This document shows, piece by piece, positions 1 to 64,000 of a stretch of DNA of 64,000 nt. The number at the start of each line of letters is the position of its first letter. The stretch's first letter is position 1. The stretch is from Cyanophora paradoxa CCMP329. Taxonomy: Eukaryota > Plantae > Glaucophyta. The stretch lies in NCBI GenBank assembly GCA_004431415.1, contig QPMI01000054.1:388236-452235 (forward strand), read 5' to 3'. Made by a program: the position numbers and the translations under genes. Below the pieces are notes generated by a model. It was not told where the DNA came from. It did no database searches and saw only the letters and a list, made by a program, of their open reading frames with translations.

Positions 1-161
1 TGGTCCCGGTGGTCCGCCGCCGGTATAGTGGCCTATAGCTAGTAGGAGGCTGTACAGCCTAGCTATATAGCTATATATACTATGCCGGTATACGTAGCTA
101 ATCATGAATATTTTCGAAGCAGGCGTTCAACGGTTCAAGCCACCGGATCGACATATATATA

Positions 162-424
162 CTGTAGAACTAGTTAATTAATTGATTTAGTACAGGAAAA
201 TAATTAGTACTTTGCCAAAACTGCCAATTAATTTAGCAGGTGGTAAAAGATTAGTAGGTCTGTCTTCGGCGACTCTTCGCGGGGCTTTTGTATGGCGGAG
301 ACGGAGCTACTAGTACCCCTAAAAATTCTCTGCTTTAATTAGCAGGCGGGGAATATTAAGTAGATCGTCCAAAAACTTTTAGTACTATAAATATGCAGCC
401 CACTAAATATTTCTAGTTCTACAG
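162..424. mobile_element. Tc1/mariner-type MITE (non-autonomous)
   Basis: Terminal inverted repeats CTGTAGAACTAG (162-173) / CTAGTTCTACAG (413-424), flanked by TA on both sides; AT-rich interior with no ORF. Confidence 0.6.
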
Positions 425-1351
425 TATATATATCTCCGGATTCCGGCCGCCGGGAATCATCCGGATCCGGATCCGGACCGTCGACGTCGCGAATCTACTC
501 GCGATCGGACGCGTCTCCCCGCGCGCGCGTACCCCGGGACAGTGCCACGGTGGAACACGCGATCCAATCGATCGCCATCCAATCGAACTACTCCGATCGA
601 GGTTTCTTCGATCGCGAATTTATAACTTATAAGTCGGCCCGACTACTAAAGTTTTATCGTATATATACTAAACCTGAACATGAGGTGTGGGGGGGGTACG
701 TTGTGCGACCGTAGTTGCAGCGCGGGAGAAGCTAGCAATAGTGCGCATGCGAGGGGGCTCCCGCCCGGCCCGCTCCAACGTTAACAGATCTAGCTAGACC
801 CCCTAGCGCGCGCCGCGCCCACCCTTCTAGGCCCTTCTTAAGGCCGCTACTAAAGCGCTCCGCACGCCGAACTCTTAATTATTTTCAGCTACTAATAAAT
901 TTAGACCGATCAAACTCCGGGAGTTATTCTGTGGTCTTGAATATTGCTCGGATAACAGTATACGTAAGCTTAAGCTTGCTTAGCGCCCGGCCCGGCCCGC
1001 CGCGGGCGGCGCCGGCGCCGGCGGGCCGGGCCGACTCGGCGAGGCCCGGGCCCCGAGGGCGACTGAAGCTAAGCTTGCAATTGCGGGCTTTGCGAAAAAG
1101 AGCCGGGAATTCGAAAGAGCCAAAGGGCTCTACTAGGCTAATTGGTATTTAATATTAAATAAATCGCAGGCGACCAGTAGATATACATCTCTGCAACTTC
1201 ACTGGCAACTTGTACTGTTGTACAAGTTGCATTAATATTGCCAAGTTGTGGCAAGTTACACTGGCAACTACACAGTCTTCACTGGCAATGATTGCAAGTC
1301 ACTGACTCACTGTCGACTCACTAGTACTGAGTACTACTGAGAGTCTCTGAC

Positions 1352-1884
1352 CAGTGATGTCATCATGATAGGTCCCCCAAAATCGTCATCATTATCACAT
1401 CATTATCACCATCATGATGATCATTTTGATATCACTGGGAAGGGGGTACGGACGCGTCATCAGACACTTCAGTGCCCTTTCTGCGCTGTAGAACCTGCTG
1501 TTTGGGAGCAGAATCGTGTTCTTAAGCATACCAATGCTGGGTTAAAGCATCTGGGGATCCGAATGACAAGAGATCATGAGAAATCCACCCAGGGTGACGA
1601 CCTGGGGGTACATGCATAGCCCCTAGTAGTTCTGCCGAGGCGGCCAGAGGCTAGCTATAGCTATAGCGCTCTAGATCTCCAGAGCCTCGAATAACATTCT
1701 TAACATCACCAGAGCACTATATATATAGCACTGTACAGAGCACTTGGAAAGGCGAAAGACGCGAGTTGAGGGGTCGTGATGTCACCATTATGATGAGCGT
1801 GATAGAGGGGGGGTCCCGTATCATGATATCAAAATGTGATATCACATCATTATCATTTTTATCATTATCATGATGCCATCACTG
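1352..1884. mobile_element. hAT-like MITE
   Basis: 19-bp TIRs CAGTGATGTCATCATGATA / TATCATGATGCCATCACTG (1 mismatch); ATC/GAT-rich subterminal repeats; imperfect ~8-bp flanking duplication (ctctgac / ctactgac). Confidence 0.55.
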
Positions 1885-2095
1885 CTACTGACTGCATGGA
1901 TGAATATGGCTGTTTAAATTTGCAACTTTTAAATTTTAATCACAATGGCCACTTGTAACGGTTGAGGCCCCATTAAATTGTAACGGTACGTCTACCGGTT
2001 GCTCCCTGGCACCATAGGGTGCAAGGAGCCACCCAGGACTCGGGTAGTCGGCGGCGACTCGCGGGCCTCTGGAGTCGCGGGCCTCGCGGCGCCTA

Positions 2096-2385
2096 CCGTA
2101 GTACAAACGTTGACCTACCGTGTGGCACTAAATTACTGCGGCGTTAATTAACGCGGTTTCAAAAATGGCCATGGCACTCCTCTGAGCGAAATACCGCGGT
2201 ACCAAATTACCGCGTTTTAGAAAACTTGAGGCTTGTATGGGGCGGCAATTGTGGGGGGTACTGTATAAAGCAACTTGTCTGCAGCTTATTACCGCGGTAC
2301 CAAATTACCGCGTTTTAACAAATTCTCGGCGCGGTAATTTGGTACCGCGGTAATTAAGTGGGCGCGGTATTTATGTGTTCTACGG
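2096..2385. mobile_element. pogo/mariner-like MITE with subterminal repeats
   Basis: TA-flanked imperfect TIRs CCGTAGTACA / TGTTCTACGG; internal motif TACCGCGGTACCAAATTACCGCG at ~2192 and ~2289, inverted at ~2330. Confidence 0.5.
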
Positions 2386-2596
2386 TACCCCTAGGCCTGC
2401 GCTTGGATCGAGGGGATAGTACCGGGCTACTACTACCCTCAGGCCAGAGCCTAGTACGAGTACTCAGGGCTAGCGCTAGTGGCTAGTATAAGGTTGCAGT
2501 CCTCGTCGCAAAGGTCTCCAGACCAAAAGCTTGCCGGGCGCATCGATATCGTTCTCGCTCCCTCGTCAAGTCCGTTCGTATCCGTACGCGTGAACC

Positions 2597-5500
2597 ATGT
2601 CGGTGAGTACGAGCTGCCGCCTAGGCCTGGCGCCTGCAATCGCTCTCGAGCTCGGGCCGCTCCGGTCCGCGGGCGCGGGGCTTACGGGACGCGCGAGCCC
2701 ATCGGTCAACCTCGCCGGCTTGTAGTGCGGTTTTTGACAGACATCCGTTTGCGTCGCAGCTCAAGTGCCAGGCTGTCAAGCGCCTCGCCAGCTACAACGC
2801 CGCCGACGGCAACGATGCGTGCGCTCAGCTCCGGGCCGGCTCTTGATCATAACCAAGACGAAGGCCCGCCCCTGAATTCGCGGCTGCGGGCGCAGGGCGC
2901 AGGCGAAGATCGTCATCAGCAAGTCGCTGGCGAGCACCTTCGATTTCCAGGTCCGCGCATGTTCAGGCCGCCGGGCTACCCGCGCGCACGCAAGCCACGC
3001 TGTGCGTGTGCTCACGGCCGCTGTAGGGCCACCCGAGCGACTTCCGGGCGATCGACACGAACCACGACAACTTCGCGTCCCAGGCCGAACTGGAGACGTT
3101 CTTCGCGGCCCAGGGCCTAGACTCTACCCAGATCAGCAAGCTGGTCCGCCTTGTCGAGATGTCTGAATCGTATTCATACAGGCCACTTAAAAAAATTTGT
3201 TTCGTCGCGCAGGTCGGCCTGTACGATGGTGCGCGAGTTCGAATTCAACGCCTGCGCGGCAATATATATGTGTCGCATCCGACTTTACAGTGGATGCTCG
3301 ATTGTGAGCCGCTAGGGCTCTAGATGATGTATGCAGCCTTCGTGCTGCTAGGCCGACGGCGCCTAGGCTAGTTAGAGCGCCGCGGTCATTTGTATGCGTG
3401 TGTCGGGGTACGCCGTAGTTGGACGGGTACACCCTCAGTCTACCATCACGGTGGCTAACAGCAGCAGCACTCGCCAAACCCCGCCCTGCCGAGCTTGCAC
3501 TCCGCACGGGCTTCTCGCGCGCACGATTAGACACACTAATCTCGCACGCGACAGGCGCCATTCTGCCGGAATCGAACCTTCAAGGGTCTGAGTCCGTATC
3601 GCTCTCCCCAGCCCCGCCGCGCAGCGCGCATCGCTGCGCCGCCTTGCCCAGTGCCTATTGGAGCCAGAGACCTGCTTTCCGCGCGAGCGCCGTCCCCACG
3701 GTTGCTTTGCGTTTGAGTGCGCCGCCCTGTACCGCTTGCGGTTGGACGGTAGTGCACCGGAAACGTCTCTAGTGCCTATCGCGGGCTTCGGGTCATCCCC
3801 AGACCGAAGCGCACGCGCCGAGCTCTCTCTCGAGAGTCTCATCATTGCCTGTCCCATCGCCGGTTGCGAGCAACCGTGCCACGGAGACTGCTGCGAGCAG
3901 CTCTCTAAGTGTCCCTGAGTCGCGCTCTTGCGTGACCGCGAGATCCCCGCGCCGGATTCTGCAGCGAGCTGCAGATCAAATCCCGCGCCTAGTGCTCTCC
4001 CCGGCATCTTGTTCTTGCGGCTTTACGTTGCAAAGAGAACAACATGTCAAACTCCTCGGAACTTCTTAGTTCTGAAGTCCGGAGCCAGCTGTCTGCGCTC
4101 GCGCATGTTGAGCCTGCGAAGGCCGAACTTGCTGTGCAGTACGCCGCCCCCGGCGCCTCGGCTGTGGCTGATGACGATCCCGCGCGGATCGGATTCTTGC
4201 CCGCCCAGCCCCGCCTCGCCGATGGTGACCGGTTCCGCAAGGACGTCCGGAACTATCAGTCGGCGCAGCCGACGAAGTATCTCTTTGGCCCCGACGCTGC
4301 CGGCGGCCAGGAGTATACTAAGTCCGAGGCTCTTGCCGGAGTGATCGTCGGGCGCATCCGCCCCGGCGCCCTCCGCGCCGTAATCGAGCGTAAGCGCGAC
4401 CTCTATGAGGCCTCTATTGCTGGCCTGGAGCGTGACCGCGCTACGCTGCGGCGCCTTGAGCTCGTCCCGGCGAACTTGCGTTCTGCCGATGACGACGCCA
4501 CGATCCTCGCGCTGCAGCAGAGCTGCGCGCGTGATGAGGCCTCAATCGTGGCCACGCGTGATGCGTACTTGCGTGCCCCCGGGCTGCTAGACACGATCAC
4601 GGCGTGGATCCACAAGGCGCGCCCGCACGCGGCCCGCCGGGCCCTCACTGAGCCCTACACGGGCGAGGATCCGCGCTCATGGCACGACTGGTTCTTGCCT
4701 CTCGTCCGGCACACGCTGCCGACGGGCCAGCGCCTCGCCGTGTACTACGCCGAGTGCCTGCGCACTGCGCTTGAGGCCCGTGCGACGAGCGAGGACCCGG
4801 AATATCAGAACCTTGATGTTCGGATGGCCGGGTTCGCGAAGCTGAACGAGCGCACGCTGCGCGAGTTCCTCACTGCGCTGGACCAGCGCATTCTCGCTCT
4901 GGACGGCGCCCTGTCGCCGCTCCAGCTGGACGATCTATTCCTCCAGGCATGCGAGACGCACGGCTGCCGTACCGTGCTGCCACCCCAGGCCATGGTCGCG
5001 CCCGAGGCGCCTGAGACCAAGCGCCCCGCGTGCGCAAAATGGCCGTGGCGGCCGATGACGAGGACGAGCCTGACGAGGCCGTCCCGACGAAATCGGTGCA
5101 CGCCGCCCCCGGCACCAAGGCGCCGCCGGGCGCCCCCGTCTTGAGCCGCCGGCACCCGGACGAGGAAAACCTGGGGTACCCGTGCACCACCACGACGCCA
5201 TGCCCCCTGTGCATGCACGTGGAGATGCCGGCCCTCGACCGCTGCCACTTTACGTGGAATTGCGCGTGGGGCACGGCCCCGTTCCCCGGCATCCCGTACG
5301 CCGACTGGGTGAAGGGGATCGCTGAGAAGCGGGCGGGCTTGAAGCGCCGCGAGCGCGCGACCCGCGAGGACGAGGGCCCCGACCGCGACGAGCGCGGGGA
5401 CCCCGGCCCGAACCGCGGCGGTTACGCCCACCGCGGTGGACACCGCCAGGAGCCGTACCCCCGGGGCGGTTTCCAAGCCCGCGGCGGGTTCCGCGGCGGC

Positions 5501-8500
5501 GCCCGCAGCGGCTACGCCGGCGGCTCCGGCCGTGGCCCGGCCTCCGGCCCGAACCAGCGCCCGCTGGGGAAGGGTAAGGAGACGAGCGAGCAGGATGAGC
5601 AGCGAGGCTGCTGGACCTGCGGCTCGCTGGACCACATGCGCCGGGATTGCCCCTCCGCCCAGGGCAACGCCCAGAGCGGCCGTGGCCGCGGCTATGGCCC
5701 TGAGCAGAACCGCGGGCCCCGGCCCCGGTTCAACCAAGTTCGCGCCGGAGGCGATCCGCCGCGCTCCGAGCCGCCGAACCCGGGCGCTGCCCACATGGCT
5801 GAATTCTTCCAGCATCTGCTGGTTCAGTCGCAGCAGCAAGCCCTGCACGAGGCCGCGCGTGCCGCGAGCTCCTCCTCGGCAGGCAGCAAGCCCGGCCCAG
5901 GCGCCCCGAGCGGCGACCCGTCGATCAAGTCCGTCCTCGTGATGCCCGTGGGCACTGAGACGGACATGGACCTCAGCGTCCCCGTCGCCGCCGTGCGCCA
6001 GCCGGCCGACGCCAGCGTCATCGCCGCCCGGGCGCGTGACCAGGCCGCCTTCGACGCGGCCGCCTCGACCCTCGCCGCCGGCGCCCTTGACGACGCCGCG
6101 CGTGAGACCGAGTTCGAGGCCGCCCTGCGCTTTGCCAGCCCGGCAAGCGACGATGGCTCAGGGGACTCGGAAATCGGCGAGACCGACGCCGACGGACTGA
6201 GCGTCCGCTCGGAGTCCGACCCCCTGGATCCCTGCGGCAAGGGCTCGGGTCTCGAATACGTCGAGAAAAAGCCACTGTCCGCGCCCACCGGGCTGCGGTA
6301 CATGCCCGGCGACCACACCGAGAGCGTGCTCGTTGACTCGCAACGCGAGGGCAGCCGCTTCATTGTCCGCCGCATTGCCCCCCTGCTCATGCCACTCTCT
6401 AAGTGGTACGCGCTGCTGGCCTCGGAGCCTCGCGCGCTGTCGAGGGCCGTCGGGCTCCTCTTCACCAACGGCATGGAGGGGCATAAGCAAATCCCGCTTG
6501 TGCGCAAACTTGCCGGCGAGGGTACGATCGGCATCGTTGCCGATCGCTTCCTGGGCGCCTGCGGACTGAACCGCGCGGACCGTCTCCTCCTGGGTCGCTT
6601 GACTCAGCGCACCGAGGTTAACAACCTCGCTTGCGTGATCGAGACTGCGGCCGTGGTCGCCCGCACGGACCACCGCCTGCATGAGGGCCCGGATTCCGGC
6701 CGCGCTATGCGTGCAATTCTGCGCGCGGCGTTCGCCCACCCCGAGGACCCGGGCTCATGCTCTGGGGTCGGTCCCCCGCCTGACGACTCCGAAGTCGTCT
6801 GGCCCGATCTCGCCTTCGAGTTCGACACCGCGTCGCCGCGCGCGTGGGACGATCTGCTCGCCGCTTGGGAGCAGCACGCCCCGAAGTCGGCATGCTGGGA
6901 CCTCGCATCTGAGGCGAGTTGGCTTAGCGACTCTGATCGCTCGCCAATCTTGTCCCTTCTCGTCGCGTCCGCGTACCTGCTCGCCCAGCCGGGCTTGCAG
7001 TGGCCCCGCATACTGGCTGAGAATGCCAACGGGTATGACGTGGCGTTTGACCCGCGGGACTGGGACGAGACGCCCGATACCCCGGTCTCGCCGGCCCTGA
7101 CGGGCTATCACGCGATGCGCTCGGCACTCGCCGCAGCCCGCGAGATCCTCCACGAGGACTGCGACTTCCACGCATACTGCGTGCAGTTGCTGCTGGCCAT
7201 AATCCGTTTCCGCACCCTCACGGTCGTTCCGGGGGCTCTGGGATTTGGCAAGAACAGCCTCTTTGAGTGGATCACCCCTCACGACGTGGCTCCGCCCGTC
7301 ACTCAGTACCAAACGTATGCCGCAAGGCTGCGTGAGGTCGCCGGCGCTGCTTGCTTCGACAAGAGCTCCGAGGGCACCGTCGCCGCTCGCGTCCTGGCCA
7401 CACAGGCCGAGCGCCGCGCCCGCTGCGTGCGGGGCGAGCCCCCGCTCGTCAACCTTTCCGAGCTCGTCCAGCACGGCTCCGATTTGGACAAGTGGCGCGT
7501 TGTCTACGTGCCCGAGCGCGTCGCCGTGCAGCGCATGGCCCGGCTCATTGACCCGCGGCGCCCCGACGAGTTCAGCTCTCTGCTGTTCTCTGACTGGCTC
7601 CTGGGGATTGGCACGTACCGCGCTGCCCCCACCGTCGTTGTGGACCGCCCCGTCGGTCCCGACGAGGGGCTCCGGTTCCGGCACCACCCGGACGCCGACC
7701 CCCTGATGCGCGGGCCTAGCATCGAGGCGTTCCTCGATCGCCGTTATCCGGTGCCCCGCCGCGATAACCATCGCGAGGTCGACGTGCTCGACCTGCTCGC
7801 CTCCCGCGCCGTCCCGCGCCTTGGTCCGCCGGACCTGGTGAAGAACGAGCGCCGCTCGAGCCCCGAGTTCCTGTGGCTCATGAAAGCGCTGCAAGGAGAA
7901 ATGGATTCCGCCGCTCGCAATGGCGAATTCACGTGGTGTGTGTTCGTCTGGGTCTGCTACTGCATGTCGCAGTCCGGCGTTTACGCCACCACACTCCTTG
8001 ATCAGCCGGCCCACCGCATGCGGTTGGTCTACGGCGAAGTGCGCCGGCGCTATAAGGGCCCCCACACCAACAGTTCGGTGTGGGACAAGCATAACGAAAT
8101 CATCGCTTCGTGCGATGCGTTGGCCCGAACAGTCGCCACCACGCGCCGTGGCCGCGGCAAGCCGACTGCGGCAGCCGCCGGCACCACCGAGGGCCGTGGA
8201 CGAAGCGGCTCGCGCGCCCGCCGCGGTGCCCCTGCTCGCCCGCCCGGCGACCGCGCCGCCGCCAGCGGCAGTTCGGACCCGGGCTCCGGCTCGTCGGATG
8301 AGGGCGAGGGTGGCGCCGCCACGCCGCCTCCAGACGCCATGGAATCCGATGAGCATGCGGGTATTGATGCCGACGCCCGTGAGCGCATGTGGCACGCGCT
8401 CTTCGTCCGAAGCGGCATCGACGCAAAGCTCTTCGAGCTCGTCGGTTGCCCCGCCCCGTCGTCCAACTGGTCGACGTCGGTCGAGCACATGTGGCTCGCG

Positions 8501-11500
8501 ACCAGTGGCCTCACGCAGGCCCAGAACCCGCTCCTGCTGCAAATCGAGCCCCACCCCGAACTCCAGGGCTGGCTCGCAGCAGAAACCGCGCAGCCCCCGT
8601 GGCGCCGGTTTAGCCACTTCCACGCAGACGCCTCGCGCGAGGCGTGGGAGCGACTTGAGCTGAGCGTGCCCCAGCGGCACCCCGCCAACGTGCGGTTCCT
8701 ACGGCGCGCGGTTGCGTCGTTCGAACTTGCAGCCTGGAACTCGGGTCTCTTGACCCCGCGCCCTGAGCTCCCGACGGAGCCGGACCGGTGGACCTGTTCC
8801 CACTGGGACGCGGTTTTCCTGGACCGCTTTGAGTTCCACGTCTCCCGCCTGCCGGGATACTACGTCAATGACCGCTGGCGCGCGTCCCAAAACACGGGGC
8901 CCGGTCTTGATGTCGTCGAGCCCGTGCCTGCCCACGCACGCTGGCTGATGTCGTGCTGGTTCAGCGGACGCACTGGTCCGGGAACCGTGCCCTTTGTTCC
9001 GTACTCGGAACAACAGCTGCCCGAAGAAGTTCGCTTCTTCTACGGGCGCGTCCGCGCGCTGCACCCGGGTTGCGAGGGTCTCGTCTGCGAGCTCGCCTCC
9101 ATGTACCCCCGGACCTGAACATCTCCGAAGTTGTTCAGCGGGCCGCCGCAAAGATGGACGCGGACTCCTGGCTGAGCCAGGAGGTTCGGCTGTACGACAA
9201 CGCCGTCGAAGGGGCCTCTTGGACCCTGGGCGAAATCGACTTCCCCGTCGAGGGCGCGGAAGTCGTCATCCGCTCTCTGCCGTTCGTGCGGTGGATCGAC
9301 GACTGGGCCGGCGCCGTTCGCGCGAACGAGCGCGACGCCGCGGGCGACACGCCCATGGTCGAGGCCACAGCCGCCGCCTCCGCCTCGAGCGCCGCTGCCG
9401 CCGGTCCCTCCGAGCCCCCGGCTCCGGACCCGCAAGCCCCTCCGGGCTCGCGCACTTGGTACGACGGCACGCTCGAGCGCCTGCGGTACTGCGAAAAGTA
9501 CTGCGTGCTGCTCCCGGACCCGCTCGGGGCGGGCTCCGCAACCAACACGTTGCCCGAGCAGCAGCCCTGGGGCGCAATCCCCCGCCTCCGTACTCTCATG
9601 TACGGCGAGAACGGGCCACGGGACTGCGGCCCCGTGTTTAACCCGGGCACACACCTGCAAACGCGCTTCCACCCGGACGCGCTCGACGCCGATGCTGCTC
9701 TGCACAGCCTCGCCTCGACGGTCCTTGGAAACGTCGAAGGGCATAACCGCGGCATCCCTGCCGCGATTTTGCTCTACGGGCCGCCGGTCCCGCCGACTCC
9801 GACCACCCTCGAGGGTGCGGACGTCCAGGGCCTGCCCTACGTGCTCGCGATGATGGGGCTCGATGAGCACATCACTAAGTGGGTCTCCTCGGAGCCCGCT
9901 CTCCCGCTCCGTGAGGACGGGCCGATCACGAAGGCGTACGCCACGCTGAACACGGTCATGCACCACACGTGTCGCATGTCCTACGCGTACCTGCACCGGC
10001 CGCACCAGTTCAACCCCCACGCGGGGCCGAACCGTGCACCACCGCGCAGTCGCGTGGTCGCGTTCAAGGACCCGCGCTTCGGCCGCAAGTTCGGCATCCG
10101 CGTAGTCGCGCAAGCCGACTCGCGCGTGCGCATGCTCGTCCCCGGCGAGCCGGTCCTAAGCTCCGAGCGTGCCTTCGCGGCTGAGCTCGATGCGAACGCC
10201 CTCGACGTCCTCGGCGACGCCGCCGGGAAGAACGCCATCCGCGTCACGCTGGGCCCCGCCCACGTCGCGATGCAGTACCCCTCCGAGGCGGAGGCGCGTC
10301 GCCAGCTCGACCGCTTGCCGCCCCGCGTCTTTACGCTGGGGTACGAGTCCAGCCGGCCGCCGGTGAACCCGATGCACAAGGGGACGCGGATGCACCCGCT
10401 CGTCTGCCCCATCGTCACCGAGAACGGCGCCACGTGGGCACCGCTGCCGACTCGTGAGTTCGTCGCATCCCTGCTTGCGGGGTATGTGAACCACTTGGCC
10501 GGCTGGATCCTCGGCCACGAGCTGCCTGAGCCCCGGCGCCCGGCGCCGGTGGCAGGGTACAACGTGCAGATGCACGTCGTGGGGCCGACCGCGGCCTATG
10601 AGTTCTTGCGGGATATCTGCTATCGCGGTGACCGCAATACTCTGAGCGCTGACAAGCGCGGTAGCCACATGCGCACGGTCGATGGTGACGAGCTTTACGC
10701 TGTCTACCACACCGTCAAAGACAAAGTCCCTACGGACATTGTCGACGAGTACGCGGCCCTCGTTCTGGCCTCCCAGCTTCCGCTGGCGACCCTGTTCTGG
10801 TTCTCCATGCCAGACCTTCCCCGCCCGACCGCTGTCGCCACATCGTGGCTCGACAATGCGCCGGCGTCGAAGAAGCAGCTCGCAGACGCGATGCTGCAGA
10901 TCTGGGGTTTGCCCGCGACGACTCAGCTTCGCGCACTGCTCGCAAAGCATGAGGACACTGTCGGCTGCTTGGATGTTCGCCTCCTTGAGCGCATCCTGCC
11001 CGCCCGTACCACCGCGCACGGCATGCGCGAGTTCTGTCACGTCGACCGTGACACGTGGGCCGCCCGGCATCTCTCGCATGCTGGCGAGGATCACATGCTC
11101 CACGGCCAGGAAGCCACCTCGCGGGCTCTCCTGAGCTGGGTTCAGAAGATCAATGATGTCCTCTGGCCCATCATGACGAGCGCACGCCCGCCGCGCCTCT
11201 TGGTCTCCGACCTTTGGCCGGCGCCGGCTTTCGACACGGTCGCTAAGCCGGATGCGCCCTTCCCCGCACCTGCGGATGCGCCCGACCTGGGCACCACGGT
11301 AATGGCGGTCACGCCGTTCCATTACCGGATGTCGGCTGCCCTCCTCATGCACTGGAGCGGGCGCCGCCCCGAGGTCATCCCGAAGACCCTGCGGGCCCAG
11401 GTCCGGGGTGACTCGACGCCCAAGAAGGCAAAGGACGAAGCGTCCTCTGCCTCGGGCACAACGGGCTCCGGGTCGCGCGAGCCGAGCCCCGCTCCCCGCG

Positions 11501-14500
11501 CCTCCCGCTCGCCGGTGCCTGAACGGCGCCGTGCGTCCCGCACGCCGCAAGGCGCGAAGCGGCAGCACCCGGAAGCCGAGCGCCGCGAGGCTCGCTCGGC
11601 CCCGCCGCGCGAGTCCTCCTCCCGGTCCCCCGCCGACCGTGCGCGCGGTGGCCGTGCCCGTGAAGGCACTCACCGGGACCGGCGCGTGATGCACGGCAAC
11701 CGCGTCACGGTGACCGCTTCGACCGCGCCTGCGGCGAGCGACGCCGACGACTTCGCCGGCCTCGATGACGCAGCGTTCGCTGCCGTCGCGCGTGAGCACG
11801 GCCTCGAGCTCGAGGACGCGCCCGCACCGGCGCCCACGCCGGAGGAGACGCGCGCCCGCCTCCTAGCCGAAGCCGAGCGCCGCAACAAGCGGGCTCGCGT
11901 TGCACCCAGCGGTGTCCCGCCGGCTGACGCCGCGGCGTACCCGCCATTCCCCATGGGCCCGCCGCCGCCGCGGCCCACCTGGGGCGGGCCGCCACCGGCC
12001 CTGATGCCTCAGATGCCCGGAGGCGGCGGCTACTATTGGCCGCCGGGCATGATGTACGGGCCGCCGATGCCGGGCGTGACCGCCCCTGCTGGCCCCGGCG
12101 CGCCGGCGCCCGGCGACAGCGCCGGTGCAGCCCACTACCAAGCCGCCAAAAACTGGCGCGCTCGCTTGCGCCTCCTGCTCGAGGCTGGCAACGAAGCAAG
12201 CCCGCCGCTTCTGTCCGAAGTCCTGGACGAGATTGCGACCGCCGCCGGTCACAATCTTCCGGGCACGACGCTTCCCAGCGGCGCCTCGTGGGCGGCCCTC
12301 AACGTCGCCGCGACGATTTGGGCTGCGGCCGTTCCCAGCTTGGAACAGTTCGATCGGATCGAATCCGAGCTGCTCCGGCTGATTGGGCAGGCCCAGGCGC
12401 GCCAGGCCGAGGGCCGCTGCCGTCCTGGCGCCCGCGCCGTCCTCCGTGTCTACGGGGACGATGACGGCGAGGACGACTTCGCGACGCGCGCTGCACTGCA
12501 GCCGCGGTCCATCGCCGAAAGCGTCCTGGCGGCTGCGACCAGGGAGCCGCAGCCCCTCACGGACGGGCCGGACCGGAAAACCTCTGCAGCCCCGCAGAGT
12601 CGGTCCGCGGCGTTGCACGCCAGCAACAGCCGGCAGCGCTCGTCGCTGCACTTCCCCACGCCCGCCGCCGACCCTGGTGACCTCACCGGGTACGGCCCGG
12701 ACCGCCCGTCGGACCTCGCGGTCCCGGAGTCCCCCGAAGGCGCGCCGCCCGGCAGCCTCAACGCCCCTATCCCGATTGCGCATGTGATCGATGGGATCTC
12801 GGGCCGCCCGCACGATTTCCGGCGCCTGCAGCTGCAGTGCCCAGGATTCGTCTACGCCCTGAATGCTGACGGCACTCTCGGCGCTAGCACGCGTGTCCAA
12901 ATCCTCTTTGACACCGGCGCTATGGGCGAAGTTGGCGAGAAGCGCCACATGCCCCCGGGCACCCGGTACACGGGTGTGAAGGTCCTGAGGGCCTTCCTGC
13001 ACCACGCCACGATCACGGCCGAAATCGCGCACGTCGTGCTGCGCTTCGGTGACGTGTACGTCTCGCGGGCCGTGTACGTCGTCCCCGACGGCTCCCTGGG
13101 CCCAATGCCGACCTGCTCGTGGGCATCGGCACGATCATGATGGTCGAGGGGCGGATAGACACGACCAGCTCTGGCTGGTGCCTGCACGCGCGCGACGCGC
13201 AATTCCGCCCCCACGTGATCCCTTTTTGCTGCCCGGACAAACGAAGGGGCCTCTCCTTGTCCGGGTCCTTCGCCCTGTCGTCCTGAAGGACGCGCGCGAG
13301 TGGATGGTCCGCTGCGTGATTGACGGCCCTGCGCCGCCTGCGGACCAGGCTCCGACGCTCGCCGTCGGGCCGGCGCCCGACTCCTTGTCGGCGCTCGGGG
13401 TACTCGCGCCCCACCAGCTGCACCGGCGCCCAGCCGCGGGCGGCAGCCTGCATGTGCGGCTATTAAATCCCGCCAATGAGCCCGTCCTGCTGCCAGCAGG
13501 GGCCGTTGTTGCGGTGGCGGAGGCTAACAACCTGCCGCCCGGCGACTTCGGGTATGACCCGCCACCAGACGATGCGCCCGTGCGCGCAGTCGCCGATACT
13601 TTCATCCGCACGCTGCGAGCCTTTTACCCTAAACGGGGCCAAGGCTTCCGCTCGATGCGTCGCCGGGCCAATCGAACGGCCGCGGCTTATATGGCAGCTG
13701 AGGGCGCGCCGACGCCCCAGCACCCTGCCCCGGGGCCTATCTTTGCGGCACCCGCCGCCCGGCAGTCCGATGCGACTGCAGCCACCGGGCAGGAGCCTGC
13801 GCCGAGCGCACCTCCGCTGTTTGTCCGCATGATGCGCGACGACGACGACGAGGGCCATGAGGTCCCCATCGTCACGATGGAGGGCCTCGCGCTCCACGAT
13901 GAGCCGGTGTCGTCCGACACCGACTCGGAGCTCGAGCGCGACGTCGGGTACCCGGGTTGGACCTCCCCAGAGGAGCGTGAACGAACCCGGCCGGCCCGCC
14001 GCGCCGAGCGCGCCGCACGCCGCCGCGCCCGCGCGGCGCGCGTTGCGCGTCAAGGGCTAACGTAGTCCCAACCAATCCTCCGGGGATCAAATAAATCTCG
14101 CTGCCGACGCAGCCGAGCAGCCGGCGCCTGCGCCGAGCACAGCTGCTGCCCGCCCCGCGACGGCACCAGCGCCGCTGGACGGCCCTGGCTGCTCCGTCCG
14201 TACCACGGACGCGCCGGGCGCGCCTTCTGCAGCCGAGTCCTCTGCCGCGCGCGGCAGGGACAAGGGCAAGGCGCCGCTGCGAGCCGCCCCTCCGGGCCCA
14301 GCGCCTGGACCCTCCCATGGCGGCCCCCGCGGGCGCCTCCGGAAACGACGGGGACGTCGTCTTCCGAAGAGGAGGAGTGGAACCGAGCACGTGCTAAAAT
14401 CCCGGAATGCGGCTCGCATCCGGCGATGAGCACTGCTGAACGCGCCGAGCTCGAGGCTCTGCTCAAGCGCTATTCGTGCGCGTTCGCCGACTCGGTCACG

Positions 14501-17500
14501 GCCACCGAGGGCACGGCCAACCTCCTCCACTACGAGCACGTGATCCGATTGACCTCACGGCTGCCCGTCTTCACGCCCCCGCGGCGTGTAAGCCCGCACG
14601 CCGAGGCCTTCGCCCGTGCTGAAATAAAGCGGCTCCTTGAGCTGGGCTTGATCCAGCCCTCGCAAGCCGCCTACGGCTCGCCGGTCGTGCTCGCTCCTAA
14701 GAAGGACGGCACCTGGCGGTTCTGCGTCGATTACCGACGCTTAAATGCAATCACCGAGCGCGACGTCTTTCCGCTGCCGCGGATCGACGATCAGCTGGAC
14801 CGCCTGCGGGGTCCATGATCTTCTCGACCGTCGACGCGACGGCGGGCTTCTGGCAGCTGCCGCTGGACCCTGCGTCCCGGCAGTACACGGCCTTCGTGGT
14901 GCCCTGGGGCCACTACGAGTGGCGCGTGACCCCGTTTGGCGTGACCAACGGGCCGGCCGCCTTCTCGCGCGCCGTGACCGCCATCCTCGGCCCCCTGCTC
15001 ACGACTTGCGTCACCGCTTATATCGACGATATAACGGTGTTCTCGCCGAGCGTGCCCCAGCACCTGCTGGACCTCGAGGCCTTGTTCCGCGCAATCATGC
15101 CGGCGAACTTGCGCCTGAAGCCCTCCAAGTGCTGCTTCGGGGTGGCTGAGGTTGCCCTGCTCGGGCACCTCGTCTCGGCCGAGGGGATCCGCCAGGACCC
15201 CGCGAAGCTGGCGTTCATTCGCCAGTACCCGCCGCCAGCGAACGCTGACCAATTGAGGTCGTTCCTGGGCTTGGCCGGGTACTACCGGCGGTTCGTGAAC
15301 GGGTTTGCCCGTGTCACCCACCCTTTGCAGCGCCTGCTGCTTCGGGACGCCGTGTGGCAATGGACCGAGGTCCACCAAGCCGCCTTCGAGGCGCTGAAGG
15401 CTGCCCTGCTCGAGGATCTGGTACTCGGGTACCCGGATTTCGAGCGGCCCTTCATCCTGTCGACCGACGCGTCGACGTACGCCATCGGCGCGATCCTGTC
15501 GCAGTCCGACGGCGGCTCGCCCGCCCGTGAGCGGCCCATCGCGTTCATCAGCCGAACGCTGGCGCCCGCTGAGCGGAATTACACCGCCACCGAGCTCGAG
15601 TGCTTGGCGGTTGTATGGGCAATAAAATACTGGCGGCACTTCCTCTTGGGAGGGCCCCAGTTCCTGGTCCGGACGGACCACCAAGCGCTCCAGTGGCTGC
15701 GCTCGCGCGAGGCGACCTCTGGGAGGCTGGGACGCTGGTCCCTCCTCCTGCAGTCCTACGACTTCGTCGTAGAGTACCGCGCGGGGCGCAATAACGGAGG
15801 GCCCGACGCCTGCTCGCGGCCCCGTTGAACCACCCGGTTCTCGCCCCTGGCGGCGCCGACGGCAGCTCAGCCGCGCCTGACGCGCTGGCTGGCGCTGCGG
15901 GGCATGGCGTGCCCCAGCCCGGCGACCTCGATGAGCCGCTGCCGCTGTTTGCAGTCGCTCTGGGCGCCGAGGGCGCTGCGGACGCCCGGGTTGCCGTGGA
16001 AGCCCCGCCGGGCCCCCGCCTGACCGAGCTGGCTGATGAGCCGGACGAGGCCGCGCTGCCGGGCCCCGCCCATGCGCCTGGGCCCGCCGAGGCCGAAACG
16101 CCGGCGGCCCCGCCGAGTCGGGCGGAGATCCTCGTCGCGAGGCGACAGGCCCGTCTCCGGCGCCAGCTCGCCTTCGAGGGCGCTCCCGCCGCGAGGCGAG
16201 ACGTCCAGCCCGCCCAGGGGCCGCGTCCACGCCGGACGCGCGCGCCGCCTGAGGCCTTCCGAGAGGGCTCCGACGATGAGCCCGTCTCCCTCTCCGAGCG
16301 CGCGCCCAGAGCCGCGCCGGCGGACGCCGAAGACGAGCCCCAGGGGCCCCGGCGCCGCCCGAACCCCGAGCCCCTGCCGCTGGGCAGGAGGCGCCCCTGC
16401 CCGCAGCCCTGCAGCTGCCGCAGGCCGGCCCGCCGACCCGGCGCGGCCGCAAGCCGACCACCTGGGCCGCGATGCGGCAGGAGGTTGACGAGTGGCACCG
16501 CCTCGCTGTCGAGCAGGGCCTGCCGCCGGCCCCGCGCTCTCCAAGCCCACCGCCGGCTCCCGAGGCCGACCCCATGGAGCTGGGCTCCGATGGCGAGGTC
16601 GCCCCGCCCGTGCCGGGGCCTGAGGCCCCGCGCGAGGCGTCCGAGCTTGAGCTCGACGAGGACGGGTTCCCCGTTACCCTCCTCGATCGCGTACGCCGCC
16701 GGCTCCCGTCGGGACCGCGGCGCTACGAGGGGCCTGTCGCGCCCCTGCCGCGCGACCAGCGTCCGCCTGAGGCCCCGCGCCGGGGCAAGACGCCCCGCAA
16801 GGCCGACAACCCGCGCCACTGGCGCTGCGGCCCGCCGCTGTACCCCCGTCAGGACGATCCCGACGAGGGGCCCGAGGGCGGCGCCCCGGCGGCGTCGTCC
16901 TCCGCGGCTGCGTCGACCACTGCGGCGACAGCGGGCTCATCTGAGCCGCCGGCTGCCCCTGAGGCGCCCTCGAGCGGCGACGCCGGCTCGAGCGGCGGCC
17001 CAGCCGCGGGCCTGGAACGGGAGCTCCTCTCGTCCAGCGCCATCGCCCCTGGCCCTGAGCTGGGCGAGGTCCGAGACCGCCGCAAGCCGCGCTTGCTGGA
17101 GCTGGTCCAGGACACCTGGGATTGCGCGCCGCCGCCTTCCTTGACGGGCCCCTGCCCGAGGCCCTGCGCCACATGTTCCCCGCGCGGCGAGTCCGGCTGC
17201 TCGCTGCGCAGAAGGCGGACTCGCTGTGCCGCAAGCTGTTCTCCTGGCACGAGAACGGCGTGAACGAGGCGCGCTGCACGCGCGCCTCCTGCCAGACGGG
17301 CGACTGCTACCTCTGCAGTCAGGCCAAGGCGGCCTTCGTCAAATTCGCCCAGAAATTTGACGTGGACACAGACGGCGTGCTCGTCCGCCGCCCGGCCGCG
17401 CCCCACGGGCGCTTCGTGCCCGTCCTGCCTGAGTCCTGGCAGGACCGCGTCCTGTACGCGTACCACGATGGGTGGGGCCACCGCGGCGCCTCGATCGTCG

Positions 17501-20500
17501 CCCGCCGGATCCTGCTGAGGTTCTGGTGGCCGGGCATGCTTGCGGCAGTCGCTCGCTACGTGCGGAGCTGCCATTGCTGCCAGTTCGCCAAGGCTGTGAA
17601 GCCGCGGCGAACCGCGATCGCAGTCATCGAGGCCGAGGGCCGGAATGACTTGTGGCAGGTGGACGTGTTCCACCTTGACCCGACGCCGCGCGGCAACCGG
17701 TATTTGGTTGCCTGGGTGAACGCGTGGGACAAGTACACGCGGCTGTACCCGAAAGCCGACCTGGACGGCTGGTCCATGCTCGAAATGGGCCGAGACTTCG
17801 TCTCGAATGAGGGCGTGCCGCTGCGCCTCCTCATGGACAACGGGTCCAGCCTGAAGGGCGGCCCGTTCAACGAGTACTTCCGGAAGCTCGGGACTCGTTT
17901 CATTTACGCCGCTGCGTACCACCATTCGACGAATGGGCTGGTAGAGCGGCTGGGGGGCGTCGTGAAGACGCTGCTCCACGCGGCGTGCCGCGCCGAGCGC
18001 GAGCCGATGCACGAGTGGGACCAGCACGTGCACGAGGTGCAGCTGGCGCTCCGCACGACCGTGCACGCGGCCACGGGCTACTCGCCCGCGCTCCTGCACC
18101 TGGGGCACGAGCTCACGCTGCCCGCGGACGTGCGCTTCGGGGTCGAGATGCTCGACACCCTTAGCTACGCCGACTACGTGTCAATCGTAGTGCGTTCCGC
18201 GAAGAGCCGCGAGGCTGCAGTGCGCGAGTACCGCCGCTGGTACCGCCGCCAAATGGTGCACCGGACGGGTGACCTGCCGGACCGCCGCCGCTTCGGCGTG
18301 GGCGACAAAGTCCTGTGCTGGCTGGGCGACCGTGACAAGGGGTTGTTCAACTCCTGGGTCGGCCCTTTCACCGTCATGAGCGTGCACCCGGGCGGGTACA
18401 CGTACGTCGTACGTGGCCTTGCGCGGCCCTACGGCGCGGTGGGCGCCGGCCGCCAGAAGGCGCGCGACACCCGTGAGACGATCGTGCATATCGACTGCAT
18501 GATCCCGTTCCGCGTGCGAGACGCGAACGCGCCTGCACGGCCGGCCCGAGGGCGGCCCAAGGCGGCGGGTGGGCCGGCTGCCGCGGCCGCAGCGCCGGCG
18601 GCTCCGGCGGGAGCGGCTTAAGGGAAAGCCGGCTCCGAGCCGCGTCCCGACCCCACGCGAGGGCAAGGACATGAGAGCGGCTGCGCTAGCCCCTTGGCAG
18701 CGCTGAGCAAGAGATCGCCCGAGGCGGGCTGGATCGACGGGCCTCAGAGCCCCGCGCACAACGCGAAAGCCCCGAGCCGAGAGAAGAGGCTGCGGGCGGC
18801 CGTCAGCCTTGAGCACAGCTCGGCGCGGTGACAGGGTGCGAGTCCCTTGTAAAGACCCGGGCAAATTGGATGAGCCGCGGGCGGCCGGTGGCCTTGAGCA
18901 CAGCTCGGCACGGTGACAGGGCTGGGGCCCTCCGAAGACCTAGCCGAGCCCTAGGACGCGCCTCGCGTCTGCAGAAGGGTCGGTAGGCGGCTGTGACGCC
19001 GAGTTCTGCCTCGGGTACAGCGACAGGGGATGTCCATTCCCCTCCGTGTAAGACCTGGCGGTGTACCAGGGCGCGCCTTGCGCCGGTGGGGGTACACGCA
19101 GGCGGTCGTTACGCCGGATCCCACTCCGGGTACGACGACTGGGGACGCAAAAATTCCCCCATTCAGGGCTCTGCACCGGGGACGCTCGGTGGCAGTTCGC
19201 CTGGGAGGGTCACGTCCCCTCGCAATGGACGTGCATGCACGGGTCGGGCAGGGCACCTGCCGTCACGAGTGACGGTGGTTTGAGCCCTGTGGGCGGCGCC
19301 TAGCCTCGCCCTGGAGATCCCTAGCTCCACCGCCGTCGGGGTCCCCCGATTCGATGCCGTGCAATTGCTGTGGGAGCGCGGCTTGTGCCTAGGCAGCGTC
19401 GCACGACGGGCTGCATATCCCTAAGCGCTGGGACGGGCATATTGCTGTGGGCTATCGAGTGCCATCGCGACGCTACGCCCGCGTTGCTGTTGCAGCGTGC
19501 GCTCTTGCGGCTAACGTGCTGCGCGATGAGGGCAGGGCCCCCTCGGCTTCTGTCTCCGTACCGCTCGCCTCGTGCGGGTTTGCCTGGGCCGCCGGCCCGA
19601 AGTTGGACCTTGCCCCCTGGGCACTACACGCTGGAGTCGTACCGGCACCCGCCGGGCGACAGCCTTTTTCGATTCCCGGCAGTCGCCGGACGTAGACGGG
19701 CTCGGCGTCTTTTCGATTCCCGGCAGTAGCCGGTGACGCCGACCGTGAGTGGCTCGGAGCCTTTTTTCGATTCCCGGCAGTAGCCGGTAGCTCCGAGCGT
19801 TTGTGTATAGCGGCCGGGGTCGCGTTGTATAGAGAGCTCAGGCTCGATCAAATTCCTGGCTTCCCCGGCCCTCTCTCTGTTCGCCTTCGGGCGTAGACCC
19901 GCGCGGACGCGGGATCCGAGAGGAGGAGTTGTCGCATCCGACTTTACAGTGGATGCTCGATTGTGAGCCGCTAGGGCTCTAGATGATGTATGCAGCCTTC
20001 GTGCTGCTAGGCCGACGGCGCCTAGGCTAGTTAGAGCGCCGCGGTCATTTGTATGCGTGTGTCGGGGTACGCCGTAGTTGGACGGGTACACCCTCAGTCT
20101 ACCATCACGGTGGCTAACAGCAGCAGCACTCGCCAAACCCCGCCCTGCCGAGCTTGCACTCCGCACGGGCTTCTCGCGCGCACGATTAGACACACTAATC
20201 TCGCACGCGACAATATGCATTGTATATATATATGGCCAGCGCCTGATGACATGATCATGATGGCCGCAAGCCCGAGTCCTAGATCTAGATCCGACATATA
20301 TATCTTCATGTTATATAAATCTTCATGTCTAGAGCTGGGCCGTTGCTTTCTCTAGATCTCGCGCGCCGACCTCACCTTCGATTCTCTCACACTCTCTGCC
20401 TGCGCAGCGACCGTCGCGCGCGCCGACAACAAGTACGCGAACGGCAACGCCGACGGCAAGCTCCACATCAACGAGTGCGCCTCTCGAGCCCCCTCCCAAT

Positions 20501-22255
20501 CTCGAGCTCCGGCCTAAGGAAGCTGCGTCTGTGTGCACGCGGCCTCTATTCTGACCGTACGCGTTCCTCGGGGGCGGCGCGCAGGTGGGTGAACTGCGGC
20601 GGCCACAACACGCAGTCGGACGCTTTGGATGCGGCGGCGGAGGCCGAGGTCGACACCATCTGCCCCTGCGATATCCCGAAGTGCCAGGAGCTCCCGCCCA
20701 TCCCCGCGTGCCCCGCCGTGCGCCCGCGCCCGGCCTCTACAAGCAGCCCCCAGCTGCAGGCCATGGCCATCTAGATCTGCATACGAATCTTAAGGCGCGG
20801 GCCGCAGACCGATGTCAGCAGCCTGGCGACCGCGAACGCTGTCAGCTCGCTGGACGCCAAGATCGACGGGCTCGACTTCGACTGCAACTGCCCCGAGGTA
20901 CAGCGAAAGAGCGCGCGCGAGGCCTCTAGCTTCGCGATCGCACTCACGCCAAGTGCAGGTCGACCTGTCGGAGATCCTTAGCAAGCTCGACTCGCTCGCC
21001 AGCGACGTGACCGACATCAAGGGCGACGTGTCCACCATCAAGACCGACGTGACCGACATCAAGGGCGACGTGTCCACCATCAAGACCGACGTGTCCACCA
21101 TCAAGACCGACGTGACCGACATCAAGGGCGATGTGTCCACCATCAAGACCGACGTGTCCACCATCAAGACCGACGTGAACAACATCCAGGGCGACGTGAC
21201 CACCATTAAGGGCGACGTGTCCACCATCAAGACCGACGTGTCCACCGTCAACACCAAGGTGCGATTTGCGTATTTGTACTAACAGAAGATGCCAACGGCA
21301 GATTTCTTAACCGCCTGCCGGGCAGGTCGACAACCTGAGCACCCAGATCGACAACTGTGCGCTGTCTTGCAACTGCAGCTGATCGTGACTAGCCCCTCAC
21401 CGATCTGACGTGCGCATGCGCAGCGACCAAGACCATCACCGGCGCCGTCGGCGACTCGACGACCACGATCACGGGGGCGATCACCTCCGCGACCACCACG
21501 ATCACCGGCGCCGTCGACAACGCCGTCACCACGATCAACAGCAACACCGACAGCTCGGTCAAGAATGGTGAGCTCGAGCGCGGATAAAATTAAATGACTA
21601 GATGCATACGGGTTTTTGAAAAATCGACGATGTGCTTTATAATTAGATTGATTCCGCGCCTGACGCGGGTCGCGGCAGCGGCCACGGACATCAAGAACCA
21701 CATCGACAACACGGCCACGAACATCATCAACGACACGAAGACCAACATCGACAACTCGGCCAAGACCGTCATCGGCGACACGAAGACCAACATCGACAAC
21801 TCGGCCACCAAGATCATCGGCGACACTCAGACCAACATCGACACCTCGGCCAAGACCATCCAGGGCGACATCACCAACGCGACGACCAACATCACCAACC
21901 ACGTCGATGGCGCCGAGGAGGACATCAAGGCGAAGGTCGCCGAGGTGAGCTTTTGCGGCGCCTGCGCGGGGCCTGGGTCGCGACGGCTGACCGCTCGAGC
22001 CGCGCAGATCGAGCAGCTGGACATCGTCGCGTCGTTCACCAAGAACCCGAACGTGACCTGCTCGGCCGCCCAGAGCATCAACACCGTCGAGACCTTCGAC
22101 GCCGCGGTGCGCCCTGGGACCCCGCGCCGCCCGCCGGCCGGCCGCGACCGACGGGGCGGGGGCGGCGGCAGTACGGCGACGACGACCTCGACTTCGTGGA
22201 GGCGGATCTCGCCGCCGACGCCGCCTTCGCGGCCGACGAGGCCTACGACGCGTAG
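2597..22255 (+). CDS. Multi-exon host gene: EF-hand pair + Cys-rich linker + long coiled-coil (fibre-like) protein; intron 4 contains the LTR retrotransposon
   Basis: Exons ~2597-2602, 2760-2818, 2896-2950, 3027-3135 give MSLKCQ...FRAIDTNHDNFASQAELETFF (EF-hand). Exons after the element (20408-20474, 20585-20717, 20808-20897, 20959-21258, 21326-21356, 21424-21568, 21679-21943, 22008-22106, ~22171-22255) give VARADNKYANGNADGKLHINEWVNC (second EF-hand), CPCDIPKC..CNCPE, the repeats and an acidic tail. Phases checked are consistent; the junction across the element needs a GC donor at 3136. Confidence 0.7.
3271..3553 (+). repeat. 5' LTR
   Basis: Direct repeat of 19930-20212, identical by eye; TG...CA termini. 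Confidence 0.97.
3554..3578 (+). promoter_or_regulatory. Primer-binding site complementary to a tRNA 3' end including the T-loop
   Basis: GGCGCCATTCTGCCGGAATCGAACC directly follows the LTR; its reverse complement GGTTCGATTCCGGCAGAATGGCGCC reads as T-loop + acceptor strand + G + CC. Confidence 0.8.
4044..5930 (+). CDS. gag: Gag (capsid-like region + nucleocapsid CCHC knuckle); apparent frameshift at ~5025
   Basis: First long ORF after the PBS; CWTCGSLDHMRRDC (CX2CX4HX4C) at 5609-5650 with RGG-rich flanks. ORFs 4044-5144 and 5030-9118 join if one C is added to the CCCC at ~5024. Confidence 0.8.
5931..12770 (+). CDS. Uncharacterised ~2,300-aa region of the polyprotein between Gag and protease
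   Basis: Open in ORFs 5030-9118 and 8953-13140, joined by one missing C at ~9110 (MYPPDLNISEVV); globular-looking Trp/aromatic-rich blocks separated by Ala/Pro/Ser linkers; no domain recognised. Confidence 0.8.
12771..13560 (+). CDS. Retropepsin aspartic protease followed by a degenerate dUTPase-like beta segment
   Basis: ILFDTGA (DTGA 12910-12921); DLLVG motif in the -1 frame at ~13108; LHVRLLNPANEPVLLPAGAVVA resembles the pseudo-dUTPase segment common between PR and RT in gypsy elements. Confidence 0.75.
14426..15828 (+). CDS. pol: Reverse transcriptase + RNase H (apparent frameshift at ~14810)
   Basis: [43 protein letters not shown], YIDD (15019-15030), LRSFLGLAGYYRRF; RNase H motifs TDAS, ELECLAVVWAI, TDHQAL, DACSR. 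Confidence 0.97.
17122..18621 (+). CDS. Integrase (HHCC zinc finger, D,D35E core, GPF/Y motif); no chromodomain seen
   Basis: HDGWGH...FWWPGM...CHCCQ; D17662 (WQVD), D17836 (MDNG), E17944 (NGLVER) with 35-residue D-E spacing; WVGPF at ~18355-18369; TAA 18619-18621. Confidence 0.95.
   Translation: MRAAAFLDGPLPEALRHMFPARRVRLLAAQKADSLCRKLFSWHENGVNEARCTRASCQTGDCYLCSQAKAAFVKFAQKFDVDTDGVLVRRPAAPHGRFVPVLPESWQDRVLYAYHDGWGHRGASIVARRILLRFWWPGMLAAVARYVRSCHCCQFAKAVKPRRTAIAVIEAEGRNDLWQVDVFHLDPTPRGNRYLVAWVNAWDKYTRLYPKADLDGWSMLEMGRDFVSNEGVPLRLLMDNGSSLKGGPFNEYFRKLGTRFIYAAAYHHSTNGLVERLGGVVKTLLHAACRAEREPMHEWDQHVHEVQLALRTTVHAATGYSPALLHLGHELTLPADVRFGVEMLDTLSYADYVSIVVRSAKSREAAVREYRRWYRRQMVHRTGDLPDRRRFGVGDKVLCWLGDRDKGLFNSWVGPFTVMSVHPGGYTYVVRGLARPYGAVGAGRQKARDTRETIVHIDCMIPFRVRDANAPARPARGRPKAAGGPAAAAAAPAAPAGAA
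18792..18921 (+). repeat. Two 45-bp direct repeats with a hairpin, in the retroelement 3' untranslated region
   Basis: GCGGGCGGCCG(tca/gtg)GCCTTGAGCACAGCTCGGC(g/a)CGGTGACAGGG at 18792-18836 and 18877-18921. Confidence 0.85.
19665..19787 (+). repeat. Three tandem copies of TTTTCGATTCCCGGCAGT(A/C)GCCGG upstream of the PPT
   Basis: Copies at 19665-19689, 19710-19733 and 19762-19787. Confidence 0.9.
19918..19928 (+). promoter_or_regulatory. Polypurine tract
   Basis: GAGAGGAGGAG ends one base before the 3' LTR. Confidence 0.85.
19930..20212 (+). repeat. 3' LTR
   Basis: Identical by eye to 3271-3553; followed by the ATATG duplication. Confidence 0.97.
21004..21250 (+). repeat. 21-bp coding tandem repeat (heptads DVSTIKT/DVTDIKG)
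   Basis: About 11-12 copies of GACGTG(T/A)CC(AC/GA)CATCAAG(ACC/GGC). Confidence 0.9.
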
Positions 22256-23722
22256 AGCGCGCCCCGCTCTCGGGCGTGGACCCTTTGGCCGCGTGCACAT
22301 GTGGCCGATGTCTGCAGCTGTACATGTAGACGTCGCTGCCGCGGCCGCGGCCGCTTTCGGTCGTCCTTTTTGTTGAATTTACGTGTACATGTGGATTGGA
22401 TCATGATGATGAAAATATACTTAGAGATTATAATCAAAGAAGATGGAATACGTGTGCGCAATTGTTTGTTGTATGTACACGTACGCGTCTTGCGCGCTCG
22501 TGTGTGTTGATTCGGGCGTCCGACGGTCTTGCTGTTCGTGTAGGACATGTACACTGATCATGATCAGCTGCGCATGCGCATCATGGGCATGCATATGCCA
22601 ATATCATGATGATGCATATGCCGCATGCATATGCGCGGCGCATATGCATGCGAATGTACTCCCATGACCAGCTGCAGCTGCAGGATGATATATACGCACG
22701 GATCCGGATATCGATATCGATGCTCTAGATCTGGATTCGAATTCGAACTGATCAGGAAGCCGCTGATCATGATCATGAGATCTAAGATTTGCCAAGCGCC
22801 AGCTGCGCATGCAGGCCGCCGCGGCCGGCGCCGGCCGATCGATTTCGAGCTGATCAAGACTCTCAGTGAACCGTTGAACGCGATTAACGCCCCGATCGAT
22901 ATCCGCACTCCGAACCATACGCATGCGCATGCTCTCTATAGCTACTTAAGCTTAAGCTTGAGCATGTCCCGCCGGGCCGATCATCGAATTCGAACATGGC
23001 GGCCCGGGCCAAATTCCACGGGCACGGGTTGAATTGGCAATTGCAATGCCTGGCAATGCCTGGCGATGCCTGGCAAGCGTCGCCAAGCGCGCGCGCGAAG
23101 TCATGTGTATGCGCCAAATATTAACGTGCATATGCATGCGCCAATATTAATGGCCAATTGCAATTGCACGCTTCATGATCAGGCCGCAACGTTAACGGAC
23201 CGCAAGGCCGCAAGCTTAATTGGAAACGGGGTAGGGCACCGTAGGGGCCGTAGGGCCCCCGGCCCGGCCCGTTTCCTGTCGACGTACTTTTTTTAGCGGC
23301 TGCTTCGCGATTCAATGATTCGCTGATTCGGCTGCGCTGTGACACGCGCTCCGGGATCCTCGCTGCGGCCGAGTCGAGCTCAAATGCGATTTGATCATGA
23401 TCATGAATATTAATTTGAAGCAGTTGCTAATATAACTCAGTGCACGTGACTGCCGCCGAGCCGATCCGCCCGATCTGCTCTGCTAGCGCTGCTCTCAACT
23501 TAGAGTCTCAAGGGTCAATTCTCAGCGCTAGCTGCAGACTGATCTCCTGTGCTGCTTTCAGCTGCCAGTGCAGACTCTAGACTCTCAGAACGAGCCGGCA
23601 CTTTCGGGGCGTCGCCGAAGTGCCGAAGCCCGTGGCCGGGGTAGAGGTTCAGACGAAGCGAAACTCTTTGGGTGACTCGCGGGAGGGCTTTTGCACTCGG
23701 GAGTGGCACTTTTTGAGCACCT

Positions 23723-26700
23723 GTGGCACCGCAGCAGCACGCCAGTGAGCCCCGGCGACTCCGAGGTCGCTCGGAGCATCAGTCTGAATTCGAAGCAGCG
23801 CTATCCGCGTTCGCCGCGCCGTCCAGCGATGATGGTGCTCGAGCGCTGCGGATGAGTCACAGCTACGCGACGGCGGGGGCGCTCGCTCCGGCGCTGGCGG
23901 TGCCTCCGCCCGCGCCCCCGCCCCCGCCAGCGCCGGTTGCGGCTCCGGCAGCTGCAGCGCAAGCGGCTCCAGCAGGCGCAGCGGCGGCATCGACGGCGCA
24001 TGCGGCCGCGCCCGGCGCGAGGCCCGCGAACGGGCGCCCGCGCCCGGCGGTGGCCGTCGACAGCGTCTGGGCGTGCCAGAAGTTCTCGTACAGGGAGATC
24101 GAGGAGCTGACTGGCCGCTTCGAGAGCGAGATCGGCCGCGGCGCCTACGGATGCGTCTACAGGTGCGATCCGGATCCCACCGCGCTCCGCCGGCGCTCCG
24201 CCGGCAGGCGCGGGCGACGGAGGGGGCGCAGGGGGCGGTGGCGGGGCCGGGAGCTGGCGGTGAAGCGGCTGGACGCGGCGCTGAGCGCCGACGTGGCGCG
24301 CTCCGTGAGCGAGGCCGAGATCCGCGTCCTCAGCGGCCTCCACCACCCGAACCTCCTCGAGGCGCCCGCCCCGCCCGCCCCGCCCGCCCCGCCCGCCCCG
24401 CCCTCCTCACGGGCAGCAGCTGGTGGGGTACGCGGGGCGGAGGGCCCGCCGGAGGCCCGCACGCCGCCCTGCCTCGTCTACGTGCTAGCCCCCAACGGCA
24501 ACCTGCGGGCGCGCCCCGCCGCCGCCGCCCGCCCGCCCGCCCGCACGCCGCCGGCGCCTGACGGAGCGCAGGACGCGCTGGGACGCACGGGGTACGCGGA
24601 CCGGATGCGAGTCGCCATCGGCGTCGCGCGCGGCCTGGCCTTCATGCACTGCGCCAAGGCCCGCCCCGCCCCGCCCCTCGCGCCGCCCCTCGGCCGCCGA
24701 GCGGGGGCCGCGCGCGCAGCCGTCGCCGGTGTGCCACCGGGACATCAAGCCGGAGAACATCCTCCTGGACGCCCGCATGAACCCCCTCATCGGCGGTCCC
24801 CGCCCCGCCCGCCCCGCAGCCGCCGCGCCGCTGAGAGGCGCGGGCCGCGCAGACGCCGGCCTCTCGCGGCTGATGCCGGCGCGCGAGCTCAGCACCCGCG
24901 TCTCCTCCGCCGTCGAGGGTTCGCCCCCGCCCGCTTCGCCCGCCCCGCCCCGCCCGCCCGGGCTCGACCGCCCCGCCCCGCCCCGCCCCGCCGCAGGCTG
25001 CTTCCCTACCTCTGCCCGACTACTTCCGGTGCCGCGCCCCGCCCCGTCCCCGCCCCGGCGAGCGGGCGCGACGCGGGCGGGCGCAGGACGGGCAGCTGAC
25101 GCTGCGGGCCGACGTCTACTCCTTCGGCGTCGTGCGCCCCCGCGGGGCGCCCCGGGCCGGGAGAGGCGCGGGGGCGGGCGGGCCGGGCGGCGTGGTGAGC
25201 CGGGCGGGCGGGGGGGCGGCAGGTGCTGCTGGAGCTCGTCTCGGGCCTGCGCGCCGTCGACCGCGCCCGCAAGCCCGTCTACCTCGTCGACTTCGCCAAG
25301 GTACCCCCCGCCCCTCGCGTCTCCTTCCTGTACCCCCCTCTCACGAGCTCGGGCAGGCGTACCTGCGGGAGCGCGGCGGCCTTAACCGCGCCTTCGTCGA
25401 GACCCCGCGCCTCGACGGGCTCGTCGACCCCCGGTACCCCCCCAGCGAACGTTTTTTCGATCACCGTACCCCCGTCCCTGACCCCCTGCCCCCGTCCCAG
25501 GGTGCAGGACTTCCCCGTCCTGTGGATCCAGGGGTGCCTGAAGCTCGCCCTTGAGTGCGCCGTACCCGGCCGGGCGCCCGCCGCGGCGCCGACGTACCCC
25601 TCTGCCGCCTCAGATGCGTCCGCTCGTCGCCTGAGCGCCGCCCCGAGATGGCCGGTGCCCTCGCCCGGCGCCGCGTACCCCTCCTGCCCCTCACCCCCCG
25701 GCCAGCCGTGCTGCGCACCCTGGTGGTGCTGCGCCGGCTGAACACGGTGGCTCTCTCGCGCTCCCTCGCCGCCCTCCGCGGGCACCAGCCCCTCCCGCTC
25801 GTGCGCGCGTACCCCCTCGCCCCTCCGGCCACTCACCGTTACCGTTACCCCCCCGCAGGAGACGCAGCCGCCGGGCAGCCCGGGGCCGCGCGAGGCGGGG
25901 GACGAGCGGCGCCCGAGCTCCGGCGGCGGCGCCGGGTGCGCCGCCGCCCCAGACGGCCCCTGTACCCCGCCGATCGCGCCGCGCCCAGGCTGGGCGAGCT
26001 GGACGCGGCGGGCTCGGTGCGGGACTCGGCGCACGACCTTGAGACCCGCGGCGCCATCTCCGCCTGCGTCCCCGTGCGCCCCCGCACCCTGCGAGCCCCC
26101 CGCCCGTACCCCCGCGGGCGACCGTACCCCCCCCCCCCAGGAGCTGCCGGGGAGCGTGGCGGCGTCGGTGGAGGGCCACCTGAGGACGACGGACCCCGTG
26201 CAGCGCCTCCTCGGCACCGTCCGCCCCCGCCGCCCGCGGCCCCAACGCGCTCGAGCCCCTCACCCCGCACCCTCTCCCCGCCAGATCCCCGACGTCGCCC
26301 AACAGCTCGCCCAGGCGCGCCCCGCCCCGGCCCCGGCCCCCGCCCGCCCGGCCGCCTCGGAGCGAGCGAACTACGCGGGCAGTTCACGGGGGCGGTGCTG
26401 GTGGCGCTGGCGCTGCACGTGCCGGCGCCGCCGGCCGTCGCCGCCGCCCTCCACGCCGCCTGCCTCCGCGAGGCCCACGCCGCCCGCCCGGGCCCCAGCT
26501 CGCCGTCCGCTGCCCCCTCCCCGCCCCCTCCTCCGCCGCCCCGCCCCGTTAACGTTCACCCCCCGGCAGGCCTGGTGCCGCCTCACCGACGCCGCCCTGG
26601 AGGTGCGCGCCCGCGCCCCGCCCCGGGCGGCCGCCGCCGCGCCTCAAAGCGGGCGGCGCGGGCCCCAGTACCTGCCGTTCACGGGGTGGTGGCGCGGCTG

Positions 26701-28160
26701 CGGGCGACGGGCGCCGCCGAGTTCGCCCGCGCCGTCCTCCGCCTCCGCAACAACTCCGCCCTCGTCCGCCCGCCCCCGCCCGCCCCGCCCCGCCCGCCCC
26801 GCCTCGAGCTGGCCCCGCGGCAGTTCCCGTTCTCGTGCGGGGCGGACGCGGGGGCGCTGCGGGAGGTGGACGCCGCCCTCCGCGCCGCCCTCGCCGCCCT
26901 CGTCGACCTCCTCCGCGAGCACGGCCCGCCCGCGCCCCGGCCCCGCCCCTGCCGCCCCGCCTTGTGACGCTTCCCCGCGCGCCTCAGTGCTCTTTGCCGC
27001 GGGCCGCCCGGGGCCCCTTCCGCCCCGTCTGCGGCCTCCCCGTCCTCGACCCCGCCCCGCCGACGCGAGGCCCGCCCGCCCCCTCCCCCTCGAGGGATGC
27101 ACCCCGGGCGACTCTGAGGGCGGCGCAGGCGGCGGGCGCGTGGCGGCGCTGGAGGCGCGCTGGCGGGCGGAGGGGCGCCCGCCCCTCGCCCCGCACCACG
27201 TCTACCTCGCCCGCGCCGACGGCGGCGAGCTCATGCCGGCAGGCCCGCCTGCCCCGCTCCCCCTGCCCCTCTCGTTGCTCACGTACCCCGCTGAGAGCGT
27301 CGTACCCCGCAGCCTGATCGGGGCGGTGGATCTGTTCCCCTTCCTCTTCGCGGAGGCCCTGCTGGGCGCCGGGAGGGGGCCGGAGGCGGGAGAGCTCGAG
27401 GCGCCGGCGGGGGCGCGGGGGCGGGCCCCGGGGCGGCGGGGCGGCCCCGGCCCCGTCCCCGCAGCGCGAGCGCGTCGCCGCCTTCCACCACATGGAGGTG
27501 CGCCCCCCCGGGGCCCGGGGGCCCCTCTCTGGATCTGTCAGACGTGATGCTTGTCATTCACGAGAAGTCATCGTTGAATTTAAGAAGCCTAGACTGAGCG
27601 TTTCCGCGCCCGTTCCGTGCGGCCCGCCATGCGCCGGCCTCCGACGCCGCGCGGGGCGGGGCAGGAGGTGGCGGAGGACCGGCGGCTGGCGCCCGTCTTC
27701 TGCTGCTTCTCGGGGGCCCCGCCCCTCTACAAGAGCTTCCGGAGGTCCCCCCCGCCCCGCCCCGCCCCTCGGAGGGCTCCTTTCCCTCCTGTCGCCCCTG
27801 ACGCGGGGCGCGGGGCGCAGGGTGGACCCCGAGGACGGCCCGCACCCCGTGCTCGCCAGCCCCCTCTTCGCCCCCCTCGCCCGCCCGCCCCCGCCGGCCG
27901 CGGCGACCGGGCCCGGGCCCCCCGCGAGCCCCTCCTCCCCGCCCCCGCCCCCGCCCCGGCCCCGGCCCCGCCTTCCCCCAGCGCTCGCCCCCGCCCTCCC
28001 GCCGGCCCTACTAGCACGAGCCGACGTCCCCGCCGGGACCATCTGTTACTCGAGAGCATTCGCGTCTGACTCTTCGGTCGATGAACGACACGTCAATGCA
28101 GACAGTCTATTGAAAAAGATAGACGAGAGTGCGGCCAGAAGAGAAGAGAGCGGGGCCTAG
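23723..28160 (+). CDS. RLK/Pelle (IRAK)-like cytoplasmic Ser/Thr kinase with a long unknown C-terminal region; multi-exon, start and stop uncertain
   Basis: FSYREIEELTGRF, IGRGAYGCVY, LAVKRL, EIRVLSGLHHPNLL, LVY..NGNL, RMRVAIGVARGLAFMH, HRDIKPENILLD, DAGLSR, ADVYSFGVVLLELVSG spread over short introns (24070-25650). Confidence 0.85.
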
Positions 28161-29583
28161 GCGCTGCGCTTGGTCTCCTCCTCGGCGTAGGGGTTGCGGG
28201 CCGGCTCGAGCTTCTCGAGGACGGCCTTGAGCCCAAGGTAGAGCATCGCCGACTGCGCCCCCGCGTTGCTCGCGAAGCTCGCCACTGCCGTGCGAGTGAG
28301 CTTCTGGGCGGGGCAGGGGGGCGGGCCCGGGGTACAGCGCGCACCGAGGAGGAGCTGGACGAGGGCGGCGGAGACGAGCTCCTGGGAGCCCTGCTCCTCC
28401 GCGATCTTGTTCGTGATGCTCGTCAGCGCCGTCGTGATAAGCTGCGGCGCGGTGAGCCGTCGGGGGTGCGGATGCGGAGCACGGGGGGTACCGCACCTCC
28501 AGGATGTCGTAGCCCAGGATGACACCCACGAACTGCAGCTGGCAGAAGAGCCCCAGCGTCTTCAGCGCCTGGGGGTACGGGTCGGAGCGGTAGGGGGGTA
28601 CAGCGGTGGCGCAATCCGGACCGTGGCGGCTGGCCAGAGTGCGACAAAAGGCAGCTTCCGCCTCATCCTGCGGGGGGGCCGCTCGAGGGGGGTACGGCGC
28701 GGAAGAGGCGGGGGGCACGGCGCACCCGAAGCCGTAGACGACGCTGAGGGGCCCGACGGTGAGGAGGAACTTGAAGCCAAGGGTGGGCCCCCCGAACGTG
28801 AAGCACATCTGCGCGCCGCGGCTCGCGCGAGGCGGGGCGGGGCGCGGGCGGGGCTGGGGGGAGGGCGCGGGCGCGGCGCACGATGGAGCCGACGACCATA
28901 GTGGAGAGGTACTCGCGCGGGCCGTGCCGGATCGCCGCCAGCGCGGGCGGCGCTGCGGCCCCCGCCATGATCGCGATGTCGCTCGGAGAAGGAACGACCT
29001 TCGCGATCTGCGCGCGGCGTCGGCGTCGGCGCCGGCGCACCCCCGCCGCGGGCCCCTGAGTTCGCACTGCGTAAAGCACGGCACTCGTTGACGCGAGCAT
29101 CGCGCTCTCGACGATTGGCAGCGCCGCCGCGAACGCGTCGGCGTCCGGCCCGACGCGCCGCGGAGCGTCGTCGATCTCCGCGGCGTTTTGAAAGCGGTCG
29201 GGCGGCGGCGGCGTCGGCTCGCCGGGCGAGTCGGCGCGGCGCGGGGGCCGCCGCCCCTCCCGCACGGCCTCCAGGTCCCTCATTAGCTGCTCCGCCCGCC
29301 GCACGCCCTGCCGCTGGACGGCGGCGGCGGGCGGCGCCTGCGGCTCGGCTGCATCGAGCTCCTGGGCCGCGGGCTGCGCGGGGACGCTCGGCCGCTCCTC
29401 CAGCTCGCAGCTCCACACGAGGCGGACCGGCCGCGCGGCTCGGGCGCCGCTCGGGAGACGCCGCACGCGCTCATGATTTGCGGCGCCTACGCGCTGGCGG
29501 CCGAGCGAGAATGATCCGACGCCCCCGCACAGCGAGAGCGGCACCGCGCACACGCCGAACGCCGGCGCCGGACCGCTGGCCAT
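28157..29583 (-). CDS. DUF2232 (YybS-like) membrane protein, probably plastid-targeted
   Basis: IVESAMLASTSAVLY...PALAAIRHG...GGPTLGFKFLLTVGPLSVVYG resembles cyanobacterial DUF2232; N-terminus MASGPAPAFG with an early Phe is transit-peptide-like. Confidence 0.6.
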
Positions 29584-29721
29584 ACGGTGGTCGGATACTG
29601 TACCCCCCGCTTCTGCCTTCACCTCAATTCGAGCTCGAGGCAGGTGTGAGGAGAGAATCAAAACGCGGGTCGACGTTATCGGCTTCAGCTTCAAGGAGCG
29701 GCACAGCAGAGGCGGGCGGGG

Positions 29722-31884
29722 CTAGGAGAAGCTCTGGAGGCCCGGGGCGCGCCGCTCCTGCAGGGCCGCAGCCTCGGCCGCCAGCGAGGGGCCCCGCGGC
29801 GCCGGCCCCCGCCCCGACAGCCACGCGCTGAACGACGCCGGCCGCTGCTGCTGCCGGCTGCGGGCGGCGTGGAGACGGGGGCCGGGCGGAGGCGGAGGCC
29901 GGGCGGGAGGGGGCGCGGTGGCGGCCCGCGGGGCGGAGTTGAGGGCGGGTCGGGGCCGGGGAGAAGGAGGCGGGGCGCCAGAGCCCCTGCCCCAGCCGTC
30001 AAAAGAGCCGCTGGAGCGCACCGAGCGGCCCGCCCACGCGTCGAACTCGCCGCTCGCGGGGCCTGCGGCGGCCGCGGCGGCCGCGGGCGGGGGCGCCGGC
30101 GGGGCGGTGCGGGCGCGGGAGGCCGGGGCGGAGGCGGAGGCGGAGGGGGCGGTGGCGGTGGCGGGGCGGGAGGGGCGGCGGGAGGAGCCCGGGGTGAGGC
30201 CGGAGAGGCGGGAGCGGCTGCCGGGCGGGAGCCGTGGCTCGAGGGCGGGCGCACGGTCTCCAGCTCCGCGTACGCGATCTGCTCCGCCTTGCGGCTCCCG
30301 GCCGCAGCAGCCGCGGCAGCGCCGGCGCCAGCGCGCCCAGGGGGGGCGGCGGCAGGCTCCCGGGCACGGGGCCGCCCGGCAGCAGAGGGGCGGAGAGGGG
30401 CCGGGCCGGCGGGGGCGGGGGGAGCGCGGGGGGCTTCCGAGGGGACAGCTGCGACGGCTGCCAGGACTATCAGCGGGGGCTGCGCAAGCAGGTGGGGGCG
30501 AGAGGGGTACCGGAATGGGAGGGGGCCCGCTGGGGGGCCCGAAGTGGGAACTCTTCCCCGTGGAACCGAACCGGTCCCCGGCCTCCACGTCGAACTCCCC
30601 CGGGCTGCGGGGTACGTGAATCTCGGGCCGCAGGGGCACGAGCAGCCGCGGCCGGGGCCGCGCACCCGGCGCCGCCCTGGCGGATGGCAGCGTAGAGGGC
30701 GAACGGCCCCCCGTTGAACCGATCCAGCGTGTCTGCTCCGAAGTTAGCGACGGGTACGCGCTCCCTGACCGTCTCCAGCCGCGGATCCAGGGGCCTCTGC
30801 GGGGGGCGTAAGGTTTCTGCGTCAACCCGGGGGGGGGGAGGAAGCTGAGGGGGGGTACCATCTCGTCGTAGTAGGACTTCGCGGGGTCGGACGAGGAGGG
30901 CCGGGGGGGCGCCCACGCGATGGCGCCCCTCGAGCCGGCCCCCAGCGGCTCGCCGGGGGCCCCGGGGTACGAGCCCGGGCCCGGGGTGAGGGGCCCGGGG
31001 GACGGGAAGCGGGGGGAGGAGGGCATGAAGGGGGACTGCGGCCGCTCGCGGGTGGGGGAGAGGTTGGGGATCAGGTAGGGGGTACCGGGGGCCTCGGGGG
31101 GCCGGGAGGAGGGGGCGGAGGGGGGCCGGTACTTGACGGCGGCGGGGTGCGGGGGCGGGACGGGTACGTCGAAGGCGCCGGGGGCGCTGGGGCTGTAGAC
31201 GGCCCACTGGTGGGGGAAGAGGGAGACGGGGCGCCCACCCTCGGTCCGCGAGGGGGCGCGCTCCGGGCCCGCGAAGGAGAAGGCGGGCGGCGCGGGGCGC
31301 ACGGCCCCGAGCCTCACGTCGTAGGGCGGGGGCGTGGCGTTCGGGTCGGCCCCCGGCGGCGCTGCGGACCCCGAGGCGACCGGCAGCTGCCAGGGGACGC
31401 CCCGCCGCGGCTCCTCCGGCAGGTCGTAGGCGCCCGGGGCCGGCGTGACGCGCCGCGGCGGCGGGTCCGGGAAGCGAGGCTCCGAGACGAAGGTAGCCGC
31501 CGGCGAGCGCGGACGGACGGCGGCGTCTGCCGTCGGGCTGAGGAAGGGGATGGGCGCCTCGGCGCGCCGCGGGCTTCGCGGGGCGCGGGGCGGGTGAGCG
31601 AACGACGCGGACGCGCGCGACAGGACAGGCGGGGCAGGGCAGGCGCACGAGGGGTGCGGCTGGGCGAACTTGATGGCGACGGGGGCCGGGGGCAGCGGGG
31701 GCGGGTGGAAGGAGCCCGGCGACGACTCCCGCGCGACCTCGAGCTGGTGGGGGAAGAGCGCGACGCCGTTGGTCACCGCGCGCTTCTCCAGCCGCGGCGC
31801 CGGCGAGATGCGCGTGAAGGCCGCGTTCTCCCGCGTCGCCGCGAGGGCGGAGGCGAGGTCCCGCGGCGGCTCCTCCGGCGGCAT
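29722..31884 (-). CDS. Pro-rich protein with ODF3/SHIPPO-type PGPGxY repeats (candidate axonemal microtubule-associated protein)
   Basis: RF...TPAPGAYD, SAPGAFDV, RF...TPGPGSYP, SPGEFDV motifs preceded by F(S/T)F-like elements; internal frameshifts likely. Confidence 0.6.
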   Translation of the reverse strand: MPPEEPPRDLASALAATRENAAFTRISPAPRLEKRAVTNGVALFPHQLEVARESSPGSFHPPPLPPAPVAIKFAQPHPSCACPAPPVLSRASASFAHPPRAPRSPRRAEAPIPFLSPTADAAVRPRSPAATFVSEPRFPDPPPRRVTPAPGAYDLPEEPRRGVPWQLPVASGSAAPPGADPNATPPPYDVRLGAVRPAPPAFSFAGPERAPSRTEGGRPVSLFPHQWAVYSPSAPGAFDVPVPPPHPAAVKYRPPSAPSSRPPEAPGTPYLIPNLSPTRERPQSPFMPSSPRFPSPGPLTPGPGSYPGAPGEPLGAGSRGAIAWAPPRPSSSDPAKSYYDEMVPPLSFLPPPGLTQKPYAPRRGPWIRGWRRSGSAYPSLTSEQTRWIGSTGGRSPSTLPSARAAPGARPRPRLLVPLRPEIHVPRSPGEFDVEAGDRFGSTGKSSHFGPPSGPPPIPVPLSPPPACAAPADSPGSRRSCPLGSPPRSPRPRRPGPSPPLCCRAAPCPGACRRPPWARWRRRCRGCCGREPQGGADRVRGAGDRAPALEPRLPPGSRSRLSGLTPGSSRRPSRPATATAPSASASAPASRARTAPPAPPPAAAAAAAGPASGEFDAWAGRSVRSSGSFDGWGRGSGAPPPSPRPRPALNSAPRAATAPPPARPPPPPGPRLHAARSRQQQRPASFSAWLSGRGPAPRGPSLAAEAAALQERRAPGLQSFS

Positions 31885-32335
31885 CGCTCGCTGTGGGTAA
31901 ACGACGCTCGCGGGGGGCCGCCGCTTCCAACGCCGATTGCCTGGCCAGGTCGCTGGCCAGGACGCTGGCCTCGCCCACGCCGGGGTCAAATCGATCAACG
32001 GCGCTCGGCCACTTGAAGCGCGGTCGCGGATGTGCTTGAAGCTTGCTAAACGCTCTCTAGAAGCGCCAGCAGAGGTGCACGGAGGCCGCTTCAGAGAAGT
32101 GCCATGAAGCTAATCTGGGCGGCGCGCCGAAGATCTGCTGGGCGAGCGCGGCGAAGCTAAGCGTAAAGCTTAAGCTGCGCTGCTGCCCGTTAGCGCTGTC
32201 GCAGCTAGCTTTTGTACATGTGGCCGCGCTCTACAATGTATTCAAGACGCGGGGTCGAATCCTGCCAATCCGGCTTTAGCGTGCCCTGCATATATACGCA
32301 TGCGGCAGTTGCGGCGAGCTCGGAGCGATTGCGAG

Positions 32336-33978
32336 TCAGGGCGGTACAGGCTCGGCCCACAGATGGAGGCTGCGGTCGTAGAAGGAGCAGCTCGCGAGGA
32401 GGCTAGGGACCTCCCCCGCTGCCCCCTCGAGCTCCCCCGTGGCCGCCGCCCCCGCCCCCGCCCAGCTCCAGTCGAGCCCGTACGCCAGCTGGTTCGGTCC
32501 GTGCTCCCGGTGCTCCCCCACGCTCTCCACGCTCGGGCCTGCCGCGGCGTTAGCTTCAGAAGCCGGCCAGCTGCAGGGCACGACTGCGAACCGCCCTCGT
32601 CGAAGCGCAGGACGTGGCACCCGTAGTGCATGCACGCCGCCGCAAGGGTCTCGGGGCGCCTGGGACTGGGGTGCCACCGGATCCGCCTGGGTACGCGGTG
32701 AGACTGACCTCGGGCAGGAGGGTACGGGGAAGCGCGGACCAGACGCCGCCGCCGAGTGCCGCGGTGCAGAGCGGCCTCCGCATGGCTCTCGTGTCCCACA
32801 CCCGAAGCGACTCGTCGTAGCTGGGGGTACGCGATTCAGAGGGTGGGGGTGGGGAACGGGTGGAGAAACAGGCGAACCTCCCTGATGCCAGAATATGCTC
32901 CCTGTGCGGGCTCGAGGCTATGCTGCAGACTCCCGCGCCATGCCTGCGGGGTACAGGTCATCGGAGGGCTCGTGGGTTTACGGGGAGCCCCGCACTCTCG
33001 GCTGGTGAAGGTGGGGGTAGAGCAATCCGTGCGCAGGTCCCACCCTCGGAACAGCGCGTCATCGCCCCCTGGGCAACGGGGTTCGGCGGGGGTAAGGGTA
33101 CAGGAGCCGCGTGCAGGGGGTACCGGAGTAGACGCTATGGGAGGCCCAGGAATCCCACGCGGCGATCCAGGCCTCGAATCCGTGCGCGACCCAGTTCCGC
33201 GTCTTCCGAAGCTGCGCTCCCCCCCTCTCCAGCACCGAAACCGAGCCGTCGGAGTGGCTCACGACCCTGCGCAGCGCGCTCAGCGGCGGCGCACGGGGGC
33301 GCGCGGGTCGGGGTATCGCAAGAGGCGCACGCGCTCATGCCACGGGGCTCCCAGCAGAGCGATAAGCACATGGATCCCTCTTCTGCAACGGGAAGGGACG
33401 AAAGGCGGCGCAGCGAGGGGCCGCCGCCCGCCTCGGCCAGCTCGTCGAGGTACACGCTCCCGTCCGCGCACGCGAGCGCAAGCAGCGCCCGCCCGTCATC
33501 GAGCACGGGGCACCTGCGAGCGCGCTCTCGTTTGCGGTGGCCGCGTGGGCCCTCCGCGCTCGTCGCACCATTTCAGGTCGAAGATGCCGGACGGGACTTC
33601 GCGCTCCTCCCGCGTCTCGAGCCCGAAGGAGCTGCAGGCAGGGTTGAACGATACGCAAGCGCTTGGAATGCGTCGCGAAATGCCCCGCCGCACCCGCCGC
33701 CGCCGCCGCGAACTTCGTACAGGTAACACCGCCCGATGCGGCTCTGCGGCTGCTTGCTGGAGCCCTCGCCGCCGTCGCTCCCGCCGGGCGCGGCGCCTGA
33801 TGGTGGATGTAGACTGTTCAGAGCGCCGATCGGGGCCCGGGCCGCGCGTGGCGGTCTTACTTTCGTCGAGCTGGTAGTTCGCGCAGACCAGCAGCGCCCG
33901 ATGCGGCTCGTGGGGACAGAACTCGCACGCGTCTGCGTTGTTCGCCGTCGTCGCCCGAGCCAGCGCCTTGAGCTGCAT
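32336..33978 (-). CDS. DPH7: Diphthine methyl ester acylhydrolase, WD40 (DPH7/WDR85)
   Basis: [88 protein letters not shown]. Confidence 0.9.
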
Positions 33979-34010
33979 CGTCCAGTCGGGACAGTCGTCG
34001 CCAGTCGAAG

Positions 34011-34042
34011 CTAGGGGGGTAGCAGTCTAGGGGGGTAGCAGT
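34011..34042. promoter_or_regulatory. Tandem 16-bp repeat in the ~100-bp divergent intergenic region between DPH7 and FUN14
   Basis: CTAGGGGGGTAGCAGT x2 between head-to-head ATGs at 33978 and 34082. Confidence 0.45.
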
Positions 34043-34081
34043 CACGGTTCGCGGCCGACACCCAGCCGCAGCATTTTAGCC

Positions 34082-35235
34082 ATGCTCTTCGCTTCTGGGA
34101 TGCGCGCGGTGGCCCTGGGACGTGCCGTGGGCGCGGCGGTGCACGTGGCGCCCGCGTCACGCTGTGCAGCGGCCTCTTCGGCCCGCTTCTCGGTGTCGGC
34201 GGCTCGGCCCGTGGTGCATGCGACCGCGACCGGCGCGACATCGTCGTTCGGCTCCGCGGCGGCTGTGGCTGCGGAGTCCGCTGGCGCACAGGGCGCGCAG
34301 GAGGCAGCAGCCATTAGCAAGCGGGCGCTGCTCCTGGCCTCCGCGCTCCTTTCGGCCGCCACTCTCGTCAGCCAATCCGAGGTACCAGCACTGCCGCTGC
34401 CGTTCACAGCGCCCGTGGCTGGGGCGCTGACAACGGCGTCGGGCTCAGGCCGATTGCGCGAAGGATGACTCGTCCAAGGAGGGCGATGCGGTCATTGACA
34501 TGATCGTCAAGCAGCTTGGTAACGCGGGGGTGAGTGTGCGTTGGTGGCGCTCCGCGGCTCGGTTCTGGCCGCCCGCTCTACCGACACGCCTTCGTGCGGC
34601 TGACCTGCGGCGCAACGCAGGGCTTCCTCGGCGAGAACGTTCACCACGTGGCGCCCGACGTGCGTTTTCGCTTTCGCGTGCTGCGGCGCCCGCCGCCAAG
34701 CCCGCCGCCGCCGAGCCCTCCCGCCGACCCGCGCGTCTCGGCAGGTCACTTTCGGGTTCCTTAGCGGCATCGCGGCTGGCTACGCTGGCAAGCAGATCGG
34801 CAAGTTATCTATGACCGCCTTGGGCCTCATCTTCATCGGACTCCAGGCGCGACTCTCGGATCAAATTTCGCCGCACGCCTGCCCTAACGCCACCGCAGGT
34901 CTCCTCCCACTACGGGTATGTCTCGGTGAACTGGAACGAAATTAGCAAGTCGATGATGAAGCCCCTGGACGGTCCGCGGCACCCCGCGCGCGGCGTACTC
35001 TCGCCAGTGCTGATTTTCGAATGCGCAGTCAACGGCGACGGCAAGGTCGATAACCTCGACTATTCCATCATCGCCGACCGCGTCCTGCGAGTCCTCAAAG
35101 CCAACCGTGCGTTCGGGCCGCGGGCCGTCCGGCGGCCAGAGCATGACTCGCAGCTATATCAAACCTGACGCCCCCGCAGTGCCCGGCGCCGGCGGCTTCG
35201 GCGCCGGCGTGGCGATCGGCCTCAGGCTCGGCTAA
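34082..35235 (+). CDS. FUN14-domain mitochondrial outer-membrane protein
   Basis: QVTFGFLSGIAAGYAGKQIGK, GLIFIGLQ, HYGYVSVNWNEI, DVNGDGKVD, VPGAGGFGAGVAIGL*; Arg/Ala/Ser-rich N-terminus. Confidence 0.85.
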
Positions 35236-35377
35236 GCGCGCAAAGCTGTCCGTTAGCTCCAAGGCTCTAGCTATGGCCTTCTTCCTTGCGACTCGCACGG
35301 TTTCTGTTTTTTGTACATAATGGCTTTGCACTCTGCACGCCTACTAGCCGCGGGGCAGGACATTTCTGGCAGCACCC

Positions 35378-36373
35378 TTACTTGTCCAGAGCCTTCTTGA
35401 TCCTGATCGCCGCGCCGACAGCGCCGCCGATAAGCAGAGCGTTCTGGGCCAGAAAGCTGCGCGCGCAGCGCGTCAGCTAGCGAGCCGGGCGCCCGTAGGT
35501 AGGACTCGGATTCAGTTTAGGACTCGGATTCAGTTTGACGCACGCGGCGATGAAGCCACGGCCGCGCTTCTTCGCATCGGCAGCGTACTGGATGCCGTAG
35601 TCGAGGCGCGCGAGGGCCCAGATGAGGCCGAGGACGCCCGCGAACTCTGGACGAGTCCGGAGTTCGAAGGCGAACGCGAATGCAAAGGAGACGGATGCGC
35701 GGACCTGGGGTCACGAATACGGATGCGGAGAAGAGCTGCGGCGTGGGCGGATAGGCGTGAGCGACGTCGGCGGCGCGGCGATGGCGGCGCGTTGGCGGCG
35801 AGTGGCCCCAATTGCCGAGGCTTGCACACCGAGGGAAGGAGGATGGGAAGCTGCTCCATGGTGTTCTGTAACAGAAAGCTTTAGCCTCTCAATCACCTCT
35901 GGCAAACGGTGAAGCGAGCACCTGGTGCGCCCGGAACACACGCTCGAAATCAGCATTCCCTGCGGCGCGGTCGAACATGCCATCAACGCGGCGGCCAGAG
36001 ATGGGACGCACCGCTGGTCGCCGGCGCCTTGACACCGAACTTCTGCCGCGCGCCACCTGTGACGGCAGAGTCAGGGGCATTCAAGAAGCAGTCGACGGCG
36101 TGGCGGAATCGGCTAGATGCAGCTAAAAGCTTCCAGTGCTTTCAGAACGACCCGGAAAACGGGGGTGCGTCTCTAAGGCCCTCGGCTACAGCGTCAAATG
36201 GCGACTTACGCACCGACGGCGACGGCCTGCGTCTGGTACTGCGTACGTGGCGAGGATTAGCGGCGCCGGTCCATGGTTCCTCATGGGCCGTGACGACGTA
36301 CCACGAACAAGGCCGCCGACGCCGCCAAGGTCGGGTAGGCGAGAGTCTTGAGGCCAAGGTCGAGCCTGGTCAT
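35378..36373 (-). CDS. MAPEG family protein (microsomal glutathione S-transferase/LTC4S-like)
   Basis: RRKFGVKAPATSG, FERVFRAHQNTMEQLP, GLIWALARLDYGIQY, KRGRGF. Confidence 0.88.
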
Positions 36374-36581
36374 CTTGAGGGCGGGCGGTTGCGGGATTCG
36401 GGACTGATGTCCGCTTTCGGGGGGGTACGCTTCGAAAGCCTGCATCAAGCCGTGCGCCGGCGCAGCGCCCCGGCAGCGCTCGCGGCCGACTCGTCGGAAG
36501 TAAACAAGGCGGCGCTTCAACCTCTGCGAGCGGCGCGCGGTCGTAACGGCGATGAGTCGGCCGGTTCATCGGTCAGCGGCG

Positions 36582-38636
36582 ATGCTGGCGCGGCTAAGCG
36601 CTGTCGGGCACACGGCATCCGTCTCGGCGTCATGCAGGAGTGCATACCGACCGTGCGCGGTCAGGCCCATGTTGGATCGCCCGTTTGCCACAACCGTCGC
36701 CGTACAAGCCGGCGCCGCTGGAGCTGCATCGCCCTGGAGAACTATTACGCGACACTTCAGCTGCGTTAAGACGCGCGGGCCGGAGGTCGTCTATTCCCCT
36801 GAAGGACAGATTCTGAGGCGCGTGTGTGAACCGCGCCCCCCTTGGCCTAGGCCGCGCCATATGCATGCGCGCCAGACCCACCAACGAACGAGACTCGGGC
36901 GCGGCGGGCCTGACATCGGCACAGGTACGACTCGGAGCGCGCGTTCAAGTGGCGCATGGCTGCGCAGATGTTCTTCGGGAGGTGACTCAAAGCCCGACGG
37001 CGGCCCAAGCCTAAGCGCCAGACCCCGCGCGCACCAGACCCCGCGCGCGCCAATCCTCCGCGCCCGGCCGCGCAGCGTGCTGGACAAGTACATTCCCCTG
37101 CACGCAGCGATCGGCTGCGCAGCGGCGACGGGCATCGCGTACGTCTTCCCGGGCGAGCTGATCAGCAACACCAACTCCTTGATCCTGCAGACGGCCCGCG
37201 CCCTGTACCCCCGCCCACGCGCGTACCCCCTGACGTCTTCACCCCCAGCTGGTGGCATTCCTGACAGGCCTCTTCCTGTCGACCTGCTTCAACCGCTGGT
37301 GGGCCACCCGCATGCTCCTCCAGACGGTACGGTACCCCCCGAAAGGGACCCCGCCGGGGTCGAACTGTGGTCCGTGCAGGTCATGGGCCAGACATCCAAC
37401 CTTGCGGTGCTTTCGTCGGCCCTTATCCGCGGCGAGACGCCGGCGGAGGAGGCCGAAGCGGCTCAGATCCGAGCCGACATGGTGCCCTCGCCCCCGCCCC
37501 CCCCCCCCCCCCCCCCCTCTTTGCCTTCTCCCCCTGTTAACCCCGGGGCCCTAGGTCCGGTACCTGAACCTGGCCCACGCGCTGGCAAGCAAAGCCTTCA
37601 CCTCTACCCCGGCTTACACGCACGCCGTACCCCCCTCCCCGGCTGAGGTTGGCGTACCCCCAGGTGTACAAGCAGGCGAGAAACGACGGGAACGCGGACG
37701 ACCTGATTGAGAAGGGCCTCGTCACGCCCGAGGAGTGGGCCGAGCTCCGGGGTACGCCGGCGCTGTGGGTAGTCCAGATAGATCATGACGAGGCCTGCGC
37801 GCGTGTGGCGGGACCTGACGCGCGGGGCGGGCAGACATGCCGGCGCGCACGAACGGGGCCTACTTCCTCGCGGCTTCCCGCTACTCCGACGCCGTCCGCA
37901 GCAACCTCGTCGTGGGGGGGTACGCCGTCGCCATCGCGGGAGGGGGGTACACCCGCCCCGGGGGTGCGAGCGTCCGCGCGCAGCCCCGCGGCGGCGACCG
38001 CCCCGATCCTGGGCGCGATCTCCGCCGCCCGCGGCGCGGCGGCCGACATTTTTATGTACGTCAACACGCAGGTATGCGGTACCCCCGGGCGCCGTCTCGC
38101 GGGATTGCTGTGCCCCGCGCCTCATTGGGCCCCGCAGGTCCCCTACACCTACGTGTTTCTCATGGCCGGCATCGTCGTGAGTACTATTTGCGTACCCTTG
38201 CTGCGTAAAGAGCCGAGTGCGCGTACCCTGCAGCGCATTCACATCCTCCTGGTCGTCCTCTTCTCGGCGCACGTGCGCCCCAGCGTCGCATGCCGCGCGT
38301 GTACCCCCTCCGAGCGGCGGTGCCAACCTCCCCCGCAGGTGATCGCTGAGGGGACGCTGGCCAAGCTTGCCTTCGGCTGGCTCTTCGTGGCGACAAACGT
38401 GCCCCCCTCCTCTCCCCTTGCGCTTCCCGCGCTGCGGGGCCCCCCAGGGCTGACGGGGCCGCCCCCAGGTGTGCGTGTACGAGGGGCTGCTGAAGCTGGC
38501 GCGGGAGCTCGAGAACCCCTTCGGGACGGACCCCCTCGACTTCCCCGCGAGCGTCTACCAGCAGGCCACCGCCGCCGGCAGCGCCGCCGTCCTCCGCCTG
38601 GCCGACCACACCCACAAGCGGCGGCGCGCGCAATAG
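36582..38636 (+). CDS. Bestrophin-family anion channel
   Basis: AFLTGLFLSTCFNRWW, RYLNLAHAL, LIEKGLVTPEEW, QVPYTYV, YEGLLKLARELENPFGTDPLDFP. Confidence 0.88.
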
Positions 38637-39283
38637 CCATAGCCTCGGGGCAGAGCCAGGGGGCAGGAGGCAGAGGAGGCAGGGAGGGCTCAGAGGCAGG
38701 AGAGCAGAGATCCAGCGCAGGGCAGCAGTGTTCGACGAGATCCGTAGTTCGTAGGATCCCGGAGATAGCCGTCGATGAATAGATCTAGAATTCGAATTCG
38801 AAGCAGGTGCACGTGGAAGGCGTCGGGCTGAAATTAGAACTCAAGTTTGAATCATCGTGCGCCGGCATGCAGGCCGGGCACCGTTTACACATCACGCGGC
38901 GCGGCCCCCTGCAGCTGGGAGATTCGGCACGCGCACGCTTCAGGTGGGCCCATTGGGTCGGCCGAAAAAAGGCGTCCTAGGCCTCGAGCTCGGTTCGAGG
39001 GCGTGCTGCATCCTGATCCTAGAATAGAATACACCCAGGCTATGTATAGAGCTACCTGCCAAAACAAGCAAAGAGGCCGTGTACGGTGATGCGGGGGAGC
39101 GTGCGGAAGGGGTCTGCGGCGGAGAAGGGGCCGGGGGAGGGGCGAGGAGAGGAGGGCCGGGAGGCCCCCAGTCGGGGGGCGGGGCGGAGGCGGTGAAGTC
39201 GGGGGCTTCCGAAGCGCGGGAGGGGCCGGGGGGCGGCGGGAGAGGAAAAGGGCCTCCCAAGGGGTGGAGGCGGGGGCGGGCGG

Positions 39284-40794
39284 CTAGCCCTTGACGCGCT
39301 GGGCGACGCCGCCCCAGGGGTCGCGCTCCGCGCCCCACTCGGCCCCCGGCTGGCTCCGCGCGTCCCGCCGCGGCCCGTGTCCGCCCTCCTCCTCGCCCCC
39401 GCCGCCGCCGCCGCCCCCGCCCCCGCCGCCGCGGGCGCCGATGGCGGGGAGGACGGACTTCTTGTTGCCGAAGGGCTCGAAGGCCGGCCGGGCGGGCGGG
39501 GCGGGGATGCCCGGGGCAGGGGACTCGGAGGCGGGCGGAGGGGGCCGTGCCGGGGAGAAGGGGTCGGACTTGCGGAGGAGGGCGGCGGCGCTCAGCGGGT
39601 CGACGACCTCGTCGTGCAGCATGGGCGTCGAGCGCGTCTGGCGGGTGACCCCGAGCGGCTTGGGCGGCTCCGGCGGGGCCGGGAGGGACATGGCCGCCAG
39701 CGACGGCTGCTCCATCACCTTCAGCTTCCGCGGCACCGCCGGCGCCGACATCGCCTCCTTCGTCTTCGACTTCTCTGCCCCCGCCGCCCGTCGCCACAGG
39801 CGCGGCGCCGGCGGGCCGGCCGGCCGGAGGGCGGGCGGGGGCGGACCGAAGTGCAGGATCATGTGCAGGCTCCCGCCGGGCTTCATGCTGCGGCGCGGCA
39901 CGGCGCGAGTGAGCGCGGAGGGCGGCGGGGGCGGCGGAGGCGGAGGCGGGATGGCGCGGGGAAGGGGCGGCGCACTTCTTCCTCCAGAGGACGAACCACT
40001 TGTCGCTGTCGTTCCTGCCTTCCTTGATCATGCGATCCTGTCGGCAAAAGGAAAGGTGAGCGGCGGCGAGCGCGGCGCGGCTAAGCGTGGGCCGCACGAA
40101 GTCAATGACGCAGCGGCCCGCCAGGCTCTGTCCGTTCCAGCTGCGCGCAGCCCCGGGAGCGTTAGAGCTAAGCCGCGCGAGCACTGGCGTCAAAGGGTGG
40201 CCGCGCGAAGAGACTTGCCTCTCGTAGTACACCTGCGGAAGTACAGTGAGCATGCGCTCTGCGGCGGCGGGGCGCGGCGGCGCTCACGTCGCCTTGGAAG
40301 GTCCTTTCTGTCTTCTCGGACACTTCCCAATAGAATGCTTCATACCAGAACTGCACCGCGCAGCGTCACGGTGCTGCCAGTAAGGCGCGGCAGCGGGCGC
40401 ACGGGGTTCTGTCCAGCCTCCTTGCACGCTAGCGTCCTCTGCACGCTGCCGTCCGAGAACTGCAGGCCTACTGGTGAGGGGTGGCCAGCGGCGGCGGGCA
40501 TAGGACGGACCGCCAGTTGGACGTAGCAGTCCGGCGCGTTGGCGAGCTTCGGCTTGTGAAGGTCGCGAGCCTCCAGAACTGCACCGGAGCAGTTAGTCGA
40601 GCAGTAGGCAGACTGAAGCCGCGCGAGGAAGCCAAGGGTTGTGGCTCCGATTCACGGGGCGGGATGCGCCGGGCGGCCACAACGCCGCTGGATACAAGCT
40701 AGCGCTACTCTCAGCAGCCAGGGCCGGTCGCACCCTGCACCCGCAGCGTGCCCACGATGGCGCCGCCGTCCGGCCTTCCCGGGCCTTCCGCCAT
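39284..40794 (-). CDS. C2-domain protein with a disordered C-terminus
   Basis: GTLRVQ/VLEARDL..PDCYVQL, QRT..GQNPV/WYEAFYW, LAGRCVIDF, DKWFVL, GGSLHMILHF. Confidence 0.7.
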
Positions 40795-40972
40795 CGCTAC
40801 GAGCGTCTTCAACGCTACAAGCAAGCCGCCTGCATCTCCAGCTGCGCTAAGCTAAGGCTCTCTGTTGCGGGATCTGACGAGTCGAACTCTTGTTGTAGCT
40901 TCTTAGTTGGCTCGATTGTCGTACCCCGGCGTGGGCCTGCGCTGGCCGCAGTCCTGGCCCCTGGGCGCCCCT

Positions 40973-42800
40973 ATGCACAGGTCGGACTCTTCGCAGGTGG
41001 CAGAGCTGCTCGGCGGCCTCGGTGAGCCGCCATACGCATGTTCCCGTGCTTGCCGCAGTGCCTGCGCTGATCGCTCGCTCGGGCAGCGGTGCGCGGAGGA
41101 ACCCCGCGGGCGGTGCCAGCACCCGTGAGGCTGACCCCCGCGGTCGGCGGAGCTCGTCCGTCGTCGGGCGCGGGCCCGCCAGCCTCGCCGCGCGTCCGCC
41201 CGAGCTCAGGGGCTGCAGCGAGAGGACCGGCAGCGGCCGCAAGCCCTAGGGACGCAGCGCAGCCACCTTCGCCCATCGGCAGGGGAGGCGCCGTGGCAGC
41301 CGCGTACGGGCGGGTCTCCGCGCCGGCGCAGCGCCCGTCGGAGCGCCGGGACGCGGCAGCGGCGTTCCAGCAGCCGCGAGCACTCGCTGTAGCTCGCCGC
41401 ACGGAGCCGCTCCCGCCCTCGCCGACCGGAGCCGAGCGCGCCGGCCCTCCTCTGCCGCGGGGCCGCGCGGCCGGCGGCGCGGGGGGCGGCGCCCTCCTCG
41501 TCCCCGTCCGCCGCGGCGCCGGCCGCCCGCCCTTCGTCGGCCCGGACCCAAGCGCCCGCTCCGGCGGGCCGGGCGCGGCCCAGCAGCGGCCGCGGGCCTC
41601 CCCTGACCGCCGAAGACTTCGGCGGGGGCCTGGGCGAGGTGCCTCACGCCGCGCCGCCCGCGCTCTCGTCCCGCCTCGCCTCGCCTCACATTCGGCGGGG
41701 GGCAGATCCTCCCGGCCCGCGTCTCGGTACCCGCCTCCTCCTCCTCCCCCTCTGCCGCCGTGAACGCCGCCGTGGGCCGCCGCTCGGCGGGCCCCTCCTC
41801 CTCCTCCTCCTCGCGCGCCCCCGCGGCCCCCGCACCCCCCTCCTCCCGCGCACCCCGCGCCGGCCCCTCCCGCCTCGCCCGGAACCCAGGTCCGCGCGCG
41901 CGCCCTCCGACTCTCCCGTACCCCCCGAGCGCGCCGCCTTCTCTCCTCACAACCCGGCCCCGCCAGAAGCCAGGGTGGCCTTCACGGGGCGCTCCAACTA
42001 CGACCTCTCCTTCCTCCAGGTGCGGTACCCCCCGCACCCGCACCACACCAAGACGAAGCCCCGCGCCGCGTACCCGCGCGCCGCCGGAGCGGGGCGGCGA
42101 CGCGCCTCCCGCAGGACATGTACAGCGACGATTTCGGGGACCCCGACGACCGGCCCGAGGCGCGGCGCCCCCGCCCCCGCCCCGGAGCGCTGCCTGTACC
42201 CCCCGAGCCTTCGTTCGCCGCAGCGGCTGGACGAGGAGTGGGAGGCGTACTGGCAGTGGGCGTCGGCGGGGGGCGAGGGGGAGGGGGGCCTGCCGGGGGA
42301 CGAGGCGGAGTGGACGTACGAGCGGCTGCTGGCGCTGGACGAGCGCATCGAGCGCAACAACGGCCTCCGCGTCGCCGACTTCCAGCGCCTCCGCCGCGCC
42401 CGCTTCGACGAGCCCGCCCGCCCCCTGTCCGCCCCCGCCCCGCCCCGCCCGCCCTCCCCCTCCCGCCCCTCGCTCTTCGAGCCGCGCCGCAGCGTCGGCG
42501 GCGAGTGCGCCGTGTGCCTGGAGGCCTACAGGGCGCGTTGCCCGCCACCCATCCCCCCCCCCCCTCTTCTAAGGCGGGGGGCAGGGCGGGGAGATGCTGC
42601 GGGTGCTGCCGTGCAGCCACGCCTTCCACGAGGAGTGCCTCAAGCCCTGGTTCAAGGTCCGCCCCAGCGCCCCCGCCCCCGCCCCCTCCGCCACCGCCCC
42701 TGACCCGCCCTGCCCGCAGAACGAGCACACGTGCCCGAACTGCCGGCGGGACCTCCGGAGCCCCGAGGAGGGGGGCGCCGGCGGCCCCTCCGCGCCGTAG
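40973..42800 (+). CDS. RING-H2 E3 ubiquitin ligase (start uncertain)
   Basis: WTYERLLALDERI, CAVCLEAY..LRVLPCSHAFHEECLKPWF..HTCPNCR. Confidence 0.88.
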
Positions 42801-43224
42801 CGCGATTACCGGCCACAGTCTCAACACACAAGCAGTGCGCGGGCTGCCAAGGGGGCACAATGTCAACGTTATTTTTGCGCCCCGTCCTCCATGTATATGC
42901 GTATGTTGCCGAAATAAACGCTCGATCTCGTTCCGCTTGCGCAAGCTGCCGAAGTCGGAATCTACACAAATTGAAATCAAAATCCTGGTATCTTAATTTA
43001 TTTACAGTGATGACGTGTTACAACTGTGCATGTGCAGGGCGTCCGCAGGTCTGAATAACAGTAGAGCTGGAACCGTTGAACTGCATGGGTACAGGCCACC
43101 TCATGATCAACTAATTGAATTCGAAAGGCCAGGTTATAATTATGCCTTTCCGTGATTGAAAAACTGAAACTACTCAAAACTATAGCCTATTAGCTAGGTG
43201 TGCGGAAGTAGATCGTCGGATGTA

Positions 43225-44382
43225 TCAATGGGACAAGACTGTAGCTGCAGCTGTGTCAGATTTGCGCATCCTGAAACCAACAGCTTCCGCATGAGGCACG
43301 TCTGTCTCCTGACTGCGCATGCGCCGGCGCAAACAGGCGTAGTTAATATACAATAATCGCGACTCGTGGGTCTTGAGCTTAAAATGCAAATAGTGACAAC
43401 GAACTGCTACAGCCGGGATCCGAGTAGATGGCGAGGCGCAAGGCTCGCAGGGTGGCAGCACACGACGCGATTGCGTTGATATCGAAGCCGGCGAACTCGC
43501 CATTGAGAACAATCTGATGTCGCGAGTAAAATTGCGCATGCGCATGTGAGAGTATTCTTATAGTTGTGACCAATATATTAATGTTTTAATTCGTTTGGAT
43601 TTAGGGAAAGTGGATCACGAACATCAGCCTGCTCAAGCCACCGTGTGAGGGAGGCAAGTTTGCGCTGCGCATGCAATATTAATGGACGTCGACGTCCGCT
43701 CACGATCAGCAAAATGCACACTAGCTTAGAATATTTCACTGACTCATTGAGCTGAACGCTTAGAATTTCTATAGCTATCGAACCTGAGGCCATCGAGCGA
43801 TGCCCTGAAGGCGGCAGATTTTCTTCAGGGTTGTCACGCCGACATTCAGGTTTTTCGCAGCGTCCTAAAATATGAATGTATACGTAAACGTGGTCAAGTC
43901 GCTGACATTTTGTCGCAGTGCCACAAACAATTCACGACGGTGCTCGTACCGCAAAGCACAGGTCGAAATTGGCGACAATCTGATCACGAGAGACGTCGAC
44001 GGAGATTTCGTCGCATTTGCAGTTCTCTCCCACGGCCGGAGCTCGCGATTGAGATGGTTCGGCGCTTGCGCCTAGGCCCGCTTCTGCAGGTGGGCCTGCA
44101 GCTGACCCTGTGGGCGGCCGTGGCGCTGGCCGTGGTTCCAGAATCGACGACGTCGACGTTGCAGTCGCAATCGGTCCCTGGCCATGGAGCTCACTGGAGC
44201 GACATCGACCCGCATACACATCTGCAGCTGCAGCCTACAGGATGAAAAGACGGATGATCATGAGCGGTGCGAATAGCGCTAGCATATATATGTAGCATAA
44301 ATTAAATTAGAAGGTTTCAAACCTGATCAGGAATTTTTTGAAACTCATCACGAGGGGTTGCGAGAGCGAGATTCGTCTGCAT
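43225..44382 (-). CDS. RWP-RK transcription factor (RKD/MID-like), ~240 aa, multi-exon
   Basis: Spliced VSRDQIVANFDLCFA (exon ends 43950) | DAAKNLNVGVTTLKKICRLQGIARWPQ (43864-43784) | RKLASLTRWLEQ (43664-43629), joined in phase 0 by GT-AG introns; downstream helix LRALRLAIYSDP..INYACLRRR. Missed by the ORF track. Confidence 0.85.
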
Positions 44383-47300
44383 GTGTCGCAGCGTCAACGT
44401 GTCGCCGAATTCAAAGCTCGATCGAGAGTCCGGGGGCCGAATACTGAGTTGGGGCATATGCATATGACCGTGGGCGCCGGCAGCATAAACGTTAAAATCG
44501 ATATCGATATCGAAATCGATCTCGCGGTCGCAATCCTGAAGCTGCAGCTGCGGTAAATGCTCGTGCGGGGCTCGTGGTCGAGGCTCGAACACCGTGCGCG
44601 TAGAATGCAGCGGCCCATCTGCTTGCATGGACTCCGGGGATGCATGCATGTGCGCGTACGTGTACGCATCCACCTCGACGTCGACGTCGACGTCGCGTTC
44701 GAATTCGTTGTTGCTTCTGCATCGTGCACATATATACGATCAGCGCGAGACTGTCACGTATTCTGCAGCATGCATATGGAGCTACATGCATGTCCATGTA
44801 CGTATATATATACGTTTATAATTACGGTCTTTATAATTATATAAGATAATCGAACAATACCATATTAAAGGCACCTCAATCCGTGGCCATGGGCGTACGC
44901 GTACGCGTGCACGTGCGAGTCCGCATCTTGCGCATGCGTATGCGTACGCATATGCATGTCGAGGTCCGTATAGGCGCGGATAATGGTACCGGTGGCGTCC
45001 GCACGCGCATGCGTCTCTACCTCGTCACAATCGCGATATCGATCGGCGCGCCTGTTCGGAAGCGCGGACGAGAAGATGTCTGGCGCGATTCCTGCGCTCA
45101 GGCTGATGCGTTCGAATTCGGAGCCGCTAGCGAGGCTCATTCTCTGCAAGGCTGGCTGCAAATGTTCGTGCTCCGCGTCTTGATTCGAATTCGGCCGCGC
45201 ACGGACATACACATGCACATGGCCATGGGCTGGCAGATCTAGAGGTTGATGATCATCAGGTAGCATGATCAGTTGATAGCATGCGCAGCGAAATATTAAT
45301 GCATACGGTGGACGCTGATCATGAGCAAATCTAGAAGCTAGCCTAGTAGCTGCGCATGCGCGTGCTGGCCGTGGCCGAGCTCGAGGTACAGACCGTACAG
45401 CGCGCACAGCCGCGCCGGCCGGCGGCTACAATTTGCAAGCGCATGTTGGCGCCGCCGGGCCGGCGCCGCCGTTCCGTCGGTTCCGAATCTCGACCTTTGC
45501 AATTGGTGCCATGGCCACCGTACCGGTATGCATATATATGCAGCCGGCGCCGCAGGCGGGCTGGGGGGCCAGTGGGGGCCTGGGGCGGCCCGCCGCCCGC
45601 GGCTCGGGCCCGGCCGCGGGCGCCGCCGCGCCGGCCGGGGCCCGCGCCTTTACCCTTTCAAAGTTTAGTTGGCTCCTGTGCACGCGAACTTTCGGAACGG
45701 ACTCTTGAAGAGTCTGAACGCGTACGGTGCCGCGTCGGTGCGGCGTACCGTGGCGTACGACGGTCCGTCGACGGACCGTCGACGGTACGGTGCACGTGTA
45801 ATTATATACAGTAACCTTGACTGTACGCAATTGTTTTTCAACTTTTTGAGACCAACTGCTCGCCCGACGGCGGCCGACGCCCGCCGCCCGGATATCGATT
45901 CTATGGCCCCGGAAGTTGCCGAAAGGCCCGGAACTCAACAAAGAAAAAGAAATGGACCAATGGGCTGCCGTTCGGCGTGACGCCGTGAAGTCGACAACCA
46001 CCTCCGGAAAAAATGATTCATTTCGAGCCGATTTCGACTCAGATTTCAAGTTAAGTGCTGAAATCGGAGGAATTGGATCCGGAGCTAGCACTCGACGTCA
46101 CGTCCGGCAATTTTTTGCAATGAACCGTGAGCCGTTGAACAGCGAAACGTCTAATAAACATCATTGATTTTAATGATTACCGCGTTACTAATTAAAATTG
46201 TTTCTTGTGAATCAACGTGGCACCGCGGCCGGCCAAACAGCCTCTGTACCGGTGGACCATTGATGGTCCGGATCTATATAGCTACCTGGTATAGTAGTAT
46301 AATAGTACCGCCTACTACCTATACCGCGTTCCGAAGTTTAATTCATGGCTGATATCGATAGCGCAGAGCGCCGCGGCCGCAGGCTGGTTGCCGGCGACTT
46401 GCAAACAGGATCCAGCCTGGCAGGCTTCGAATTCCAGGGCTTCCAACTTCCAAGCTCAAGTTCGAATTCCGGATCCAGGCTTCTAGCGCATGCCCAATTT
46501 CGAATTCCACGTTGTGTATATACGTACAGTGCGCATGCGCTTGCGGCTGTGTACAGTGTACACGCGCATGCGCCTTTCATTCAATGCACACGTAGAAAGC
46601 TAACATGCATGCATAAGGAGCCGCGCAAGTTGCTGCGCATGGCTTTGCAGGCTGTATGCGAAGCAGCGCAGCTGCATCATCAGGCCCGTCGTGGTTATAT
46701 ATATAGTAGCGGCCCCGCACCGACCGTATACGTAACTAGTACTTCCGGATCCGAAATCATCATGGCATCTACCCGGTCACCGTGGCACTAGTATAGCTAG
46801 CTATAGCAGCTGCAGCGGGAGTTTTCGAATTCGAATTCCGGAGGAACGCATATGCCTACGTACTAGTATATTTTTGGAGGAACAATACTACGGTACGTAT
46901 ACTGCAGCTGGCCATGGTACGGTATATATTTCGCGTAGTTGTCGACGTCGACTTAAATTAGAGCTTCGACCGTCGGACTGGCACGCGTACGACGACGTCG
47001 ACGTCGACCTGCCCGTGGCTGCCCTACCCGTCACGGCGTATGAGTTTGTCTGGATCGGATCATCGATATCGGATTCCAAACAAACAGTGGGGCCTCGTGC
47101 TCAATCGCAACTTTACGATCATCTCGAGTGTTTTAGAGTACTCGAGATCTAGACGAACCCCCTTATTAGTTAAGACTCCTACCGAATACTGCGGATATTC
47201 GAATATTCTATAGCTACCGCATTGCGAATATTGCAAGGGGGGAAGGGGACCCCCTTGCTTCCCGTTCCCTCGCTTCAGCCAAAATTTTTCTATGAGGCCG

Positions 47301-47463
47301 TTTTCGAGGTCCAGTTTGCAACACCAGAAAAAAAGGGGCTTTATTCGCATTCCGATTGGCTCGGTGGACCGGTCAGCTTTCGACTTTCGAGCATGAAAGT
47401 CGAGGGGAAAAAGTGGTTTTCGAGGGGAAAACGAACTTCTCCTCACTCCGGTCTTCGAATTTC

Positions 47464-47639
47464 TTGCGCGGTTATGCATGGAACCAGTTCTCCCTAGCTG
47501 TCTCCTCTAGATTTCCGCTTCCTCGCAGCTGCAGTGCGCCGCGTACGCCTTGCTCTTCGTTGCGCGGTTCTGCATGGAACCACTTCTCTCTAGCTGTCTC
47601 CTCTAGATTTCCGCTTCCTCGCACTGCGCCGCGTACGCC
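47464..47639. repeat. ~85-bp imperfect direct repeat x2
   Basis: TTGCGCGGTT(a/c)TGCATGGAACCA(g/c)TTCTC(c/t)CTAGCTGTCTCCTCTAGATTTCCGCTTCCTCGCA...GCGCCGCGTACGCC at ~47464 and ~47560. Confidence 0.8.
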
Positions 47640-48599
47640 GCACGGTACCCGTGCCGCCTGGACTACTTTTGACCGCATCAAGCTTGCGCCGCTGCCTATA
47701 GCTAGCTGCGCCGCGAACAGGACCTGCGATTGCAGCTGAGCACGCCCGGCCGTGCAGATCTAGATCGTGCTCTGTTGCTGCGCTCAGCACGTCTGCGAAA
47801 TCGAGCTTATACCGCAAAACCGCGTGCGCCGCTGCCCGCAGCCGAGCACGCCGGGCGGGCCGGGCGCTCTTGTTGCGGTCGACACTTCGCTGCTTGGCTT
47901 CTCGGACTCGCCGCGGTGCTTGCTTCGGCAGATTGCCCCGCAGCCTTATGCCCGCTAGTAGCTTCGCCAAATTGGCGCTTCGTCGTTCGCTTTGTCGGGT
48001 GCGTGAAGATTCATGAAGTGGACCGCCCATACACAGCGAAGTGGGGGGGTACCCCCGCCATTAACACTCAGTTCCCATACAAACCTGTCCAAGTAACTGC
48101 CAGAACAGGCAATAACTGCCGGCCGCCCGCCGGCGCCCGGGCGCCGCGCTAGCAAGCTAGCAGCTCTTAGCTACGTCTAGCCAGGAGAATGGAAGCGGTC
48201 CGGTCGCTGGAAGCGCTCTGGTTCGGAAGTTCGACTCGTAGCTAGTGCGAACCAGCCGGGCCATTGCGGAGGCGCGCCGTGGCCAGCTCACCGCATCCGT
48301 AGTGCGCCTGGCATGTTGTGGACAAGCGGGCGCGCCGCGCCGCGCTGCCTGTGGTCCGCGGAAGGTGACTGCCGCGCACTGCGAACGTAGGATCGCAGAA
48401 AGCTGACCGCTGGCATCGCAGAGCCGACGCAGGACGTCGCGAACGGAATGAGCATCTAATGAGCATCTGCTGATGCGCTGGGCTGGTCGCCGCGCGACCG
48501 GCCTGACCGACGCCCCGCCAGGAGGCCGCGCACCAGCCGCGCGCCTCGCCGGCCGAGCGCAGGTGCAGCCTCGCCTTCCGAATGAGCTTTAGCTAAGCT

Positions 48600-49520
48600 G
48601 ACAGTGATGAACGACGCTCGCAGCGCGCGCGGGACGCCGTTCCTGGGCCGCCCGCTCTTGGTGGTGGTTGCCGCCCCTCGGGAGTCGCCGTGGTGCGGGC
48701 GCAACCTTTTGCATCCTTTCCTCAGCTCGTTTCTGATGTTATCTACATGCAGGCATTGCGTGCGCATGGTGTAGCGCTTCGAGGCGGGCGTTCTTGACCG
48801 AGAACGCCACCTGGTCCCCCTTCTTGGCCAGACCTTGCTTCTCCCCGTCGCTCTCCGCGTCTCCCTTTGATAGCGCGTCGTCTAGATTGTTATGTACGAT
48901 GAATCTATGCGTTTTCCCGCCGCCGCGCCCGCCCCCCCTCTCCAGGGTTGGGTGCTACCACTGCACCACTCTAGCAGAGGCGCCCTGCGCGCCCAGCACG
49001 CCCCGCGGCACTGGAGATGAATGAAAACGATGTAAATTACATAGAAGTACATCAGAGCACGATCCAACCCGTCCGGGAAGCGCGGGCAAGGGGTCCGAGC
49101 CTGACCCCATGTCCTTGCCACCACCACCGCCAGCCTCCGAACGCAGCACGGCGCCCTGCACAGCACGCGCGCGGTGCGCAACATAGTTAGCCTTGCGTAT
49201 GAGCACAGCTGGCACGGGGGTTCTGCCGGGATGCGCACCGGGAGCGACCAGCACTGCAGCAGTGGCGGACACCAGGCCAGACCGCGCGGCGGACTCGCCC
49301 AATGGCCCCGGCGTAAGCTGTTGACACAAACGATGCCGCCAGTGCGCTGCGGGCGTCGGGCGAGGTCGGGGTTGGTCGCCGGCAGGCGAGCGGGCGGGCG
49401 CAGCGGGCGGACCTCATCATCGTGCCAAGGCGAGGACGCCGACCATTCTCGAACGCTTCCAGCATCTTATAATCCTGTTTGGAACACGTTAGGCCCGCGC
49501 AGCTAGAGCGCCCAGGTCGC
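48600..49520 (-). pseudogene. Possible degenerate Mutator-like (MULE) transposase fragment
   Basis: Frameshifted pieces AGAI..AVWPGV.LLQCWS (cf. MULE A..VFP....CxxH), ALMYFY, and a later RYTMRTQCLHV (SWIM-like). Confidence 0.35.
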
Positions 49521-49953
49521 CGCACCTTCCAGAGCACACCGCCTGACGGGCGGGCGGCGCGGTCGCGCTGTATCGACGCAGATGATGTCTATATGACCTG
49601 TGCGTACCCTCTGATACGCCGCCAGGCAGCGCCGAGCTCGCCCGCCTCCGCCACTCCCGCCAGGCAGCGCCCGAAGACGGCGCCTAGATCAACGGCAAGC
49701 TGGGGATCTGTTACGTTCAATCGATAGAGCTTCGAACGCTCTACTCAACGGTGCTAGCCGCGCCTGGCGGAGTAGGAAGGTTGGGGAGAAACTAGGAACG
49801 AAAGTGCGGTGATCCGCCAAACCGGGTTGGACTTCAAGTCCTAGGCGGGCCATAGAACTCGAATGTCAATGCACCTACCCCCCCCACACTTCGCTGTGAT
49901 AGCTCACTTCTGTTCATAATTGCCACGGCAGGCCTGCGATCGAGGACCTCCAC

Positions 49954-50241
49954 ATGGGAGTCCTCAAGCGCCTCCGTGACGCCGGCCTCGCGGATATCGA
50001 AATTCAAGACCTTGTCTACCAGATGCGCAGCGGGAGCGAGCAGCGCGCCAGCCGCGTGGCTCTGCGGGCGCTCGAAGCGGCGGGCCGCCTCACCATGCTC
50101 TCGCAACACGGCTCTCTTCAGGACCGCCGCCGCTGGCTGCCGCTCACCCCCATGGGCGACTTCCGCCTCGACCCCCTCCAGAAGGCCTGGTTCGCCTATG
50201 TTTACGGCGAGCCCTCTGCAGACAACACCATCATCTTTTAG
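49954..50241 (+). CDS. Short intronless ORF or exon of unknown function
   Basis: 95 aa with coding-like GC3 bias and natural-looking composition; no motif recognised. Confidence 0.35.
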   Translation: MGVLKRLRDAGLADIEIQDLVYQMRSGSEQRASRVALRALEAAGRLTMLSQHGSLQDRRRWLPLTPMGDFRLDPLQKAWFAYVYGEPSADNTIIF

Positions 50242-50843
50242 CCAGCTGTTCAGGGTTAGGGGTAGGCCGCGCGAACACAAATGATGCGCAGCGTTTTTCC
50301 GCTCCAGAACAATCTTTCATATACAGTGCGCTGAATCTGGCCTTTCATTCAGGCTTTTCTTTATTCGGTTAGATCGCAGCGTCTGCATATCAGCCCTTTT
50401 CTATTCTTTTCAATCATATATAATATTAATCTGTGTCTATCTTTACTACTTCAACCTGCCGCGCGCGCTGGGCCGGGGTCGATCATCGGATCTACATCTG
50501 CCCCGTGCATGTTCGTGCCACTACTACTCTTTCATTAGATCCCGATTCCCCCCTTGCACCCCCGGCGCGCCAAACGCGGCCGGGCCCCTAGTTCGTGTCG
50601 CATCCGATGATCATGATCTGTTAACGTTGTGCGACTTCGAACTCCTGCCACACCGCCACGTTTCAAATTCACTCCTGTCATAACGTTAACAGATCTAGAT
50701 CTGAAGCGCTTTAAGTTTCCCCCAGGTCTGTTATCCAGATCTTGGCGACTCTTGCTGCGTGCATGCGAGTCTCGCAGTGATTGGATTCGACAATGGACCG
50801 CGCGCATCAGGAGCGGCTTCGGCGGACGAGAGCCGCCCTAGAT

Positions 50844-53800
50844 CTAGAGGTACCAGAAGATGGAGCGGACGCTGACCTGCGCCGGGGCGGGGCGCGGGCG
50901 GGCGGCTCTCGCGGGGCGGGCGTGACGGGCCGGGTCGGGCCGGGGCCGGGGGGCGCACGGGGTTGCGGACGCGGTGGCGCTGGCTCTCCCGCGCCCGCCG
51001 CTTCGCCTGCAGCGCCTGCCCCGGCCCGCGCGCCTCAGACCCGGAGGCGAGGGCCGGGGCGGGGCGGGGCGGGGCGGGGCGGGCCTGGTCGAGGAGGAAG
51101 CGGACGTCGAGGCCGACGCGGTTCGCGCACTGCTGCATCCCCGCGAACGACTGCCGCCCCCGCCCCCGCCTCGGCCCCGGCCCCGGCCAGGGGGGGCGAG
51201 GGCCGGGGCGGGGACCTTCGACGCGGTGAGGTCGAGGTGGTCGAGGCGCGGGTGCCGCCGCAGCGCCTCCACGAAGGCCTGGGGCCGGCGTCAGCGCAGC
51301 GCGCGATCGCCGGGGGCCCGAGGGGGCGCGGCGCGCCTGTGCGCCGAGGTCGGTGATGCCGTTCATGCCGAGCTCCAGGCGGCACAGCGTCCGGTTGTAC
51401 AGGCGCGCCGGGCCCAGCGGCGCCGTCGCCGCCGGCCCCGCCCCGCCCCGAACGACGACGACGACGACGACGACGAGGAGGCGGGGCGGGGCGCGGGCGC
51501 CCCCGGGTCGATCCCCGCCGGGTCCGCTAGCGCCGCGGCGAGCGCCCGCGCGCCTGCGGATGCGCGTCGCGCGCGGGTGCGCGCGGGGGCGAAACGGCCC
51601 GGCCGGGGTTCGAACCCTGGTCGCCGACGAAGTTGTAGAAGAGGTCGAGCGAGAGGAGGCTGCAGTTGGAGCGCAGCGCCTCCGCCAGCGCCTGCCGAGG
51701 AGCCTCAGAAAAAGGAGAAGAAGTGGTGGAGGAGGCGGGGCGGGAGGCGGGGCGGGGGCGCACGCGGCAGCCCGGGGCGCGGATGGAGTTGGAGCGGAGG
51801 GAGAGGTCGAGGAGGGGCGGACAGGGGGCCGCCCCCAGGGCCCCCGCCAGAGCCTCAGCCCCCGCGTCCCCGATCCGGTTCCGCCCCAGCGCCAGCTGCT
51901 CCGCAGGTCGGTCTCAAAGGGACCGAAGGGCCCGGGGAGGGTCGCGGGGGGGGGCGCGCCTTGAGGAGGTTGGGGGAGGAGGCGAGGGCGGAGGCCACGA
52001 GCGCCGCCTGCGCGCCCGTCAGGGGCCGCCGTGCGCGCGCGGGGCGGGGCGAGGCCGGCGGGCCTCGCGGTTGGTGAGGGCGTTGCCGCTGAGGTCCAGC
52101 ACCTGCGGCAGCATGCGTGGGCGCGCGGAGCGGGGCGGGGCGCGGGGGCCTCGGGGCGGGGCGCGGGGGCCTCGGGGCGGGCCTGGACGCAGGAGGAGCG
52201 GGAGCGGAGGGCGCGGGCGATGGCCCACACGTCCCCCGCCGCCAGCCCTGCCCCCCCACAGTTGGGAAAGCCGGGACGGGGCGGGGCGGGGCGGGGGCGG
52301 ACCGGCGCCGCGGAGGATGAGCTCGGGGGCCCCGCGGCCGCCCCCGGGCTCCACCTCCCCCTCGCTCCCCTCCCCGCCCGCCCCCTCCAGCTCTTCCTCC
52401 TCCTCCTCGTCGTCGTCGCCGCGGGGCCGGTGGGTCACGAGGTCCCAGCAGGGCCCCATCGAGAGGTGGTACCTGGCCCGCCGGGGCCGGCCCCTCAGAG
52501 GCCGGAGGCGGAGGCGGAGGCGGTTCCCGGCAACATTAATCTCCCCTCCTCCCCGCGCGGCGCACCGCAGGGCGGCGTGGTCGCGGTCGGAGCGGAGGTA
52601 CCACGGCGGGTCGGCCTCGGGCCGGGGCGCCGGCCCCCCCCCGCCCCGCTCCGCCCCGCTCTCCTCCGCCTCGCTCGCGCTGCAGCTGCTCCCCCCGCCC
52701 CCGCCCCCGCCCCCGGTCGCCCTCCGCGCCTTCGCGTGCGGCCCGTGCTCTGCCCCGGAGCCGCCCCCGCCGCCTCCGCCTCGGCATCCGCCGCCGGCGC
52801 CGCCGCGGGGCCGGCCCCGGGCCCGAAGGGGCCTCCTCGGACATGCGGACGAGGGCGGCGAGCTGGCGCCGCCCCCGGCTGAAGCGGTGCCGCCGGCTGC
52901 TCTCCCCCAGCGGCCCCGCCCCGTCCGCCGCGCTCGGCACGTCCGCGCAGCGCCGCAGGAAGAAGCGCGCCATCGCCCGGTGCACCCGCCCGTCTGGCCC
53001 CGCCCGCCCGCCGACCCCGTGAGCCGGGCTCAGAAGGCAGGCTCGGGGCGGGGCGGGGGCACCCTTCTGGGGCCACTCGGGGAGGGCGGCGTCGGGGAGG
53101 ACGTGGGCGCAGGCGTCGCCGCGGCGCCACGCCTCGCACTCCTCGCCCCGCGGGCACCCGCACAGGTACCGCGCCCTCACCGACTGCCGCACCTGCCCCC
53201 GCCCCCGCTCTGAGCCGTGCCGAGCGGAGCGAGATCAGAGGGGCCCCGGGGCGCCTGGGAGTGGAAGAAGTCGACGACGCCGGCGCCGTGGTCCGTGGGG
53301 CGCAGCAGCGTCCCCAGCGCCGCCCGCAGCCGCGCCCAGATCACCCGCGGCAGCTCCCGCAGCTGCCGAGGAGTCGTTCGGAAGAGGGCCGCTGACAGAG
53401 GTGGGCGTCAGGGCGGCACCGCGACGCTGGCGGAGCGGCGGAGGCTGCGGGCGGGGGCGATGCCGCCGGCCCCGGGGCGGCCGTCCCTGGGGGCGGCGCT
53501 GGCGGGGCGGGAGGGGGCCGGAGTGCAGAAGGCGGAGGCGGGCCCGGCGAGGGCGGCGGCCCAGGGGGCGAGCTCGAGGCCGAGGTCGTCCCCCTCGGGG
53601 CTCAGCAGCCCGAGCAGCTCCTCCTCCGCCAGCCCGCCCCTGGCCCCCCCCGCGCGTGAGACGGGGCCGGGAAGGCAGCGGCGCGGGGGAGGGGCGGGGA
53701 CCGGGAGGAGGCGAGGAGGGAGGTGCAGCGGGCGACGAGGCGCCGCCCGTGGTCCGCCTCCAGCCGCCCCAGCACCTGCCCCCGGCCCCCGCCGGCCCCG

Positions 53801-56800
53801 CTCACGTCGGGGCGCTAGCGCCCCCGCCGAGTCTCCGAGGGCGCACCTGGACGAGGAGGAGGGGGAGGGTGCCGGGCAGCGCCTCGATCTGCTCCCCGAG
53901 GCGCTGCGGGGGGTCCCTCCTCGTCAGGGCCCCGCCGGGCGGGGCGGGACGGCGCGGGGCGGGGCGGAGGAAGCGGACGTCGAAGTTTGCGGTGAGGCGG
54001 AGCTCGTCGACCGCCACCGCGAGGAACAGCGGCGACCCCGCGTCTGCGGCGAGGTTAGGGGGAGTGAGGGGGCTGAGGCAGGAGGAGGAGGGCCGGGGGG
54101 TACCTGGCTTGGCGAGGACGCGGGAGGCCTTGGGGGGAGTCAGCGGGCGTGGCGGGGATGCGACAGGAGAGAGAGGAAAGGGGACCTGGGCGGAGTCGAG
54201 GCGCTTGCCCGAGTCGCGCAGCAGCCGCGCCACGAGCCGCGCGCTCTCCTCCGGCGCCAGCGGCGGCAGGCGCAGCTGGGGGTACGGGGTCGGGTTGGAG
54301 GGGGGTGGAAGGGAGTCGGGGTACCTCGGCCGGCGCGGGGCTGCGGTGCCGCAGCCCGTCGAAGGTCCGGCCGTCGACGGCGCTCAGAATGATCTGAGCG
54401 CGCCTGAGCGAGGGGAGGGGCAGGGGGTACAGGAAAACAAGTGGCGCGCCTTGACGTCACGGGGGAGGGTACCGGGGATCCAGTAGAGGGAGAGGGCGCC
54501 GGAGGGGCCCCCGGCGAGGGTCGGGGTGGAGGGGGGGAGGACGGCGCGGGAGCCCCCGGGGGGCGGGGCGGACGGCGCGTGCGGCGATCCCGCCCACGCC
54601 TCCGCCGTCAGCTGCGGGCGAAGATGCGCGTGAGGACCGGGGGAGAAGCTGGAGGGGGTACGGCGCGCCTGGTTGCAGGCGTCGATGACGATGAGGACGC
54701 GGCCGCGGGACCGCCGCTCCCTCAGAAGGCGCGAAAGCTCCACCTAAAAATAGAGTCGGACGCGGCAGGGGGTACGCGGGCCTCCGGACGCGCCTGCAGC
54801 CGGGCGGGGTCGTGGGGGAGGTGGCGGAGGGGTACGCCGAGTGCGCGTGCGAGCTCGCGGCAGAGCCGACTGCGCGCCCGTGAGGGGGCTACTCGTATCG
54901 AGGGGACGGCGGGAGGGGGGGGGTACCGGAGGAGGAAGGGACGGTGGTGGGCCGGGGTAGCCCCCAGGAAGTGGTAGACGACGACGGGCGGGGCGCCGGC
55001 GGCCGCGCCGGCCGTGGCCTGCGCATGCACGGCACGGGCGGCTCGGCTGGGGCGGGCCGCGCGGGGCGCGAGAGGGGCACCTGGGCGGCGGCCTGGGCGG
55101 CCACCTCGGCCCGCGAGCCGCGCTGCTGCGGCGCCGCGTACTGCAAGGGGAGGGAGCACGGGTCAGAGGCGGGAGACGGCGGGGGACGGGGCGGGAGGGG
55201 GCGCCTGCGGGCGGCCCGGGGAGGGCGGCCCGGCCCCGTCCAGCCCCCGCGCCGCCTCCCGCACGAAGGCCGCCAGCCTGCGGGGGTACCAAAACCTGTG
55301 AGGAGGCGGAGGGGCGCGGCGAGCCGGCCGGCGGGGCTGCGCACAGGGAGCTCTTCCCGACGCCGGGCTCGCCTGCGAACGAAGGGAGGTCGAGGTCGCA
55401 AAGGGCGCGGGGCGGAGGGCGAGGAGGAGGGGCGCGCGCCGGTGAGGAGGAGGAGCGGGGGCGAGTCGGGGTCCGCCGCGAAGGCCCGCAGCGACGCCAG
55501 CGCCCCCTCCCGCCCCTGCCACGGAGGAGCTCGCGCCGGCGCCGATGGCCGGCCGGCCCCGCGAGCGGGGGGCGCGCACGGTGAAGAGGCGGAGGCGGGA
55601 CTCGGCAAAGAGGCGCTGCCGCTCCCCCTCCGCCGCCTCCTCCGCCTCCCCGCCCGGCCCCAGCTGCCAGGCGGCGAGGTGAGGGGGGCGCGGGGCGGGA
55701 CCCCGGGGCCCCCACCCGCACCCTCAGGGCTCGCCCGGGGCCGGAGCCCGGGGCGCGGCGGGGGCGGGGAGGGGAAGTCGGCCTCGGCGGCCGCCCGCAG
55801 CGTCTCCTGCGCGCCACGGAGCCCGTCAGAGTCCGACGACGGCGCTCTGCGCCCTGCAGGGGCTCTCTGCCAGCCGCCACCCCCCCCCCTTCCCCCCCCT
55901 TCCCCCCTTCCCCCCCCTTCCCCCCCTCCCCCCCCCCCCCCCCCTGGACTTGCCTTGACGGCGCGGGCGAAGCGGGCGAGGGAGGAGACGGCGGGCGCCG
56001 CCCCGGCCTCCTCCGGCTCCGCGTACCGGCACCTGCCCCGGCGCTCTCAAAGAGAGGGGCGGGAGGAGCGGGCGGGGCGGGGGCACGTGTAGTCGAAGCA
56101 GCGGCAGTCCGGGTGGGCGCGGATGCGCCGAGACAGCTCCGCCAGCCGCGCCGCCTCCCCGGGGCCCTCCCCGCCCACGAACGTCCCCCGCCGCCCCTCT
56201 GCCCCGCCGTCCTCGCACGAGAGAAACGGCTCGGAGAAAGTAGAGTCGCACCGGGGACGTGGTCGAGGAAGGCGGGGTCGCGGAAGAGGGCGAGGCAGCG
56301 CTGCCGCGGGTCCTCCACCTCCAGGAACCCGTACCTGCCGCCCCCGTCGTTGTGAGGCGGGGCCGCCCCCGCCCGCCCCGCCCCGCCCCGCCGCGGGGCG
56401 CCGGCGCACGCGATCTCGATCTCGGTGATGGAGCGGCCGGCGGGCCAGCGGCGGAGCCAGCGGTACTTCTCCTCCCCCCTGCCGCAGACGCGTCAGCGCG
56501 GGAGCAAGGGCGGGGCCGGGGCCGGGGGCGGGGCGGGGACCGGTGGCGGGGGGGGAGGTACTCGGCGGGGACGAAGCCGTAGCGCTGCCCGATCAGCGCC
56601 AGGAACCTGCGGCGGCTTCGTCAGCCGCTTCGGGGAGGGGCGAGCTGGCAGGGCTCGCCAAGGGCGGCAGCGGTCGAGCTCGTCGAGGCAGGTGAGGACC
56701 GCCCCGCGGCCCCGCATCGACACGTCCTCCGCAGTCACACCCCACCGCAGGTCTGCGGGGGAGGCGCTCGGATCGGTGCGGAAGGGAGGGGCGAGGGAGG

Positions 56801-58854
56801 GGTACGGCACCGACGGGGACGAAGCGGACGCGGCGCTCGGCGCCCCACTCGTTCAGCTGCGGGAAGACCTCCTTGTTCTAAAAATAGCGGAGAGGTCAGA
56901 ATCCTTCGCGCGGGACGGGAGGGGCACGGCTTACCAGGCAGTCTCGCTCGCCATGCATGTCAGCGAACGTCGAACTGGGGGAGGGTACGTGAGCGCCTCG
57001 TGTTTGGCGCGGGGTCAACGGGGGCCACACCTGATGAAGACGCGCACGTCCGCCCAGCCGCCTGCGAGCAAGGAGCGGAGGACATCAGGCGTCACGGGGA
57101 TAGAGGGTGGGGGGTACAGGAGCACCGGCGCGGTGGGCGGCGCGGGCGGCTTCGACGCGGCGCGCGAGGGTCGCCAGCGCCGCCTCCCGCAGCTTGGGGG
57201 GGGGGGGAGGTCGAGAGGGGGTACGTCATCAGCGAGGTCGGGGGCGGGGCGGGGGGCGGGCTGGTTGGGGCCCAACCTGCGTGACGGGGTGCGGGCGGCG
57301 GCGGGAGGAGCCTTTGGTGGACGCGCTCGCCGTAGCGGCGGCGGCGGCGGCCGGCGTCCCGCGGCGGGGCCCTGCGGCGCGCGGCGTCGGGGCAGGCGGG
57401 GAGGCGGGCCGGCGTGGGATGCGGGGGCACACCGGGGAGGCGCTGCGGTCGCGCTCGCTGCCGGAGCTGGAGCCGCCGCCCGGGCCGCCGCCGCCGGGGC
57501 CGCCGAGGGAGTAGAAGGGGCCGCGGCGGGAGGAGGAGTCGTGGGGGGAGAAGGTGCCGAGGGAGCGGGAGGAGGGCGAGGCGGTGGAGGCGGCGGGGGC
57601 GGCCAGCGCCTCGATCGCCCGCAGCGCCTTCTGCTCGTTCAGCGCCGCCGGCGCCGGCGGCGGGCTCGGCGGCGGCGGCGCACACTCCAGGCCCGCCACC
57701 GCCGCCTCGGGCGCCCACAGCCGGTCTGCGGGTGCGCGTCGGGGAGCGAGAGGGAGCGGGGCAAGGGACGGGGGGCGCACCGAAGTCGGAGTCGGAGGAG
57801 GGGACGGGGGCGCGTTGAGGGCGGCGGGGCGGGGCACGGGCGCGACGACGAGGCGGCTGCTGCCCGTGCCCGCCGCGCCCCCGGCGGAGGGACGTGGGCG
57901 AGGGGCGGCCGGCCGGCGGCGGCGGGGCCGAAGCTGCCGCGGCCCGTGGGCCCAACGGAGCGCGGGCGGCGGCGGGAGAGCGACTGGTACGGGTCCGTCG
58001 CCGACGGGGAGCCCGGCTCGGCAGGCGGGGACGCGGCGGGGGCGGCGGGGTGCCCGGGGGGGCCCGATCACCTGCGCGGGCGTGGGTACGGGCGCTGCGG
58101 GAGGGAGGGGTACGCCCCCGCCCGCACCCGCGCGATGCGGTCCTGGAAGGAAAGGAAGGAGGAGGCGGGGGGCGCCTCGGGGGCCCCCGGGGTACGCGTC
58201 GGGGTCCAGGGGGCGGGGGCGCGGCCGAGGCGGCGGGGGCCGGAGCGCGGGGTCGCTGGGGGAGTGGCGGGAGGCGGGCCGGAGGGCGCGCGAGGGCGTG
58301 AGCGCGCGGCGCGCCGCCGCCTCGGCGCCGAGGGCGAGGCCCGAGGGCGGGCGCCCGCTGGGGCCCGCCTTGGGCGCCGCCCCGGCGGAGGCGGGGAGGG
58401 CGGCCGGCGGCGGCTCGGAGGCTGGCGGCGGCTGGATGCGGGGCGTGCTGGGCGACACGGAGAGCGAGGGGCGCCGCGGCGGCTTCAGCGGGCTCCCCGC
58501 GCTCGCGTTCGCGCCCCCGTCGATCGAGGGCCTCCGGAGCGCTGCGCGAGCCCTCAGACGGGCGAAAGGGATTCGAGAGCGCCCTCGGAGCGCACCGTAG
58601 GTCGTGACGGGCCCCGCGCTGTGCCCCGCTTGGACGCGCAGGTCGCTCAGCCTCGGCTGCGGGAGCAGCGGCGCGGCTGGCAGAACTCCCCGCGATCCGG
58701 GCCTGATGGGGCTCACGGAGAGCGCGTACGCGCGGCTGGTAGGCGGAGAGAGCGCTGCAGCCGTGGGCGGCGCCCGAGAAGAGCGTTGCGGGGTCATGGC
58801 ACCGCCGCTGCGGGATCCGAGGGAGCTGCCCGTCTGCTGCGCGCGTTCTGCCAT
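50844..58854 (-). CDS. DUF4062 + NACHT/STAND P-loop NTPase + RI-type leucine-rich repeat protein with a disordered N-terminus
   Basis: VRVFI/SSTFADMHGERDCL, FVPVDLRWGVT, TCLDELDRCRP, LIGQRYGFVP (DUF4062); LLLLTGEPGVGKSSL (Walker A, ~55345-55372); VLIVIDACNQ (Walker B, ~54670-54700); LDLSGNALTNREA, LGRNRIGDAGAEALA, LDLFYNFVGDQG, LELGMNGITDLGAQ (LRR). Confidence 0.82.
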
Positions 58855-59359
58855 ATTTGGCAGCTACCGCTAATGGGCTAGCTACAGCGGCACATGAAAG
58901 TCAGGTGCGCGCCGGGGTCGACCGGCTCGCCTCGCCGAGCTCAGCATGCGCTCGGAAAGCGTTAGTGAGCCCTGCTTCATCGCGCCAAGCCCGGGAGCTC
59001 GAGCTCGGGTGGTCTGCAAATAGGGGTACGGTAAGGAACGACCAGGAATTGATCCTCGCAACCGGCCGTCTTTGGCACTGCCGACTCGTTTCGGCGCGTT
59101 CGAAAGGCAGGCGCGGCTCGGCCTGCGAGGAGACCGGCCAACCAGCCTGCCCGCGAAGTGCGCGAGTGTGCTTCGTCATAGAGCCTTCGACTCGTTCGAC
59201 GTGAGCGCTTCAGCGTGCGTCTTGCTGGTAAGAAGTTAGCCCACGCGCGCGCCGAGCCCTTCGGAACCTTCGTCGTGACAACGCCGAACTCATGCGTTCG
59301 TCGGCAGGCCGCACAGGATAGCTCCTGGCATCGCTCGCACGGGCGGCATGCACGGAGCG

Positions 59360-62300
59360 ATGGCGCGTGCCGGAACGCTGGTCGCGCTTGTCGCGCTCCT
59401 GGCGTGCGCCGGCATCTGTGTCGCGGCGGACGCCCCGTCTTCGGCCGCGGCGCCCCAGAAGGTTGTGCAGGTGCGCTCGCTCTCGCCTCTCGCCGGCCTC
59501 GCGCTGCCGGCGATCCGCCCGGCGGCAGGTCTCGCTCAAGGCCACGTGGGAGTCGACGCCCGTCCTCTTGGAGGCGAGGTGCGGCCAGCGCGCGCCGCGA
59601 ACGAGCCGCTCCGCGAGCGAGCGAGCCGCGCGCAGCGAGGCGGTGGCGGGCATCGGGGGCGAGGAGCTGTTCTGGGACTTCGCGGCGGCGGTAGCCGGCG
59701 GCGCCGGCGAGGGCGCGAGCGCGCGGGAGGCCTACGAGAAGGCCGCCCTGCCCGCCGCCGAGTCGCTCCTCTCCGGAGACGAGCTCAGCCTCCTCAAGAT
59801 CGCCCTCGCCGTCCGCGAGAAGTCCCCCGCCGTCCAGGCCCGCCCCACCCCCCTCGCCCCCGCCCCCGGCCCGCCCCCGTATCCGGCTCACCCCCGCACC
59901 CGTGCGTACCCCCGCAGGCCCAGTTTGAGCTCTCGGCGGACGTGTGCCAGCGGCTGTACTACCGCGGGGCCGTCGCTGCGGAGGCCAAGGGCGGGAAGGC
60001 GCCCGAGGGCCCGGTGGCCGTACCCCCCCTCGCCTTCGGGGCCGCCTGGGCGACCGTCGGCTCCGAGGAGCGCGTCGCCGGCTCTGCCGCCGAGCTCGAG
60101 GCTGCCCTCGGCTCCGCCACCGCCGACGGGTGCGCCCCCCGCCGGCCCCGCGCGCTGCGCCCGGCCCGATGCGAGCGCTTACCCCCCGCAGGTCCTCCCC
60201 CCGGCTCTACGAGCACGACCACGTGCTCCGTCCCCCCGGCTCGGGCGCCTCTACCCCCCTTGTTGTCCTGTACGGCCGCCTGGGGAGCCCCGCCCTGGCG
60301 CCCCTCTACGCGGCCGCCGCCGCCCTCGCCAAGCAGGGCGCGCCCGTACCCCCCTTCAATCGCGTACCCCCCTCCCGCCGCTCAGACGGGCGGCAGGCAA
60401 GGCGATTGTCGTCCTCAGACACTTCCGGGACTGCTCCTCCTCCTCCCCCGGCCAGGTGGGCGTACCCCCCTCGCCCTCTCCGCCGGGTCGGTCCTCGCTG
60501 AATCGCTGCCTTCTCCTCTACCCCCAGAGCGTCGGCAAGCCCATGGCCCTCCAGGGATACGGCGTCGAGGTGCGCCCGTACCATGCGGGATCCGCGTACC
60601 CCCGCCTCGGACCGAGCGCGGTACCCCCAGATGGCGATCAAGAACATGGAGTACATCGCCATCGATGACGCGAATGTGACCGGTACCCTCCAAACTCCCC
60701 TCCCCCTCCCTGCCTTTTTCTCACGTACCCCCGCAGGCAAGGCTGTGGACATGGAGGCGGAGGGGGCGTCCTCGGACGCCGATGCCTCCTCGGCCGTCCA
60801 GGTACCCCCCTCCTCCATCCCCCTCCACAAAATCTTGCCCCCTGAAGGCCCCCCTTCGCCACGTAGGAGGGCGTGGAGTCGTACCTGTTCGAGGCGCTGA
60901 TCAAGAAGAAGCCGTCGCGCCGGGCCGCCCTCGCCGCCCTCCGGTGCCCCGCCCCGCCCCCCGCCCCGCCCCTGCTCCCTGTGGCTAACAAGTTGATGGG
61001 CAGGGAGGAGGTGGCGTCGGGGGCGATGGCCTCCCGCCGCCTCACCGAGAAGCAGCTCCGCGGTCCGCCCGCCCGCCCCGCGCACGCGGAGGAGGCTGAG
61101 CCCGGACGGCGGCTGAGCCTGGCCGCGGGGCGCAGAGCTGGGGATCCAGGCGGCGCAGGCGGTGGGGTCGGCGGAGGACCCCCTGCGGCTGCTGCGGGAC
61201 GTCGCGTGGAACGCCCCGCTCCTCGCCCCCGTCCTCTACCGCCTCGGCGTCGACTCCGCCGTGCGCCCCTCCGCCGCGGGCGCCGCGCGTTCAGTCGCGC
61301 CGCGATGCGAGCCTGGCGGGGCGGGGGCAGGTGCGGCAGGAGGTGGCGGCGACGGGGCGGAGCTTCCGGGCCGGCGACTCGCGGCTCTTCCTCAACGGCC
61401 GCGAGCTCGACGCCGACACCACCGACCCCTTCAAGTGCCCCCGCCCCCTCGCCCCGCCCTTTCTCGCGCCGCCTCATCTCCTTCAGGCTGCTGGACGCGA
61501 TCCGGGAGGAGCTCGCCCTCGTCCGCCGCCTCCGGCCCCTCCGCCTCGCCCCCAAGTCCCTCCAGGCCCGCCCCCGCCCCGCCCCGCCTCGCTTCGTGTG
61601 CCGGCGCTCAAGGGGCGCCCCTCCGCCGGCGCAGCGCGTAATGGGCGCCGGCGTCTCGGCCCGCGAGGGGGGCGCGGGGGGCGCCTCCTCCGCCATCCGC
61701 GTCGACCACCGCGACGACTCGGGTCCGAGCGGGGCCCGCCCCGCGCGGCCCCGCCCCCGCCACCCCTGACGCGCCGCGGCGGCCCCAGTGCTCTACCTGA
61801 ACGACGTGGAGAACGACAAGCAGTACTCCCGCTGGCCCCGCTCCCTCTCTGAGGCGGGCCCCTCCCTCCGCGCCCCCTAGAGACGGAGTCTTCTCTTCGG
61901 TCTGACGCGGCGTGCCCCCCGCAGCTGCTGGCCCCTACGTGGCCGGGCCAGTTCCGCCAGATCCGCCGCAACATCTACACCGCCGTGCGCGCGACCCGCT
62001 CACCCCGGCTCTTGCGTCCCCTGTCCGGCTCACCCGGGGGTACCGCCCTCCAGGTCTTCGTGGTGGACCTCGGGACGACGGACGGGGCCGCGCTGGTCCG
62101 CTCACCCTCTTTTCTCCCCCAACCGTCTTCGTTTGGAGCGCCCAACGCGCACCACGCCGCAGGTGGCCCGCCTGTCGCGCTACATCCAGAACAACGCGCC
62201 CGTCCGCTTCGGAGTGGTCGCGTACCCCGCCACGCGCGCCCTCTCGCCCTCGTCGGACCCGGCCGCGGCGGCGGCGGCGGCGGCGGCGGCGGGCCCCGCT

Positions 62301-64000
62301 GCGCGGGAGGCGGGGCGGCGGCGGCTGCGGGCCCTCCTGGGGTCCGAGTCGGCGGTCTCGGAGGTGCTGGCGGGGCCGGCGGGGACGGCGGCGATGGCGG
62401 GCGGGGCGCACCCCGGGGCCCCCGGCGGGCTCGGCGGCGCCCTCCACGCGGAGGCCGACGGCGAGCTCTGCACCGCCCCGAGGCCCGCCGCCCCGCCCCC
62501 GCTTCTCCCCCGCATCCTGTCGCTCCGCCCGCTCCGCCCGCCTCACAGAGCGTCCGCGCGCAGCACGCCGATGGAGAAGCCGCCGTGCGCGGAGGACGAC
62601 GAGGCCAAGGCCGCCGAGGAGGAGGGCGAGAAGGAGGAGGCCGAGGCGCCGCCCGCCCTCAAGGTGCCCCCGGGCATCCCCTGGAGACCCCCTCCCTTCC
62701 TTCCGCCTCCTTCGTCTCACGCCCCTCTCCCCCGCGCAGTACGAGCAGACGGCGTCGCTGGCGGCGGCGAAGGCGTTCCACTACTTCGCGGCGCAGGGGC
62801 GGCCCTGGGCTCTCGCCTTCGCCTCCCAGGTGCCCCCTCCCCCCCGCCCTCCCGCCTTGGCTTCCCTCGCGCCGAGCGGCGGGCGGCGGCAGCTGGCGGC
62901 GGCCAAGGGCCCCGAGGAGGACGAGATGGAGAACCCGGGGGCGCCCCCGCCCGAGGGGCCCCTCGCCCTCGACGAGGTCAAGACCGCCTTCGAGCGCACC
63001 CTCGCCGCCCCGCCCCTCGGTCCGCTTGCTTCATCTTCCCCTCCTCCCTCGCTTCTCCGCGTCTCAGCCGCGGTCTCGCGCGCAGCGCGGAACGGGAAGA
63101 AGGTGCCGCTGAAGCGCAAGGCGAGCTTCGAGGAGGTCACGGAGGAGGGCGGCGAGTACGAGGCCGCCGCCGCCGCCGGCCTCGGCGTGGTCCGACTCTC
63201 TGCCCCCGGCCCCGCCCCCGCCACCTTCGTCCCCTCGCCCCCGCTCGGACCGACTGTACCCCCCAGGTGAAGCGGGCCGGCCTGGAGAACGCGCCTCTCC
63301 CCGTCATGTTCGTGAACGGGCGACCCTTCTCCGGCCGCGAGGCGCGTCCCCCCAAACGCCGTACCCCCCTCGTGGCCCTAACCGCTGGTCGCGAAGGTCG
63401 AGGGGCGCCTGTTCGAGGCTCTGCAGGAGGAAATGGTCATGCTCCAGACCCTCGTCCACACAGGGGTACCCTTTCTCCCGCCCGTCCCCGATTTTTCCGT
63501 CTCATCTTTCTCATTTCTCTCCCTCCCCCAGGCCATCCCGGACAAGACTGAGGACATTCTCGACGCGATCTTCTCGTGCGCCGTACCCCAGCACACTTCT
63601 TTTGCGTACCCCCTCATTCTCCTCGCCCCCTTGTTTTTGCCAGGGGCGCCAACGGGAAACTGTCGCCGGCGCTCCGCCGTTACCGCTCTTCCCTCTTCCC
63701 CGACGAGCCGTCCGCGGTACCCCCCCTACCCGTTCGACCACCCGTACCCCCCTCAGACCTCGCCCCCGCCAGCGGCACACGATGGAGCCCCCGCCGGGGG
63801 AGGAGGGCGCCGAGGCCGCGCCGCAGTTCAAGTGCGCCGCACCCCCTCCGCCCCCCGTCCTTGTGCGGTGCGAGCGCGAGCGCAGGTACGTGCCGCTGGC
63901 GCCGTGGATCCGGCCGGCGGCGCCCTCGTCGGACCTGGACCTCGACCTCGACCTCGGGGAGGAGGAGGACGAGGCCGCCAAGCCGGCCAAGGGCGCTGAG
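59360..64000 (+). CDS. UGGT: UDP-glucose:glycoprotein glucosyltransferase, N-terminal part (continues past the window end)
   Basis: Signal peptide; VSLKATWESTPVLLEASE, LYEHDHV, LQGYGVEMAIKNMEYIAIDD, YLNDVENDKQYSRWPRSL, PGQFRQIRRNIY. Confidence 0.92.

Follow-up and report, generated by a model that had tools for sequence, protein, structure and literature searches.

Why does a Ty3/gypsy LTR retrotransposon of the glaucophyte alga Cyanophora paradoxa hold about 2,400 amino acids of extra sequence between its CCHC knuckle and its protease, and is this cargo a part of the element? The element occupies 16.9 kb (3271-20212) of the window, by which we mean the whole 64-kb stretch of DNA that was analysed. 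Its features are collected in Table 1. Self-comparison of the sequence gave two identical LTRs with the termini TGTCGC...GCGACA, and together with the intact target-site duplication they support the recent insertion that had been proposed in a preliminary description of this locus. The assignment to Ty3/gypsy also holds, as shown by the order PR-RT-RH-IN and by the best PDB match of RT-RH, which is Ty3 RT (4ol8, E 6e-61). The motifs DTG, YIDD, DAS, HHCC and DDE are all intact, and polyprotein coding makes up 86% of the element. The region next to the 5' LTR lacks a TGG start and, on visual inspection, looks like the complement of a tRNA T-arm plus acceptor region. No tRNA gene was found within the window. 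In the 3' region, a scan of codon-position GC found no codon periodicity. The copy is apparently young and structurally intact, and its family is a giant one.

Table 1. Coordinates of the element and its parts in the window
Feature	Coordinates	Strand	Basis or remark
Target-site duplication ATATG, left copy	3266-3270	.	read directly from sequence
5' LTR, 283 bp	3271-3553	+	100% identity with 19930-20212
Primer-binding-site region GGCGCCATTCTGCCGGAATCGAACC, immediately 3' of LTR	3554-3578	+	sequence read
ORF1, Gag + cargo + protease, ~3,080 aa corrected	4044-13283	+	frame map, sibling proteins, reads at 13100
N-terminal Gag region, capsid-like by position only	4044-5030	+	sibling alignment
CCHC zinc knuckle (nucleocapsid)	5603-5656	+	Pfam PF00098, E 7.7e-5, exceeds curated cutoff
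Cargo block C1, 480 aa, orphan	6215-7654	+	62% vs lineage B, 32% vs lineage C
Cargo block C2, 160 aa, least conserved	7655-8134	+	49% vs lineage B, 27% vs lineage C
Low-complexity linker after C2	8135-8374	+	
Cargo block C3, ~325 aa, orphan, Trp-rich	8375-9348	+	63% vs lineage B, 43% vs lineage C
Cargo block C4, 650 aa, orphan	9451-11400	+	sibling alignment, profile search
Low-complexity linker rich in Pro, Arg, Ala, Ser	11401-12108	+	composition, gappy alignment
Cargo block C5, ~190 aa, Ala-rich, adjoins protease upstream	12109-12680	+	71% vs lineage B, 38% vs lineage C
Aspartic protease	12700-13219	+	motifs read from sequence
Candidate -1 ribosomal frameshift heptamer C CCU UUU	13220-13226	+	in phase with ORF1
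ORF2 (pol), -1 frame, ~1,800 aa from slip site	13226-18621	+	read-corrected frames
Hairpin, 4 nt 3' of heptamer	13231-13266	+	RNA folding of 13227-13300
Reverse transcriptase (YIDD) + RNase H	14324-15819	+	Pfam RVT_1, RT_RNaseH, RT_RNaseH_2
Low-complexity spacer, RNase H to integrase, ~440 aa	15820-17138	+	open only in read-corrected frames
Integrase	17139-18618	+	Pfam PF17921 (Integrase_H2C2), PF00665 (rve)
3' region, non-coding, short direct repeats 18766-18921 and 19705-19805	18622-19929	+	repeat comparison
PPT GAGAGGAGGAG	19918-19928	+	sequence read
3' LTR, 283 bp	19930-20212	+	100% identity with 3271-3553
Target-site duplication ATATG, right copy	20213-20217		read directly from sequence

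Is the long coding region real? As given, the window has at least ten frame breaks across it. The genome assembly was built from PacBio reads, and the breaks in 12700-18650 were checked with Illumina-based contigs from three DNA runs (2012 and 2024). All eight tested breaks lie in G/C runs and gain one G or C in these contigs: the insertions at 13100, 14053, 14076, 14807, 15819, 16342 and 17138 were found at 100% of contig depth in three runs, and that at 14323 in a single run. The first of them restores a C to ORF1 and the other seven restore single bases to ORF2; with the eight bases added, pol is one open frame of 1,858 codons. Two further breaks, near 5022 and near 9106 (the latter inside block C3), are in C runs of ORF1. 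One C appears to be missing at each, as sibling proteins are continuous there (P0010 and P0003 across 5022, P0002 and P0007 across 9106). Since the Illumina contigs restore the bases and the sibling proteins read through, the frame breaks are single-base deletions of the assembly in 12700-18650, and by the sibling comparison presumably also at 5022 and 9106. The earlier suspicion that the breaks are homopolymer indels is thus right. The coding span 4044-18621 is borne out; as assembled it lies in seven or more frame segments.

After correction, one real frame change is left, at the boundary of protease and RT. The Illumina contigs have no indel across 13101-14052, the heptamer site included, and the gene models of lineages A and B terminate at the ORF1 stop itself (TGA, 13281-13283). 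Therefore the element has two ORFs, Gag-cargo-PR and RT-RH-IN in the -1 frame. Seven gene models extend this far (P0005, P0006, P0007, P0010, P0012, P0019 and P0020), and their alignment with the window stops at 13151-13283. The polyprotein of about 4,860 aa in the preliminary description stands as a coding capacity but not as a single ORF, this length being that of a frameshift fusion. How could ORF2 be reached? The two ORFs overlap by about 230 nt, and C CCU UUU is the sole in-phase XXXYYYZ heptamer within the overlap; the I-P-F that its codons encode is conserved in all three lineages (A, B, C). The downstream fold (13227-13300) has -32.5 kcal/mol with z = -2.0, only modestly better than shuffles, and the spacing between heptamer and hairpin is short. 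A pseudoknot is possible through a loop-to-downstream pairing, CGAAGG/CCUUCG, read by eye. The heptamer and the hairpin are likely the frameshift site for ORF2, as judged from the DNA of one lineage. Gao et al. (RNA 9:1422, listed among the references of PMC6317226) are said to have described in 2003 such programmed -1 frameshifting from gag/pro to pol in retroviruses and LTR-retrotransposons. The Cyanophora junction is alike in that the two ORFs overlap and a heptamer X XXY YYZ, in phase with the first of them, is followed after a few nucleotides by a stem-loop. It differs in the pre-shift product, about 3,060 aa with the predicted signal versus a few hundred residues in typical elements.

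The conventional domains are arranged around the cargo. The N-terminal Gag region, which has no match in Pfam or PDB, shares 86% of its residues with lineage B and 35% with lineage C, and an RGG-rich stretch precedes the knuckle. The protease has no Pfam match; its DTG (of FDTGAMG) is at 12910-12918 and ADLLVGIGTI at about 13110-13140, and it is the best-conserved region (86% vs lineage B, 72% vs lineage C). From the positions of the knuckle and the DTG, there are therefore about 7 kb of coding sequence between them, as had been described. In ORF2, the Pfam matches of RVT_1 and RNase H fall in 14815-15825 and those of the integrase within 17122-18618, its HHCC zinc finger lying near 17428-17595 and its DDE core near 17638-17922. 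The 1.3 kb noted earlier between RNase H and integrase is a low-complexity stretch of 80% GC, rich in Ala, Pro, Arg, Glu and Asp, without a Pfam match in 16343-17137.

What, then, is the cargo? It consists of five blocks, and the layout first read from the sequence (about 6250-8150, 8340-9340, 9450-11400 and 12130-12420, with linkers between) agrees with the conservation profile. Codon-position GC periodicity is strong through the whole cargo, with GC3 of 0.8-0.9 and GC2 of 0.45-0.55. In composition the blocks resemble ordinary globular proteins and differ from the linkers, where gaps concentrate; the blocks are also unrelated to one another and to Gag (hhalign probabilities at most 3%). Across the diverged Cyanophora lineages A, B and C, the cargo keeps a collinear order. 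Its identity to lineage C, the most distant one, represented by the 2,964-aa model P0020, is 27-43%, compared with 35% for Gag, where the sequences of lineages B and C are Augustus gene models whose predicted introns can mask breaks. Block C4 is 62-63% identical to lineage B, the range of C1, C3 and C4. Blocks C1, C3, C4 and C5 have invariant motifs, among them IIRFR.L.V and LF.DWL.G.G.Y in C1, RM.HALFVR.GID..LFE, RHPAN and VPSHARW in C3, and NV.GHNRGIPA and RFGR..GI in C4, which also has many invariant Arg residues. Because the cargo is collinear in the three lineages, the comparison supports its being an integral coding part of the element, as had been claimed, and speaks against a transposon nested in it or a host fragment of recent origin.

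Word searches and an exhaustive profile search of 1.84 billion representatives found relatives of the cargo solely among Cyanophora proteins; C1 had no match outside Cyanophora in word searches, and the profile search with C4 matched nothing beyond Cyanophora proteins. There was no match to the cargo in Pfam, NCBIfam, PDB (sequence and profile searches) or the ESM Atlas, and the AlphaFold models were too poor to use (pLDDT 31-32). The recurring junction motifs reported for protease cleavage are not specific: a loose regular expression, fitting four of the five quoted sites, has 16 matches in ORF1 versus 8 +/- 2.8 in shuffles, and most of the matches fall inside conserved blocks. As a whole, the observation of the preliminary description is confirmed and its interpretation is partly supported. 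The uniqueness of the element has to be qualified, since in the planarian Burro, too, additional domains separate Gag from PR, in a polyprotein of 4,873 aa (PMC6431247).

By analogy of layout, with sequence compared at the Pfam level only, the closest precedent is this giant gypsy of planarians, Burro or GYPSM1 (Grohme et al. 2018; Arkhipova & Yushenova 2019, PMC6431247). With 4,873-5,140 aa its polyprotein has nearly the same size (PMC6431247), both have an N-terminal Gag, CCHC and thousands of extra in-frame residues followed by PR-RT-RH-IN, and both owe their size to coding sequence. However, about half of the Burro polyprotein is in recognisable families (Smc, MATH/TRAF, BIR, ankyrin, BCL2-like, SUMO-like, Env-like and midasin-like; PMC6431247), while the Cyanophora cargo has none outside its genus. 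Burro exceeds 30 kb with accessory ORFs in an animal host; the algal element is 16.9 kb long, with 283-bp LTRs and no extra ORF, and in it, unlike in Burro, PR closes ORF1 and pol is in the -1 frame.

Plant Ty3/gypsy elements (Neumann et al. 2019, PMC6317226) have the superfamily and domain order in common with the Cyanophora element, and some groups, arranged as GAG-PROT / RT-RH-INT, also have the ORF boundary after the protease. The Ogre/Tat/Athila elements are large, up to about 24 kb, but their polyprotein is conventional, and what enlarges them is additional ORFs outside it, LTRs reaching 5-6 kb, and regions that are non-coding or made of tandem repeats (PMC6317226). Ogre joins its two ORFs by intron splicing (PMC6317226), whereas the Cyanophora ORFs overlap at a slippery heptamer. 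An orchid gypsy carries an AlkB-type m6A demethylase (PMC9289625), and a passage of PMC12344493 refers to copia/DIRS elements with DNMT (de Mendoza et al. 2018). Like the Cyanophora element, these keep an extra conserved module through retrotransposition and have diversified into subfamilies. Theirs is a single module whose fold is known, and it usually has an ORF of its own or stands at the end of pol, unlike the five unrelated orphan blocks between nucleocapsid and protease.

There is a further question, whether the cargo is a working part or a passenger. It might be host sequence that the element captured, or a foreign element nested in it; recognisably host-like extra domains do occur in other giant gypsy elements, Burro for example (PMC6431247), the cargo needs some source, and an ancient capture could have diverged beyond recognition. 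But no internal termini or repeats flank it, it shares the reading frame with Gag and PR, and its order is the same in lineages differing by up to 65% in Gag. Every match in the Cyanophora proteome aligns collinearly with the element coordinates and no stand-alone host paralogue is among them, nor are the blocks related mutually or to Gag. We consider a passenger unlikely. A functionless spacer, in which the frame but not the amino-acid sequence is selected, seems improbable to about the same degree. Since essential genes follow the cargo in the same ORF, selection that merely keeps the frame open is plausible; the cargo has no recognised fold or family, in the comparison of lineages A and B its conservation is clearly below that of Gag or PR (62% vs 86%), and the linkers and the RH-IN spacer, being of low complexity, gappy and poorly conserved, fit this picture. 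Free drift at the divergence of lineage C, however, is expected to leave near-random identity, whereas C1, C3, C4 and C5 retain 32-43%, as much as Gag, with C2 at 27%; invariant motifs containing Trp, His and Arg are spread over the same four blocks, and the globular composition of the blocks sets them apart from the linkers.

The copy could also be a dead, frameshifted relic, its long frames partly an effect of 70% GC and its polyprotein a set of stitched fragments. The frame breaks of the given sequence suggest this; the antisense strand, also at 70% GC, likewise shows ORFs of 400-640 aa, and no RNA support was seen in one putative RNA run, from a study other than those of the DNA runs, which gave no real coverage. 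Yet every testable break vanishes in independent Illumina contigs, and siblings read through the other two. Codon periodicity fits the corrected frames exactly, and 34 of 40 differences of pol from sibling contigs are synonymous in these frames (6 non-synonymous); for pol at least, the copies are under purifying selection. With catalytic motifs, LTRs and target-site duplication also intact, a relic is very improbable, and for 12700-18650 it is largely refuted.

The reading that we hold with good confidence is of a young giant gypsy copy with two ORFs, a frameshift and a constrained orphan cargo inherited vertically. In it, ORF1 fuses Gag (a capsid-like region and the CCHC nucleocapsid), the family-specific sequence of five conserved, soluble blocks joined by low-complexity linkers, and the aspartic protease. 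ORF2, with RT, RNase H, a disordered spacer of 440 aa and integrase, would most likely be reached by programmed -1 frameshifting at C CCU UUU before the hairpin, which would yield a fusion of about 4,860 aa. The cargo would be an old part of the polyprotein whose amino-acid sequence is under constraint, and since it is upstream of the frameshift, its amount would equal that of Gag. The protease may cut it into several proteins, and these would travel with the virus-like particle or act beside it.

An element of 16,942 bp lies in the window, with the parts listed below, and self-BLAST found no other copy in the rest of the window. To which class does it belong? Plus-strand stop-free stretches in alternating frames tile 3993-18618, and the pol domains follow the order PR-RT-RNase H-IN, with integrase downstream of RT; in copia elements integrase precedes RT. 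Among PDB structures, the best match of the RT-RNase H region is Ty3 RT (4ol8, E 6e-61), followed by 8r0s, deposited as 'Enzymatic polyprotein' (E 1.7e-39), which we take for a caulimovirus protein, and then by retroviral-type Pol proteins (about 1e-21). The Pfam families RT_RNaseH_2 and Integrase_H2C2 are also consistent with Ty3/gypsy. Judged from the domain order, the Pfam families and Ty3 as the best solved RT match, the element is a Ty3/gypsy retrotransposon. A giant gypsy element with its coding region at 4044-18621 was what the preliminary description had claimed, and it is confirmed by the LTRs, the target-site duplication, the Pfam domains, the DTG motif and a cargo of about 2,400 aa.

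Coordinates of the features of the element
Feature	Position	Strand	Basis or remark
LTRs	3271-3553 and 19930-20212	+	283 bp, 100% identical; start TGTCGC, finish GCGACA
Target-site duplication	3266-3270 and 20213-20217		ATATG, 5 bp; both flanks, direct reading
ORF1 (Gag-cargo-PR)	4044-13283	+	
CCHC knuckle	5603-5656	+	Pfam PF00098
Cargo block C1	6215-7654		
Cargo block C2	7655-8134		
Cargo block C3	8375-9348		
Cargo block C4	9451-11400		
Cargo block C5	12109-12680		
Protease motif FDTGAMG	DTG at 12910-12918	+	Motif reading
ORF2 (RT-RH-spacer-IN)	13226-18621	+	
RVT_1 and RT-type RNase H	14815-15825 (Pfam); 14324-15819 (domain region)	+	Pfam
Integrase_H2C2 and rve	17122-18618 (Pfam); 17139-18618 (domain region)	+	Pfam
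Polypurine tract GAGAGGAGGAG	19918-19928	+	Adjoins 3' LTR

Within Ty3/gypsy, no chromodomain, the criterion for a chromovirus, was detected by Pfam in 17122-18618, and no second archaeal-type RNase H of the Tat/Ogre kind was detected by Pfam in the spacer part 16343-17137, which is of low complexity. A separate extra ORF is absent, 18622-19929 having no coding periodicity. The Gag N-terminal region gave no sequence match to Retrotrans_gag, the Ty3 capsid or the Arc capsid, and is named Gag from its position only. In the 1.3-kb non-coding 3' region, two direct repeats of 71 nt (18766-18921) are 79% identical and 85 nt apart. Directly 3' of the 5' LTR, the sequence GGCGCCATTCTGCCGGAATCGAACC (3554-3578) resembles by eye the complement of a tRNA T-arm and acceptor strand and is without the usual TGG. 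A similar T-arm-like motif, TTCGATTCCCGGCAGTAGCCGG, occurs twice in sense orientation at 19705-19805, upstream of the polypurine tract. No tRNA genes were found in the window.

The coding region is broken at several places in the assembly. Are these breaks real? Every frame break in the window sits at a short G or C run, and homopolymer indels, to be corrected with short reads, had been suspected from the start. Illumina-derived contigs from three DNA runs of different studies (two from 2024, one from 2012) were compared with the window over 12700-18650, and all eight breaks there gained one G or C. In all three runs and at 100% of depth, one base is added after 13100 (C), 14053 (G), 14076 (C), 14807 (G), 15819 (C), 16342 (G) and 17138 (C); after 14323 one C is added in one of the three runs only. 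With the eight bases restored, pol forms one uninterrupted frame of 1,858 codons that ends at 18618, and the read-corrected frames match the codon-position GC profile computed earlier. The two breaks at about 5022 and 9106 lie outside the read-checked stretch, and near-identical sibling proteins are continuous across both: gene model P0010 runs through the former (...ETKRPRVRKMAV...) and gene model P0002 through the latter (...ELASMYPPDLNISEVV...). Loss of single bases in the assembly is thus the best explanation for all ten disruptions, eight of them with read support, and within 4044-18621 it amounts to roughly one base in every 1.5 kb, at G/C runs 2-5 bases long. Over 12700-18650 the summed word depth of the contigs ranges roughly from 570 to 1,300 in the two runs of 2024 and from 16 to 200 in that of 2012 (runs X1, X2 and X19), and RT and IN have greater depth than the PR-RT spacer. 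This pattern is consistent with a family of many copies in which the conserved parts of pol collapse reads from several lineages.

All protein matches bear identifiers of the form tig000xxxxx_gNNNN.t1 and come from EukProt EP00741, Cyanophora paradoxa. The paper on the 2019 assembly uses identifiers of the same format; it describes an assembly made from PacBio RSII reads with Canu and Quiver, and its repeat survey gave an LTR content of 1.77% and 11.5% unknown repeats (PMC6704402). At least 15 EP00741 gene models are pieces of these retrotransposons, with the consequence for annotation that the public proteome of C. paradoxa holds retrotransposon fragments as gene models. One of the models, P0001 (tig00000204_g17763.t1, window about 2900-4050), is a chimera that splices Gag and cargo to host exons from upstream of the 5' LTR. 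Its host exons include by eye an EF-hand-like stretch (...DTNHDNFASQAELETFF...), and its predicted intron conceals the assembly deletion at about 5022. The element was probably inserted within or beside a host gene.

Once the assembly errors are corrected, is there one open frame or two? The corrected Gag-to-protease frame ends at a TGA at 13281-13283, and the -1 frame, which carries pol, is open from about 13053. Over 13101-14052 the contigs are identical to the window at every base. Seven gene models from other copies extend into this region, their alignment to the window stopping at 13151-13283, and models of lineages A and B (of the three diverged Cyanophora groups of element proteins, A, B and C, the window copy belongs to A) terminate exactly at this stop. 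Because the reads show no indel in 13101-14052, the lineage A and B models end at the ORF1 stop and pol is open in the -1 frame, the element has two ORFs, the first of about 3,080 aa. Certain groups of plant gypsy elements likewise have their ORF boundary downstream of the protease (PMC6317226). A -1 programmed frameshift likely links the two ORFs in a fusion protein of about 4,860 aa, on a predicted signal. The sole X XXY YYZ heptamer in the ORF1 phase within the overlap is C CCT TTT at 13220-13226, whose codons I-P-F are common to the three lineages, and a hairpin at 13231-13266 follows 4 bases downstream (fold of 13227-13300, -32.5 kcal/mol, z = -2.0 against shuffles). By eye, the loop CGAAGG could also pair with a downstream CCUUCG in a pseudoknot. 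The polyprotein of about 4,860 aa in the preliminary description therefore keeps its size as a predicted fusion and loses its single ORF.

Between the knuckle (5656) and PR (about 12700), one corrected frame of about 2,400 aa, the cargo, is coding throughout (GC3 0.8-0.9 and GC2 0.45-0.55 over about 5720-12680). Other Cyanophora gene models contain the region with its parts in unchanged order, and they represent the three lineages: A comprises the window copy and models on six further contigs at 80-100% identity, B has models on seven contigs, among them tig00000147 and tig00021572, and C is represented by one model, P0020 on tig00000180, of 2,964 aa, running from the start of Gag to just beyond the protease.

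Amino-acid identity between the lineage A proteins and those of lineages B and C
Part	A-B (%)	A-C (%)
Gag N-terminus	86	35
C1	62	32
C2	49	27
C3	63	43
C4	63	35
C5	71	38
PR	86	72

Against lineage C, four of the five blocks are conserved as much as Gag, and C2 less. Invariant motifs occur in C1, C3, C4 and C5 (for example IIRFR, HALFVR.GID, RHPAN, NV.GHNRGIPA, RFGR..GI and TPFHYR), and alignment gaps concentrate in linkers rich in A, G, P, S and R. Could the cargo instead be a nested, unrelated insertion, be absent or non-coding in sibling copies, or evolve neutrally? No repeats or termini bound it, and it is collinear in three lineages with codon periodicity throughout. In the pol stretch compared with sibling contigs, 34 of 40 differences are synonymous, and therefore the copies diverge under purifying selection, as expected of a family that is still transposing. 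Neutral evolution is judged unlikely from this synonymous excess, measured in pol, and for the cargo from protein conservation rather than dN/dS. The A-B divergence along ORF1 is a mosaic, Gag N-terminus and PR being much closer than the cargo between them, whereas Gag has diverged as far as the cargo against lineage C. Recombination between lineages could produce such a pattern, or the cargo could be evolving faster, perhaps in a diversifying way. In Gag, a second Cys/His motif (PCPLC...x12...CHFTWNC, about 5195-5270) stands upstream of an RGG-rich stretch and the canonical knuckle; it is kept in lineage C as PCPCC...HFKWEC, and the gene models of lineage B lack it, possibly owing to a predicted intron. 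The motif may be an extra zinc-binding site.

Does the cargo have relatives elsewhere? No match to the region of about 5720-12680 was found in Pfam, NCBIfam, PDB or ESM Atlas. Carried to E = 1, Pfam searches of all pieces and of lineages B and C returned the CCHC knuckle only; sequence and profile searches of PDB with cargo, Gag and PR-RT spacer gave nothing under E = 0.2, and a feature search of ESM Atlas with C4 and C1+C2 gave no usable match. In three word-index searches of 5.8 billion clusters, all matches were Cyanophora paradoxa proteins. An HMM profile of C2-C4 built from lineages A and B, searched exhaustively against 1.84 billion representatives, gave seven matches, all from C. paradoxa and all above 240 bits; this search covered C2-C4 only, and C1 was covered by the word searches only. 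Scans of viral and metagenome contigs with the C4 profile gave pattern matches and no relatives. By these searches, the cargo is restricted to Cyanophora, and about 15 billion proteins contain no relative of it outside this genus. AlphaFold2 models from two three-lineage alignments (963 and 650 aa) reached pLDDT of 32 and 31, too low for structural comparison. Internal duplication of the blocks, or their origin from Gag, was rejected at hhalign probabilities of 3% or less, as was a membrane or Env-like cargo, no hydrophobic segment being conserved across lineages. No paper describing these Cyanophora elements was found in the literature. A single putative RNA run gave only matches of about 20 nt, which is no proof of silence.

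There is then the matter of what the cargo might do. If frameshifting takes place at 13220, the cargo, upstream of the shift, would be translated as often as Gag and far oftener than RT or IN, which argues for a stoichiometric or abundant role and against one as a trace component with a catalytic task. The blocks would be freed by the protease with which this precursor ends. The junction-like motifs listed in the preliminary description are not diagnostic of such sites: a loose version has 16 matches against 8 +/- 2.8 in shuffles, mostly within blocks and not specific to boundaries. The many invariant arginines and single invariant histidine of C4, a block with the invariant arginine-rich signature GHNRGIPA / RFGR, prompt the guess of phosphate or nucleic-acid binding. 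One tentative reading, to which we give somewhat less than an even chance, is that the five orphan blocks are new protein folds or functions that only glaucophyte retroelements have invented or kept, made at the level of Gag and released by the protease. They might serve as extra components of the particle or of nucleic-acid handling, or as antagonists of host silencing.

How does this family compare with other giant elements? Ogre, Tat and Athila in plants owe their size to separate ORFs, long LTRs and non-coding DNA (PMC6317226), and so does the orchid AlkB gypsy element; LTR retrotransposons are considered to fix additional protein domains only rarely (PMC9289625). Growth of the polyprotein in frame by thousands of residues was found described only for Burro/GYPSM1 of planarians, a gypsy element whose polyprotein of 4,873-5,140 aa carries, between a Gag with CCHC knuckles and PR, numerous additional domains in the same frame (PMC6431247). 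The Cyanophora family has the same architecture and nearly the same polyprotein size. However, about half of the Burro polyprotein maps to known families, while the Cyanophora cargo has no recognisable family; the Cyanophora element is also compact (16.9 kb, 283-bp LTRs, no accessory ORF), has its ORF boundary after PR and lives in a glaucophyte. The Smc, MATH, BIR, ankyrin, BCL2-like and Env-like domains of Burro have no Pfam match in lineages A, B and C. A dUTPase-like domain in the PR-RT spacer, considered because of 'GSLHVRLLNPANEPVLLPAGAVVAVAE' and the Burro precedent, found no Pfam or PDB support and was rejected. The resemblance is one of architecture, not of membership, and the Cyanophora family would be a second case of a virus-scale Gag-Pro precursor, probably independent of Burro. 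Most of the preliminary description, namely the element and its cargo, stands; two ORFs with a -1 shift replace the single one, and Burro takes away the claim of being unprecedented.

A second case implies that retroelement particles and translation tolerate a Gag-Pro precursor of about 330 kDa, as estimated from its length. The cargo offers about 2,400 aa of constrained sequence as a defined target for work on structure and function, and its conservation across three deep lineages without outside relatives should interest transposon biologists. If the reading of the blocks as new accessory proteins is true, the family would be the algal equivalent, independently arisen, of Burro in planarians, and LTR retroelements would be able to carry virus-scale accessory proteomes inside Gag-Pro.
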